From assembly GCA_021613535.1 (NCBI GenBank), contig CP075497.1, positions 6,014,001 through 6,078,000 of the forward strand: a DNA stretch of 64,000 bases, read 5' to 3'. Numbering within the stretch: the first letter of the stretch is position 1; the number at the start of each line of letters is the position of its first letter. The notes beneath the pieces were generated by a model, which made no database searches, was not told where the DNA came from, and saw only the letters and a list, made by a program, of their open reading frames with translations. The translations under genes and the position numbers were made by a program. The DNA is from Adineta vaga (Eukaryota > Animalia > Rotifera). This document shows positions 1-64,000 of this stretch, in pieces.

Positions 1-3000
1 CGTCCAAATAAATCTAATGCTTCTTGATCAAGTATAGTTTTTTCTAATTCTTTTGGATCTTTGGTTAACCATGCAGGTAATTCTGACATTTCTACAAGTC
101 GTGGTTTACGATTTACCATTCGAGCTTCTGCATGTCGTCGTTCGCGATCCATTCTCTAAAAACAAAACAAATTCTTCAATTAAATTTTGTTTTTCAAAAT
201 CAAAATTTTACTGACATTAAATTGATTATATTCATCTTCAGATCGTGCAATCATTTGATTAATAACTTCATCATCTGGTACTTCATCTTCTTCTTCATCA
301 CCTTCTTCCGTTTCTTGCAAGAGAATTTGTTGTAAAAATTGTCTTCGTTCATTACCCGTTGATTTATTATTGAACATTCCAGCTTGTATGACTTTTTCAT
401 CAACATTTAATTTATAACGTGCAGCAGCTAAGATTTTCTCTTCGACACTATTAACTGTCATTAAACGAAGAACACGAACTTCATTTACTTGACCAATACG
501 ATGTGCACGATCTTGTGCTTGTAAATCCTATGAATTGGACGTTAAAATAAAATAAAAGAATAAATTGAAAGATTTACTTGATGAGGATTCCAATCTGAAT
601 CAAAGATAATAACCGTATCGGCTTTTTGTAGATTTAATCCAAGACCTCCGGCACGTGTAGATAGCAAAAAAATGAAAATATCTGAATTAGCTTCGCTAAA
701 TTTTGCTAATAAATCGCCACGTTCTTCCGATTTTGTTTGACCATCAAGACGTAAATATGTATAATCTAAATGAAGATTCAAACTTAATTCGTTTCTTCTC
801 TATTGAAAAACAACTTCAATACATACTTTTATAAGCAAAATAATCTTCCATGATTGTCATTAATGATGTCATTTGACAAAACAGTAAAATACGATGATTT
901 GTTGCTTTTAGTTTTGGTAATATACGATCGAGTAATTCAAATTTACCCGACGCACGATACAGATCAGCTCTAAATCAATCGAAATTGATTTAATTACATA
1001 GTAAAGATTTCTCTTCGTAAAAAATCAAATTCATACCCATTACAAACACCATTCGTATAATTAAAATGTTGACTAATTTTTTCTTCTAATTCATTGAACA
1101 TAAATGGATGATTACAGATTTTACGCAATTGCATTATAGTATTCATCAATGCTTTTGGATTGCCATTTTTACCATTCTAAAAAAAACAATGTAAATGAGA
1201 AAGTCTTTCATACGAAATTCAATAATTACGTACTCTATCTTCTGTTAGAACAATACCACTAGTCTGCATATGATTATACATGACTCTTTGTAATGCAGAC
1301 ATATCACATTTAATAACATATTCAATCTGAAATAATGTAATATGAGTTTTTCATTCTGTAAACTAAGAGAATAGGTAATTTTACTTTATCTGGTAATTGC
1401 GATTCGACTTCTTTCTTAAGACGACGTAATAAAAATGGTCGTAAAACTTTATGTAAACGTCGAATAATAAGTAAAGTTTCTTCGGGATTAAGTTCAACTT
1501 TTTCACATGTTGTTGCAAATGGTGCATTAAACCATTGTTCAAATGTTGTACATGATTTAAAGATTGATGGTAAAAGAAAATTCAATAATGCCCATAGTTC
1601 AGGTAATTTATTTTGTAATGGTGTACCCGTTAATAATAAACGATGAGGAGCTATATAATATGTATTAAGTATTTGAGTTAATTTACAATGATGATTTTTC
1701 ATTCGATGACCTTCACTAAAAAACGAAACTAATTATTAAAAACAATGTATTAAGAATATTTTTGAATACGAACTCGATAATCATATAACGCCATTTGATT
1801 TTGGATAAAAGTGCTTTATCTTTGATAATATATTCATAGGTTGTCAATAGAACATTGAATTTTCCATTTCGTAATGTATAACCAAGTGTTTTACGTACTT
1901 GTGGATGGCCTTTGAAAATGATCGTAGAAACAGCCGGTGACCATTTTTCAAATTCATTAACCCAATTTGCTAATGTACTAAAAAAAAGATTTTGATGCAT
2001 AGAGAAAAAATAGATTCTTTCAAAGAAAACTTACGATAAAGGTACAATGATTAAATAAGGTCCATTGACTTTTTTTACTTCCATTAAATAAGTAATAAGA
2101 GCAATTGTTTGAATAGTCTAAACATAATCAATTATTACATATATTAGAATAAAAATCTCATACTTTTCCAAGACCCATTTCATCAGCAAGAATACCATTG
2201 AGATTATTATTATATAAAGAAACAAGCCATTCTAAACCTTGGATTTGATATGGTTTAAGTATACCTCCAACGAGAAGTGCTGATTGTTTAGTAACACGTT
2301 CTCGAACACGATGTGCAACTGCATAATAGGAATCTAATGATGCCGTATGATATTCATCATCTTCTGTTGCTTGTTTTGCTTTTGTTAAAACTTCTTTGAC
2401 AATCGTTTCATCCTCAACAACACCTTTTTCTTGTTCATCAGCGGTTGGTGTTGGTATTACAATAGTTGTTTCAGCTACACGTGCAGTTATATCACGCGAT
2501 GTTTCATCATCTTCATCATCACTTGTTTGTCTTGGTACAGCTTGCCATCCTGGATTTTTCTCCAGCCATACTTCAAGTTCAGATTCTAATGGTGCATCAG
2601 GTCCTTCTTTAATTTCACCTGTTGTGGTATTTTTAACTTTAATATGTAAATAATCTTTTTCTTCTGTTGAAAAATTTGTTTGTTTTTTTTCTTGTTTTTT
2701 CTTTTTTATATCATTTTGATGTTCCTTGACAAGATTAACTAAACTTATGATGTATGCATCAGTTTGAGATAATAAATAAGCTAAACGTTTGTCTTTCTTT
2801 TCATCAATAAGTTTACGATAACCATCTTCATCTTCATTCATTAAACGACGCATACGTTCACGTTCACGTTTTTCTTGTTCTTTCTTTTGTTCACGTTCCG
2901 TATTTTGATGCCAATTGATAATGGATCGAGCTAATTTATTCGTTTTTGCTTGAATACCTTTATGAAATTCTTTAAATTCTCTCGCAACATTTAATATAGC

Positions 3001-3913
3001 TGTTAGATATTCTTGATGTTTTTGTCGACGTTTACGATCAATTTCTGCTTTTTGTTGTTTTTCTAATTTTTCTGTTGCACGAGCATCACGAAGACCAAAT
3101 TGTTTTGGACGTTTGTAAAAACGTGGATTTGTTCCTGTTTCTAAGACTGCATCTAAACGCATGCATGTGACAATTTCTGATCGAACTTGTCGTTGAAAAT
3201 TTAATAATTTCAATGCTTTTAATTCAATCATTATTCTCGTACGAATATGTTCTTGTGTAACGGATTGTAGAACTTTTTCTAAATCATTGATACGTGTTAG
3301 AATATTATTTTGAATACGAGAATCACGTTCAACTAAAACTTCTTGTACATCAATACCAGTTGGTTTCGATATTGATGTTATACGAAGGTTATTCAAACGA
3401 TTCGTTGTTGAAGCATTCGAATTTTCAGCGATTGTTGGTGTTTGAATTGATCCAGTTGGATAATTTGTTGTACCATTGACTTGTGCAGGTGGATAATAAC
3501 GTGGACCAAGATTATTAGTCATAGGTTGTTTATAACGAGCATCCATCATTGGTGATGGATTTGGTGATAAACCGGATGGTTGCTTTGAAATGACCGCATT
3601 TGGAGGATAAAATTGCTGTTGATGTCGTCGAATAACCATTAGATGTTGATCAGGTACAGGTTGATTACGAACAAGATATTTATATGCACTGATTTGATGA
3701 TTAAATAAATTGGATTGAGAAGCATTCATAACCATAGGTGTTGATGATGGATTTACAGGTGTTGACATCATTTGATTGTCCATGACACCAGGATTTGACA
3801 TGTACACTATGAAAATACGAATAAAATTCGTTGGAAAAAAAGAAATTTCAAAAATTACTTGTTTGTTGTTGTTGTTGATGTGCTGTGGATGGCGGTATTT
3901 GATTCATCATCAT
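1..3913 (-). CDS. brm: SWI/SNF chromatin-remodelling ATPase Brahma/SMARCA2/4 (multi-exon; 3' end runs off the left edge of the window)
   Basis: QLQ ([15 protein letters not shown]), HSA and BRK ([19 protein letters not shown]...WLEKNPGW) domains; SNF2 motifs [16 protein letters not shown] (split by the intron at ~1717-1773), [32 protein letters not shown] and [11 protein letters not shown]. First exon 3913-3859 (ATGATGATG) splices in frame to 3806. Confidence 0.97.
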
Positions 3914-4494
3914 TGGACGTTATTCTTATGACACAATTGAATTAATACTACATGATAAAAACGATCTACAAAAGAAAAATCATAGAGAAATACATCCAAG
4001 AAGACATTTGCAACTTCAAAATCAATCATATATTCTTGCTTAGATTGTATTGCAGTTGTTCTTTCATACTTATTTCATAAACGAACGAATGATAATCGAC
4101 CATTTTATTTTACAATAATTGTGACATTCACCAATCAGAACATGAAAAGAATAGATGTCGTTTCTGTACGAAATACCTCACATACACACACAAAGAATTG
4201 CTTTGTATTATTATCTTATATGAATGAAGACGTTTGTTTCTTTTCTTATTAAGTTGAACTTTATTATATATTTTATATTAACGCACTCTATATACTACAT
4301 CATCTTCGGATACGAAAAAAAAGAATCTTTGCACCGATATACAGACTTACAAATAGTCAAACGCAAAAAAATTAAACTTCGAAATTCGAAAAAAGTAAGA
4401 AGAAAACATAACCAAAATAAACGACCAAAAAAAAGAAAGAAAGAAAGAAAACTACTGAAAAATGAAATTATTTTGCTTGAGAATATTCACATAT

Positions 4495-5824
4495 TTACAA
4501 CGGAAGTTGATATGTATAAACACGATAATCTTTTGATGCTAAATGAAGAATATTTTGATTTGGTTCTATTGCAACATCAAGAATTTGTGAATGACAAATA
4601 CGAGCTGTATAAGCACCTAAACGTTTCTTTTGTTCATATTCATCATAAACTGTGATGTTTAATCCTTGATGATTATCAATTGCAATCAATTGTCCCTTAG
4701 AATTCAATTTAATATTCGTTGGATATGTTATATAATTTGATTCTTTGATTTCTCGAATCAATTGTCCACTGTATGAAAAGACTTTGATTGTATGTAAATG
4801 ATTATCTGAGATAAAGATTTCATAGTTATTTGAACAAATCGATGTGGGAAATTGTAATTGTGCATTTAAATGAAATAATGAAAGAACTTTGCCATCTAAT
4901 GAAAAGATATGTAATTTTTGTACTTGTGATTCGATGACAATGATTCGATGTGATTGATCAACTGTTAATGCACGTGGTTTTTCTAAATGTTGACCGAATC
5001 GTCGAATGAATTCGCCTTGAGCATTGAAAACATGAATTTGTGGTCGTGGATGACGTTGAATAACAACGAGTTGATCACTTCCACCAGGTACCACAGCAAT
5101 ACGATAGGGATAAAGAAGATTTTGACATCCTAATGTTCGCCCTCGACCAAATGAATATTCGAATTGACCTGTTTCACTATGGAAAACTTTGATACAATGA
5201 GCATTAGTGTCGACAACAGCTAATTTGCCTGATTCAAGCCAAGCAACACTATTTGGTTCACGAAATGCATTGTTCCCATCACCATATTGACCTAATGATC
5301 GGATCCATTTTAAAACTTGACGAAATGAACCATTCTTATAACGAGTTTCAGAACGACCTTTTCAAGAAAATAAATAGAATACTTTATAAAATATGAATTT
5401 TTCTCTTACCACTGTTTCGACGTTCATGTGCTGGTGTCAAATGAATTCGATCGTTTTCAAGTGGCGATGATACTAATCGAAAACAATTTTGTTTTTAGAT
5501 TGAATTATTAATCACACTTACTATCAACAGGTTTAACAACGAATTCTTCTGGTGGTGAATATGGAACTTTAAAAACAAAGAAGAAAATAAAATTAAAAAT
5601 TAAAAAAAATAGGATTTACTAGAATTATAGATATTATTATCACATAATGCTGATCCAAGTGCAATACGTGGTTGTTTTGATGGAATTCTACAATCACTGA
5701 AAATAGATTAAATATATACGTGATATTAAAAGTAATATCAAATAACTCACGCAAGTACGGGTATGTTTTCTTTATCAGTATTATCGACTACATGTCGTTT
5801 ACGTGTTGGACCGGATAAAAAATT
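4495..5824 (-). CDS. Brat-like NHL-repeat (six-bladed propeller) protein with a short disordered N-terminus; start codon unresolved (probably up to ~5940)
   Basis: In-frame exons 5824-5751, 5696-5620, 5566-5522, 5472-5410 and 5357-4495. The last exon matches the Brat NHL pattern (FREPNSVA, LLYPYRIAV, PRALTVD, EIFISDNHLHTIKVF, IDNH, LASKDYRVY). Confidence 0.85.
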
Positions 5825-6484
5825 CTGTAAAGATAATATACTAAAAATGAATAAAATTTATGTTTTGTGCTATTTCCCAAAATCAATCGATTTTGTTTTT
5901 ACTTCATAATATTGATGGTAAGTATTCACAATCGTGTTAGATCTTATGTTTCAGGAACAACACATGTGATTAGTTTAGATAACTGTACGTTTATATAGAT
6001 TAGAAGTAAGAACGACGAAAATGGCGGACGTCCATTTAAACACAAGAAAAAAAAAAGAAATTCGTCCATATGTAGGTATTTCTATAGTTTCTTTGTCAAA
6101 AACAAACGATCGCTAATCTGTCAGTATGAAATATCTTTCCTCGATTCAAATCGATGTCAGATTTGATTGGTTTCTTTTTCAAAAGGACTGAATATACTAA
6201 AAGTAAATAAGTACCTATGAATAAATAAAAGATGTGACAAGAGTTGTTTTACATTTCATAAAACAAAGATTTTTAATGATCTTTTCAAATTCATGCATTC
6301 GTTTGAACAACATCAACATGTTTCTGAAATCATCTCTTCGTTTAATCTTCTTACATGAAGGCCACTCATTATTATTACTTTCGACCGTTATATTGCAGAG
6401 AGAGAAAAAAACGAACTGTATAAATAAAACACGCACAAAGTACCCTCAGAAAATAAAAAAACTTTGAAAAGTTCATTGTTTTTG

Positions 6485-9400
6485 TTAAAAGAATGTTGTA
6501 TCTTCGGAGAAAGCTCCACATAATCGAAATTCATCTTGTGCTAACATACAATACATTCGTTGCGGAGATGGTCTTGAACGTGCTTGAGACGGACGAGCAA
6601 TTGATGCACGAAGAATATATTCTTTTCCAGCTGGTGTCATAAATTGATTCTTCACTTCAAGTATATCATTAGCTTGATTTGTTGAAGGTTTAGATATTGT
6701 AAACATCGATGTCAATCGTTTTCCTAATCGACTTTTTGCAGCATCTTTTACAGGCATTTCAGGACGTGTATGTAATTCTGTTATAAATCGAATCATTTCT
6801 TCCTAAAGGAGAAAAAAATAGGAATTTGTATTGACTACGTTTATATTGAGTTAATACAAAGTACTTTTTCTTGTTGATCAAGATCAGAAGGAAATAGTTT
6901 TTCTTTAAATGATTGAAATCGACAAATATATTGTTCAATAACTGTCAGATATTCAATGTAATCCTACATAGAATTAATTCGATAGTTTAGTTAATCGATT
7001 ATCAATTTCTATACTTGTTGTAATTTCATTTTTCGCTCATCTTTTCCTTTGATAATATGAATTGCTTTGGTATGAAGAGTTTCAACAAGAGCAGATACAT
7101 TTGATTCCTCCATATCTTAAATTAAATTTCAAAATGAATTCAATATAAGAAATTTGAAGTGAAATATTTTTCATACTATCTTCAGTAATTCGATCATAAA
7201 CGGTATGTAAAAGAACAGGAATCAGTTGTTCAAGAACTTCACCTGGTGTTATTGTTGACAGTTTTTGAAGAATCTATTTTAATAGAGTTGTTTTAGACTG
7301 AGGGAAGGATATATTTGATTTTCCTTACTTTTTCCGCTTCTTTACCATCATCAAATAAGCGTTTTTGACGGCGAACAGGTATAGGACGTGCTTGCTGCCA
7401 AACTTCTGTCCATAAATTATCTGGTAATTGCATACGTGGACTAAGTGAATAATGTTTTTGAATGTTTCCATCTTTATCTATTTCTTCTGATTCAATCCAA
7501 TCACGTGGAGAATACCATCGTACAAAATCTTCAATTGTTCCCAATGGATTTGCTGCCTAAAACAAACGATTGATTGATCTATTAAACATCTATGTATTCG
7601 ATAGTTATGAAATTACCTTAAAACTTTCCATATCTGATAACAATGATCGACTTTGCATTCTTGCACGTAACAATGTAGCTTCTTCACTCGAACCTAAATT
7701 TGTTAATACTGTTGTCTGTTCATCAAGCATATCTTCTGTTGCTGGTGGACATTCCTAAATTATACATTAAATTTTATTTCTTATCTATATCTCGATTTGA
7801 TACATAACCTGAGTTATTGGTATATAAAGACTCTCATTAGTATTTAATAGTTTTAGATCACCACATGGTTTAAAACGACCTTCAGGTTGTAAATCAGCTA
7901 GACTAGATTTTGAAGGTGAAAGAATTGATGAACATTCAAAAAATTCATCTCCATCTTCATCTTGTTCTCCTATTGCATTTTCCATATTAGTTATATCATT
8001 TTGATGACGTAGACGATGTTCAATACAACAGTTTAACATTTGTAAATTTTGATAAAATTTCGAATATGATAGATTCGGTGAACCAGATTCTAACCTATAT
8101 TGATAATATTCAAAAATTTCAACCAAACATAATTTCGATTTACCCAGGAATAAGTGTTCCTGTTTCCCAATGTGTCCGAAGTTCTTGTAAAACATCATAC
8201 CATATATGAGCAATTGAACGAAGATGATTATATGAAGGTAAACTACAAATGGAGGCAAAACAAACCACCAAACGGTAGACGAAACTATCATTCGGTACAG
8301 ATTTTAATTGTCGTGTTCGTTCAGTATTCTAAAATAATGAAAAAAAAACATTAATATTTTCTTTTCATTATAACGTTTGTTTACATCGAGAGATTCATCA
8401 ACAATTGATCGTTGTCTATCTAAATTTGGTCGTTCATTAAAAAGATACTAAAATGAATCAATCATTTCTTTATATCAAACATGGACTATGAATTATTTAC
8501 TGTAATTGTTTTTTCGACGACACTGGGTGGTAATGGAGGATTAAAAATATTCACACGTAATTTATTAGTAGTATTTGAAATCGAGGAAGAAATCGATGTC
8601 CAATATTGTTGCGTACGACTATCAGATATTCTTTTAATTGGATCAGCCGTATTCATAGAATTATTCGATGGATCTAAACAAAATAGTTGTCAACAAGAAA
8701 TAGAAAAACATTGTCTACTGAGCAAAGCATTGCTTTCTTCTTAAAAATCTCCAAATTCATCTTACTCACAAACTTTCTTCAACTGATTTTTTCTGCCTGA
8801 AATGCATCAATACATGTGTTTCTCTTTTCTTTTCTCTTATTAATCAATATTGTAGAGATAAAAAGCAAAACATTACCATCACTATTTTGAATTTTACCAA
8901 GCAATTGTTCAATCGATTCTCTTTGTGTTGATAATTTGAAATATTCCTGAACAGTATCACTAAGTAAAACAGGTAAATCATCTAATAGAGTGACACCAAT
9001 CGCCCATTGATGAGATAATACTGGATCAAAATCATTGCAATCATCATTTTCTGTCACAAGTTCTTCAGAAAATATTGGCCATGTACATGACAGATGAAGA
9101 CCACTGAAGAATCAAACTATGACATCGAACAATTCTAAATTAATTGTTAATGATTACCTGACAGGATCATAGAGAGATCCAAATGGAAGTTCAGTTAATA
9201 TCGGTATTCCTGATTCATCTCGTGGTAAAACTTGTCGACTTAATGTTGATTCAAATTCTTTTAGTACGTATGTAAATCGAACAGCAACCATTACAATTGT
9301 ATCATTAGAAATATTTGCACCCTATAAAAACAAACCCATACGTTGGAAAACGAAACAAATGAATTTTTTCAACCTACTAATTTCGATTTGAATATTTCTA

Positions 9401-10597
9401 AAAGACCAGCTAAATGTCGATATTGATGAGGAGCATTTTTAAGGTGACATATATTAAAGTGTGTTCGAAGACCCGAGCCTTCACAAAGACCAATAAACAT
9501 ATTACGCCATTCATGTTGTATACGTATAAATATTGGAACATTACTATCAAATACAATGTAGAAGATTTTTTTAATTAATAAAACTTTTAATTGGCAAAAT
9601 CTTTTACCATCCAACATTGGACACAGCAATTGCAGCAGAACTGAGTAAAATATTAGCACGATCTTCATCAGATATAGCATCATTATTTCGTTTTGGTGCG
9701 AGAATTAAAAATTCACGAAGACCATACCAATGAGATAAATACCTAAAGAGAATTGTTCTTTAATTTGTCGTTAAGTAATCTCAACCGGCACCGTCAAAGA
9801 AAGTCTATATTTTCTATCGTGAGTTTACTAAAGATGCATTAATAGTAATTGTTATTTTCATGATAGGAGAGTATAGATTTATGACTTACTTTTTCGACAA
9901 TATGATACTAAATAAGATAATTATCTCTCGACAACTTCGAAGGATTAATAGTTGACAAGACAAATATATGGTGACTCTTCTGAGAGTTAGTCTCGCGTTG
10001 GACGTGCCTACTTACGGTGATCTTGATGGAAAATCATTTCGTCTTGACATCATATCCGCCATAGCTCGTGGTGGTATAACTAAACAAATCCAAATCTGAT
10101 GTAAAACAAAGAAAAATAGAAAGATTTATGTTTTCTACATGTTTGTTTTTCAAATGATGTTGATGTCGTCATTTGAGGATTATTTTCAGTTGATGGTGTT
10201 GATATCATGTCTGGAATTTGTAGAGAAAAATGAGTGAGAACATAAGAATGTTCACCGAATTCAACTGCTTCATCATGTTCAATCCATTTACCATCCGCGA
10301 AATCAATCTAAGAACATATTCAATAGAACACATAATTATATTCGAAATTCTCTAACTTCATTGTTAGAAATTTCAGGACCATTTAATTTCCATTCCGATA
10401 GAATTTCTTCTATTCTAGCGATAAATCTATTAAGCAATCAAAAATCGTACTAAAATCATTCTTTTTCATTGTTTACCTTTCCCAATCTGATGCTGTTGTA
10501 TAGTCAACAATTTCAAATATATCTTCCTCCTAAAAATATTCAAAACATCTCGAAAACAGATCGAAATTTCTTGCCGTACTTCGTTCACATTCGCCAT
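6485..10597 (-). CDS. RAB3GAP1: Rab3 GTPase-activating protein catalytic subunit
   Basis: N-terminal FEIVDYTTASDWERF, WYGLREF, LLSDMESFKAANPLGTIEDFVRWYSPRDW, ARPIPVRRQKRLFDD and C-terminal PQRMYC...FRLCGAFSEDTTFF; many short introns. Confidence 0.95.
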
Positions 10598-10918
10598 TCG
10601 TTTCTATATAAATCTAAAATGATCACATCTATCAATTTTTTTTTATCTAACATCACTGTAAATTATTACGACAAAAAAAGGAATGAATCATCCATCTTAG
10701 AAAAAAAAACTTCATTTTACTTTATTATCCAAAAGAAAAAAAAATAATCAAATTACAAAAATAATTTTCATTACTCAATTACAAGTCATTCACACATGGA
10801 AATCGATTCTGTCATATTGCACACATAAAATACAGAAGAAAAAAACAAACAAAGACTAAGCGATACTAATGCATATGGAAAAGTATCTGAACAAATGCAT
10901 GAAAAGGAAGAAAATGCT

Positions 10919-12624
10919 TCACAAATGATGAATACGTTTTAGTTCCGCTGCTTTTTGAAGAATTTTATGAACATCCGTATCAGGTGGATAATTCTAAAAG
11001 ATGTAACTTTTTTTTGTAAAGAGATTTTGTTTAATGAAAAACAAACTTGTAATAATCTGATATTTTGTGCTTGTGATCCATTGAGAAGTTGATCTCGTTG
11101 AAGACTAGAATAAATGAAATGTTTCTTATGTTAAAATGTTGATTGATTACATACGTAACCATTGCACAGCAAAGATAAAGTAAAAATTGAAAATTTTGAT
11201 CTTGATCAGCAAGTAAAGAATCCCATATACGTAGAACATCAGGTAGATGAAATTCTTGTGAAAGTAGCAATGTTAACCAACGAAATGAATAAAATTCTGG
11301 TTTCAATTTCTGTTTTTCAAATAATTCATAAATTTCATTATCGATTTTCTTTAATAAAATGACGAATTTTTGCATTCGACCAAGAATACCAAATTCTGAA
11401 TTATCATAAATTTTCATAAAATTTTCTCGTAGATGTGTCATTAAACTTGTAAAACAATAGAATGTATCTGCTTCTGCATGTTCTATTCAAAAGAAAATAT
11501 TAGTAATAAATTCTATGTTCGTCGAATCTTACCTTTCCATTCAATATTTGGATCCGTTGCAAATGTATAATAGATTGGTCCAATAATTTCATTCATTCCT
11601 TGAACATAACTTTGTCCTGAATTTAATTTTGAATAAACGAATAAAATCCTTTCGACTACTTCCCAATGTGCTTCACAACCATCTGCTAATACTTCATATT
11701 CATTATCGTCAGATTTAGAATCGATTGAGCCATTGTTATTACGATGTAAAGCTTTTTTATTCGATTGAACTTCTAATCGACCAGTTAAACGTGATTGTGA
11801 TCGAGATTCGACTGTAAGTGATGATGATTCAATACGTTTACGTAAATTTTCAAAACCAGCTTCTTGTTTCATAATTTCAGCACATGGAAATTCAGTTTTA
11901 CATTGAAAAAATGATAAATCAGGACAAAGTCGTCTAAGAGAAAACACGATAGTCATACGATTTTTCAGTAAAATATCATTTAACGAACCGGCAATCTTTA
12001 TCAATCTGTAATAAAACTTCGTTTTCTTTGAAATAGGCTGCCCATGAACTATTTGGTGCAGAATTTAATGGCTAAAAATCAATATATATATACACAAGGT
12101 TTTTCTAAATTTCAATTGTTTACATGATCAACAACAGCCGTTTGACAGGAAGATTCAAGACCAGGTTTAATAATTGTTTCACGAATATAACCACGATACA
12201 ATTCTCTACAATCGATGTGTTCATATTTTAGTTTATAATACATTGTTCTTACCGTTGTTTTGAGAGATGTGTTGTCCATTTTGTTCGATCAAGAACGAGA
12301 TAATTAAGTAGGATCTATGCAAATATTTTTTTTTCTTTCTACTTCTTTTATAATAGTTTATCGTTATTCTGTTTTTACCTTCCATGTTAGACTACGAATA
12401 CCATTATCCGCTGGACAACCTAAGAAAAAAATAATGAAATCATTCGAATATTCTGTTAATTAATCATTTTACCATTAAATGCAAGAGTTTTTAATTTTTT
12501 TAAATCGATATTATCAGATTTAAATAATGTTTCAAATTGTTCAATTCTATTTTTAAGGAAAACTAATGAGAAATTTTGTTCGAAATTAAGATTCATTTCT
12601 TTACGTTTTTTGATATAGTGCCAT
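10919..12624 (-). CDS. TBC1D13: TBC-domain Rab GAP, TBC1D13-like
   Basis: MALYQKRIEQFETLF start; QIDKD..RRLCPD (arginine finger), YVQGMNEIIGPIYY (glutamine finger), EAHWEVVERILF and FRWLTLLLSQEFHLPDVLRIWD; ends NYPPDTDVHKILQKAAEL...HHL*. Confidence 0.93.
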
Positions 12625-13564
12625 TCGTATCGTCTGATATTCGTGAAGTCTAGAATAGAAACTATTATACATAGTATATACACGTGAGATGATCGGAGAA
12701 ATGGGACATGATTTGATTTGTCAGAAAATATAATCAATTAAATCGATGAAAAGATGTCGTCCGAGTTGAGATTGTCTTATTCATTGATGATGAAGAATGG
12801 CTAACTCTCAACTGTTAACAGAAGATTTTAGAGATTCTGACATACGTTTAAGCTCTATATTTTAGTTCATGCTCATTCTACTGAAGAATCTAATTAGTTT
12901 CAATCAACAAAAAGTCGAAGTGAACTGACAGATTTTGCCTACAGAGAATAATTTCTTGTGAAAGACAATCTATTGATTTACCTTAAATAAATCTTCCAAA
13001 TATAATTAAAGAATCGTTGAAATGTGAGTTGTCGATAAAAGCTGTAAAAGTAAATGAAACAAAGTATCTTTTATTCTTATCTTCAATGTCGAAAGTGAAA
13101 TGATATCTCGTCAAGAAATAGAACATTCTCCATTACCTTTTCTTTCGAACAACAACTAACTACGAAAAAAAGAAGAAGGACACGTGACTTCTTTTGTTTA
13201 ATTTACACCTGTCGAATATAAAACTCTCGATATTTTATTATCGTTTCGTTTTATTAATTGAATAATTTATTTTCTATGCTCAATAAATTTATCCGTATGA
13301 ACATTGATTATTATTATTTATCACATCGAACACATACAACAAATTATATGTTAATAGCAATAACAAAGAAAACGAAATAAATAAATTAAAGAAGACAAAA
13401 AACAAAAATACAAATAGTAGAGTAAGTTCTTGCGCATGATAGTAACTGAAATATGCAGGAAATACGTTGACGTAAAGTTCTTTTATAAAAAAATTGTTGA
13501 TTTAATTTTTCAAACAAAAAAATAAAATAAAATTGTTTTTATTTCTTATATCTCTTGAATAATT

Positions 13565-17426
<3,862 letters not shown>

Positions 17427-17956
17427 TGTACTATTTGTCGAAGAAAATTCATTCTGTTTATTAATTGATAAATGATTTTCCTCCTGTGAGCCTGTGTTGC
17501 TCGACGAGGAGGTGAAATCGATAAGTTTTGTTGAGTCCAGTTGTGTTTGATTGAGAAAAAAAAGACGAATAAAAATACACTATGATAACATCTGAAGAAA
17601 AACAAGAAATAATTGAGTTACAAATATGAATTGATTTAATAACAATTCGATCGTTTAAATCATCCGATTGCATCGTTTTGAAACATGAATTCTATCCGTA
17701 TTTACTAACTTCTTTTCTCTCTTCAAAATACATGATTATATGTGGTGTTCTAACTGGGTCATAAAAAGCATACACACACACACACACACAGGCATGTGTT
17801 GATATTTAAAAAAGGAAAATCAACAAAAGCGACTTGTAAATCGTGATTTATATCTGAAAAGGAAAGAACAAAAACAATATGTTATATGATTTCTCTTGTT
17901 TAGATAACTATCATTGTGTTTTGATTAGTTTTATTTCTTTATACAAAATAGAAATA

Positions 17957-20023
17957 TCATTTCATATCAACAAATAAAATATCGGACACAATTAGAAGTC
18001 TATTGGTCACATTTGGCTGTGGTGAGAGAAGTGTTAATGTACGTTTATCTGAATCAACATGTTGACTAATAATAAAAATACAAAAGAATAATGTTAATTG
18101 ATATTCAATGAGAATAACTTACACAACAACAAAACCAAGAATATTTTTGGCAAGTAATTGTTCAGGATCATTGGAACTACTGACAGATAAAACATGATGT
18201 ACCAATGCGTGACCTTTGGAAAGAAAATTCGAATTTAGATTTGATTGAAAATTCAATGTCTATTTATTACTTGGAGCGATTGGTAAGATTTTATTGTATG
18301 GATTTTTTAGAATCATTCCAGCTGGTAAACATGAATCAGGCACTTGTGGAGCACCGATTTTATAAATTTTAATTTCACTAAATTCCATTGTAAATACATG
18401 CGGACAAATATTATTCTTTGGTCCATAGAAATATTCACGAATTTTATTTTCACGAAATTTATCTTTCGCCGCATCTTTCGGTACAACCTAATCAGAAAAT
18501 TTCGATACAAAATTCGTTTCTCTAATATATATATATATATACTCCGCCTGATTTTGGTAGTGTTATCACTTTAACAGATGGTAAATCTGAAGTAAGTTTT
18601 GTTGCTAACCATTCACTATCAAGAACGACTATGATATCAACTAAAGAAGAGAACAGATCGAATGATTGTTAAAGAGAAAAATTCATTTACCATCGAAAGC
18701 TTTTGCAACATGTTTAAAAGATTCATAACCTTCTTGACGAGTATATCCACAAGTATTCACAACAACACCACTGATAAGAGCTGAAATATAAGAAAAAACA
18801 GTATTGTTTACATTTGTTATATTCTTCTCAGTTATCAAACAGAAAACGACTTTGATTTTACACCGATTCCTATCGATAAATAGAATAATTCTATGAACTT
18901 TCTGTCTATGAGAACGGTACATCAATTACATAAATTGCATGAACAAAATCAAGGTTCAAATCAATACCGTAACGAGTGCATTCAGAGAAAGAATATACAT
19001 TTTTTTTCTTTTTCATTTGATAGATTGATCAGGCAAGCATTAAAACACGTTCTCAAAACCCTCTTTAAAAGTTCTCTCTTGATGTAGTGTCATATATTAC
19101 GTAGATTTCAAAATTATTCTTACATTTTTCGACGTTTTCCGATCGAATATTGACATAGGTAGCCATCGATGAAATAATTTCATTATATAAACCAATATTT
19201 TCACCGGGTGTTTTATAACCATAATGAAAAACAAGTGGCATTTCAATACGAAAACCTTCGTCGACAGAAGCTGGCCGACGTACAACCATTGCCGCTAATC
19301 AAAGACAAACAATATCATTCTATTCATTTCCAATTCTATCCTACCAATCGTTCCTGGAATTGAAATTTGATTTTGTCCAACATCAAGATCAACTAATATT
19401 GGTGTTCGACTAAGTCGAGCAGCCCAATTAACAAGCATACGACATATCGTACTTTTCCCGACATCTGGCAAACCAGTAACCATAATCTAATGAAAATCCA
19501 TGATTCATTTGAATTGAATTTCATACATTTGATTTTCTCTTACTCGTGGTCCACGTGTTTTTTCTGTATCTGCTTTTTGTCTTAATTGTTCTAACATACC
19601 ATGTACATTTAAATATATATGCATAGGATTTTCATCTCGTGCAACATAATAATCATCATGTGCAGAGATGATCTAAACATCGCTTTTAATTAGATTATTT
19701 TCCAAAGATTTTTACTTACATTGACAGTACAACCCCAATATGTATATATTGCAAATTTCATTCCAGATGTAAATTGATATTTCTGACCCTTAGCGAGTTC
19801 GGTGCCGAATATTTCAGCTTTACCGGATCGTAACTGAAAGGTAAAATAAGAAAATTCTTATTTCATAAGTCAAATATCTACTTACTTCAACTGTTAATGT
19901 TTCGTCGACATCACCACGTAACTCTTGGCCGGCTTCAATAACAATTTCTTTCTATAGATCAAATAAATATGTTTACAAAGCAAAAGGAAATCATCTAACG
20001 ATTTTAATTATTACCGCAGTCAT
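17957..20023 (-). CDS. CLP1: Polyribonucleotide 5'-hydroxyl kinase / mRNA cleavage factor Clp1
   Basis: GKAEIFGTEL, P-loop GLPDVGKST, VDLDVGQ, SGVVVNTCG, KSGGVV, KIGAPQVPDSCLP and TLLSPQPN motifs. Confidence 0.95.
18812..18993 (-). ncRNA. Candidate intronic box H/ACA snoRNA in the long CLP1 intron
   Basis: Two hairpins (acggtat/gtaccgt closed by ctttct/agaaag; ttatc-gatagga/ttctgtt-gataa closed by tattct/agaata), an ANANNA hinge (ATAGAA), and ACA 14 nt below the second upper stem. Host intron is ~340 nt versus the usual ~55 nt. Folded by eye only. Confidence 0.4.
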
Positions 20024-20260
20024 TTTTCTAAAAAGAGATAGAATGAGAGAGAGAGAGAGAGAGAGAAAATATTAGAGATGGGAATAGTTTTAAAAAGTGG
20101 AACGGTTTTTCTTTATTTAAAATAGAATGTAAAATAAATACAGAAAAAAGATCTGAAGTCTGATTGCACGATTTATGGACGAATGTGAATTACTATTTTA
20201 TTTTCTACATTAGAAAAAAAAAAGAAGAAAACTAATAGAAGGAAATCAATCAATCAATAT

Positions 20261-21961
20261 TTACCATGTTTGTCCATTCATATACGATATTCCATCATTT
20301 AAATGAAATCGATTTTGTATATGATTAATAACCGATGAAGTTTGATGATGAGAACGTCCATCATTTAAATTCCAAATTACTATTTGACCAAATAAATCAG
20401 CAGAACTAATTTTGACTAGAGTATCATTCTCTTTCTGATAAGGAGTTATTTGTCTATGAAAAGAAGAGATTATTCTATTGAGAAAGTGATCACGAAAGAA
20501 AATGTTTTACGTTATCATGCTCTGATGAGTTGAAATTGGTTCAGGAGTTTGAGTTTGCATTGACGGTTGATCAAAAAGACGACTGAAATAATTCAAAATC
20601 ATTTTTATAAATTACTAATCGTTATGATAGTACGAAAAATAGAACAAGAATTGATATTCGTACCCAATAGATTGTCGACCCGTTGTTATTTCTTGTCGAT
20701 CAAGTTTTTCTACAAATTCAATTGTACCTTTTCGATGATCATAATTATAAATCAATGGACAGAATTCATGTCCCTACAAATAATATAACAAAATATTTCT
20801 ATGCAGAAAAACTTTCTATTTACATACTCCAACAATCAATGTTGATTCATTCATAAAAATAATACAACGAAATGGAAGATAACTTGTGACTTCCATGGTA
20901 ATTCTATTGAGGAAAAGAACTATTCGCAATTCTGAAAACATGATTAGACAAACCTTAATGGATCATTAGCAGAAACAGCAAATATAATTGAATTATGTGA
21001 TACCCATGCGAGATGATCACCTAATGGTGAAAAAGCCACATCATGAATCCAACCTGATTCTAAATTATTTTTTAAACTTTCATTAAATCCTTCTTGAATG
21101 TTTAAAATATTTACCAGATTGAAATTCATGTAAGAGTTCTCCTGTATTACCAACTTTTCCCCAATTGGATATTCGTGGTTGATCATCAACTGCTTTAATA
21201 AATGCCGAATAAATTCTATATAAAAACTAATCTCAATAGAATTCTTTTGTTGTTGTTTTTTTTCTTTCATCAACAAACCGGCATCGATAATCACAACTAC
21301 CAATCGCAAGTAATTGATTATTTGGATGCCATGCAATACAAGTCACTGTTGATTTCGGCTTCTTTTTAATCATTTCAGCTGCCCAAAATCGTTGATCTTT
21401 TTCATAATAACAAATAGCAACATTTTTATCACTTGAACCAATGGCAAATTTATTTTCTAAACAAAAAATAATCGCTATTGATTTCATATTTTATTTCCTT
21501 TCTTCAACCTTCTGGTGACCATTTTGCACAACAAACAGCTCGATTTGTTCGTTGTAATTCAACCATTTGTGGTTTCCAACTATTATTTTCAAATGTCCAT
21601 ACATATGCATTATAATCCTAAATGAATAACAAATTTAATTCGAAACGAAACGATTTTCTCAATGTATTTTCGATATTTACTGCACTCGCTGATACAATTT
21701 GATTTGTTTTCGGTGCCCAATCGATTGCTAATACACGTGATAAATGCTCGCATAATGTATGTATTAATATCCATTTACCAGAGACTTTCGAATAGATCCG
21801 AACATCATTTGTACCCAATGAAACAGCAATTTCTAAATCAATGTTGAAATAAAACGAATGATTTGTTAGTTTTTAATTAAATTTCTCTATCTACGTGTTC
21901 GATCTTTATTCCATGCATGTGCAATAATCGGTAGATTTCCAAATGAATGTATTTCCGACAT
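20261..21961 (-). CDS. ARPC1: Arp2/3 complex subunit 1 (p41, WD40), divergent
   Basis: [85 protein letters not shown] and HQSMI motifs. Confidence 0.92.
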
Positions 21962-23692
21962 CTAAAACTAATTGATTTATTGAAAACAAAACTTCGAAAA
22001 TTAGATGTAGAATAATCAACAAAAAATAATAATGCATATATTCGTGTACGCATTTGAATAACTTGTACTTGTCATAGTTAGCAAATGAAAAGAAAGATGC
22101 ATTATTTTATAGACAGATGGCTCTGTTGAACAATGAAATTATTCGTTCAAGAGATTTAATATCAACAGAAAAGAAATCTTTTCATATGACAATAAAAAGC
22201 AAGACTCATTTAAATTAATGATCAATTAGAAAAGTTTGAAAAAACACTTGAAATTTTCCTTGAAATTCTAATATTTATTTTTAATTCCAATGAAGGTTTC
22301 TGGCATGCCTATTTAATTGACGTTTTATAAACTATACGATATATTATTTATTAATAGTTTGAAATTCTTCGAAAGAAATATTCGGTCTCGGAAAAAAATA
22401 GGATTATGATTAGGTTGACAAGTTTGTCAAAATATAATGAAATGACTAGCTAATCAATCAGAAATATTTTTCTTCTAGACAATTTTGTTTAATCAACATG
22501 TCTTTCTTTCTCCTTTTTTCTTCTGTCGTCTCTTTTCCGATTTAGATTGATGGAATGTAGCATATCGATTTGTAAAATTGTCTTTTTCGTCTGTCCGTTC
22601 CTATTTACATTTCATTGACACATTATGACCAACAAACGGAAAAGAAATGAGTTAATCGAATTGGAATTAACGATAAAAGTTATTTCGAAGCTTATTAAGA
22701 TGATCGGCATGCACAGGGACCTCACTAGATGAGAAGGAGAGGAGAGAAAAAAATCAAATCTAATTTCGTTGCGAAAATAAATTTTACTAGCCAATGTCCT
22801 CAGTTTGCCGGAAGAAAAGGAAATGATAACGCATCGTTTGATCAAATGCGTTCAAATAATTCTTTCCATTATCTCATCAGTCAGTTGTTCAATTGGCTTT
22901 ACACAAGTGAAAAGAAAACTGAACATAGAGAAAGAGAAGAGAAATTCTTCTTCGATTTCATTATCGATAAAGAAAAATATACTCAGTGGAATTGTTCTAT
23001 ATGATTATTATTCATAGATTGCATGAAATAAAAGCAAAGAAGATAAATCTTTGTACATTTATATTGGTCAGTAGATAGAAGACAACAAAGATTCTTGAGT
23101 AAGTCTCATTGTTCATGTACGTAGGAGGTTTTTTTTGCCTATACGGTAGAAAATATATATCCTTGACAAGCGGACAAATTTAAACGAACAAATTTTTTTT
23201 CTTTTTTTTCCCCCGTTGTCTTAAAATAGTAGAAGAAGATCGATGGCGGTATAGTAAATGTAATGCTGTGTGTTTTCCTATGCAAGTTATGTCTCCGCCT
23301 TTGCTTCTTCTACTTCTTCTTCGTCTTCTTCTTTTCCTTCTTCTCTTTCTCCTTCTCCTTCCAATTCTGATTCGATAGGCATCATAAGCATACACTCTCA
23401 TGCTCGCATGCACTTAAGCCGTTCAAAATTGTCGATCGACGTAAAAACAAAACCTCCGAAGAGACTAGCAAGAAGAAAGAATATGTGCATATATGCATGT
23501 TACGAGATTATAACATGAATAACCTTTATAACATTCTATTGTTCACAATATAATCATCAAGTTACTTGCTTCTTATTGTTTATGACACCATTTCTTCGAA
23601 AGAAATCATCAAGGATATATTTACTCGATTTCTTCCTGTTTAGATTCTTTTTTGTATTTAAACGCACATGATTGATGCCGTAAGTGATCTTA

Positions 23693-25416
23693 ATGAATAT
23701 TCATATCGAGAGAATTTTCAATTCTTCTAGGCAATTTCAAATCTTTTTCTTGCTATTATTAATTTTTCATTCTTTTATACAATTACAATCGGTGCATCTC
23801 AAATCAACTAATAACAACAACAATAATAATTGTCCACACCTGTTGAAAACATTGAGTAATTGCACTTGTGTTCGTTCCAATACAATTGATTGCAGTTATT
23901 CAACAACATTGATACATCTTCCACGTTCATGGATTTCAACAAATCATAATCTCACAATCTTCACACAATCGATCACACGTTTCAATCTATCTTCTCTACC
24001 ATCTTTTACATTCATAAAAACAAATGATTTTCAAGTAGAAATTCATCTCTTAATTAACATCATTTTCATTGTACGTTCTCTATAGGGTTTAACTAATCTT
24101 CGACATCTTTTAATAATTAATACTGGACTTATAACTATTCAACCACATGCATTTCGTCATCTTTATCATTTGTATGAATTGCGTATTGAGTTAAATCAAA
24201 AATTAACTGAAATTAAAACATTCGCATTAAGTGATATTGAACATATACATCTATTATCATTAAAATCCAATTCAATTCGTATTTTACATACCGAATCATT
24301 TCGTAATACACATTTTGTCGATATATTAGATCTGAGTGATAATCCTTTAGAAGTAAGTTGAAAATTTATGATTCATAGAACAAAAAGAGCAACGTGTAGT
24401 AATCATAGGACAAAAAAAGAAAGTCTTAGATTAACTTGTTTATTATTATTATGGATCTGTTTTGAGGATCTCATCGGTCTTCATATTCAAAGAACTCTGA
24501 GCACGCAAACAGTGATACATGCATCAGATTAATTACTTGTGAATAGAGTAGACTTAATGAAATTTCTCGAAAGATGATCATCATAACTTTGTTTTGAAAC
24601 GATATACAGAATCTCTTTATAAAATATGATAAATATTTTCGAGAAAAGAAAGTCATCAAAGAAAATGAACTATTTTTATCGAATTAGATCATCGAATCTT
24701 ATGCTTTTAATGGTTTAAAATCAGTTGGTACATTAATCTTATGTTTATCATCCACATGTTCAATAAAACAAATAGATCCATATGCTTTTTTTGGATTTCA
24801 TACATGTGATAGAATTCTTCTAACCGGTCTTCATCTTTCATTACATTCAAATTCGTTTTCTTATATGACATCAATTCGTCTAGTTAATTTATCTCACAGT
24901 GACATATCTCATATACATAATTATGCGTTTCAAACTAGTGAACATATTGGTGAAATTGATCTATCATCATCATTAATATCAGCAATTGATGTACACGCAT
25001 TTGATCAATTAGTTAATGTATCTTTATTAAATTTACAAGGTAATCTTATACGTTTATTTGAAAAATCGATTTTTCAATCATTAATATATTCGATAAAACA
25101 AATTAATCTTGATAATAATCCAATTCAATGTGATTGTACACTTGAATGGTATTTAGAACAACGTTCGAATCAATTTAAATTACCTGATGTATGTACAGGT
25201 CCAATTGGTTATGAATGTTTAAGTCCAACTGAACTTCATAAAAGTCAATTGCCATGTTATCAAACGACAAATCAAACTAAAAAGAGAAATTTATGTGAAC
25301 GACGTGAAAAAGATATATCTGTCAGAGAATCATCTGCATATTTGTATGAATTGAATTGTAATTTGTTTATTTTAATCATATTTATATTTACAAATAAAAT
25401 TTTATTTCTTCTGTAA
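23693..25416 (+). CDS. Cell-surface leucine-rich-repeat protein (signal peptide, LRRNT, LRRs, LRRCT, hydrophobic C-terminal tail, possibly GPI-anchored)
   Basis: Exons 23693-24034, 24086-24352 and 24689-25416 join in frame. CPHLLKTLSNCTC cap, LxxLxLxxNxI repeats, NPIQCDC...C.GP LRRCT cap, hydrophobic C-terminus. Confidence 0.88.
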
Positions 25417-27974
25417 AAAGAACCAAAAAAAAAATGAAGAATTCGTCGATATTAGTATCAATGTTATTCGAGATGATCTTTTGAAATTTGAGAAACAATT
25501 AAGCATTAAGAAAAAGCCTTGTTGATGGATAACGCTGTTAGACGACAAGATAATGCGATCAAATAAAAACCTAAATTAGATGATGCATGGAAATTTGAGA
25601 TATAACGAAGGATTAGACAAGTCCTTGTTCTTCTTAAACTGCCGTCAAACTGTGAAGAAAAAAGAAAACTTATGAACCTTGATGGATATTTAACCTATTA
25701 GAGAGAAGAAATCCAGCGTATGCATATGCTCTGTAAATAAGCAAAAACAAACAAATAGAATATTGTTTTTCTTTAGTATTAAGCTATCCATAGAGAAAAA
25801 ACATGTTTCGTTTATTTGTTTCAATAGAAATTTGGTGGAAAAAGAGACAGAAGTTTGTAATATTGATGCTTTGATATATTTGAATAAGATAGAAGTCTAT
25901 GAAAAGTTTTTAAGTATGTTAGAAATACAAAATAATCACTGAAGATATGATTGATTTTGTTATTCAATGATTATTTTTGACACATGAGTGGTTTGTTGTT
26001 GTTTACATTGATTGATTGAGTTGATGTTGTAAATATTTGAAATGGAAAATATTCCTTTGAAGGATTCTTAATGTCTTTCATGATAGATGGTTGAAGATAT
26101 TTAAACAGAAATCGAGTTTTATCTCTCATGGATATATGTAGTATGTTGATGTTAATGAAATATACAATCATCGAATTCTCTACTGAATTTGGAATAATTC
26201 AATTAATGTTTTTGAGAAAGTGTTTTCTCGAAAAAAAAATGATACTAATAATTGGATAGAAATAACAAGTTCTTCGATTTATTTCTTTATCATGTTTAGA
26301 ATTTTGGTATATTTCAAAAAGAAGATAGACTATGGTCTAATAAACAGCATTGATTGTTTATGTAGATTGCAAAAGAGAAATTGATCATCATCGTTCCGTT
26401 AGAATTGATATTCCTTTTCTGTGACCTTGTGCAATAGTTTGTGAAGGATCATTTATATATAGAATTGCTTAACTGTCAGCAGAAGAATACACAATTTCTC
26501 AATATTAACTGCCGAAAGAAAGAAGAGAAAGACGATTGAATATTCAGCTCATCAATGTCAATATTATCATGGAACTAAAATGATTCTTTGAGTAGTTTTC
26601 TCATCAAAGATTGAGTTAGCACTTAAGTATTGTTGAATCATGACAGTTCATTTCAACGGCACCCACATCATCAATCAACATTATCATTAGATGTTAATAA
26701 TTAGTAAATATATGGCTAATGATTTATTCTTTTATCTTGAGAACGTTTACAAATCGGTTAGACTTTAAAAATCCTATGTTGATATCGTTGAAATTTCTCG
26801 GTATGACCTTTTCTCTCGCTCTCTCGATTTTTTTATGATGCTAATCAAATTGAAATCGAATAAAAATTCTTTTTCTGTCATTCATTTCTATTCTCATGGT
26901 GAGAGATAATTTTATGTAAAAATCTGTTTAATTAACAAATGTCCTTGTTCGTTTGCTTGTCGTTATGAATTATTAATCAAGAACATCAAAGAACCATCTT
27001 ATGTCCTATCCTTCCGGCACTCTTTTTTTTCGATACATATGAAGATCCATTTCTGATATTTAATAATGGATAATAGTCCTTCGAGTCATAATTTTTCTTT
27101 TTCCACGATCATTTATTATGTAATTCTTTTGAAAAGAAAACGACGAGCAATAGAAAATTTGAAAGATTGAAATAAAAGATCAAACTCATTTATAGATAAA
27201 AGTTTATCAGAATTGTGTGATTAATATTTTTTTAAAAAAGGCAAAATAAGACAATCTCCAGAGAAAGAAGAGAGGAAAAAACAGATAAATATGTCCAAGG
27301 TCGATAGGAGAAAATGTTCAATTTGATTAATTTCTTATTAAGGTCGACGATTGCTTACCCATTCCCTAATGACATTTACATCTTCCAATTGCTGTTTCAT
27401 TATAATGAAACAACCTTTTTTCCTTCTCTCTATTTCATGACTGTAACAATAAATTGTTCCGACTCACAGGCAGACATACAGAAGAATAACCTTGCATTTG
27501 CATCGACAAAGCATAGACATAGAAATTCATATATAAATTACTATTTCAGAATGACTATATAGTTAAAAGGTAGGAGAGAACAAAAATAAAGTTGGAAGAA
27601 TTATCCTTGAGAAAATGATTTTCTATTTGAACTTTATGTTTTCTATTAGATAATGATCAAATTTTTTCTTTGCTTTTCTTAGATGAATGTTATCTGACAC
27701 TCAACTCTTCACTATGATTGCTGACTACGAATTTATGCTGAATAGAATGTGATGTAATATCTTTTCTTTTTCTTCTTTTTTTTTCCTTAATGATGATCAT
27801 GTTCTACTAACAGATTGTTGTTGTTATTATTCTCTCGACATTCCCATGAAAGTCAGCTCGATAAGGCAATAACATCAATGAATGAATATACATAGATAGA
27901 AAAGAGAGAGAGAGAGAGGGAGAAAAGGAAATGTTTTGCTTCATCAATACACCAGCATATCTATTAGAAGAACT

Positions 27975-27999
27975 AGAAGAAGAAGAAGAAGAAGAAGAA
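27975..27999. repeat. (GAA)n microsatellite; similar SSRs at 17773 (AC), 20044 (GA), 30964 (GAT) and 50858 (GAT)
   Basis: Directly visible tandem units. Confidence 0.9.
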
Positions 28000-30900
28000 C
28001 ATTAAAGATAAACCAGGAGTAATATCGCACAGACTGAGGATGAATACATATTTATGTCGAGGGAATAGAAAGGTAAAGAAAAATAAGTACATTGAAGTAT
28101 CTGACATATTTTTAAAAGAGACCTTCACACGTTGACACAAATCTAATTTCTTGATAGTTATTTATAGTGAATGAGGTAAGTCAATAGACGAATGGTTATG
28201 ACTGGAATCATCCCTTCGGCTGTAAAACGAGATTATTAGTTCTATTCATAGAAGAAAAACAGAGTTTTTTTGTCGACGAACAGATTATCAGACAAAAAAA
28301 GAATTAGTATTCATCATCTTCATGGTCATCCTATAGTTATTCTTATAAATAAACGTTGTTTATAGAATCATATCAAAATTCTTCTTCTTTCTATGATTTA
28401 GAAGCATTCTTGTTTCTTGTATATTTTACATTGCCTTTTGTTTGACAGATGGTTCCACTATGTGAAAAGATTAATCATTAACTTTGAACTCTCTACATGA
28501 TAAATAGAAACTAGTACACTCGTGTCACGGTTCCCTAGGCGCTGTTAAATACATATGCTGCATACACAAACGAAAACTGTCTCGACCGCACAGTTCGAAG
28601 TTAATCATCGACGACATCTCACACATTGTCATGGAGTCTATCAACATAACCTATGACTGTCAGCAGTTATCATGGACGACACTTTGTACAAGGCCAAGCA
28701 GGTATCCTTGAAGATTTCTTCTTCTTCGGTTTTTATCTCTTCTAGATATGCCACTTAACAGATACATTTCATTGAAGTAGACATCACTTTCTTCTCTTCT
28801 CTTCTATTCTTTTTTTTCTTTTATGAGAAAATGAAATCAGGCGATAGATACACCTTATAGTTTTTTCTTTACCGTCTCTTTTTTCTCTATGTTCATTGAA
28901 GAAAGGTTAGTGATGCACGTCATGATAGAGAGAAAAGTACCAGCTGTATACATATTTATGTATATACGATAGACCAGTAAAAGTTAGAGAATACAAAAGA
29001 CAATTTCTATCACAGTCCTATTTCCATTCATTGTTGACAATGAATGGCAGAGGTGTAAATTGAATAGAATTCGATGATCGATCAGTTCTAACATTTCAAT
29101 TAACATATGGAAGATTATGATGACAGTTCAAGCAATCATGCTATTCCCATATCATATACGTCAATTGATCTAGCCATTTCATTCAAGGTAAATAGCAATG
29201 CTCTGCATGTATTCGATGTGTTTGTATGTATGTAACTTAAGATGAATGCCTTATTAGCCAGTGTCCAACACAAACAACACACTTGCGTCTATCACCTGCT
29301 GAGTATTTACACAATTGTAGTAATATCAGACGATTATTTGATTAAAATCTTCGTAAATTTGAAGAATGATTGTTTTTATTTTATCATGAATAATAGTTAT
29401 CGTTATTATTCAGATGATAGAAAGAAAAAGAAGAAACCCACGAATACCATCGCACTTGGTCGAGGCCAATTTTATATGCGAACAGTCGTGTTGGCATCGA
29501 ATTTCTATAGAAAGCGAGTTCTGAATGAACGAGAATGGGTCAAGGTCGGGTGAATGATGAGCATTGATGAAGAGAATTACGGAGCGTTCAACCCGTTTGG
29601 TCCTTCCTTCCTCTCTTTCTTTACTTTTTTTTCTATCTTATCATCTTTCGATTCTCTTTTTTATTCTGTTACATTTGTTTCTTTTCAATCACTCTTTGTC
29701 TCTCGTTTTTTTTCTCCTCTCTGTCTCTCTCTCTCTGTCTCTTTACATTTCAAAGCACATAACATCTACCATCTTGACCACATTAACGTCATCATTATTA
29801 TTCATTGTATATATTGAAAGATGTGAACAACAAGTAAGCGAAGAGAGCGAAGGCTAGAGAGAGAGAGGGGGAGAGAGAAGGAGAAGAGAATAAAGAAGTA
29901 GAGCTCGAAAGCTTGACACTATCATCACGACTACCAAAACATTTATGCATGAATAGTAGGAGAAAGAGTTGCGCAAGTTTTATTAACTGTTCAACCGACA
30001 AGGACACATCGCCTTTACAACTTAATGGACTTAGTATATAATTATCAATTACATTGAATGACAGCAAATTTGTTAACAAGAATATACGCATACTGAGTGA
30101 AGAAGAAGAACAGACTTGATTACAACATCAAACTCCGGACAGTCTTACTCAAACAAAGGAATTAGGAGTATACACAAAGAAAAAAGATAGCAACAGCGTA
30201 ACCTCCTTTACATAGAAATTTTTTATGCAACCAACGCGTATATATTGGTGTATATGAATAAGATTACGCCTTTTGTAATTCAGATGGTGAGAAGACGAAG
30301 AAGAAGAGACAAGACAAAGACATATATAAGTTGTTAAAGTATTTATTAGAAGACATCCTTGGTATACATGGAGTTTTTTTGTTGATATAAAAAAACTTTT
30401 TCATCCAGACACTCCTACATTTCTTTTTTTATTTCATGTAGTTGTCGCGTTCAAACTATTAGTCACAGTATTGCATCATCGCATCGGCACACATACATAT
30501 ATGTATGTATGTATGTATGTGTGTGTGTGCGTATATATATTGGGGCGTGTACCACGACAACGAGAGTGGGACACTTGTCCAGTGCGTATTCAGACAGCGA
30601 TTGAATGGCATTATACTTGATGACGTAGCATGCAGCATTTGCGTGAGATACAGGCAGAGCAAGAGAGAGAGAGAAAGCAGAAAGTATTACAGGATAAAGG
30701 AAAAGGAAAGAGTGAGAGAGAGAGAAGGAGAAGGGAAGGAAAAAAGTGAACATTGAACAGACACTCTACCTCGTACTCACACGTCTTCTTGTAACTCAAT
30801 GTCTTCTAAGATGGAGTATTCTAATGGTAAGTTGTTTGTTAAGTCCGTTCGTCCTTAGGTTTTAATGAAATGCTTTTTTGATGGAATTATTGCGGATGCT

Positions 30901-33211
30901 TCGTCTTGATAAGTGCAATCATCTCGTTCTTAGATAATTTGATTCCTAATCTTCATCATTTCGATGATGATGATGATGATGATGATCGTTGTTACGTCCC
31001 GTATACATGTAAATGGTACCAGAGCAATGAGATAGAGGAGGAAAAAAAGAAGAAGGAGAAACAGAAGAGAAGAGAAGGAAGAGGAGGAGGAGCAAGTGTG
31101 CCAATGTGAACATTCATAGACTTATTATCATTTTGAATAATGCGTGATGAATGATGACCTCACGTCAAAGTCTACATATACTCATGTTCGATGACTTCAA
31201 TCTTTCACTTTTCTCTCTCTCACACACTTCTTTTACTTTTTTCGTCGTTCATTTGTCTGTCGAACTGACAATGGCGTGTTGGAGTAGAGAAAAAAAAGAA
31301 AGAAATCTATTGCTTCTAACGTCGTGTATGTGCGTGTTGATTACCTTTGCCGCACATATATATACATATATGTATATGTAGAACTGAACATTTGAAATAG
31401 ATATTCTATTGACCATCGATTGCATTGACGTTTGTGCATTTCCGCTTCTTGACGTTCTCTTTGTTTAATTCAGGGCAAATAGTAGAACTAAAAGGCGATA
31501 GAAAGCAAGCGAGTAAAAAAAGAGTATGGGAGGAAAAATAGCCCCAACGACACAAAGCTGATTACCAGAAGAATAAGAATAAGACGAGAGAATAGCCAAC
31601 GCTACCAAACTATTCGAGTAGTAGTGATGGTGCCCTCCGAGCATGTAAAAAAAAGGAGATCGAATGAATAGTTACTGCATCCATCTATACATATTCTCGC
31701 TCACGTTTTTTCTTTCATAATAAAAAAAAGTCGATCAATAGTTCCGGTCTGTGATCGAATGCACATTTTCTTACTCTCCTTTTTCTTCTTCTTCTTCTTA
31801 TATTAGGCATTGACGCGCATGAACATATTAACAGGATAGATTGCCACTCAACCGTACTATGGTTTGTCTCAAACTTAGCCTAAGAACATAAGTGGATCAG
31901 AAAAGAAAAACGTTTTCTTTTTTTTTTCATTCAAAACTTTCTTTTACTTAACTTCTCTTACTTATGAATAGCTTAGAGACAAATTTTATTTAATATATAT
32001 TTCCGATTAGTTCGATGGACGATCTTCTCAAGGTAAGACGAAAGATTTCTTTTCTTTCTCTTTCAATTATTAAAAGACAATTGTTTACATGACATTTATT
32101 ACTTTATTTAATAATGAAAAATAACTTCAACTCGTTTCTTTTGTATTCTTCTTCTGTACGATATAATTTGACAAGACACTTGATAAATCTTTATTACTTA
32201 GCTCGATTTCTTTCGTGAGAAAAATGCTTAATCATAAAATAATCATGTAATGTCAATTATGGTACGGAAATACGACATTTTTAAAACATAATGTATAGAT
32301 AAATAAAATAAAGAAAGTACCGGAATTTGTCCGAGTGTTAAATTGAACGATAAATGATTGTAGAAAGATAGAATTTCTAATCTATAAAGAATGAAATGGA
32401 ATTCTTTTGAAGTTTCTTTTCTAATCCTTACTTAAGGGCAACAATGTGAAATTAAATATTTTCTTTTTTTTTTATTCCTATGTCGTTATCGATTGATCCA
32501 AGTACTAAGATAATTGATTGTTAAATTATTTTTCCGTCGAAGAAAATGCTTTTTGTTTCTTCTTCTTCTTCCTCGTTCAAATAAGATCGACAATCACATT
32601 ATCGTTAAAGTTCAACACTACTGACCAGAAACAAAATGATAGATAGTGATGTATACACAGTTAGAGATCGGTCGATAGCACTCAGCATGAACGATTCATC
32701 TTTGCATATATCATATATTCTTATCTATAAATCTCAACTAAACATTTCCATCATCATGACATATAAACAAAACTCGTTCTATTCGAATACAAAAAGTATT
32801 CGAAGATGAAAACGTTCTTTTTTCTTCATTTCTACTGTGAATCCTTATAAGAGATTATTAGGAGACGTTTGTTACTACCGTCAAATTGCAATCAAACAAC
32901 TGCATGAGAAAATATCGAAGCTGTGATAAACTAATATTATTCTAAGCAGTTCAGAGTAGTCCTATACTATTGATTTAATTAAATATTCTCGAAAATTTTC
33001 TGATTGTTTGATCTGAATTGTAATCTTATACCTGACAATTAATGACACATCAATGTCCTCTCCGAGACTATTCAAGTTGAGTTTTCAAGGTAAATTTATC
33101 CATAGATAATAAGTAGGAGGAAAAAGATAAAAAGACTTCATACATAAATAATCAATTTCTTTTGTCTTCTCTTTACATTACAAATGATTTTAGATAGATT
33201 TTTTTAACTCG

Positions 33212-34669
33212 ATGTCTTACATTATCTATTTTTTCATCTTTATCGTCTCATTAACAAATGCTCAATCGTCATCCCAATCACTCTGTGCTCAACATTATCC
33301 ATATAATACTCAATATGTTCAATGTGAATGTGAGGACATTGGAATAAATCGTCTCTCATTGAAATGTCTCGGGCATTCCTATGTACCACATTTTCTCCCG
33401 AATATTCATTATGAACGTATTGATTTAGAATCATGTGCACAGGATTTACAAATTGGCGATAAAACTTTTGCAGATTTAAATATCAATACATTAGCTTTAC
33501 GTCATTGTAATTTATTTGGTTTAAATGAAGAATCATTTGCGAAAATTAATTACTTAGAAAAGTTTCTTATTGAAAATTCAACAATCAAATCTTTATCAAC
33601 ATCCAGTGGAAATTTTCAAGATATTTTTCAATCGGATTCCTTTCGTACATTAAAATCTTTAACAATAAAAAATCTTCATTATCATCAAACACATAAACAT
33701 GATAAAAAATTGAATTTAGAAGCATTATTAAATCAATTACCACAATTAACTCGTTTAGAATTAACGAATCTTCAACTGGATAATTATCGTTACGAAAATT
33801 TAACAACCATCGGTCAAAATTTAACTTATTTAAAGTTAATAAATACACATCAAACAAGTTTATTTCCTATTGAATATTTGCCATCACTTGAACGTTTAAT
33901 TTTAATTCATTTACCACAAATATTTCATACTCAACCATTAATATCATCGATTAAACAATTAAAAAAATTGAAGTATATTTATTTTACTCATAATCAATTG
34001 AAAAATATCGATGATCTACAATCAAAAACAATTGATCAAATTGATTTATCATCAAATTTAATTGAAACTATTGATGAATATACATTTGAACATGTTCCAA
34101 AACTTCGAACATTAACATTAACGAAAAATCCACTTCATTCTATTCATAAAAATGCTTTCTGTGGAATTGAAAATCTAACACTTATTTATATCAATAATGA
34201 TCACATGCATATATCACCATTAGATAATTGTCTTCTAATAACTCATCCACAATTAGATGTGAAACAAGATAGTCATACGAAATTACAATGTAACTGTCAA
34301 TTGATGCATATCTTTCGATTAAAACGAAAACATTCACGAGATATTAATAATTTATTTAATCCAAGTCATGCATGTATTGTAACGAACAATACATTAGATC
34401 AAGCAAGAAATGCCAAACAATTACAAAATCATTTGAATCTACCAATTTATATTTATGAATTAGAAAATTATTTGAATTGTTCATATACAGATGACTCTTG
34501 TGATCGTCCTTGTCAAGAGAGAAGAGTAAAATCAACAACTATAGCACCGATCAAAGTACATAAAACAAGTATTGATGTTCATAAAAAAAGTACATCTGTA
34601 TCCACGTCTTTATATTCATTTTTTTCATATACATTGTGTCTGTTGTTATTCGCTATTCGGTATTTGTAA
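33212..34669 (+). CDS. Cell-surface leucine-rich-repeat protein (signal peptide, LRRs, LRRCT, Ser/Thr stalk, GPI-like tail); candidate upstream first exons at 30799-30826 and 32015-32032
   Basis: 485-aa ORF with signal MSYIIYFFIFIVSLTNA, Cys N-cap, LRRs (IDLSSNLIETIDEYTFEHVPKLRTLTLTKNPL), LQCNCQL cap and hydrophobic C-terminus. Confidence 0.9.
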   Translation: MSYIIYFFIFIVSLTNAQSSSQSLCAQHYPYNTQYVQCECEDIGINRLSLKCLGHSYVPHFLPNIHYERIDLESCAQDLQIGDKTFADLNINTLALRHCNLFGLNEESFAKINYLEKFLIENSTIKSLSTSSGNFQDIFQSDSFRTLKSLTIKNLHYHQTHKHDKKLNLEALLNQLPQLTRLELTNLQLDNYRYENLTTIGQNLTYLKLINTHQTSLFPIEYLPSLERLILIHLPQIFHTQPLISSIKQLKKLKYIYFTHNQLKNIDDLQSKTIDQIDLSSNLIETIDEYTFEHVPKLRTLTLTKNPLHSIHKNAFCGIENLTLIYINNDHMHISPLDNCLLITHPQLDVKQDSHTKLQCNCQLMHIFRLKRKHSRDINNLFNPSHACIVTNNTLDQARNAKQLQNHLNLPIYIYELENYLNCSYTDDSCDRPCQERRVKSTTIAPIKVHKTSIDVHKKSTSVSTSLYSFFSYTLCLLLFAIRYL

Positions 34670-35697
34670 AATTATTTTATTGTCATGCAAAAAAAAAGAT
34701 TTTATTCAGAATAGAAAAATAAGATATAAATTTTTTTTTATTTCGAACGATAGGGTAATACACATTCCAATCAACCATAAGTGATTCTTCATTTTGAACA
34801 ATGTGTTCACTAGACAAGAAGATATCATTTTGAACTCTATTGACATTAACAAAAACAATTCACTAGAATAGAATGATCACTTCAATATGTCATTAGATGA
34901 GAATCAATACTTAATATCGAACTTTATTCGAAGAAAAACTATGCTCGAATATTTTTATGCACATAGGTTGCTTTTCCTCCGGAAAAAACGTTCGATCTAG
35001 TATTAAAATAACTATTACATCATTATTGTCTGTTTGCACACTCAACAGAATCGATTGTCACTTGAAAGTTCTCTTCAATTCACAATGGACTAAATGGCAT
35101 CTTTGACCCGGATGACGTTCTTTGTTTTATTGTATACTAAATTAGCGCATGCTAGTTTACTATCGGGAATACAATGCTACTCAATCAGCGAATCAAATCG
35201 AACCGTAACACTTATATTATTCTTTTGAAAGTAAAATATTGATTTGATTGTTTGAAAAATGAGTATGTATTATTCATCATATATAATCAATAAGAAGAAA
35301 AAAAACAGTTTGTTCTATTTGAATATTGAAAATGTTGTGTTTTTTTTCTTGATTTTTAATAAAGGAAAAGAAAAACGAATGATTATTGATTCTTTATTTT
35401 CTCTTAATCGTCTTTTTAAAATTTCGATATATAAAATAGAAAAGACAAAAAGAACGAATGCTTTATTTCCTCCGTCTGAAAGAGATTTCCACCTATGAAT
35501 CATTCAAATTCGTAAGAGAAAATAACAACAACAACAACAACAGCAACAGCAACAACAAGAAAATGCAAGCAGGAAAATATGAGATTGACATTCAAGCTAT
35601 AACGTAGTTTGTTCATTCAAATTGAGAAAGTGGGTAGAGAAAAAAACAAGAAACAACTATACAGAAAAAGAAGTCATTCCAAAAATTTCATTCGAAT

Positions 35698-36585
35698 TCA
35701 CTCCGGTATTGTGAATGTCATAGTTGGTTGTTGTAATGTTGGTGTTTTACCAAATGGTTTAAGATTAGGAGCAACTTTACCTTCATAATGCATTAATATA
35801 TCTTGATCAAATGGACACGATTCTTGAAACGCTTTCGTTTGATAACAACGTTCCATATATGCCCATAAAGTATTTAATTCACTAGGAATATCGAGATTTT
35901 TATAATATTTTCCAGCAATACGTATGTGTTGTAATTTGGGCATAATGTCACAATCTACAAATGTCATTTCATTTCCTGATAAAAATTTTCTTCCTGTTTC
36001 TTCAAGATAATCATTGATACGTTTAAATTCCGTTAATAAACTACGTAATTTAAATTGTTCTTGAGGATCACCTGGAAGTGATTTTAAATATGGATGAAAT
36101 TTAATATAAACATTTGAACAAACATCTTCTGCTTCTTTCGAAGAATTCATATTCATAACAGGAAAACGTTGACTTATCTCAACTTCAATATCACGATTAT
36201 CAGTGAGAACAACTTGAGATGATTTATCATCTGTTTCATGAAATACAACAACAGGTGGATTTGAATTATAAGCTTTTTTGAATTCTTGTTCAGGATTTTT
36301 CATATTAACAGGATAAACCTATGAGGAGAAAAAAACCAGAATATAATCATGTTGTTTTTTGTTCAGACATTAATATTTACAGTTAAAGCCAGTTCTTTCG
36401 CTTCAGATTTCAAATATAAAACCATAAACCATCGTTGACAGATTGGACTTGGTGAACGATGAGAGAAATCAATTTCCGATCGCTAAAAGAAATATGAATC
36501 ATCGATCAATATGAAAAAACAAAACCGTTTAACTTACAGTGACAAATAATGCCACTGATGGAACATGCGGATTGATTGGATCCAT
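35698..36585 (-). CDS. CLIC: Chloride intracellular channel (CLIC/EXC-4-like, GST fold)
   Basis: ALFVT...SPICQRWFMVLYLK, VYPVNMKNP, FLSGNEMTFVDCDIMPKLQHIRIAGKYYKN and AFQESCPFDQDI..HY motifs; three coding exons. Confidence 0.92.
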
Positions 36586-39014
36586 TAAAGATTTTAAAAA
36601 AATGATCTAGAAAAAAAACATCGACCTTTTATCGTATTTTTTCTCTCTTTGATCAGACAAGAGAAGAGACATTCACTAAAGATAAATCCATGAATAAAGA
36701 GCAAAAGGTAGACAGTAAATATCGACTAACGGAGAAGGATTATTCTCTTTCTTTCTTCCTATTGCTCAACAATATCAACACTAACTTACCTGTCGAATGC
36801 CACTAGCCGATCAAATCAAAACATACATCAATGTAAAAAAAAAGCGAGAATATAATCGTTCGCAATTTTTTTAAAGATTGACTAACTATTCTCTTCTTCT
36901 CTCTCTCTCTTTTTATTTCTCTCTGCCTTTATCGTTTCGATTCATTCTTCGATAAACGATGAAAAAGAAAAAAGCACGTCTCAAACTAATTGACAAACAT
37001 AACGTTAAAATAGATGTTCGCCTGTTGTGTAATAACCTGTTAATGATGAAGACAAAAATATCCTTTTTTTTTCTCGAGTATTCATAGAGATTCTTTTCTA
37101 AGCATCGTTGCACGAACGCACATGTAAATTGTTAAATCGTCTATGAATGGTATGTAAACACATCTGGAGATGATATTTAGTTTTGATCAAATATAAAGAA
37201 TATCAAAAAAAAGTAAATATAAAACTTCTTAATCAAGAATAAACGAATCATGGCAGACAAAGAAGTGAAATATTTGCAGACAAGTGAAGTGCACTTTATT
37301 ACTTGAATGACTCATTTTATGAGCACCTTCTCTTCTTTCGTTCGTTCGTTTCATTTTCGAAGAAAAAAACATGAGTAGATCCAATAAGAATGACTATTTC
37401 GACATAGAAGGCGCCAGTGGTTGATCTATTCTCTTTGTCAAAAATGGTTATCAAAACAATTGACAAGAGTTTTGTTATTCATTTGAACATAAATTTTTCT
37501 TTTGTTCCTCTCAACAAGTGTTGTTAATCATAAATACACCAAAGTATTCTATATGTACATTACTTATGTATAATGAAATCTTTTAAATATCTATTTACAG
37601 TTATAATAGGAAGAGAAAGAGTAGGAACACATTTTTTTTCTAGTGTTGACTATGTAAAATATGTTATCATTTGGTATTGTTTTCTTTCATAATCAGATAA
37701 AATCAACATTTGAAACTGATAATATTTACAATACATGAGAATTTTCTATTCTGGCAACTATGTTCAACAGAGTGGTAATAAACTGAAAGTTTCAAGATAG
37801 ACATAATAAAAATTAACAATAGAAGAGCATTATAACATCGATGTTACAATTACTTATAAATTGTATAACATTTTTTTTTCTCTCTTTCTCCTAAAACCAT
37901 TAAGTATAAAGTGAACTTGTTATATACAACATGATTGTTTGACTTGAAGTAATCAGAGAGTCTATTGCCATTGGCATGAACGATATTAGCAAATGAGAAT
38001 TCTTTTGAAAATTCAATTTAAGTTTCAGATTAACTGAAGAGGAAGATGAAGAAAAATGAATGTCAATTTTAAAGTTCTCTTGTTTTTCGTTATGTTTATC
38101 TCCTTACTGGAGTATAATCGTTAACATGTTCAACACAACAAATCCTGGTTGAAATCCACAGAAAGAAGTAATAGAAAAATAATGATGAAAAAGAAAACCA
38201 AACAAAAAAAAAGAAGAAAACACGTTGTTTTACCATGCTGATGTAGTAGAGTGTGCGAAGAAATAAAAAAGAACGTGAACAAGAAGGCAAAGAAAACACA
38301 CACAACTGAATAACAAACAACAAGAGCTCATCCGTTTAACAAAGGACTGAGAAAGATGATGATGAAGAAGAAAAACCAACAAATGTTAACAGCTGTGGTC
38401 TACTTACACACACGTACACATACACAAATGATGAGAGTTAATAAATGAGAAGACTGTTCAAATAGGAGTATGCTGTTTGAAATACTAAAGAAAAACAAGT
38501 AGAGAGAAATCGATCGTGCAAAGATAACGTAAATCTTGCGCGAAAATAACAACAAATACATAGATGTATTACAACGCGAGACCGGAGTACGAGATAAAGT
38601 CATGGTGAGTACCTTCTTGATTTTCCTTGAAACAAAAGAAAAAGAACCTGAGACACACAAAGAAAGAAAACAACGAATAAGTTTGTTTTTTAAACACACA
38701 AAACTAAACTACAGCAAAGTAATAGTTTTTTTCCCTAAGAGATCGCGTATGTCGAAATAATAATCAAAGAAAAACGAAACGAACTACTATTCATCGCGCA
38801 AATAGACAAGAAAAAGAAAAAGGCCGACAAAGACAGACAAACAAAAAAGGTGCGACTAGAAAAAAAAGAAAAACAAAGCACGAGGATCTAGATAGTTTCT
38901 TTTAGTTGCGCGAAATAATAACAGAAGAAGAAAAAAACAATATGAATGAATACACACACACACACAAATACACACCGGTGAACGAGAAGCAGATAAATTT
39001 GTTTATTTGCTAGT

Positions 39015-41163
39015 TTAATGCCAAGAAGTATTATGACCACAATAGATTGGATGATGACTATTATCTGGTGCGGTTGTTAATAATGGTGATGCTGGTAGAA
39101 GGTGATGATAACGTGAAGTTGATGATGTGGATGATTGTTCATCAACTGGAAATAATTTACTAAATGGTTCTAATGAACCAAATAATGATGATAATAAGTT
39201 TTCTTGAAATAGAGCAGCAGCAGCTGCTGCTGCAGCGGCAGTAGATGAACATGATGATTGAATATTAACTGCAGTTGGTGAAAAAGTATTTGTAATATCA
39301 TTAATAATTGAATTTTCTGTTGATTTTGTATTCGTTGATATATTCGATGATAATGGTTCAAGTAAAGCAGCAATATCCGATGGTTGATAAACATTTGTTG
39401 TTGAAGCTGGTGATGATGGTGGTGGAAGATCGGATGATGTTGGAAAGCGTGCATTTGAATTGGATGTATTTGAATCAATGAATGGTGATAAATCAAGATG
39501 ATGAGTTGACGATGAATTTGTTAAACTAGAACATGAAATGGAGAAACTAAGAATTTTCTACACTATTTATGTTTCTCTACCTGTCGAATATTGGTTGATT
39601 TTCATTGATTAACGTTTCTACATTATTTCGATTTGTATATGCTCCAAATGGCAATGATGAATGATGGTGATGATGATGATGATGTAAAACTGGTTGTTGT
39701 TGTTGTTGTTGAATCATTGACATCATTGCAAGATTTTGGTTGAATGTATGATGTGGTGATTGTGATTTAAGTGGAGACAATACTTTTGGTGAATTATTTC
39801 CATAAAATTGTCCATTGGAAACCGCTTGATGAGATAACAATGTCGATGGACGAGAGCGAGGTGAAGGTGGTGTAGAAAGTTCAGCTAAAGAAAAGAAATA
39901 TAGAATCAATTCATTGATACAATTCATTTTGCAACTTACAACCAAAAGATCCAATTCCAGATGTTGTCGCCGTTGGTGATGGTGATGTTTGTTGTTGTCT
40001 TCGACCTGATGCACGTGACCATTCAACAATAAGTCGTCGATCTTTCCATGTATAACCATGAAGTGTATGTAAAGCTCGATCAGCTTCAATAAATGTTTTA
40101 TATGTAACAAACGCATAATAATCCCATAGAATAACACAATCAATAACATGACCAAATGATGAAAATAAATTTTCTAAATCATGTGCTTTACAATTCTCCG
40201 GTAAATTCGTACAATATAATTTCGGAATTTCGCCATTCGTACCAATATCTTTAGGAAAAAGAGAAAGGCAAGAAATGATTTTGTAATATGTTAAATTGAA
40301 CACAAAACTTACCTGTTTTTAAATTCTTATTTGATTTTATCGAATTCATTTTATTTAATTGAACTGATAATGGCGATGGTGTCATTCTATCCATTGATAA
40401 ATTTGGGTATTGTGAATAATAGCCATTATTCATTTCTTGTGATAAGTAAAATGGTGATGGAGGACGATATGTATTCGAAAAGAAATTATTTCCATCAGAT
40501 ACAGCTGATGAATGTTGAGCATTGTAACCTGCCAGCATATCATAATTAACTTCTAAAAAATAGAATAGAAATGAATATTAAAAGATAACTGATGTTTGTA
40601 CTATATTTACCATTCGGATACTGTTGTGTGAGTGTATTTGGCTGCTGCTGTTGCTGTTGATTATTAGTTGATCCTCCTCCATTAGGTAAATGTTGATAAG
40701 TAATTGATGATGATGATGATGACGATGGTGGAGTTGACATGACCATCAATTGCTTAGGTGGTTGTGCTAATGAATTGTTTGCTTCTTTTGGTTGTGGTCG
40801 AAAACGTGATGTTGATAATTGAACAATTAGTTTTCGATTAAGAAACATCGCACCATTCGATTGATCAAGTGCACGACGTGCTAAAAGATTTTGAAAATAA
40901 ATTTTAGAAGTTTCTCACTAATCTAGCTTTACCTTCGTCCATAGTAGCATAATGAACAAATGCATATGAATTCCACATGACTAGAAAAAAAGAAAGAAAG
41001 AAAAGAGATTTCATTAAAAAGTGTTCAATTGAAAAACATTGATTCACTTACTCGCACATTCTTGTACACGGCCAAAACGTGAAAAAAATTGTTGTAATTG
41101 CTGTCGAGTTGCAGAACTCGGAAAATTTGTTACATAAAGTTTCGTTTCAATTGCAGCAGCCAT
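39015..41163 (-). CDS. Two-RRM RNA-binding protein, lark/RBM4-like, with Q/S/N/H low-complexity linkers
   Basis: RRM1 KLYVTNFP...FGRVQECAIMWNSYAFVHY...RKLIVQLSTSR and RRM2 KLYCTNLP...FGHVIDCVILWDYYAFVTY...RLIVEWSRA. The compact RRMs with YAFV RNP1 resemble RBM4/lark. No CCHC knuckle seen. Confidence 0.8.
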
Positions 41164-41661
41164 CTAAAATACATGTAAATTCAAATTATATTTCATACAA
41201 AAGATCTTGCATCACAAATCTCAAAAATTAGATATAGAGATCATTAGATGATCGGATAAACGATTACGTAGTATGAAAAGTCGTTAATCCATGATGTGAT
41301 CATGGAAAAAGTAATTCTCAGGTTTTTTATGATGATGATGAAGCAAATTTTGTACAAATGAAAAGATTTGTTCTGTGGTAGGTATATTAGTTGTTTTTTT
41401 CTTCGACGATTCATTCGTTCTTTTGAATCAACGAACGGGAATCCAGAGTTTATCTATGCAGCTGTCGAATTGTTTGTTTATTGATTATTTCGATTGTTTC
41501 AATCAATAAATTGTCTAAAATTTAGGAAAATGTCTTCACAAATCAAGTAACGTCAATATTATTCATATAGAAAATCAATGAAATTTAAACGAACGTTTTT
41601 CAAAGTACTTTTCTTTTTTCTTTCATAATTCAAATGCATAGATGATTCATTCGATAGAGGA

Positions 41662-41675
41662 ATCACCATGGTAAC
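41662..41675 (+). promoter_or_regulatory. RFX X-box (ATCACCATGGTAAC) upstream of the RNI-like LRR gene
   Basis: Fits the RYYNYY-WW-RRNRAC consensus at all positions and lies ~90-100 bp upstream of the ATG at 41764. Confidence 0.65.
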
Positions 41676-41763
41676 AGACGGTGAAAATGGTTACATGTGA
41701 TTTCGATTGATTGATGTCAATAGAATCAATTTATAGATGTTTTTGTAGCTAATCAATCAATCA

Positions 41764-43617
41764 ATGCCAGCCGGAAAGAAGAAAAAACCAACGAGACAAA
41801 ACACTGAAGTACTCGAACAGAATTCTCAATCGTTACGAAAGTTATTGAGACTTTACAATCAATGTAGTGCTGAACTTAATAGTGTTGCTTGTACGGAAGT
41901 AACGAAAGTAATTCGATCATTGATTGAAGATGGTGAACTTCTAAAAGATGTAAATATTTTTCTTTTCAACTTGATGTTTTGCGGGGAAAAAAAGGAGAAT
42001 TCTTTTTCTAGATATTTCTTCGGCCGATTCCTTTGAAAAAACAGATTGAATCACCAGATGAACTTGCACCTAATGCAGAACCGATTCCAATTGTAAGTAT
42101 TTCTAACATCTTCATGAAAGTATTCGTTCCTTCTTCTATCTTAAGCCACAAACTCACGTTCGACCACTAGTTCGTACACTCATTACCTTGCAAAATAATA
42201 CAGTGAAAGTCTTTTGTGTATGGAATATTTGTATGGATCTATTTGATTGTATCGAACTTGTAAGAAAAGTATTGAGAAACAAGAAAGATAAGAATTCATT
42301 CACTTTTAGAATGCTTTTTTAAAACTACCAACGACTGCTATTCAGACTCTTACCTTGAATGATTGTCTTCTTCAACCATATCCTCTATCACGATTGACAT
42401 TGTATGTAACTAGCAATATTCAATTGGATTGATCTTATTGTTCTTCTTTTGTTGTAGAGATTATTATATCTATGGTACTCTTCGAATATTAAATCTTGAT
42501 TATAATGAGTACATTTTTTATCTGAATAAGATATAGTATTTGTTGATGTTAAACTTTCATTTAGGTTTGGTGATGAAGGATGTTCGTTATTATATTCTTC
42601 TTTAATAGAAAATCGTGGTATCGTACGACTTTCTCTAACATATTGTGATCTTGGTCCTGCATGTGGTGAACAATTAGGTGAACTTTTAGTTCAAACTGCA
42701 ATAAGGTAAATTTACTTTTCAAATAAAATAAAATAATTTTCTCATTTTCTTTTTAGTGAAATTTATCTGGATGGAAATCGACTTGGATGTCAAGGTGCTC
42801 ATAATTTAATCAAATTATTATTACTTGATTGTGAAAAAGCACTTAGTGATAAACGAGAGAAAATTCGTGCTGAAAATGAATTAAAAGCACAAGAAGGTTT
42901 ATTTAACCACTGTACAAATTATATTGATAATTGTTTTTTTTCTGCATAGCTTTACTACGAGAACAACAAGGTCTACTAGCGGAGCCAGTTGTCGAGGAGA
43001 AAAAGAAGAAAAGTAATAAGAATTCGATATTTGTTGGTCAAAAAAGATCAATTTTTCCTTTTTTCTTTTCATTTGTAGAAAAGAAGAAGAAGAAGAAGAA
43101 ACAGTTACTAGAAGAATTACCACCATTTGGACCCATTGTAACGAAAATTCATTTATTTGATAATGAAATTGATAGTTTTCAACCAGATGGTTTGACTATT
43201 GTTCAAGAAACAATTAATGCTTATGCTCGGTTTGTTCTTTCAATCTTTCTTAACAAAGAAATCTATTTTCTGCATATTAAAGATTGATTGAAATCTCCGA
43301 GGATTTAGAAGAACTTGATCTAGATGAAAATGTCATCGGACATGTATGTGGAGGAATTCTTCTTGAAGCATTAAAAAGTCGAAAAGAAAGTAAAGATTAT
43401 TTATTCACTCATCATCTTATCGAAAAGTTTTCTGTTGCATAGATAAATTAAAAAAGATTCGAATTAATGTAAGTGAAAAAATCGATCAATATGTTTTTGC
43501 TGATATATTAAAATTCAGTGCTAAATTGAAGAAAAAACGAAAACGAGCAAAAAAGAAAGTAAGATTTTAATTCAAAATCATTCATTCAATAATATATGTT
43601 TTTATTTTTAGAAATAA
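41764..43617 (+). CDS. RNI-like leucine-rich-repeat protein with poly-Lys tracts, probably ciliary
   Basis: Spliced RNI-type repeats (LNLDYNEFGDEGC, LSLTYCDLGPACG, IYLDGNRLGCQGA, LDLDENVIG), MPAGKKKK start, KKKRKRAKKKK* end; many short introns. Confidence 0.8.
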
Positions 43618-43731
43618 TGCCTTAGAAAATCATGGATTTGTACATATAGATATCTATATTTTCTCTCTTAAAATTGTTTATTAATTATTTTAAAAAAAAA
43701 GAGCCATTCACACTTGAAAAATAAATGAGTT

Positions 43732-46509
43732 TTATACGACAGAACCAATCGGCTGATGTAAATATTGTTGCGAAGAGGAATCATTATAGATTCTTTCAAA
43801 ACGTTCTAAATATTTGTTAATATCTGTCATGGATAAACGTTGCTGAGAATCATCGTTGCTTGACAATTGCTCAGAAGGATATGGAAGATTGATTTTATCT
43901 AAAGAAAGATGTGGAAACATTCGTCGTTGTTGATAAGAATCCGTTTTTGTATGTGTTGGATAAATTCGTTGTTCACGACTAGATACACGAGGTAATGATG
44001 AAGTTAACTAAAAGAAAAGAAAATAAATAGAATAAAGAATTGAATCAAGAAAATAAATAAATTTACATATTCATTATCAATTAAAGAAGTATTCGGTGCT
44101 GTTGGTGAAATATTCTTCCAAGTTGTTTTTTCTTGAGTTATTAAAGATTTCTTATGTTTTTTACAACAACAATTCATACAAATTAATACGATACTTAGAA
44201 GAATAATAACAATCAATGTCGAAATAATCATCAATAGAAATGATATGGAAAGAGTTTTTGTTGATTGAATATCAAAAATTAAGATTTGTTTTGTTACTAA
44301 TCGATTCGGTTGACCAAAATCAGTCATAATTAATGTAAAATTGATTTTTGTTGTATTGAAATTTTTCAAAAATATCCGTCCACTAAAACGTTCGATTTCA
44401 ATATTTATTGATGGTTCGATTTCATATTCAATTGAAGGTACTAAAACATTGCTTTGTTCATTAAAAACAATATCAGGATCATATGCTTTGATTTGATAAA
44501 GAAATTTCGATGATTGAACTTCAATCGATTGTCTCGTGGAATTAATTAATAAATATGGTGGATGTTTATTAATTCCAAAAAATATTCGAATCGATATTGA
44601 ACGACTTAATGAAGGTGTATGAGAATCCATTGCTTCGATTTGAAAATCATAATAATAAGAAGAATATAATGCTGATGAACGAACGATAATAGAAGCATTG
44701 AATGGATCGATAGAGATTAAATTTGGTACAGAAGAAATATATCTGACATGAGATGATGGAAGGAGTGGAAGAGAAAATTGTGACATATTTTTACTGGTTA
44801 ATATATAAAATGATTGAGAAATATAAGGATCGAAAATGTAAAGATTTATTTGTATAGAACAGAATTTTGTCTAAAATAAACGAACGAGAGATTGAGTGAT
44901 GAATGTTTTGTTTTAAACTTACATCTTTTGTAGAATTATTTGGTTTTTGTTGAAGTATTAATTGATAAAAGTTTCTTTGTTGAATATTTAAATATTTTGT
45001 TAGGATTAAATTAAAATTTTCATCCAATTGAAATGTTTGTGTTGAATCGAATAGTATCAAATTATTCGATTGATTATTTAAACAATGATGATAACGATTG
45101 AAGATCGAAATTTTCTCATAAAGAAGAAGATTTTGAGAAATTTTAAGAAAATAATTATTCGAATGAATAAGCAAATGAATTTTATTGAAAGATATTTGAA
45201 ATGAATAAGATTTCATTGATATTATCGACGGATTCAATGGATTTGTTATTTGAATTTCAATATTGAATAAAAGATTTTCTTTCTTATTCGAATAATTTGT
45301 TAGAATTTTCATTAAAAATATTGATTGAACATTGAAATATAACTCATAAGTTGAATTATTTAATTGAAATATGTCTTTTAAATTTGAATTTAGATGAATT
45401 AAACAATTTGAACATAATTTTCTTTCGTTTTTATCATAGATTCGAAATTGACCAAGTGAATGATGAAGATTTTTCATATCAATTGAAATATTTGTTTGAT
45501 TAATTAGAGAAATATTCGATTGAAAATCGATCTGATAAATTGATGTAAACTGAATTTCAATCAAACATCGTGTTGATAATTGTAAAGGTTTACCATGATC
45601 AGTTATATTTATAATTAAGATCGATTCATTCGAACGAATCCATTTTTCAGGATTGAATTTAATTTGTCCATCGTATCGATCAATATGAAATCCTGGCAAT
45701 GGATTCATAAGAGAATATTCTAATTTACCATTATCACCTTCGTCAAGATCGGTGACATTCAAGGAGAATAAAGATAAACTTGAGAGATTTGAAATGAGAA
45801 AGATTGTTTGATTTTGATTACATTGAGGTGCATTATCATTGAAATCTTTGATAAGAATAATAATATCAGTGGATGCATCATTTTGATTATGTGCAATTAA
45901 ACGAAGAAGATAAATATTTTGTTCTTCACGATCGAATTTTTTCAATGGTTTTAATAATAAATTTCTTTCATCAAAATCAAATAGACCATCTGGTTTATTC
46001 CAATTTTGTAAATAAATTGAATATGTTATGAAATCTCCATCATCATCATAAGCTTTAGGTAATAAATAACTTCTTTTCGACCAATTTTCATCATTTTCAT
46101 CGATTTCAATTACTGTTCGATTAACATGAAATTTAATTAAATTATCATTGATATTTACAATTCGAATTGGAAGTATATAAACATCAATCGTATTTTCATT
46201 GGATACAGCTATACTTACAGATATGGTACAAAACTTTTTCTTTAAACAGAGATATTCATAATCAAGACGATGTTTTGTTATTAATGCATGTTGTTTGTGA
46301 TCAATTAAGAATAGATCTAAATCATTCGATAAAGGAGTGACTAAATCATATTCGATAGATTGATCTAAATTAGGAATTTTATCAGTAAGCGAAGTAACAG
46401 TAGAACCAATAGGTAATTCTTCTTGAATGGATATTTCATGAAGTAAATTCATGGATTGAGATGAATTGAACAATACAATGAAAGTGAATAAGAATAGAAG
46501 AAGAGACAT
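43732..46509 (-). CDS. Protocadherin-like type I membrane protein
   Basis: Signal peptide; cadherin motifs EELPIG, RLDYE, NINDN, AYDDD, FDREE, DFNDNAP, TDLDEGDNG and AYDPD; TM segment followed by CMNCCC; short tail ending PIGSVV*. Exons 46509-44923, 44870-44067 and ~44007-43732 are in frame. Confidence 0.88.
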
Positions 46510-49500
46510 GATGTTATCTGAAATAGAAAAACAATGATTTTGAGATTAGTTAGAAGTCAATATGTCTCTATAACACAATGATGATAATTGATCGACTGAA
46601 AAATTGTTTTTATGAGAAAATAAATACGAAATAAAGTTGAATATCTCAAGATTGTAGACACGTGTTTGTCAACTGTTGTCACTTTATTGTCTTATCCTGT
46701 CTATGTCTCTCTTCTTCACACATGAATATTCATTCATGTTTTCATTTCGGATTTTAACAGCTTTTCTTCTCTCTCTCTCTCTTCACTCAAAATGAACGAG
46801 AATACCTTAGCTTACTGACAATTTTGCACATACTATTTTTATGCAAAATGGATATACTGTATTAGCAATTTTCTTTCTCTTTCCTACTGCTAACTAATCA
46901 ACAAATGTTGTCTATCATCATAAAATATGTTCATCATCTTCCATGTAAATCTTATCTTTCAACACGATAAAAAATGCCAGGAAGGAGGAGAAGACATCGT
47001 AAACTATTATCCTGAGACGAAGTCAAACCTTGAGACAGTCATCTTTCAACACTATAGGTCGATTGATCGATTAAAAGAGCTTTTTATTCCATCAGTCAAT
47101 TTCCGAGTATGTACGTACGTTCGTTCATTGATTTGTTTAGACATTCTCATATACAATCTACGGATTAAAACAATTATATGTATATCAATAGAGAAAAAAA
47201 AGAATGCATATTCAACTTAAGAATTTTAAGTGACACACAAACTATTCGAGTAGTTCAAAGAGCACTTTAATCGACGATAGAAAGCTAATGTCAATTTAGA
47301 TATTGTTCCATCGAAGAATAAGAAATCTCATCAAAAAAAAAAAAGAAAGAAAAGAAAATCTAGATTTCATTTAATTAAAACTTGAACACAAGAAGAAAAA
47401 GAAATCTTATGTGAAAGAGAAAGAACAATATTTAGAATTGAATTCGATTAAAATAGGAAAATAATAACAAAGTAAAACATATGTTTATTTATCAATAATT
47501 TGAACGGTGTACAAGACAAAGAAACCTGATTCTTTCAACAAGTAAAGACAAATATAGCCATATGAAACCTATTGATTCAATGAATGACATATAGAACGTG
47601 ATCTATGCTGAGTAAGTAAGCAGACGGTATATGGGAAAATAACTATGGGAAATATTTGACGATTCAAATATTTTGTACTATTTAAGAAAAAAAGATTGAG
47701 TATTTAATTTCTACATTACTTGTACAATCTGTTGTTCATCTATGATCAATTGTGGTCATTTCATGCGTATGTATATGAACTCATTCGAAGTATATAATGA
47801 TGAAGGTTGTCCCGACAATACATAAACATTTTCAAGTATCGGTACCACAAAAAGAAGAGGTACGTCTATATTATCGCGATAGCGGATAATTCGAAAAACT
47901 TGAAAAAGCATAGAGAATACCGATTGAATGAACGATTCAATCAAGCGCTACAAATTTGTTCATATGTTCTCTTCTTTATTTTTTATACATTTGATCTTGA
48001 AAATTATAGTCTCATTCTTTTTCTCTCTCTCTCTCCCCCCCCCCCCTTTCTTTCTTTTTTTATTCTGGTTGTACCAAGATTCTTTTAATCGACCAATCAG
48101 TTGGTACGTATAGAGAACGAGAGAGAAAAAGAAATTGATGATCATTCAAGAGAGATTGAACACCTGAGTGTAAAGGGACATTGTCCGATTGAAATATGAT
48201 TTGACAAATACGTTAGCCAGACGAATGAGCAGTCTGGTAATTAGCTCGATCGCTCTTCGTTGTTCCCTAATGACAAGTTCATAGAAACAATACGACATTT
48301 TTTTTCTCTCATTGATCATCACTATTACTAATCGGTTTCGCCTACATGCATTCGATTCCATAGAGATCGATATTAACATGCATGTTATTCACACCAATCG
48401 TGTTGTCTCTCTAAAGAATGTATTTACTATCGATTACTTCTTTGTTCTAATTTATTTAATGATTCTAATGAAATAGTTTTTTTCTTCAAAAAAAAGAAGA
48501 AATTTTTTGACATATGAAAATGAATTCTATCTCAATGAACTTCATTTATCGAAGTTACTTGTCAGTTGGCACGCGATGATCATGTGAAGAATGTAAATTG
48601 ATACAGATATGGCTTCTTATATCGATTAATCCACTTAGATAGTTCATTTCGTTTCATTGAATGGCTTTTACAAGTGATGAGAGGAGAGTTTTTATGATTT
48701 ACAACAAGTACATAGCAGAAAGGTGACGAGTAACATTTAAAAAAGAAAGGGTGTGGTCAACAATCCAGATGTGTACATCGAATGCCTGTCTGCCGTAAGC
48801 GATAACATTCAAAAAAGAAAAATCACCACATTCGTATATGGATAAGACATGAAAAAACCCAAGTCTATAATTAACAAATAAAAACGAATGCACGCGATGA
48901 TTTTGTTTGATGACAAATATTCATAGCGACTGCCAATAAACTCATTACATTTGAAAGAAAATATTACGCCGAATCACAATATATAGTTGAACGCATTGTA
49001 TGTTCATAAGACAATTGTTGACAAACATTGCAAAAATAATAGACGATAGTTTTTGTTCAGAATAGGAAAAAAAAGGAAATATTGAAAAAGATTAGAGACA
49101 AAACATTGACTAGTTGTCGGTGCTTTTGAAGATGCAGTGAAGAGGATAACGAGAAATAGCTTGAGGATAAACTCTTATGATAAAATGTCAATATTTTCAA
49201 ACAATGTTGTTAACCGATAATAAAATTTGATCATATTCGCAAAAGTCATGTTCTTTCTCAGTTGTCTATTTGATAATGAATGTCTATTCAATCAATTTCT
49301 CTTTAAGAAATTTTCCAGTATTATTACCTATTATTGTTTTGTTAATATCAACATTGACATGGTATTTTTCATTCAATATATCAACAACAACAACGACAAC
49401 AACAAATATGACGACATTCACTTTATTTTTCGCCTGACTCATGAAATATGGTTTGTTTTATACTTCGAATCATGTTTTTCTTCTTTGTATATTGGACACT

Positions 49501-49819
49501 GACAAATGAACATATCGAAAATATCTTTGTGCTAAGAAAAATGAAGGCAAATATATTGTTGTTAAAAGTATATTGATATTGTTTTTACACAACGGGCTTT
49601 AAATAAAATTGAAAAAGATGCAAAAAAAACGAACAAAGAGAAAAAATATTTTTAAATAAAATCGAAGCACATCATCATCATCATATTATGAAAATATTGA
49701 TTTCTTTATTGTTTATAAATCGTAGTGTTTAAAAAAATAAAAGAAAAGGGTGTTTTAGTTGGCAATAGTTTTGATATCACTTTTGTATTCGTTTTAAACA
49801 ATTATATATAAATTTTCAT

Positions 49820-50168
49820 TTAATTGGCAGAGCGAATGGCTCGACGAAGTCCAAGATAACCATACACGCAAAGGATACCAAGGAGTAGAGCTTGACTGAA
49901 AAACATGTTCACATCTCCAGCACCGCTGATGTTATATGCTTTCTTAATGGCATCTCGCCAATCTTCTACAAAATGATAAAAAAAAGAAAGATCGAAATTT
50001 AGTAAAGAAAAATTCTTGAGAAAAAGAAGGAATTCATTACGTACTTGTATAAACTGCCAATGCAATGGTGGTGGCAAAAAGACCCCAAATAGCAGCAATG
50101 ATTAAACAGCAAGCACATGCTGCGAGACCACCGACTGGACCGAGCGCAGCGCCTATAGGATTGGCCAT
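49820..50168 (-). CDS. Small Cys-cluster membrane protein (~89 aa), paralog A
   Basis: Exons 50168-50045 and 49965-49820 give MANPIGAALGPVGGLAACACCLIIAAIWGLFATTIALAVYTKDWRDAIKKAYNISGAGDVNMFFSQALLLGILCVYGYLGLRRAIRSAN*. Clear similarity and the same intron position as the neighbouring gene. Confidence 0.8.
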
Positions 50169-51501
50169 TCTTGATTGTTTAGCCTACACACACACTCGAA
50201 TATCTATAATAATAGAAATACGAAGGAATATATTTACAAACAAAAATTGTATGAACAATATTATTTAGACGAGAAAAAAAAGATCAGATTTGTTTATTTT
50301 TCCCCTGTTTTCGTATACGTAGTTCTCTCTTTAACAGGTAAACGAAGATCGACTAGAGACACAAGAGAGAGAAAAAAGTGAGAGATAGAGAAAGAGAGAA
50401 AAAGAGACCATGTACAAATAAATAAGTTTGTTTTCATGCTATCTACTTACTTGCCTATATGAAGGAGAAAAAGCGTCGTATTCTCTCTAAATTTATTCAT
50501 CTAGACGTGGGTGATGATGCAGGTTTCTCTCTCTTTCACTCTCTTGTCGATTTTTGTCTCTCTTGTCAGGCATATCAATCGACTCAAGGTGATTTTACAT
50601 AGGAAGCAGAGCACATCAGTGAATACTTTCGAATCAATGGCAAAAATGAAATGAGAGAAAGGATGAGGCATTTTTTTTTTCGTCGATGTGGGCAATCAAC
50701 CATAAACATCCATAACTAACAACCTCAAAGAAAAAAAAGAAAGAAACGACAGAAATGACGAGAGAAGAAAAAAACATTCGTTTTCACAGACATATTGATA
50801 CAAAAGACATGAATCTTGTGCGGAAACCATGCATGACAAAATTGATATGAATAACCATGATGATGATGATGATGATGACGAATAGGAAAGAAAAGAAATT
50901 AATGAAAGTCCAAGAATATAAACAATTATAAAAGGGAAAACGATTTGTCTTTAAAAAAATCATGAATTTTTTTAAAATGAGTTTAAAACAATATAATTTG
51001 TTTCATTATTAATTCAAGGTCATTTATCTGATCAGACTGATATGCATATGACGTATATATTTAGTAATTTTAATGAAGTGAAAAATTTCAATTAGACAGT
51101 GAATGACGTCCGTAGGTTTTTTTTATTTGAAATAGTTTTGGTGAAACAAAAAATAGATAAATAAAATAGAAAAAGAAACATTGAACATCGGCACGTTTAT
51201 TAGGACAATTAGAGAGAATTCTTTATTGTTTCGTCGTCGCTATCATCGTCGTCGTCGTCGTTGTCATTTTTATTTTACTGTTATAAATCACGAGAAAAAA
51301 AAAGTTCAATCGCGCGCGCGGATGTTCCATGTTATTTATGCGAGAAAAAAATAGCAAATATTCGTTGTGTTGCGAAAGAATGAAAAAAGAAATATGAACA
51401 AAAAAAAAATAAAACCATTTATTGTGTTTGTGCGTATGTATGTGTTTTTAAAGAAATAACACCATAGAATAGAATAGAGATCATGTCGTCGTTGAAATCA
51501 T

Positions 51502-52043
51502 CTATGAGCGACGCATGAACGTAAACAAAAACGAACATACGAGCACTAATAGAAGGAGCATATGTGGAACGAGAAGTTCTTCAGCACCACTTCCATTACG
51601 ATTTTTATAATCACGATACCATCGACCTTGAATACAAATGAATATAGTGAAAATTTCAGTTAGAAAGTCGGAAGTTAAACGTGTGCAAATGACTTACTGA
51701 TGAAGACTGTCAATGGAATAGCTGTAATGAAAAGACCCCAAACACCAATAGTATTTAGACAGCATAAACAACCAGTTAAACCACCAATAGGTCCAAGAAT
51801 AGCAGCAAGAAGACCAGCACCACCAGGCCCACGTCCAGCAGGTACTACTGGTCGTAGTGGAGGTCGAACACCATATCGACCTGTTGGTCGAGCATAACCT
51901 GATCGATAAACACCTCGTGAAGCTGAAACATTAGGCACATATCCTATAAAAATAGTAATTAAATGAAATTTTTCATTGTAAAATGACGAAAGATTCTACG
52001 CACGTGCTCGAGATCCTGAAAATCCGCCTGTTCGTTGAAACAT
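51502..52043 (-). CDS. Small Cys-cluster membrane protein with Arg/Gly/Tyr/Pro-rich N-terminus, paralog B
   Basis: Exons 52043-52004, 51943-51698 and 51626-51502 give MFQRTGGFSGSRARYVPNV...AILGPIGGLTGCLCCLNTIGVWGLFITAIPLTVFISRWYRDYKNRNGSGAEELLVPHMLLLLVLVCSFLFTFMRRS*. Confidence 0.8.
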
Positions 52044-53047
52044 AGCTGTAAATCAGCAGGCGGTGCTATTTATTTTTTCTGAAAAAAGAAAAGACAAGAA
52101 TTTTGATCGACAACAATGTGAAAAGCAGAGCTCAATAATTATAATGATAGTCAACAACAAACAACAACTGGACTCGAGAAGCAAGAAAGAAAGAAAGAAA
52201 GAAAGAGAATAGAAGAAAAAGAGAGAAATGCAGAAAAAGCCTTTCTTTTCTACCTTGATGTGCTTCAATGAGGATGTTTTAATTTTGTTGCTGTCTCTCC
52301 TTCTCTCTATCGTCCTCTATGTCGTTTTCTCTGTCTTTCTCGCTTCTGTTTCTCCCCCACCTCCGCTCTCTCTCTCTCTCTCACTCTCACTCTCTTCCTC
52401 TGCTCTTGCTGGCCGATCGACAGTAAGCAAAGGTTCTGTCGTGCATCTATATATCGTATGGCCAACTTGTAGAAAAAGTACTTCAGAAAAAGGCAAAGAA
52501 AAAATAGAGACAACGAATTATACAATGCATAAAAGGCGAGAAGAGGACGCGTCACACGTCAGCAAGCATCATGATGATGATAATGATGATATTTGCTGAC
52601 TATCAACGATACACTCATAAATGAAACCATGACTTCACCATTTTTATATGTCAGGAAAAGCGAAACAACATGTATTGACATGTGTAAGAATGTGTAATCG
52701 ATGCATGTATAACGACGTCTCTACTTCTATAAAATAAATCAGTACAAGGTTAGAAAATGAAGAGAAAAAAAAGAATCCAAAAGAGATACATTGCAAAAAA
52801 AGAGTGGATGACGCGCAGAAGCGTGGGCATATACAATATTTCTTTAACGCTTCGATGCACTTTTATTACAAGAATGTTTATGCAGCAAATGTATATGTAT
52901 TGATATGAAGCTACAAAAAACGAAAACGGAATTGATGTCTTGTAATATATTGGGAAAACTTAGCAATAATAATATGACAAAAATTCTTTTATTTTAAGAG
53001 AAAAAGAAATCAATAAAGACATATGTGTGTGTATAGATCAATGAAAG

Positions 53048-55098
53048 TTAACTTTTAACACGATTGTTTGTTTGCGGTTTTTTTACAGCTTGCACCGGTT
53101 TACGAACACTACTTTTGACAGTACTACCACGAACAATACGATTTGCTTGAGCTGGTCGACGAGTCGTAGCTAATGTTCGACGTGTTGTTGAACGACGTTT
53201 GCCGGGCATAGCGGTTTGTCGTCCTCGTTGTTTTACAGCTTGTTGATTTCGGAGAGGAAAGTTGTTGTTGTAGAACATTGCATCACTACCAGGAAAGACT
53301 ACACCAGGATAGTTATTCACACCATTGCCTATAAAAATCGATCGAATGATTGTAAAACTAAATTTATCTCATACAGTTTCCACTATATCCATTACCGTTA
53401 CCGTTATTGACATTGTTGATACCATTACCAGTTGTAGCACTGTTTACATTTGCGCCTGCATTACCATTACCATTGCTGTTTGTATTTGTGTTCGCATTTG
53501 GATTTGCATTAGCATTTGTATTAGGTAAGGTGTTCACATTCGTATTGGAAACTCCATTTCCATTGGCATTCGTATTAGGAACTCCATTTCCATTGGCATT
53601 CGTATTAGGAACTCCATTTCCATTAGCATTTGTATTTATAGGAGCATTGACATTAGTATTTCCATTAGCATAACCATTGTTGTTAGTGTTAGGAAAGGTG
53701 TTTGTATTTGTGTTAGGAACACCGTTTCCATTGGCATTAATAAAAGTGTTTGTATTCGTGTTAGGAACACCATTTCCATTAATATTACTATTAGTATTGA
53801 CGTTCGTGTTAGGAAAACTGTTAATATTGGTATTACCATTGACATTGGTATTAGGATAAATATTGCCATTGCTATTGGTATAGACTAGAAATCAATATGT
53901 TCGGTTTTTATTTTAGATTCAAATAAGAAAAAGTTCATTATATAGATAAATGTATATTGATAGAAAATGCACTGATTTTTATCATAATATTTACCTCCAT
54001 TATTTACATTATTTGTTGGATAGGAACCTATATAAAGATTTTAAATAACGGTTCTACAAATTTTCAAAAGACACATTTACCCGCATTTTGATTGTTAAAT
54101 GGAACAGCGTCTGAAACGGAAGAAAATGGTTATAAATTCTAAGAATATAATATATACTAATATCTTTTACTTGTTGAAAGTTGATTTATAATACCAGTAT
54201 AGTAATCATCTATGAAAATACTTATATGTATCATTCATTGCTGATCATAGTTTCAAAAAAATGAGCTACCTTCAGGATTTTCTGTGTTTGATGGACCAAA
54301 AGTCTCTATTGTGTTTTAAAGATAATAATTGTAACAAATGATTAGATTAAAAGTTACTACGCGACATACCTATAAAATAAATTTTGAGAAAAGCAAAGTT
54401 TGTATTAAGAACAAACTTTCATTAACTTACCGTATGTTTCCTCAAAAGGAACTGTTGTTGAACTTTCAGTAATTGCAGCTAATTCATATGAAAAGAAAAT
54501 CATTTCAATTATCAAACAAGAATCAAGTTGACCTACGGGTAGTTGTCGATGATGCTGTGTCTTCAAACAAAAAAGCAAAAATTCATATAGAAAAATAAAA
54601 GTGATAGAAGTTAAACTTACTTGTAGTATTAGTTGGTGCAGCATGAAAAATAGCACAACATGGATAACAAGCAAATACGGATAAAGCTTCTGCAACTCGT
54701 GTAGCCATGGAATCATAAACAGCACACATAGCTGATGCTGATGGTGGCATACATCGTGGACAAATTTGTCTTAAGCATGAGACCATTTCTTGATTACAAA
54801 CTTCTCGTGAAAACATGCATGAACTGAAACACATGCGATGAAGACATGTACATTCTTGATATTGTTGAGAATAACATCGAAGTGCAGCAAATGAACGTCC
54901 ATGTCGTTCCCAAAATGGACATGTTCCACCAGAACAAGATTTTTTTCCACGAACGGTACGTAAATAAGCATAAGCAGATTTTGGTGCTGGTGCTTTAGTT
55001 GTATTTCGTCCTGATGTGACAATCAGACGACGACGGGTCGTAGCTGAATTGACCAGCACAATAGTAAAACATAGTAAAACTACTAAACTCAATCGCAT
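53048..55098 (-). CDS. Secreted protein: inactive group-XII-like PLA2 domain + microexon-encoded stalk + Asn-rich repeat + basic tail
   Basis: Ten exons, all joined in phase 1 with GT-AG sites and no stop codon: 55098-54621, 54560-54537, 54478-54431, 54369-54361, 54305-54270, 54209-54195, 54110-54081, 54027-53995, 53884-53375 and 53328-53048. Signal peptide MRLSLVVLLCFTIVLVNS. Confidence 0.8.
53380..53880 (-). repeat. Coding tandem repeat (30-bp unit, NANGNGVPNT) within an Asn-rich exon
   Basis: Three near-perfect 30-bp copies at ~53538-53630 (cattcgtattaggaactccatttccattgg) plus degenerate copies on both sides. Confidence 0.9.
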
Positions 55099-55982
55099 AT
55101 TTGCACTAAGATTCCTTGGTGTAGTTTAGTGAAATGGGATAGAGAGTAATCAAATCCAAAATGTCGCTCTACTTACATTTATAGACACCGTTTATATGTT
55201 GATGAGTCGAAGCTCTTCTCTCTCTCTCTGTCTTTTTTCTCTCTATCTTATTAGGATTAAATACGTGTACGTGAAAGAATGTGGTTTTGAGTGTATATTC
55301 ACGACATAATGACAAACATTTGAAAAAAAAACTACAACTAAATCATCACCTTGACTTTCAGTGATCAACTCATAATGGATATGATCAAAGTTTATTACAT
55401 ACGTCTAGAATTATTCACTAAACAAGTTAAGATGTTTTATTTCCGTTAACCTTGGAGTTTTGAAACTTTTCGTATTCAAACGTGTTCATTTTTTTCAATC
55501 GAAAGAAGAAAAAGAAAAGAAAAGACGTGTTCCAACTTTATCTTTTAAGTAAAAGGTCGTTGTCTAGTATAGTTTATTGTCATTAAAAGTTCTAATAGTA
55601 AAACAAGAAAGAAACAAACGAGACCAAGACATATATCGAAATGAGAAAATGTATGACAAGAGTTAAGCCGAATAATCGATACTCAATAACAATAACAAGA
55701 ACATCCTTGCACATATCGAGAAAAAAAAACTATCATCAATTATTATCGAAAGGTCTTCTCCAGATCACTTTTTCAAATCGAAACAATTCGATGTGTACTG
55801 CAAATACGTTATGCTACTAAAATCTCACCAATCGTTTATCAATATACTGAATGATCTATGTATGCAAGATGACAAATGATTTCAAAACAATACATGTCGA
55901 AAACTTTCGGATACATTTTGTTGTATACTCTAGGTTATTTATTGAAGAACTAACAAGTATCAAAAAATATTTTTTTAAAAGT

Positions 55983-56708
55983 TTACACAAATCGCCATTG
56001 TTGACCAAGATCAGCATGATCACGTCTAGCTAAAGTTACATGTGTTGTTTCCTGATCAGTAACTTGTAAAAACATATAGTCCATCTGATTCATTACTTTT
56101 GCTACAGTTCGAATTCGAAAATAATCCTTTTCACCTGTTGGAATAATATCCCAAAGTTGTGTTTTATCATTATTAAAATCTTGTGTTTCAACATCGATCG
56201 ATTTATCTTTTCCAATGACACTCAGAACTTTTCCACTAGGTTGAGTGATTAATTTAAATTGATGCTGATCATTTTGTTCAATATTCATTGCAATTTGAAA
56301 GGTTTCATGTAAACGATTAACTGCACTATAGCGACGAGTTGGATGGAAATTTAATTGTTTACCTAGAAGATTTTCAAAATAATTCGTTTATGAGATGAAA
56401 TAACGAGAACATACGTAAAACAGCATCACGACATGATTTTAAACATTCTTCACTTGTTTGAAATCTATTATGATTACCCATTAAACCACCATAGACAAAT
56501 TTGTTACATGTCTTATTACGAGCATCCCATGCATATACTTCAAAGTATGCACGACCTGGACCAGGATCAGCTCGTTCAAAACAATCAAAATCAGCAATAT
56601 CTATATAAAATTCAATGCTATTCTTATTCATTCAATTCAGTACTTACTTGAGTATACACTCGATAATCCTAGACATGAAATCAATATGACGAATACGACT
56701 GATACCAT
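55983..56708 (-). CDS. Secreted Kunitz/BPTI domain (4-Cys) + ricin-B/beta-trefoil-like domain; 3' end uncertain (possible extra exon to ~55880)
   Basis: Signal MVSVVFVILISCLGLSSVYT; Kunitz CFERADPGPGRAY...CNKFVYGGLMGNHNRFQTSEECLKSC; then SGKVLSV...TQLWDI and FLQV...GQQWRF (QxW motifs). Confidence 0.8.
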
Positions 56709-57613
56709 CTTATTAGTTTTAGTTGTTATTATCAATTCAAAGCAAAGTTTTCCTCTTCATTGCATCGGTATTTATCTTTTTAATTTCACCGATGAGAATA
56801 TTCAACATCGGTTTTAATCTGTTTTGTTAATTTTTATCTTTCGTTGTTCTCTATTATGATTCTTATTGTTCGATATTTTCATTTCAGATAAAAATCATAC
56901 GGAATTAATTTTTCTCTCATTGTCCAGGTATCGATCAAAGATCAAATAAATATTCGTCATCGTTTAAACTTTCATCCTGATTAACATCAAAAGAATATTT
57001 GTCTAACGTGTCTTGTATAAATCGTATGTTACAAGAAGTGCACTAACGAAATAGTAAACATGTGTGTTATACTTTGGACTTCGTAGGTTTTTTAAATAGA
57101 TATTATCAAAATCATAGAATTTATCAAAATAGTTTGAAATCCTCATTGAACCAAACAATAATAAACAAGTTCTTGTATCCTAACATCGCTCGATTGAAAT
57201 CGTATATTCAAAATAAAAAATATATCAATCAATCCTTTTTAAATCTTGTCACTCACGGATTGTTCGTTTTTTCTCCACTTTGGTTACTTGTTAGAAGAAT
57301 ATTATTGTATTCTGAATGGTTCATTTGTTGATCAATTATGATTTTTATACATAATTTTAACTAATAAATCTAATTTCTTTCATTATAAACTAAATCTTTC
57401 TTTTTCTCTTTTAAATTTATAGAAATATCAAAAATCTATTCTGTTTACTATAATCAATCTTTGTCGCCACATTCTACGATAATAAACTAGCGCTAGTATA
57501 GCTACACATATATCGAACATGTCCATCTGTTTTTTTTTTGGCTTGAAAAAAATCGATTGAGGAACTAAAGGATTACTTACAGTTGTTTTTTGTTCTTTTT
57601 CTTTAGAATTCAA

Positions 57614-58183
57614 ATGCCAGAACCATCACCACCAGAACATGTCTACGGACTAAATAAATGGTCCGATATTGGCTATACAACATTAGATACGCTATATTTA
57701 GGACCGGTTCGATGGTTTCATCGTAATTTTGTCGACCGTTTTCGTGGACCAGCTTATCCCTATTATCATCGTAAATTTAACGATGTGAAAACAATTGATG
57801 AATGTGAAATTCATGATCAAGTTTGTTTCTACGAAGCAGAAATGGCTTTCTTACGTGAACGACGTATTGATTCAATGATTGTCGAAATTCTTCAAGATCG
57901 TTTATCACGTTGTGTTATTCATGAAGGTCGAATTGATGCTTTAGATAAATGTGCGAAAGAAAAAGATGCTCTATTCGAATCCCATGCTAATTGGTATCAA
58001 AAATATGGTGAAATGGGTGTACCACATAGTTGTATTGATGCTTATATGAAACAAAAACATCATATGATTTGGATGCGTCGTCATCCTGAAGTTGATCTTA
58101 AAGGATGGGCTGTCGAACGTGAACTTGAACGTAAAACAAAAGAATATATCAAGAGCATTCCCATGCCAATGGAAATTCGATAA
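57614..58183 (+). CDS. NDUFB10: NADH:ubiquinone oxidoreductase 1 beta subcomplex subunit 10 (PDSW)
   Basis: YYHRKF..V..IDEC...D.VCFYEAE..F.RER.ID..IV.ILQDRL..C...EG and KC......F......W..KYGEMG motifs; single coding exon. Confidence 0.93.
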   Translation: MPEPSPPEHVYGLNKWSDIGYTTLDTLYLGPVRWFHRNFVDRFRGPAYPYYHRKFNDVKTIDECEIHDQVCFYEAEMAFLRERRIDSMIVEILQDRLSRCVIHEGRIDALDKCAKEKDALFESHANWYQKYGEMGVPHSCIDAYMKQKHHMIWMRRHPEVDLKGWAVERELERKTKEYIKSIPMPMEIR

Positions 58184-58365
58184 ACATAAAAACAAGAAAA
58201 AGAAACACTTCTATACTATCCTTTCCGTTTGTTTTCTCGTTCCCTTGTTAGACTATTTCTTACGACTTGTATTTTCCTTCCTTCTAAGTTTTTTTTTTCT
58301 TTTGTATAAAAAGATCATTACCATGGATCAGTATAAAACAAATAGTCTCTTATTTGATTTCTAGA

Positions 58366-59978
58366 ATGAAACCAATTCAGACATTAGGAACAACATTTGA
58401 TCGTTTTGATTTGTTTACAATTATCTTTGATATTTGTATATCGATTGTTGGCAGTTTGATTGTCAATCGTTTAGTTCCAATATTAAAAGAGAAATTTATT
58501 CGAGCACAATTATGGGGATATGATTTAAATAAAAGAAGTTCACGAGAAATTAAAATGTAAGTAAATCTAATGGAATAGATGAAACTATATTTGCAATTAT
58601 TCTAGTGCAGAATCTCAAGGTGTTATAGCTGCCGGCATTTTTCTAATACTAATGTTTATTATGATCGCTATCGTTTTTTCGGAACATTTACATCCACAAA
58701 GTGATTTTCCACATAATAAAGTAATACGAAAGATTTTCAATGAGGATACATTTTTGATGAATTTATTTTTAAAGTTTGTAGAATATTTAGCTGCATTACT
58801 TTCTATTTGTTGTATGGTATTACTTGGCTTTGCGGATGATGTATTAGATTTACGTTGGAGTGTGAAATTATTATTACCATTAATTGCGTCCTTACCACTT
58901 CTATTAGTTTATTTTGCTAACTATCATTCAACAACGATTATTTTACCTAAACCAATTCGACCATTTCTTGGTCATCAATGGAATCTTGGTAGATTAAACT
59001 ATGATTGAATCTTGTTTTTATGATTGAATTTTAGGTATTTTCTATTATGTTTATATGAGTATGGTAGCAGTATTTTGTACAAATGCAATTAATATTCTAG
59101 CCGGTGTCAATGGATTAGAAGTTGGACAATCAATTGTGATTGCAACATCAATACTAATTTTTAATCTTATTGAATTACAAGGTTTGATATGATTTCCTAT
59201 TTTTGTTCAATACATGTTTCATCTTTTAGGTTCTTGTTGGGAAGAACATCTTTTCTCTCTTTATTTTATGATTCCATTTATTGCTTGTACATTTCCGATT
59301 TTACTTCGAAATTGGTTTGATAATCTTCTGTTCTTTTTCTTCTTATTATTATTTTCTCGAATATATTTAGGTGTCCAGCAGAAATCTTTGTTGGTGATAC
59401 TTTCTGCTATTTTGCTGGAATGACATTTGCAGTTGTTGGTATTATAGGACATTTTAGTAAAACAATGTTGTTATTCTTCACACCACAAATTATTAATTTT
59501 CTTCTTTCTATTCCGCAATTATTTCACTTTATTCCATGTCCAAGACATCGTTTACCAAGGTAAAATGAGTTCTTCGAATAATCTAATGAAGACTATTTGT
59601 TTAGATTGAATGCGGAAATGAATAAACTTAATCCATCCGAAATCGAATTTAAAAAGAAAGATTTGAAAACATTAGGATGGTTAATGTTACGTTTCTTTTC
59701 AGCAATCAAATTGATTAAATATCGAGAATTTAAAAAATATGATAATGAAATTATGATTGCAACAACAAATTTTACTATTATTAATACCGTACTCTGTTGG
59801 TGTGGTCCATTACATGAAGAAACATTAACACGTATCCTAATGTTGATACAAGTAAGATTTTCGTGAAAAATGAAAGAATAGTAAAACTTTATAGAATATT
59901 TTATTTTAGATTGTCTTTGGTACTTTGTTAACATTCTTTATTCGTTATTATCTCGTTCGATTTTTCTATGATACATGA
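58366..59978 (+). CDS. DPAGT1: UDP-GlcNAc:dolichyl-phosphate GlcNAc-1-phosphotransferase (GPT/ALG7)
   Basis: [63 protein letters not shown] and [10 protein letters not shown] motifs. Confidence 0.96.
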
Positions 59979-60555
59979 CTATTTGCTCGAAATAAATGGA
60001 TAAAAATGATCATTCTATACTGATTTTTTTCTGTGATAACTCAGAATTGATTATCAATCTTGATAGATAATAGCATATCTTTGTAATTCATCGTTTCTTG
60101 AGTGCATAAGGAAAGAAATTCATTAGAAACATACATTTATCTAATACAAATAACTTTTAAGAAATTGATTGTATTCATTCTCATTGTATTGAATTGTTTA
60201 TCATTTGAATTGAAAATCATTGTCTACAACACGTATATATATTCAACTAAGTGACCTCTTTCGGATAACTAAGATACAGAAGACTGATTCTTTGTATTCC
60301 AAGTGAATATATATTGACCGTTCTATAGAAAAGATTTTCCTTTCGTGCGCCATTCTTTCCTTGGATATATAGTTGACTGACGGACTATACTTCTATGAAA
60401 AGAACAAAGACTTCTATATGTGACTTATTGTGTTTACATGCATCGTTTCTTTATATATCGATTCGTTTTGAACGAACTTTGAGAGCAAATCTTTGATAAA
60501 TATATAGTTTAGATGCAGATCGATCATTTTTTAATTCTAGAAACGTTGAATTAAA

Positions 60556-62819
60556 ATGGACGAACACTTAAAAACCACCTCAACTTCACCCGATTCAAGT
60601 ATGATATCCTTATTTCACATAATGTCTGCTGTCTACTATACGAATTTCTTTTATTTAGTTTTCTCTGAATTTTCATCTCATGATTCAGGAATTAATTCTG
60701 CAACTGTTCCTACTATGTCTGCTATGTCAGTACTTTCACCTCTTCGTTCATCAATTACAATAGCGAATATGAGCAATGTTGCAAATTCATTTGATGATCA
60801 AAACTTTTTTCGTGATGACTATAGTTCACGACGAGCAGCTGGTTCAACTTGGTGGTAACTGAAAACATAATTTATCATCCGTATTTTGACTTTATTTCCG
60901 TTCTTAGGCAATCAGAAACCGAAAATTTGAATTTTCAATTCGACTCATTCAATCAACATTCACCACCACCACCACCTAGCTATCTTATAACTGATTTTCA
61001 GTAAGTTATAATCCGTTGTGTCTCTTTATTATACAATGAAATCAGAAATACATTTAGTACCAATCGGAATATTGCTTCTTCGTCCATAGCTGATGTACTC
61101 GTTTCACCAATGTCTCGTCTATCTGCATCATCATCAGTCATGTCTTTAAATAGTATCAGCAACCAAAAACCAATGAATCAACGATCGGTGAGCAGTCACA
61201 TATGTACCTTGTCATTTGATATTCCATTCACATCACAAAACTTACACATAACCCCTATTAGAAATGGAATATTAAAAAAAATGTTATCCTGTATCTTCAA
61301 TATGCTTAACAGACTTTGTCTAATTATAAATTTTAGTTTCGACCGCCCATGACCACTTCAACTGATCAATTGGCTTCGTCATCTGAACATAAACATCATT
61401 CTCTTTCTGGACAATACTTGTTACCATTACCAGCATCATTGTCAAATCGACAAACGTTCTCTGCTATTGACAACATTCCATCCATCGTCTCAGACAATGA
61501 TCTGCAACGAGTTCCACCTTCCTTCAGAACACTCACATCCTCAGCAACATTTGGTACATTTTCTACTATCTAACTTTTCATCATTCACACTCTTCATCAT
61601 TATAGGCAATGGTTCTCTCCTACAATCTCAAACACAGCCACAACCACAGATTGTCCACACTGCTGGTCGATCAAATCCAATGCCATCTTGGCGAGGTTAC
61701 TTACCAATGAGATTCGAGCCCATGACCATCGATCAATATCAAATCAACTCTAACTTCTCACAAAAAGTGTTTCTTGGTGGTATTTCTCCTGAACTCACCG
61801 AAGGTAAGTCGTCCTCTTATCCTCATTTATCATGTACACTTTGTGCTTTAGCTGAGTTGTTGCTGGTATTGAGAAAGTTTGGCAAATGCAACATCAAATG
61901 GCCAAAGAATGATGGACTCAATCACAACATGCCAGGTTTCTGTCATGTTGTATTTCGAGAATCTCGATCAGTGTGTGAACTTCTTAAACATTGCACTCGT
62001 CAACAACGATCGACCATCGACTATTTTCTGCACATTCACATGTCACCAACATTACAACCACCATCGTCATTGTCTTCATCAGCAATGACAAGCACAGGAT
62101 CAGCTCTTTCATTTCGATCCAATCGTCTCAAACCGGTATGTTTCATTCTTTTTCTCATGATCATCATCGCCTGTCACCGTCATTTGCCTAGATCCAAGTA
62201 GTGCCATGGAATATGAAAGACAACGTTTTTGTCATGCAACAAGAAAACATCTCGACCAACGAAACATCATACAAAGACTGGTCACGAACAATCTTTGTTT
62301 CACCACTTCATGGCAAAATGACTGCATTCAGTCTTGCAACGATCATGTCCAGTGTGTTTGGATCGGTGTCGATGGCCCAGATAAATACAGATAAATATGG
62401 ATATCCGACAGGTGAGTTGTTGAGAGTGAAAGATTGAGAATGTGAAGTGACAAAGGATGTTGATGTATAGGGACGGGAACAGTGTTGTTTTGTGACTCGC
62501 ACAGTTACATGCGAGCAGTGGCTGCTGGTGCGATTGACATCAAGTCCGATTGTTTTCATAAGCTGGTAAGTTGTTAGTTTTGTTTATGCAACGGTCAGAA
62601 GATGATGATCATGATCGTGATGTTTAGCTTGATATTGATCCATTTCTGCGCGAAAATGAACCATGTGCATTTTGTCCATCGGTTGCTGATTTGTTTTGTC
62701 GAAACTTCCATTGTCTTCGATCATATTGTAAACAATGTTGGGTGAATCGTCATGGTACGAAGCCACTTGCTGATCATCAACCTGCAACTCGACGACAACA
62801 ACCATTACCACATATTTAA
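60556..62819 (+). CDS. CPEB1: Cytoplasmic polyadenylation element-binding protein, CPEB1/Orb-like (disordered N-terminus, two RRMs, ZZ finger)
   Basis: SQKVFLGG..PELTE, IQVVPW, RTIFVSPLHG, TDKYGYPTG, LDIDPFL and the ZZ finger CAFC...FCRNFHCLRSYCKQCW...H...H. Confidence 0.9.
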
Positions 62820-64000
62820 AAAATACAATCTATCAAACTTAGCGAAGATCATCCTTCGTTTTTCTTTCTATTTTTCATTTTTATTCACTTTTGTATACAG
62901 TATCTTTCATTTCTTATCGAAAAACAGGCTGGTCGTATCTTCATTTTTTATGTGTTTGAAAATTCGATGTGAAAATTGGATATTGTACTTTTTTTACTTG
63001 TGTCAGTATGTAGTATAGTTTTTCGTGTACATAAACTGTATTTCTATCAACAGAACTACCATGTAGTTTACTTGTTGAATAATATCGTTTATCGTTGTTT
63101 ATTTGTTTTTCTATTAACTAATTGTCATTTGAACTAATAGTAAACTATTTTTCACCGGTATTGTAAATATTTGCAGAGGGGTAACTTCGGAAATGAAGAT
63201 ATTTCCTGTTTACTTTGTGTTTTGAACCTCCCTATATGTTGTTGTCATCGTAATGATTTTTCATTGTTTTTCTTCAAGAAAATATATAATTGTTTGATGA
63301 TCTAAATAATATATTTTCTTTCAGTCACGAAATGCAATATCTAAATACATGTGAATGGAATGTATGAGGAACACATTTTTTCATAGTGACATATTGAATG
63401 CATAGAAATTATAAATAATGCAACGGTTTCAATAACGATATATTTGAAGATTTGAAAGAAAATCGTTTATTTTTTCTTTTCAGTAATTTAAATATTACTA
63501 GCTATATAAATGTCAATTCATTGTCTTTTCTTCAATCCCTCGATATATACGTATATATGTAACTCGATAATGTTAGAAGAAACAGAAAAAATGTTAATTG
63601 TTCATTTCATTTCGTCTTACACGTGTTCAATATTTGTAGAAAAAGAGAATCAAAGGCGCAAGTTGAATAAGAATGAATTCAAACATCGAATTCATTACAA
63701 CTGATTGTTGTGTTATTATATGTCACGTCAAAGTAACGATGTTACGACCATTATTAAAATATGTTCGTGTTGTACAGGATGACCGACGATTAAAATCGAA
63801 TTGATACTTCCGACTACAGGTATAGAAAGTTGAATTTTCTTCTTTTGTAATGATAAAATGAGTAAATAGAATCATTTTTTCCGATTGACTCTAGTCCAAT
63901 CTATATCTCGACTTGAAACGGCAATCTAATAAATTAAGTGTGAAAGAACAATTTCGATATGTTCAAGAAATGATGGCATATAAAAAAGAAACAGATCAAT

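Follow-up and report, generated by a model that had tools for sequence, protein, structure and literature searches.

Inactive proteins with a secreted phospholipase A2 (sPLA2) fold are already known, among them PLA2G12B, the R49/K49 venom homologs, and otoconin-90. PLA2G12B is an inactive vertebrate paralog with a non-enzymatic, lipid-related role: it drives lipoprotein expansion, is retained in the ER, and has kept a conserved and functionally essential calcium-binding motif (PMC10920679). The R49 and N49 venom PLA2s are devoid of catalytic activity (PMC3591241), and the Arg49, Lys49, and Asn49 viperid homologs, promutoxin (R49) for example, are non-catalytic and still biologically active (PMC3591241, PMC6382788). 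Otoconin-90 carries non-catalytic sPLA2-like domains in an extracellular matrix protein (PMC3105080). Here, we describe a gene of the bdelloid rotifer Adineta vaga that lies in a stretch of 64,000 nucleotides of contig CP075497.1 (the window, to which all positions refer), and we argue that it probably encodes a bdelloid-specific, highly diverged offshoot of the group XII sPLA2s that serves as a non-catalytic binding module in a secreted, tethered protein.

The gene consists of nine exons on the minus strand and encodes a protein of 485 residues that is predicted to be secreted. A sequence-only reading of this DNA had placed a catalytically dead, group XII-like sPLA2 domain at 54660-54945, which corresponds to residues 52–147 of the window protein, and the peptide that it quoted, with a CxCLHRMC...CN...CLxxIC core, does lie in exon 1, within a minus-strand open reading frame of 171 codons (54583..55098). 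Exon 1 itself (54621..55098; 478 nt; residues 1–159 plus 1 nt, phase 1) encodes a signal peptide and the PLA2G12-like head, joined by a short Thr/Arg linker; a GTAAGT donor follows just past 54621, and contigs of three runs contain the joint 54560/54621. The start codon (ATG) occupies 55098-55096, and the 5′ UTR comprises at least 55099..55155 (RNA-derived contig X5 record 17 spans 54984-55155). The putative signal peptide (~residues 1–19; 55042..55098), assigned by inspection, is a hydrophobic N-terminus that is kept in 57 homologs and is modelled as a lone helix at residues 3–18. The group XII sPLA2-like helical domain, supported by hhalign to A. vaga PF06951 paralogs and by the AF2 model, covers residues 40–152 (54643..54981), and the codons of its three active-site positions were read from the minus strand at 54838-54840 (His87), 54835-54837 (Arg88), and 54793-54795 (Asn102).

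Seven microexons had been proposed downstream of exon 1, but the RNA gives six: exon 2 (24 nt; 54537..54560; joints 54560/54621 and 54478/54537, with AG/GT splice sites) and, each placed by RNA contig joints and splice sites, exon 3 (48 nt; 54431..54478), exon 4 (36 nt; 54270..54305), exon 5 (39 nt; 54171..54209), exon 6 (30 nt; 54081..54110; canonical ends at cut +2), and exon 7 (33 nt; 53995..54027). These are followed by the Asn-rich exon (489 nt; 53396..53884; residues 230–392; joints 53884/53995 and 53327/53395), by the last coding exon (53048..53328; residues 393–485), which was placed by its splice sites and ends with a stop codon at 53050-53048, and by a 3′ UTR of at least 52900..53047 (contig X5 record 13 spans 52900-53327 and further). 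In an 896-nt contig, the pieces that could be placed are separated by 138 nt, which is exactly 36+39+30+33 and leaves no room for another microexon; the 9-nt and 15-nt microexons of the sequence-only reading were accordingly rejected. A 48-nt skip at 53725-53772 was likewise not accepted as an intron: its ends are non-canonical (TT..CA), it has 8 ambiguous bases, and direct repeats of 48 nt flank it on both sides; it reflects either a difference in repeat number or a collapse by the assembler. Minus-strand GT..AG joints occur in spliced RNA-derived contigs from 4 runs of 2 studies, and contigs of both studies join exon 1 to downstream exons. Thus, the gene is real and is expressed, and the RNA confirms the predicted order of a head, a microexon stalk, an Asn-rich region, and a basic tail. 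Single exons were used as queries in the database, fold, and family searches, whereas the joined 485-residue model was used for composition and periodicity.

Exons 2–7 together encode an acidic, Thr/Ser/Pro-rich stalk (residues 160–229). The Asn-rich exon is 41% Asn, with a strict two-residue period across its 163 residues by computed composition and periodicity; no N-x-S/T sequon was found in it, and a search with it against the Atlas returned no informative neighbour (best score 0.78). Neither this exon nor the tail exon matched a Pfam family. The last exon encodes a conserved GVFPGS-type motif and then an Arg/Lys/Thr-rich tail with a pI of 12; the end of this tail is kept in the ohnolog as well as in P0047, P0060, and P0061, which are the longer homologs. 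In all, the domain is followed by ~330 fused residues that are of low complexity or basic, and the spacer between head and tail, ~240 residues of mucin-like and Asn-rich sequence, differs widely among species. This architecture bears on an alternative in which the protein is secreted to perturb membranes, as an effector in defence, feeding, or antimicrobial action, much like the K49/R49 PLA2-like myotoxins: a non-catalytic PLA2 scaffold would dock on membranes and a cationic C-terminal segment would disrupt anionic bilayers. The basic head (pI 9.2), the very basic tail, an Asp→Arg change like that of the R49 venom homologs (PMC3591241), and a neighbouring gene for a secreted protein with Kunitz and ricin-B lectin domains would all suit such an effector. 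The tail, however, has few hydrophobic residues and is therefore not amphipathic, and so long a mucin-like and Asn-rich spacer is more in keeping with a matrix or tether than with a compact toxin; we regard an effector of this kind as improbable.

The head belongs to a family of 57 to ~70 homologs that is restricted to bdelloids (Adineta vaga, A. steineri, A. ricciae, Rotaria spp., and Didymodactylos), is common to all bdelloid genera sampled, has no Pfam model, and has members named only 'hypothetical' or 'unnamed' in the databases. A phmmer search of 1.84 billion cluster representatives returned only 13 close relatives, and a profile search of 5.8 billion proteins returned bdelloid sequences only, with no bridge to PLA2G12. 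Literature searches on bdelloid phospholipase A2 and on rotifer pedal-gland adhesive proteins yielded nothing relevant. Across 57 homologs, 27 columns are invariant, including 13 Cys and His87, and Glu104 and Met105 are also unchanged in all of them. The domain is under purifying selection: its comparison with the ohnolog, I4U23_013895 on contig 3, gives a dN/dS of 0.23, and the three RNA-contig variants that fall inside the domain are all synonymous.

Searched directly, the window protein matched no Pfam family at E ≤ 10 and lies below the curated cut-off of 34 bits for PF06951, the locus is absent from the 11 candidates of a whole-genome PF06951 search, and neither the protein (by phmmer) nor the family profile matched a PDB sequence. 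Profile-to-profile comparison did reveal a remote homology. With hhalign, the family matched the A. vaga PF06951 paralogs with a probability of 89% and an E of 2e-6, and with a score of 34.8 (E 1e-5) after signal peptides were removed. None of 300 composition-preserving column shuffles reached 34.8 (mean ~12, maximum 25.1), the reversed target scored 11, and the same register was obtained with a 17-sequence PLA2G12 alignment. The score against six A. vaga PF00068-type (group I/II-type) sPLA2s was 12.5, with a probability of 0.3%, which equals background, and PF05826 (group III sPLA2) had no match in the A. vaga genome. The core aligned without gaps: H87 falls on the catalytic His, R88 on the Ca-ligand Asp, and N102 on the dyad Asp, and C83, C90, C94, C101, C108, and C113 each fall on a Cys of the paralogs. 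The claim that the Cys spacing and the His align gap-free was thereby reproduced for the core, but Thr, Val, or Ile stands where the CC pair has its second Cys, and a new Cys follows two residues on. There are 15 Cys in the domain compared to 10 in the rotifer PLA2G12 paralogs, which lack the Cys of the C-terminal 'LGCxPY' motif; the CC pair is not kept, and the extra Cys, at least five, imply a rewired disulfide map.

Other searches led to the same family. PF06951 was the top Pfam family among the members, with sub-threshold matches for 5 of the 57 (best E 8e-4), and a search of the A. vaga genome returned the ohnolog first and a PLA2G12 paralog next. A PLA2G12 cluster was the best language-model neighbour, at 0.91 and with 185 features in common, and every named neighbour among those listed carries a PLA2 family. 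The AF2 model has a core with pLDDT values of 82–95 and helices at residues 61–72, 74–93, 98–116, and 119–139. Shape search of the Atlas returned a group XIIB-like PLA2G12 cluster, with TM values of 0.43/0.38 over 104 residues, and a second shape comparison placed 1faz, 4aup, and 8k1w at ranks 3–5 among the structural neighbours of the AlphaFold model; 4aup was also the best PDB match for a canonical A. vaga PLA2G12 model, used as a control. Foldseek against the PDB gave no match at E ≤ 0.001. Thus, the group XII-like identity, for which profile and structural similarity had been suggested as the check, is supported by several partly independent lines, namely the profile score with its shuffles, its specificity for PLA2G12, the PF06951 matches, and the language-model and structural neighbours. 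An unrelated, bdelloid-born, Cys-rich helical domain that resembles the PLA2G12 core by convergence or by chance would be hard to square with shuffled and reversed scores that do not approach the observed one, with a match that singles out PLA2G12 from other Cys-rich sPLA2s, with the rank of PF06951 among members, with PLA2G12 being named independently by language-model and shape searches, and with the same PDB chain heading the list for the canonical paralog, and we consider that origin improbable as well.

In PLA2G12, the Asp after the His (17 sequences) and the Gly-Cys-Gly calcium loop are invariant. Position 87 is His in 57/57 bdelloid homologs, and the Ca2+-ligand position 88 is Arg in 56, Gln in 1, and Asp in 0; the proposed HD→HR change is real, and none of the 57 keeps HD. 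The CD→CN change holds for the window protein and for 51/57 homologs, but the remaining 6 have Asp at dyad position 102. No Gly-Cys-Gly calcium loop is recognisable in the window family, where a low-confidence alignment places S-C-(S/A/T) followed by GG-x-CPFW in this segment. Asn at the dyad position is also found in L005, an otherwise canonical A. vaga PLA2G12 paralog that keeps HD.

Alternatively, the head would still be an enzyme, a Ca2+-free lipase, phospholipase, or acyl-hydrolase working through His87, with Arg88 stabilising an oxyanion or phosphate instead of a metal and Asn or Asp102 orienting the His. Invariant His87, Glu104, and Met105, together with Asp102 in six members, would fit a still-functional and possibly catalytic site, and so would a near-invariant Arg88 that does not drift freely, the restriction of position 102 to Asn or Asp, the dN/dS value, and the dyad Asn of L005, although the catalytic His is conserved in inactive K49/R49 homologs too. 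Given that the characterised sPLA2s with Arg, Lys, Asn, or Ser at residue 49 are all reported to be non-catalytic in the literature searched (PMC3591241, PMC6382788), and that the calcium loop is not recognisable, we judge a retained enzymatic activity to be quite improbable.

Because the Ca-binding Asp is fixed as Arg, a non-enzymatic binding module is the probable state of the head, and Ca2+-dependent phospholipid hydrolysis has most likely been lost, a conclusion for which the R49/K49/N49 venom homologs, PLA2G12B, and otoconin-90 provide precedent. The head would then be a disulfide-locked module that binds, most plausibly, lipid or a different anionic ligand, and the guanidinium of the Arg would occupy the Ca2+ position. 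A fast-evolving, low-complexity spacer, made up in the window copy of the mucin-like microexon stalk and the (Asn-x)n region, would tether this head to the conserved polycationic tail, a potential anchor for it on matrix or polyanionic surfaces, and the protein may act in an extracellular matrix or secretion. The sequence-only reading had suggested that it could be a cuticle, eggshell, jaw (trophi), or adhesive protein. A more specific proposal, which we think rather unlikely, is that an Arg-for-Ca2+ clamp for anionic lipid or phosphate, the (Asn-x)n segment, and the polycationic tail together make up a bdelloid-specific extracellular material such as a foot adhesive, an egg coat, or a desiccation-protective gel. 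A hydrolase would in that case have become a metal-independent clamp on the PLA2G12 fold, with Arg permanently in place of Ca2+; an Asn-faced beta structure could arise from the strictly alternating, sequon-free (Asn-x)n segment of 163 residues, and molecules could be cross-linked to one another through a fifteenth Cys left unpaired.

With the head read as a diverged, probably non-catalytic group XII module, an unannotated protein family gains a fold and an evolutionary origin, and a further, independent invertebrate case is added in which a secreted PLA2 has probably become a pseudo-enzyme. The calcium-site Asp was replaced by Arg, as happened in the snake-venom R49 homologs, which belong to another group of sPLA2s. 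Should the head bind lipid, or the protein form extracellular material, the family would offer a handle on bdelloid-specific secretions. We regard the result as a well-supported annotation and not as a discovery.

The microbial all-helical PLA2s of group XIV (1faz from Streptomyces, 4aup from Tuber, and 8k1w from Saccharothrix) differ in sequence (6–14% identity), in having no more than two disulfides, and in an HD site that is active. Otoconin-90 differs in having two group I/II-type domains (31–35% identity) and in belonging to a vertebrate biomineral matrix, whereas nothing in the window protein points to mineral. Compared to PLA2G12 (PF06951; PLA2G12A and at least seven canonical A. vaga paralogs), the window protein appears alike in being secreted, in its single-exon domain and long C-terminal helix, and in a His helix and next helix that align gap-free as C-x3-H-x2-C-x3-C-x6-C-x6-C-x4-C; it is unlike PLA2G12 in being sub-threshold in Pfam, in having HR for HD and CN for CD, in having no recognisable GCG loop, in having lost the second Cys of the CC pair, and in having gained at least five extra Cys (15 in total) and ~330 residues. 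With the Arg49/Lys49/Asn49 homologs, it shares replacement of the Ca2+-ligand Asp beside the catalytic His by a basic residue, but those proteins belong to group II (PF00068; profile score 12.5) and are compact, at ~120 residues, with no spacer or tail, and the likeness is convergent. PLA2G12B has a group XII fold, which the window protein probably shares, the Atlas shape match being to a 'group XIIB-like' cluster; unlike PLA2G12B, the window protein has lost the calcium site, has kept the catalytic His, and carries no ER-retention signal, and its probable loss of function would be lineage-specific and independent of that in PLA2G12B.

The gene for the 485-residue window protein is real, expressed and spliced: RNA-derived assembled contigs from four runs in two studies were placed on 52900-55300, and their joints have CT..AC ends on the plus strand, corresponding to GT..AG introns on the minus strand. 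The peptide quoted in the sequence-only reading is present in a minus-strand open reading frame at 54583..55098 (Met at 55098), with 54660-54945 encoding residues 52-147, and a GTAAGT donor follows immediately after 54621, the coding end of exon 1. A single 896-nt contig links exon 1 (55098-54621), six microexons and the Asn-rich exon (53884-53396), and other contigs link the Asn-rich exon to the last coding exon, which includes the stop codon (53328-53048). The microexons lie at 54560-54537 (24 nt), 54478-54431 (48 nt), 54305-54270 (36 nt), 54209-54171 (39 nt), 54110-54081 (30 nt) and 54027-53995 (33 nt). All nine exons, on the minus strand, are supported by RNA contigs and canonical splice sites, and every internal exon is phase 1 and a multiple of three in length. 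The seven-exon microexon cassette proposed earlier (53995-54560, minus strand) is thus replaced by these six symmetric exons; microexons of 9 and 15 nt are not supported, because the 138 nt of the contig between placed pieces equal 36+39+30+33.

Two donors 6 nt apart (53395 and 53401, minus strand; GTAATG and GTAACG) end the Asn-rich exon; the upstream donor, 53401, occurs in one run (73-nt intron), and the 67-nt intron in three. A 48-nt segment (53725-53772) between two 48-nt direct repeats is absent from all RNA-derived contigs of both studies. An intron was rejected here on the basis of its non-canonical ends, and the gap reflects either a different number of repeats in the sequenced cultures than in the assembly or a collapse by the assembler. 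The product of the adjoining gene (55983-56700, minus strand) is a small secreted protein in which a Kunitz/BPTI domain (E 2.5e-16) precedes a ricin-B-type lectin domain (E 5.6e-8).

Database searches were made exon by exon, and the joined 485-residue model was derived from the spliced exons. It comprises a signal peptide (residues 1-19), a Thr/Arg-rich linker, the Cys-rich head (~residues 40-152; pI 9.2), an acidic Thr/Ser/Pro stalk (153-229), an Asn-rich region (230-392) and a basic tail (393-485; pI 12); together with the spliced contigs, this model bears out the proposed fusion of the head to a microexon stalk, an Asn-rich region and a basic tail. The Asn-rich exon (53396-53884, minus strand; 163 residues) is 41% Asn with a strict two-residue period, having 46-51 Asn-Asn pairs at lags of 2, 4, 6 and so on versus 2-5 at odd lags (48 at lag 2, 4 at lag 1). 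It contains no N-x-S/T glycosylation sequons, compared to 11.1 ± 2.4 expected from composition, and returned no Pfam family and no informative neighbour in the Atlas, a resource searched by language-model and shape similarity. Such a periodicity could conceivably give an (Asn-x)n beta-face or polar zipper. Of the 93 residues of the tail, which is preceded by a conserved GVFPGS-type motif, 20 are Arg or Lys; the composition of the Asn-rich region and tail suggests that the protein is extracellular and tethered, bound to a surface or matrix. Literature searches on rotifers (bdelloid phospholipase A2; pedal-gland adhesive proteins) found nothing relevant.

Direct sequence searches did not place the head. 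The window protein matched no Pfam family at E ≤ 10 and no PDB sequence, whether as a single sequence or as a family profile, and a PF06951 search of the genome (100.8 Mb, six contigs) did not recover the window locus. That search did yield at least seven canonical PF06951 (PLA2G12) paralogs above threshold, which share the textbook core GCGP ... CCNxHDxCYxTCG ... CDxxF..CL...C and served as our reference set for group XII. Profile–profile comparison of the family, built from 57 bdelloid homologs of exon 1, with these paralogs gave a probability of 89% and an E of 2e-6; without signal peptides, the score was 34.8 (E 1e-5, 57 columns). None of 300 column shuffles reached this score (150 of the target, mean 12.5 and maximum 25.1; 150 of the query, maximum 18.8), the reversed target scored 11, and a 17-sequence PLA2G12 alignment scored 36.5 in an identical register. 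With six PF00068-type sPLA2s from the A. vaga genome as target, the family scored 12.5, which is background, compared to 30.2 over 16 columns for PLA2G12 against those six sequences. As judged by these profile scores, the similarity of the head is specific for PLA2G12 over PF00068-type sPLA2.

The alignment reproduced the register proposed from the sequence, with H87 on the catalytic His, R88 on the Ca-ligand Asp and N102 on the dyad Asp, confirming the HD->HR and CD->CN substitutions in the window protein. C83, C90, C94, C101, C108 and C113 fall on Cys of the A. vaga paralogs, F/Y91 on Tyr and M105 on Phe. When members were scanned one by one against Pfam, PF06951 was the commonest family (5/57, best E 8e-4); in a protein search of the same genome, the first match after the ohnolog was a PLA2G12 paralog (L005, E 0.36); and a language-model search with residues 40-152 placed a PLA2G12 cluster at the top (0.91, 185 shared features), all named neighbours listed having PLA2 families.

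An AF2 model of the head built from the 57-sequence alignment had a mean pLDDT of 74 (82-95 across residues 71-140), with helices at 61-72, 74-93 (containing His87), 98-116 (containing Asn102) and 119-139. Foldseek, a structural check suggested earlier, gave no significant match of this model to the PDB (1faz ranked 10 and 4aup 24). The Atlas shape search returned a 'group XIIB secretory phospholipase A2-like' cluster, 99% PF06951, with TM values of 0.43 (query) and 0.38 (target) over 104 aligned residues. Several partly independent tests agree, and the head is probably a diverged PLA2G12 fold. It departs from PF06951 in profile threshold, HD, GCG loop and CD, and the protein is better called a PLA2G12-derived, bdelloid-specific family than a PF06951 member. 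Among the A. vaga PF06951 loci L001-L010, which lie on contigs 1-6, L006 has HY instead of HD, L005 has CN instead of CD, and in L009 the domain is the C-terminal part of an open frame of 530 codons.

Searches with exon 1 found 57 proteins at 48-86% identity and 13 matches among 1.84 billion cluster representatives; the profile of the 57 members, answering the call for a homolog search in rotifers, found ~70 proteins, all bdelloid (Adineta vaga, A. steineri, A. ricciae, Rotaria magnacalcarata, R. socialis, Rotaria sp. and Didymodactylos carnosus). Their database names are all 'hypothetical' or 'unnamed', and a precomputed Pfam domain is lacking in every case. Longer homologs share a common plan of head, low-complexity spacer, GVFPG(S/A) motif and Arg/Lys/Thr-rich tail; spacer length and composition vary widely between species, and the Asn-rich form is not conserved. 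The one further A. vaga copy, the ohnolog I4U23_013895 on contig 3 (L015:1963-2019, G000:C3; 71% identical), spans ~1.4 kb and encodes 313 aa versus 485, with the head and the last part of its basic tail kept around a far shorter middle; thus, the spacer evolves fast even within one genome. In P0058, an Adineta steineri homolog of 399 aa, the unit of head plus repeat is present in two copies, of which the first is truncated; this points to either a tandem duplication or a wrongly joined gene model.

The head itself is constrained. Its dN/dS against the ohnolog head is 0.23, all three RNA-contig variants within it (54775, 54799 and 54943) are synonymous third-position changes, and 27 columns of the 57-member alignment are invariant, including 13 Cys, His87, the CPFW..GRSF block, Glu104 and Met105. 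Fifteen Cys (residues 55-148) occur in 53/57 members, an odd number that would leave one unpaired, which could form an intermolecular disulfide. Position 87 is His in 57/57 members; position 88 is Arg in 56, Gln in one and Asp in none; position 102 is Asn in 51 and Asp in six; position 91 is Phe in 42 and Tyr in 15; position 84, the second Cys of the CC pair, is Thr, Val or Ile; and the GCG loop, invariant in PLA2G12, aligns with S-C-(S/A/T), at low alignment confidence. Thus, the calcium site has been consistently dismantled and the His kept. His87, Arg88, Glu104 and Met105 are strictly conserved, so what was presumably the active-site region is still under selection; this fits a putative ligand-binding pocket, and is also compatible with a metal-independent activity.

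Loss of Ca2+-dependent hydrolysis is likely, by analogy with known inactive proteins. Snake-venom PLA2s are classed by residue 49 as Asp, Lys, Arg or Ser (PMC6382788), and promutoxin (R49) and TM-N49 (N49) 'are devoid of catalytic activity' (PMC3591241). Within group XII, PLA2G12B lacks catalytic activity; its calcium motif is conserved, and its part in expanding lipoproteins depends on that motif (PMC10920679). Otoconin-90 contains two sPLA2-like domains, neither of them catalytic (PMC3105080). Pseudo-enzymes are well known in the sPLA2 superfamily, so this protein is not the first of its kind; the novelty lies in the family itself, in the Asp-to-Arg route that it took independently within group XII, and in the joining of the head to a spacer and polycationic tail.

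What the first reader, a model, noticed from the sequence alone, without database searches (positions are those of the whole stretch)
53995..54560. Seven consecutive symmetric phase-1 microexons (24, 48, 9, 36, 15, 30, 33 nt): a micro-exon-gene-like cassette
Seen: each piece is flanked by AG/GT, is a multiple of 3 and is phase 1-1. Joined, they read NTASSTTT-PAITESSTTVPFEETY-GMS-QTFGPSNTENPE-DDYYT-DAVPFNNQNA-GSYPTNNVNNG with no stop codon, and the following 510-nt exon is also symmetric. Any subset can be skipped without frameshift (up to 128 combinations). Established: this layout typifies schistosome micro-exon genes, which diversify secreted proteins. Inference: a combinatorial splicing system tuning stalk length, O-glycosylation and a possible Tyr-sulfation site (EDDYY) in a secreted protein. 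It is invisible to the ORF track.
Basis: partly seen in the sequence, partly recalled or inferred. Interest (0 to 1): 0.85.

Follow-up and report, generated by a model that had tools for sequence, protein, structure and literature searches.

The report
Six real microexons, one ghost exon
The string of tiny in-frame exons is real and transcribed, but RNA shows six exons (not seven) that are always included together, so it looks like an ordinary flexible linker of a secreted protein; the seventh "exon" is a conserved empty splice-site pair inside an intron.

Summary
The finding lies in a minus-strand gene (ATG 55098, stop 53048) of an AT-rich animal genome.

Spliced RNA contigs from four independent studies confirm five microexons exactly: 24, 48, 36, 30 and 33 nt. 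They correct a sixth from 15 to 39 nt and shorten the next exon from 510 to 489 nt. The 9-nt piece is never included. All real exons remain phase 1-1 and multiples of three. Every contig carries all six microexons, and no skipping joint was seen. The combinatorial-splicing reading is therefore unsupported.

The gene encodes a signal peptide and a diverged group-XII-phospholipase-A2-like Cys-rich head in which the His-Asp dyad has become His-Arg. After that come a Ser/Thr/Asn-rich linker (the microexons), an Asn-rich repeat and a basic tail. The family is small and lineage-restricted (13 clusters). The all-phase-1 microexon layout recurs in the syntenic second copy and in about 15 other genomic copies, with changing exon number and length.

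The 9-nt "exon" starts at an invariant YAG|GTATGT that sits mid-intron in 14 distinct homologous introns of 108-140 nt. It is a candidate zero-length exon, that is, a recursive splice site. Its use has not been shown.

The parts
54621..55098 (-). Exon 1 (478 nt, ends in phase 1). It encodes a predicted signal peptide plus a Cys-rich head domain with 15 invariant Cys. The domain is a diverged PLA2G12-like core in which CCxxHDxCY has become C[TV]CLHRMCF.
   Evidence: Frame and translation. RNA contigs cover 54621-55182. Invariant columns. hhalign against the genome's own PLA2G12 domains gives 87%, E 4e-6. Atlas feature hit to PF06951 scores 0.91. Pfam itself gives no hit.
54537..54560 (-). Microexon, 24 nt, phase 1-1
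   Evidence: Joints 54560/54621 and 54478/54537 in X1, X17 and X18
54431..54478 (-). Microexon, 48 nt, phase 1-1
   Evidence: Joints at 54478/54537 and 54305/54431
54364..54371 (-). Juxtaposed acceptor and donor, TAG|GTATGT, 61 nt into the 125-nt intron (54430-54306). It is a candidate zero-length exon or recursive splice site.
   Evidence: Absent from the mRNA. The same YAG|GTATGT is invariant in 14 distinct homologous introns, with halves of 51-70 and 52-73 nt. Splice-site scores are near those of real sites.
54270..54305 (-). Microexon, 36 nt, phase 1-1
   Evidence: Joints 54305/54431 and 54209/54270
54171..54209 (-). Microexon, 39 nt, phase 1-1.
   Evidence: Joint 54110/54171 in all four runs
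54081..54110 (-). Microexon, 30 nt, phase 1-1
   Evidence: Joints 54110/54171 and 54027/54081 in four runs
53995..54027 (-). Microexon, 33 nt, phase 1-1
   Evidence: Joints 54027/54081 and 53884/53995 in four runs
53396..53884 (-). Large symmetric exon (489 nt, phase 1-1) encoding Asn-rich repeats. It holds a 48-nt in-frame copy-number variant at 53725-53772.
   Evidence: Joints 53884/53995 and 53328/53396 in four runs. The 48-nt skip with TT..CA ends and 8-nt microhomology appears in X1 and X5 only.
53048..53328 (-). Last exon (281 nt including the stop). It encodes the conserved GV(V/F)PGS motif and a basic Thr/Arg-rich tail.
   Evidence: The tail is conserved in homologues.

Best explanation
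The cassette is a constitutively spliced array of six phase-1 symmetric microexons (24, 48, 36, 39, 30, 33 nt).

These microexons encode the first part of a disordered Ser/Thr/Asn/Pro-rich linker. The linker sits in a secreted, lineage-restricted protein, probably of bdelloid rotifers. The protein's head is a diverged and probably non-catalytic group-XII-phospholipase-A2-like Cys-rich domain, and its tail is basic.

Because every intron of the gene is in phase 1, exon units can be gained, lost, lengthened or shortened over evolutionary time without breaking the frame. That is what the family shows: the head and tail are conserved, while the number and length of microexons change from copy to copy. 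The modularity therefore acts in evolution, not as combinatorial splicing within one animal.

Shown here:
- the exon structure and its constitutive inclusion in assembled transcripts;
- family-wide phase-1 symmetry;
- turnover of the exons between copies.

Inferred:
- secretion;
- disorder and glycosylation of the linker;
- the PLA2-like fold and loss of catalysis.
For: - Eight canonical joints are seen in spliced contigs of four studies. One path contains all six microexons: 210 nt lie between exon 1 and the large exon in X1, X17 and X18, and X5 covers the 3' half.
- The syntenic second copy on contig C3 has 71% identity in exon 1, and its downstream neighbour gene is shared. It has microexons of 33, 51, 18, 45 and 42 nt, all phase 1.
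- Annotated models in two other assemblies have exons of 33/54/15/138 nt and 30/48/21/36/153 nt, all phase 1.
- A splice predictor that was free to choose any phase returned phase 1 for all internal exons in 16 of 17 further loci.
- Spliced mRNA contigs of other species encode the same head-linker-tail order (P0006 and P0010).
- Only 13 clusters in 1.84 billion proteins match the head, all at 65-77% identity.
- The link between the head and PLA2G12 rests.
Against: - Contigs drop rare variants, so low-level skipping cannot be excluded.
- Unused in-frame alternative donors exist (54194 and 53374).
- The structures in the metagenome loci are predictions made with a small self-trained model.
- No significant sequence similarity among the microexons, or between them and the large repeat exon, was found. 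Origin by duplication of exon units is therefore not shown.
- Pfam does not recognise the head, and the AlphaFold model is poor (pLDDT 58).
Confidence: 0.75

Rival explanations
1. One reading: a micro-exon-gene-like combinatorial splicing system. Subsets of the symmetric microexons would be skipped to produce many protein variants of different stalk length and modification.
For: - All internal exons are symmetric and phase 1, so any subset could be skipped in frame.
- In-frame alternative donors are present at two exons.
- The 9-nt piece is an example of a skippable unit.
- Schistosome micro-exon genes use such a layout for variation (PMC10526429).
Against: - No skipping joint was seen in contigs of four independent studies; a single full-inclusion path was found.
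- Microexons are only 14% of the coding sequence.
- In the homologues the 9-nt unit cannot code, because a stop follows the AG in phase 1.
Confidence: 0.1
2. This concerns the 9-nt site only. The conserved YAG|GTATGT is a working zero-length exon. The roughly 120-nt intron would be removed in two steps of about 60 nt each (recursive splicing). The site would be kept by selection because once a strong internal donor and acceptor sit side by side, losing either one would cause half-intron retention and a premature stop.
For: - It is invariant at 8 of 8 positions, and preceded by a pyrimidine tract, in 14 distinct introns whose other positions have diverged.
- It is present in both syntenic copies and in another assembly.
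- Each half (51-73 nt) has the usual intron size of these genes (47-77 nt).
- The donor regenerated after step one scores like real donors (median 4.5 against 5.0; decoys -1.0).
- Nothing of it remains in the mRNA.
- The logic is the same as for Drosophila ratchet points and the Ubx microexons that begin with a donor (10.1101/006163).
Against: - No intermediate or lariat was seen; only contigs were available.
- Other introns of 102-148 nt in the family, including the RNA-verified 110-nt intron here, lack such a site, so length alone does not demand it.
- Two family members (L006 and L015) lack it.
- Known recursive introns are at least 11 kb in flies.
Confidence: 0.35
3. The microexons are chance AG..GT open pieces in non-coding DNA, and the gene model is an artefact.
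For: AT-rich DNA offers many AG and GT dinucleotides.
Against: - Spliced transcripts from four studies use exactly these junctions.
- The layout is conserved in paralogue and homologues.
Confidence: 0.01

Closest known systems
Schistosome micro-exon genes (MEGs)
   Same: - A signal peptide in the first exon.
- A run of short internal exons that are multiples of three and symmetric.
- A secreted product that is largely disordered.
- Automatic annotation has trouble with them (PMC10526429). Here several public models of homologues read through introns.
   Different: - MEGs have 10-20 microexons (6-81 bp) that make up most of a small protein (189 aa or less), separated by long introns (100-5000 bp), and they are alternatively spliced.
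- Here six microexons make 14% of a 485-aa protein and introns are 53-125 nt.
- A large folded head and a 489-nt repeat exon are present.
- No skipping was seen.
- There is no sequence relationship.
Drosophila ratchet points / zero-nucleotide exons and the Ubx mI/mII microexons (recursive splicing)
   Same: - A juxtaposed 3' and 5' splice site with a strong pyrimidine tract.
- It is conserved far above the flanking intron and absent from the mRNA.
- In the window copy a tiny would-be exon begins with a donor consensus, as the Ubx microexons do (10.1101/006163).
   Different: - Fly recursive introns are 11-133 kb. Here the whole intron is 108-140 nt and each half is an ordinary short intron.
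- Use of the site is not demonstrated.
Phase 1-1 symmetric exon modules of extracellular proteins (exon-shuffling class; from general knowledge)
   Same: The signal-peptide exon ends in phase 1 and all internal modules are 1-1. Units can therefore be inserted, duplicated or deleted in frame. The linker varies strongly between copies.
   Different: The modules here are not folded domains but 8-16-residue pieces of low-complexity linker. No duplication signal among them could be shown.
Group XII secreted phospholipase A2 (Pfam PF06951)
   Same: - The Cys pattern around the active-site helix aligns: CCxxHDxCY...C...C with C[TV]CLHRMCF...C...C.
- hhalign gives 87%.
- The nearest language-model clusters are PLA2G12 and other PLA2 families.
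   Different: - The domain is not matched by the Pfam model even at E 10, although seven genuine PLA2G12 genes of the same genome are.
- The catalytic Asp is an invariant Arg.
- The GCGP calcium-loop motif is not aligned.
- It is fused to a long linker and a basic tail.

Membership tests
Schistosome-type micro-exon gene | Internal exons are short, multiples of three and symmetric | tested here: met
   Exons of 24, 48, 36, 39, 30 and 33 nt, all phase 1-1 and verified by RNA
Schistosome-type micro-exon gene | Microexons make up most of the coding sequence of a small protein (10-20 microexons, 189 aa or less) | tested here: not met
   210 of 1458 nt (14%), six microexons, 485 aa. Definition taken from PMC10526429.
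Schistosome-type micro-exon gene | Protein variation through alternative inclusion of microexons | tested here: not met
   A single full-inclusion path in contigs of four studies. Rare isoforms cannot be excluded with contigs.
Schistosome-type micro-exon gene | N-terminal signal peptide | tested here: inconclusive
   A hydrophobic N-terminus of about 19 residues, conserved in position across homologues. No signal-peptide predictor was available.
Schistosome-type micro-exon gene | Sequence relationship to known MEG families | tested here: not met
   No Pfam hit. All 13 related clusters are the same head-domain family.
Recursive splice site (zero-nucleotide exon) | Juxtaposed YAG|GTRWGT with an upstream pyrimidine tract inside an intron | tested here: met
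   TAG|GTATGT at 54371-54364 with a T-rich tract
Recursive splice site (zero-nucleotide exon) | Conservation well above the flanking intron sequence | tested here: met
   100% at positions -2 to +6 in 14 distinct introns; flanks are 42-92% and mostly compositional. The introns otherwise do not align.
Recursive splice site (zero-nucleotide exon) | Junction reads from the upstream exon to the site, and lariats from both steps | not testable with these tools
   The single read-laying run returned assembled contigs only, and they show only the final product.
Recursive splice site (zero-nucleotide exon) | Host intron is very long (at least 11 kb in flies) | tested here: not met
   The host introns are 108-140 nt, against 11,341-132,736 bp in flies.
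Group XII secreted phospholipase A2 (PF06951) | Match to the family profile above its cut-off | tested here: not met
   No Pfam hit at E 1 or below. The locus is not among 11 PF06951 matches in its own genome at E 10 or below.
Group XII secreted phospholipase A2 (PF06951) | CCxxHDxCY active-site helix with the His-Asp dyad | tested here: not met
   It aligns to C[TV]CLHRMCF. The His is kept and the Asp is replaced by an invariant Arg.
Group XII secreted phospholipase A2 (PF06951) | PLA2 fold | tested here: inconclusive
   - hhalign gives 87% over 61 columns and the Atlas feature score is 0.91.
- However the AF2 model has pLDDT 58, and Foldseek against the PDB gives nothing at E 0.001 or below.

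The most novel reading that the evidence does not exclude
A ghost of a former microexon would survive only as an abutting acceptor and donor (YAG|GTATGT). The roughly 120-nt intron would be taken out in two steps of normal intron size.

If true, this would be recursive splicing in an intron about a hundred times shorter than the shortest known in flies. It would also be an example of splice sites that outlive their exon because each protects against misuse of the other.
Probability: 0.3. Interest if true: 0.7.

Novelty: new variant of a known kind. Interest (0 to 1): 0.45.

Why it matters
- It shows that a micro-exon-gene-like layout (a signal peptide exon followed by a run of symmetric phase-1 microexons) exists outside flatworms, in a different and lineage-restricted secreted protein family. 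Here the layout serves evolutionary turnover of a disordered linker, not isoform diversity. That cautions against reading exon symmetry alone as evidence of combinatorial splicing.
- It gives a corrected, RNA-supported gene model for a locus that automatic annotation mishandles in related assemblies.
- The conserved abutting splice-site pair in a short intron is a concrete, cheaply testable candidate for recursive splicing under intron definition, and for how microexons die.

Tried and rejected
- Pfam on exon 1, the large exon and the last exon found no family.
- A profile search of the head against PDB sequences found nothing.
- AlphaFold on the head gave pLDDT 53 alone and 58 with 11 homologues. 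Foldseek against the PDB had no match at E 0.001 or below and listed no phospholipase.
- A protein search with the Asn-rich large exon, meant to recover partial transcript ORFs and so look for skipped isoforms in other runs, was swamped by low-complexity candidates and gave no hit.
- A test of whether the microexons are diverged copies of the repeat unit of the large exon, or of each other, was not significant. The best p values against shuffles were 0.04-0.07, uncorrected.
- A tree of head domains, meant to decide whether the empty splice-site pair or a real microexon is ancestral, was unresolved: 12 of 15 inner branches were open.
- A scan of the 64-kb window for further YAG|GTAWGT sites in intron context found only this one, so nothing can be said about generality.
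- A literature search for micro-exon genes in rotifers found no relevant paper.
- Earlier notes of the scan on recursive sites or microexon cassettes held nothing pertinent.
- The joined (spliced) coding sequence or protein was never sent to a search or fold tool. Searches were made exon by exon by reference, and joined translations were computed only inside scripts to check frames.

Full report
**Setting.** The window is AT-rich (about 30% G+C). It belongs to a 100.8-Mb assembly in six contigs. Introns in and around the gene are 47-130 nt, and the gene has a diverged second copy in a collinear block on another contig. From general knowledge this fits a bdelloid rotifer such as Adineta. The tools code organism names, so I treat that as an inference. 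The finding lies on the minus strand, in a gene with its ATG at 55098 and its stop at 53048.

**Observation.** So the description is accurate as sequence.

**Transcript evidence.** I laid the contigs of four runs from four different studies on 52850-55250. All four hold spliced forms with canonical intron ends (CT..AC on the plus strand), so they are RNA-derived. The genome has no intronless copy; exon 1 matches only two loci.
- The joints confirm to the base the 24-, 48-, 36-, 30- and 33-nt exons, and also the acceptor of the large exon at 53884.
- There are three corrections:
  - The '15-nt' exon uses a donor 24 nt further on, so it is 54209-54171, 39 nt.
  - The large exon ends at 53396, so it is 489 nt, not 510.
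  - The 48-nt exon is joined directly to the 36-nt exon across 125 nt, so the 9-nt piece is not in the mRNA.
- Record coordinates settle the last point. In X17, X18 and X1 the stretch between exon 1 and the large exon is exactly 210 nt, which equals 24+48+36+39+30+33.
- All corrected exons are still multiples of three in phase 1-1.
- No alternative joint was reported in any run, and the intron bins have zero depth.
- The only other joint is a 48-nt skip inside the large exon (53725-53772) in two runs. It has non-splice ends and 8-nt microhomology, so it is a repeat copy-number variant and not splicing.

**The protein.**
- The corrected coding sequence is 1458 nt, of which the microexons are 210 nt (14%).
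- Exon 1 gives a hydrophobic N-terminus and a Cys-rich domain with 15 invariant cysteines.
- An exhaustive HMMER search found only 13 related clusters among 1.84 billion representatives, all at 65-77% identity. The family is small and lineage-restricted.
- Pfam, PDB sequences and Foldseek on a mediocre model gave nothing.
- A language-model feature search put group XII phospholipase A2 clusters first (0.91, 183 of 256 features) and other PLA2 families behind.
- I took the genome's own genuine PLA2G12 domains, aligned them and compared profiles. hhalign gave 87% probability, E 4e-6, over 61 columns. It places CCxxHDxCY opposite C[TV]CLHRMCF and lines up three further cysteines.
- The histidine is kept, and the aspartate that binds calcium in PLA2s is an invariant arginine.
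- After the head come the microexon-encoded Ser/Thr/Asn/Pro-rich linker, an Asn-rich repeat, a conserved GV(V/F)PGS motif and a basic Thr/Arg-rich tail.

**Family-wide anatomy.**
- The second copy (contig C3) has 71% identity in exon 1, and its downstream neighbour gene is shared with the window. It has microexons of 33, 51, 18, 45 and 42 nt, all phase 1, and no large repeat exon.
- Annotated models in two other public assemblies map to exons 442/33/54/15/138/260 and 439/30/48/21/36/153/143, all phase 1. The 138-nt exon contains a retained intron of about 60 nt.
- Spliced mRNA contigs from two further runs encode the same order of parts with quite different linkers.
- A metagenome scan gave 20 more genomic loci.
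- I wrote a small splice-graph predictor, trained on the RNA-verified window gene and one annotated model and free to use any phase. It reproduced my by-eye reading of the untrained second copy. In 16 of 17 further loci it returned only phase-1 internal exons, with varying numbers and lengths.
- The symmetric phase-1 microexon layout is therefore an old, conserved property of the gene family, while the exons themselves turn over quickly.
- I could not show that the exons arose by duplication of one unit.

**Reading of the cassette.** The most economical explanation is a constitutive microexon array encoding a fast-evolving disordered linker. Uniform phase 1 lets units be gained, lost or resized in frame over evolutionary time. 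Contigs do drop rare variants, so I leave it about 10%. As a member of the schistosome micro-exon gene kind it fails on three counts: the share of coding sequence in microexons, intron length and observed alternative splicing. It meets only symmetry and, probably, secretion (PMC10526429). No paper on such genes in rotifers was found.

**The 9-nt piece.** This piece begins at TAG|GTATGT, 61 nt into the 125-nt intron.
- The same abutting acceptor and donor lies at the same relative place in the second copy and in another assembly.
- After adding the metagenome loci, it is found in 14 distinct introns of 108-140 nt. The AG and GTATGT are invariant, a T-rich tract lies upstream, and the halves are 51-70 and 52-73 nt, which is the normal intron size here.
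- The rest of these introns does not align.
- In most copies, reading on from the AG in phase 1 hits a stop within three codons. The conserved object is therefore not a coding microexon but a zero-length one.
- Its acceptor scores close to real sites and far above intronic decoys, and so does the donor regenerated after joining the upstream exon. This rests on a rough, small-sample scoring matrix.
- This is the anatomy of a Drosophila ratchet point, and the window's 9-nt version recalls the Ubx microexons that start with a donor (10.1101/006163). The host intron, however, is about a hundred times shorter than any recursive intron reported there.
- Against a need for it:
  - Other 102-148-nt introns of the family, including the RNA-verified 110-nt one, have no such site.
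  - Two family members lack it and have a 15- or 24-nt exon nearby.
  - The head-domain tree is too unresolved to say which state is ancestral.
- I propose, as inference, that it is the ghost of a microexon whose two splice sites are kept because loss of either would leave a strong unpaired site and cause half-intron retention with a premature stop.
- Whether it is actually used stepwise could not be tested. The one read-laying run returned contigs, which show only the end product.

**Limits.**
- No raw reads were available.
- Organism names are hidden.
- Structures in the metagenome loci are predictions.
- No signal-peptide, glycosylation or sulfation predictor was run.
- The spliced model was searched exon by exon by reference. 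The joined sequence was never sent to a search or fold tool and was translated only within scripts to check frames.

**Verdict.** This is a real and correctly noticed feature with two boundary errors and one false exon. The mechanistic claim of combinatorial splicing is not supported. The array is a new variant of a known kind (symmetric microexon cassettes in secreted proteins) in a new lineage and gene family. It comes with an unexpected by-product, a deeply conserved empty splice-site pair, that deserves a direct test.

Noticed in passing
window 53725-53772 (minus strand, inside the 489-nt exon): A 48-nt (16-codon) in-frame deletion relative to the assembly appears in RNA contigs of two studies (X1, X5) but not in two others (X17, X18). 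It has non-splice ends and 8-nt microhomology. It is probably an allelic or strain difference in repeat copy number.
   Followed up: partly
window 51497-52095 (minus) and L003:2456-3100: The gene just downstream is a small protein with a G-P-x-G-G-L-x-x-C-x-C-C-L motif, flagged separately by the scan. It is also just downstream of the second copy on contig C3 (75-100% identity in pieces). The two loci therefore lie in collinear duplicated blocks.
   Followed up: partly
P0002, P0003, P0005, P0007, P0008, P0001 (public predicted proteins of homologues): Several public gene models of this family read through the first intron into nonsense tails. One keeps a roughly 60-nt intron as coding sequence, and one looks like a fusion of two copies. 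The microexon region is systematically mis-annotated.
   Followed up: partly
window 54194 and 53374 (minus strand donors): There are two unused in-frame alternative donors: one 24 nt upstream of the real donor of the 39-nt exon, and one 21 nt downstream of the real donor of the large exon. Neither appears in the contigs.
   Followed up: yes
G000 contigs C1, C3, C4, C5, C6 (loci L032-L037): The genome carries at least seven genuine group XII phospholipase A2 genes above the Pfam cut-off. Each has an intact CCxxHDxCY motif, except one that reads HY.
   Followed up: no
L028-L030 (metagenome contigs, 49% identity in the head): This is a more distant branch of the family with only one 27-nt microexon and a 348-nt repeat exon (units N-K-P-V-N-G/A-N-A). 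There is no long intron and no abutting splice-site pair.
   Followed up: no
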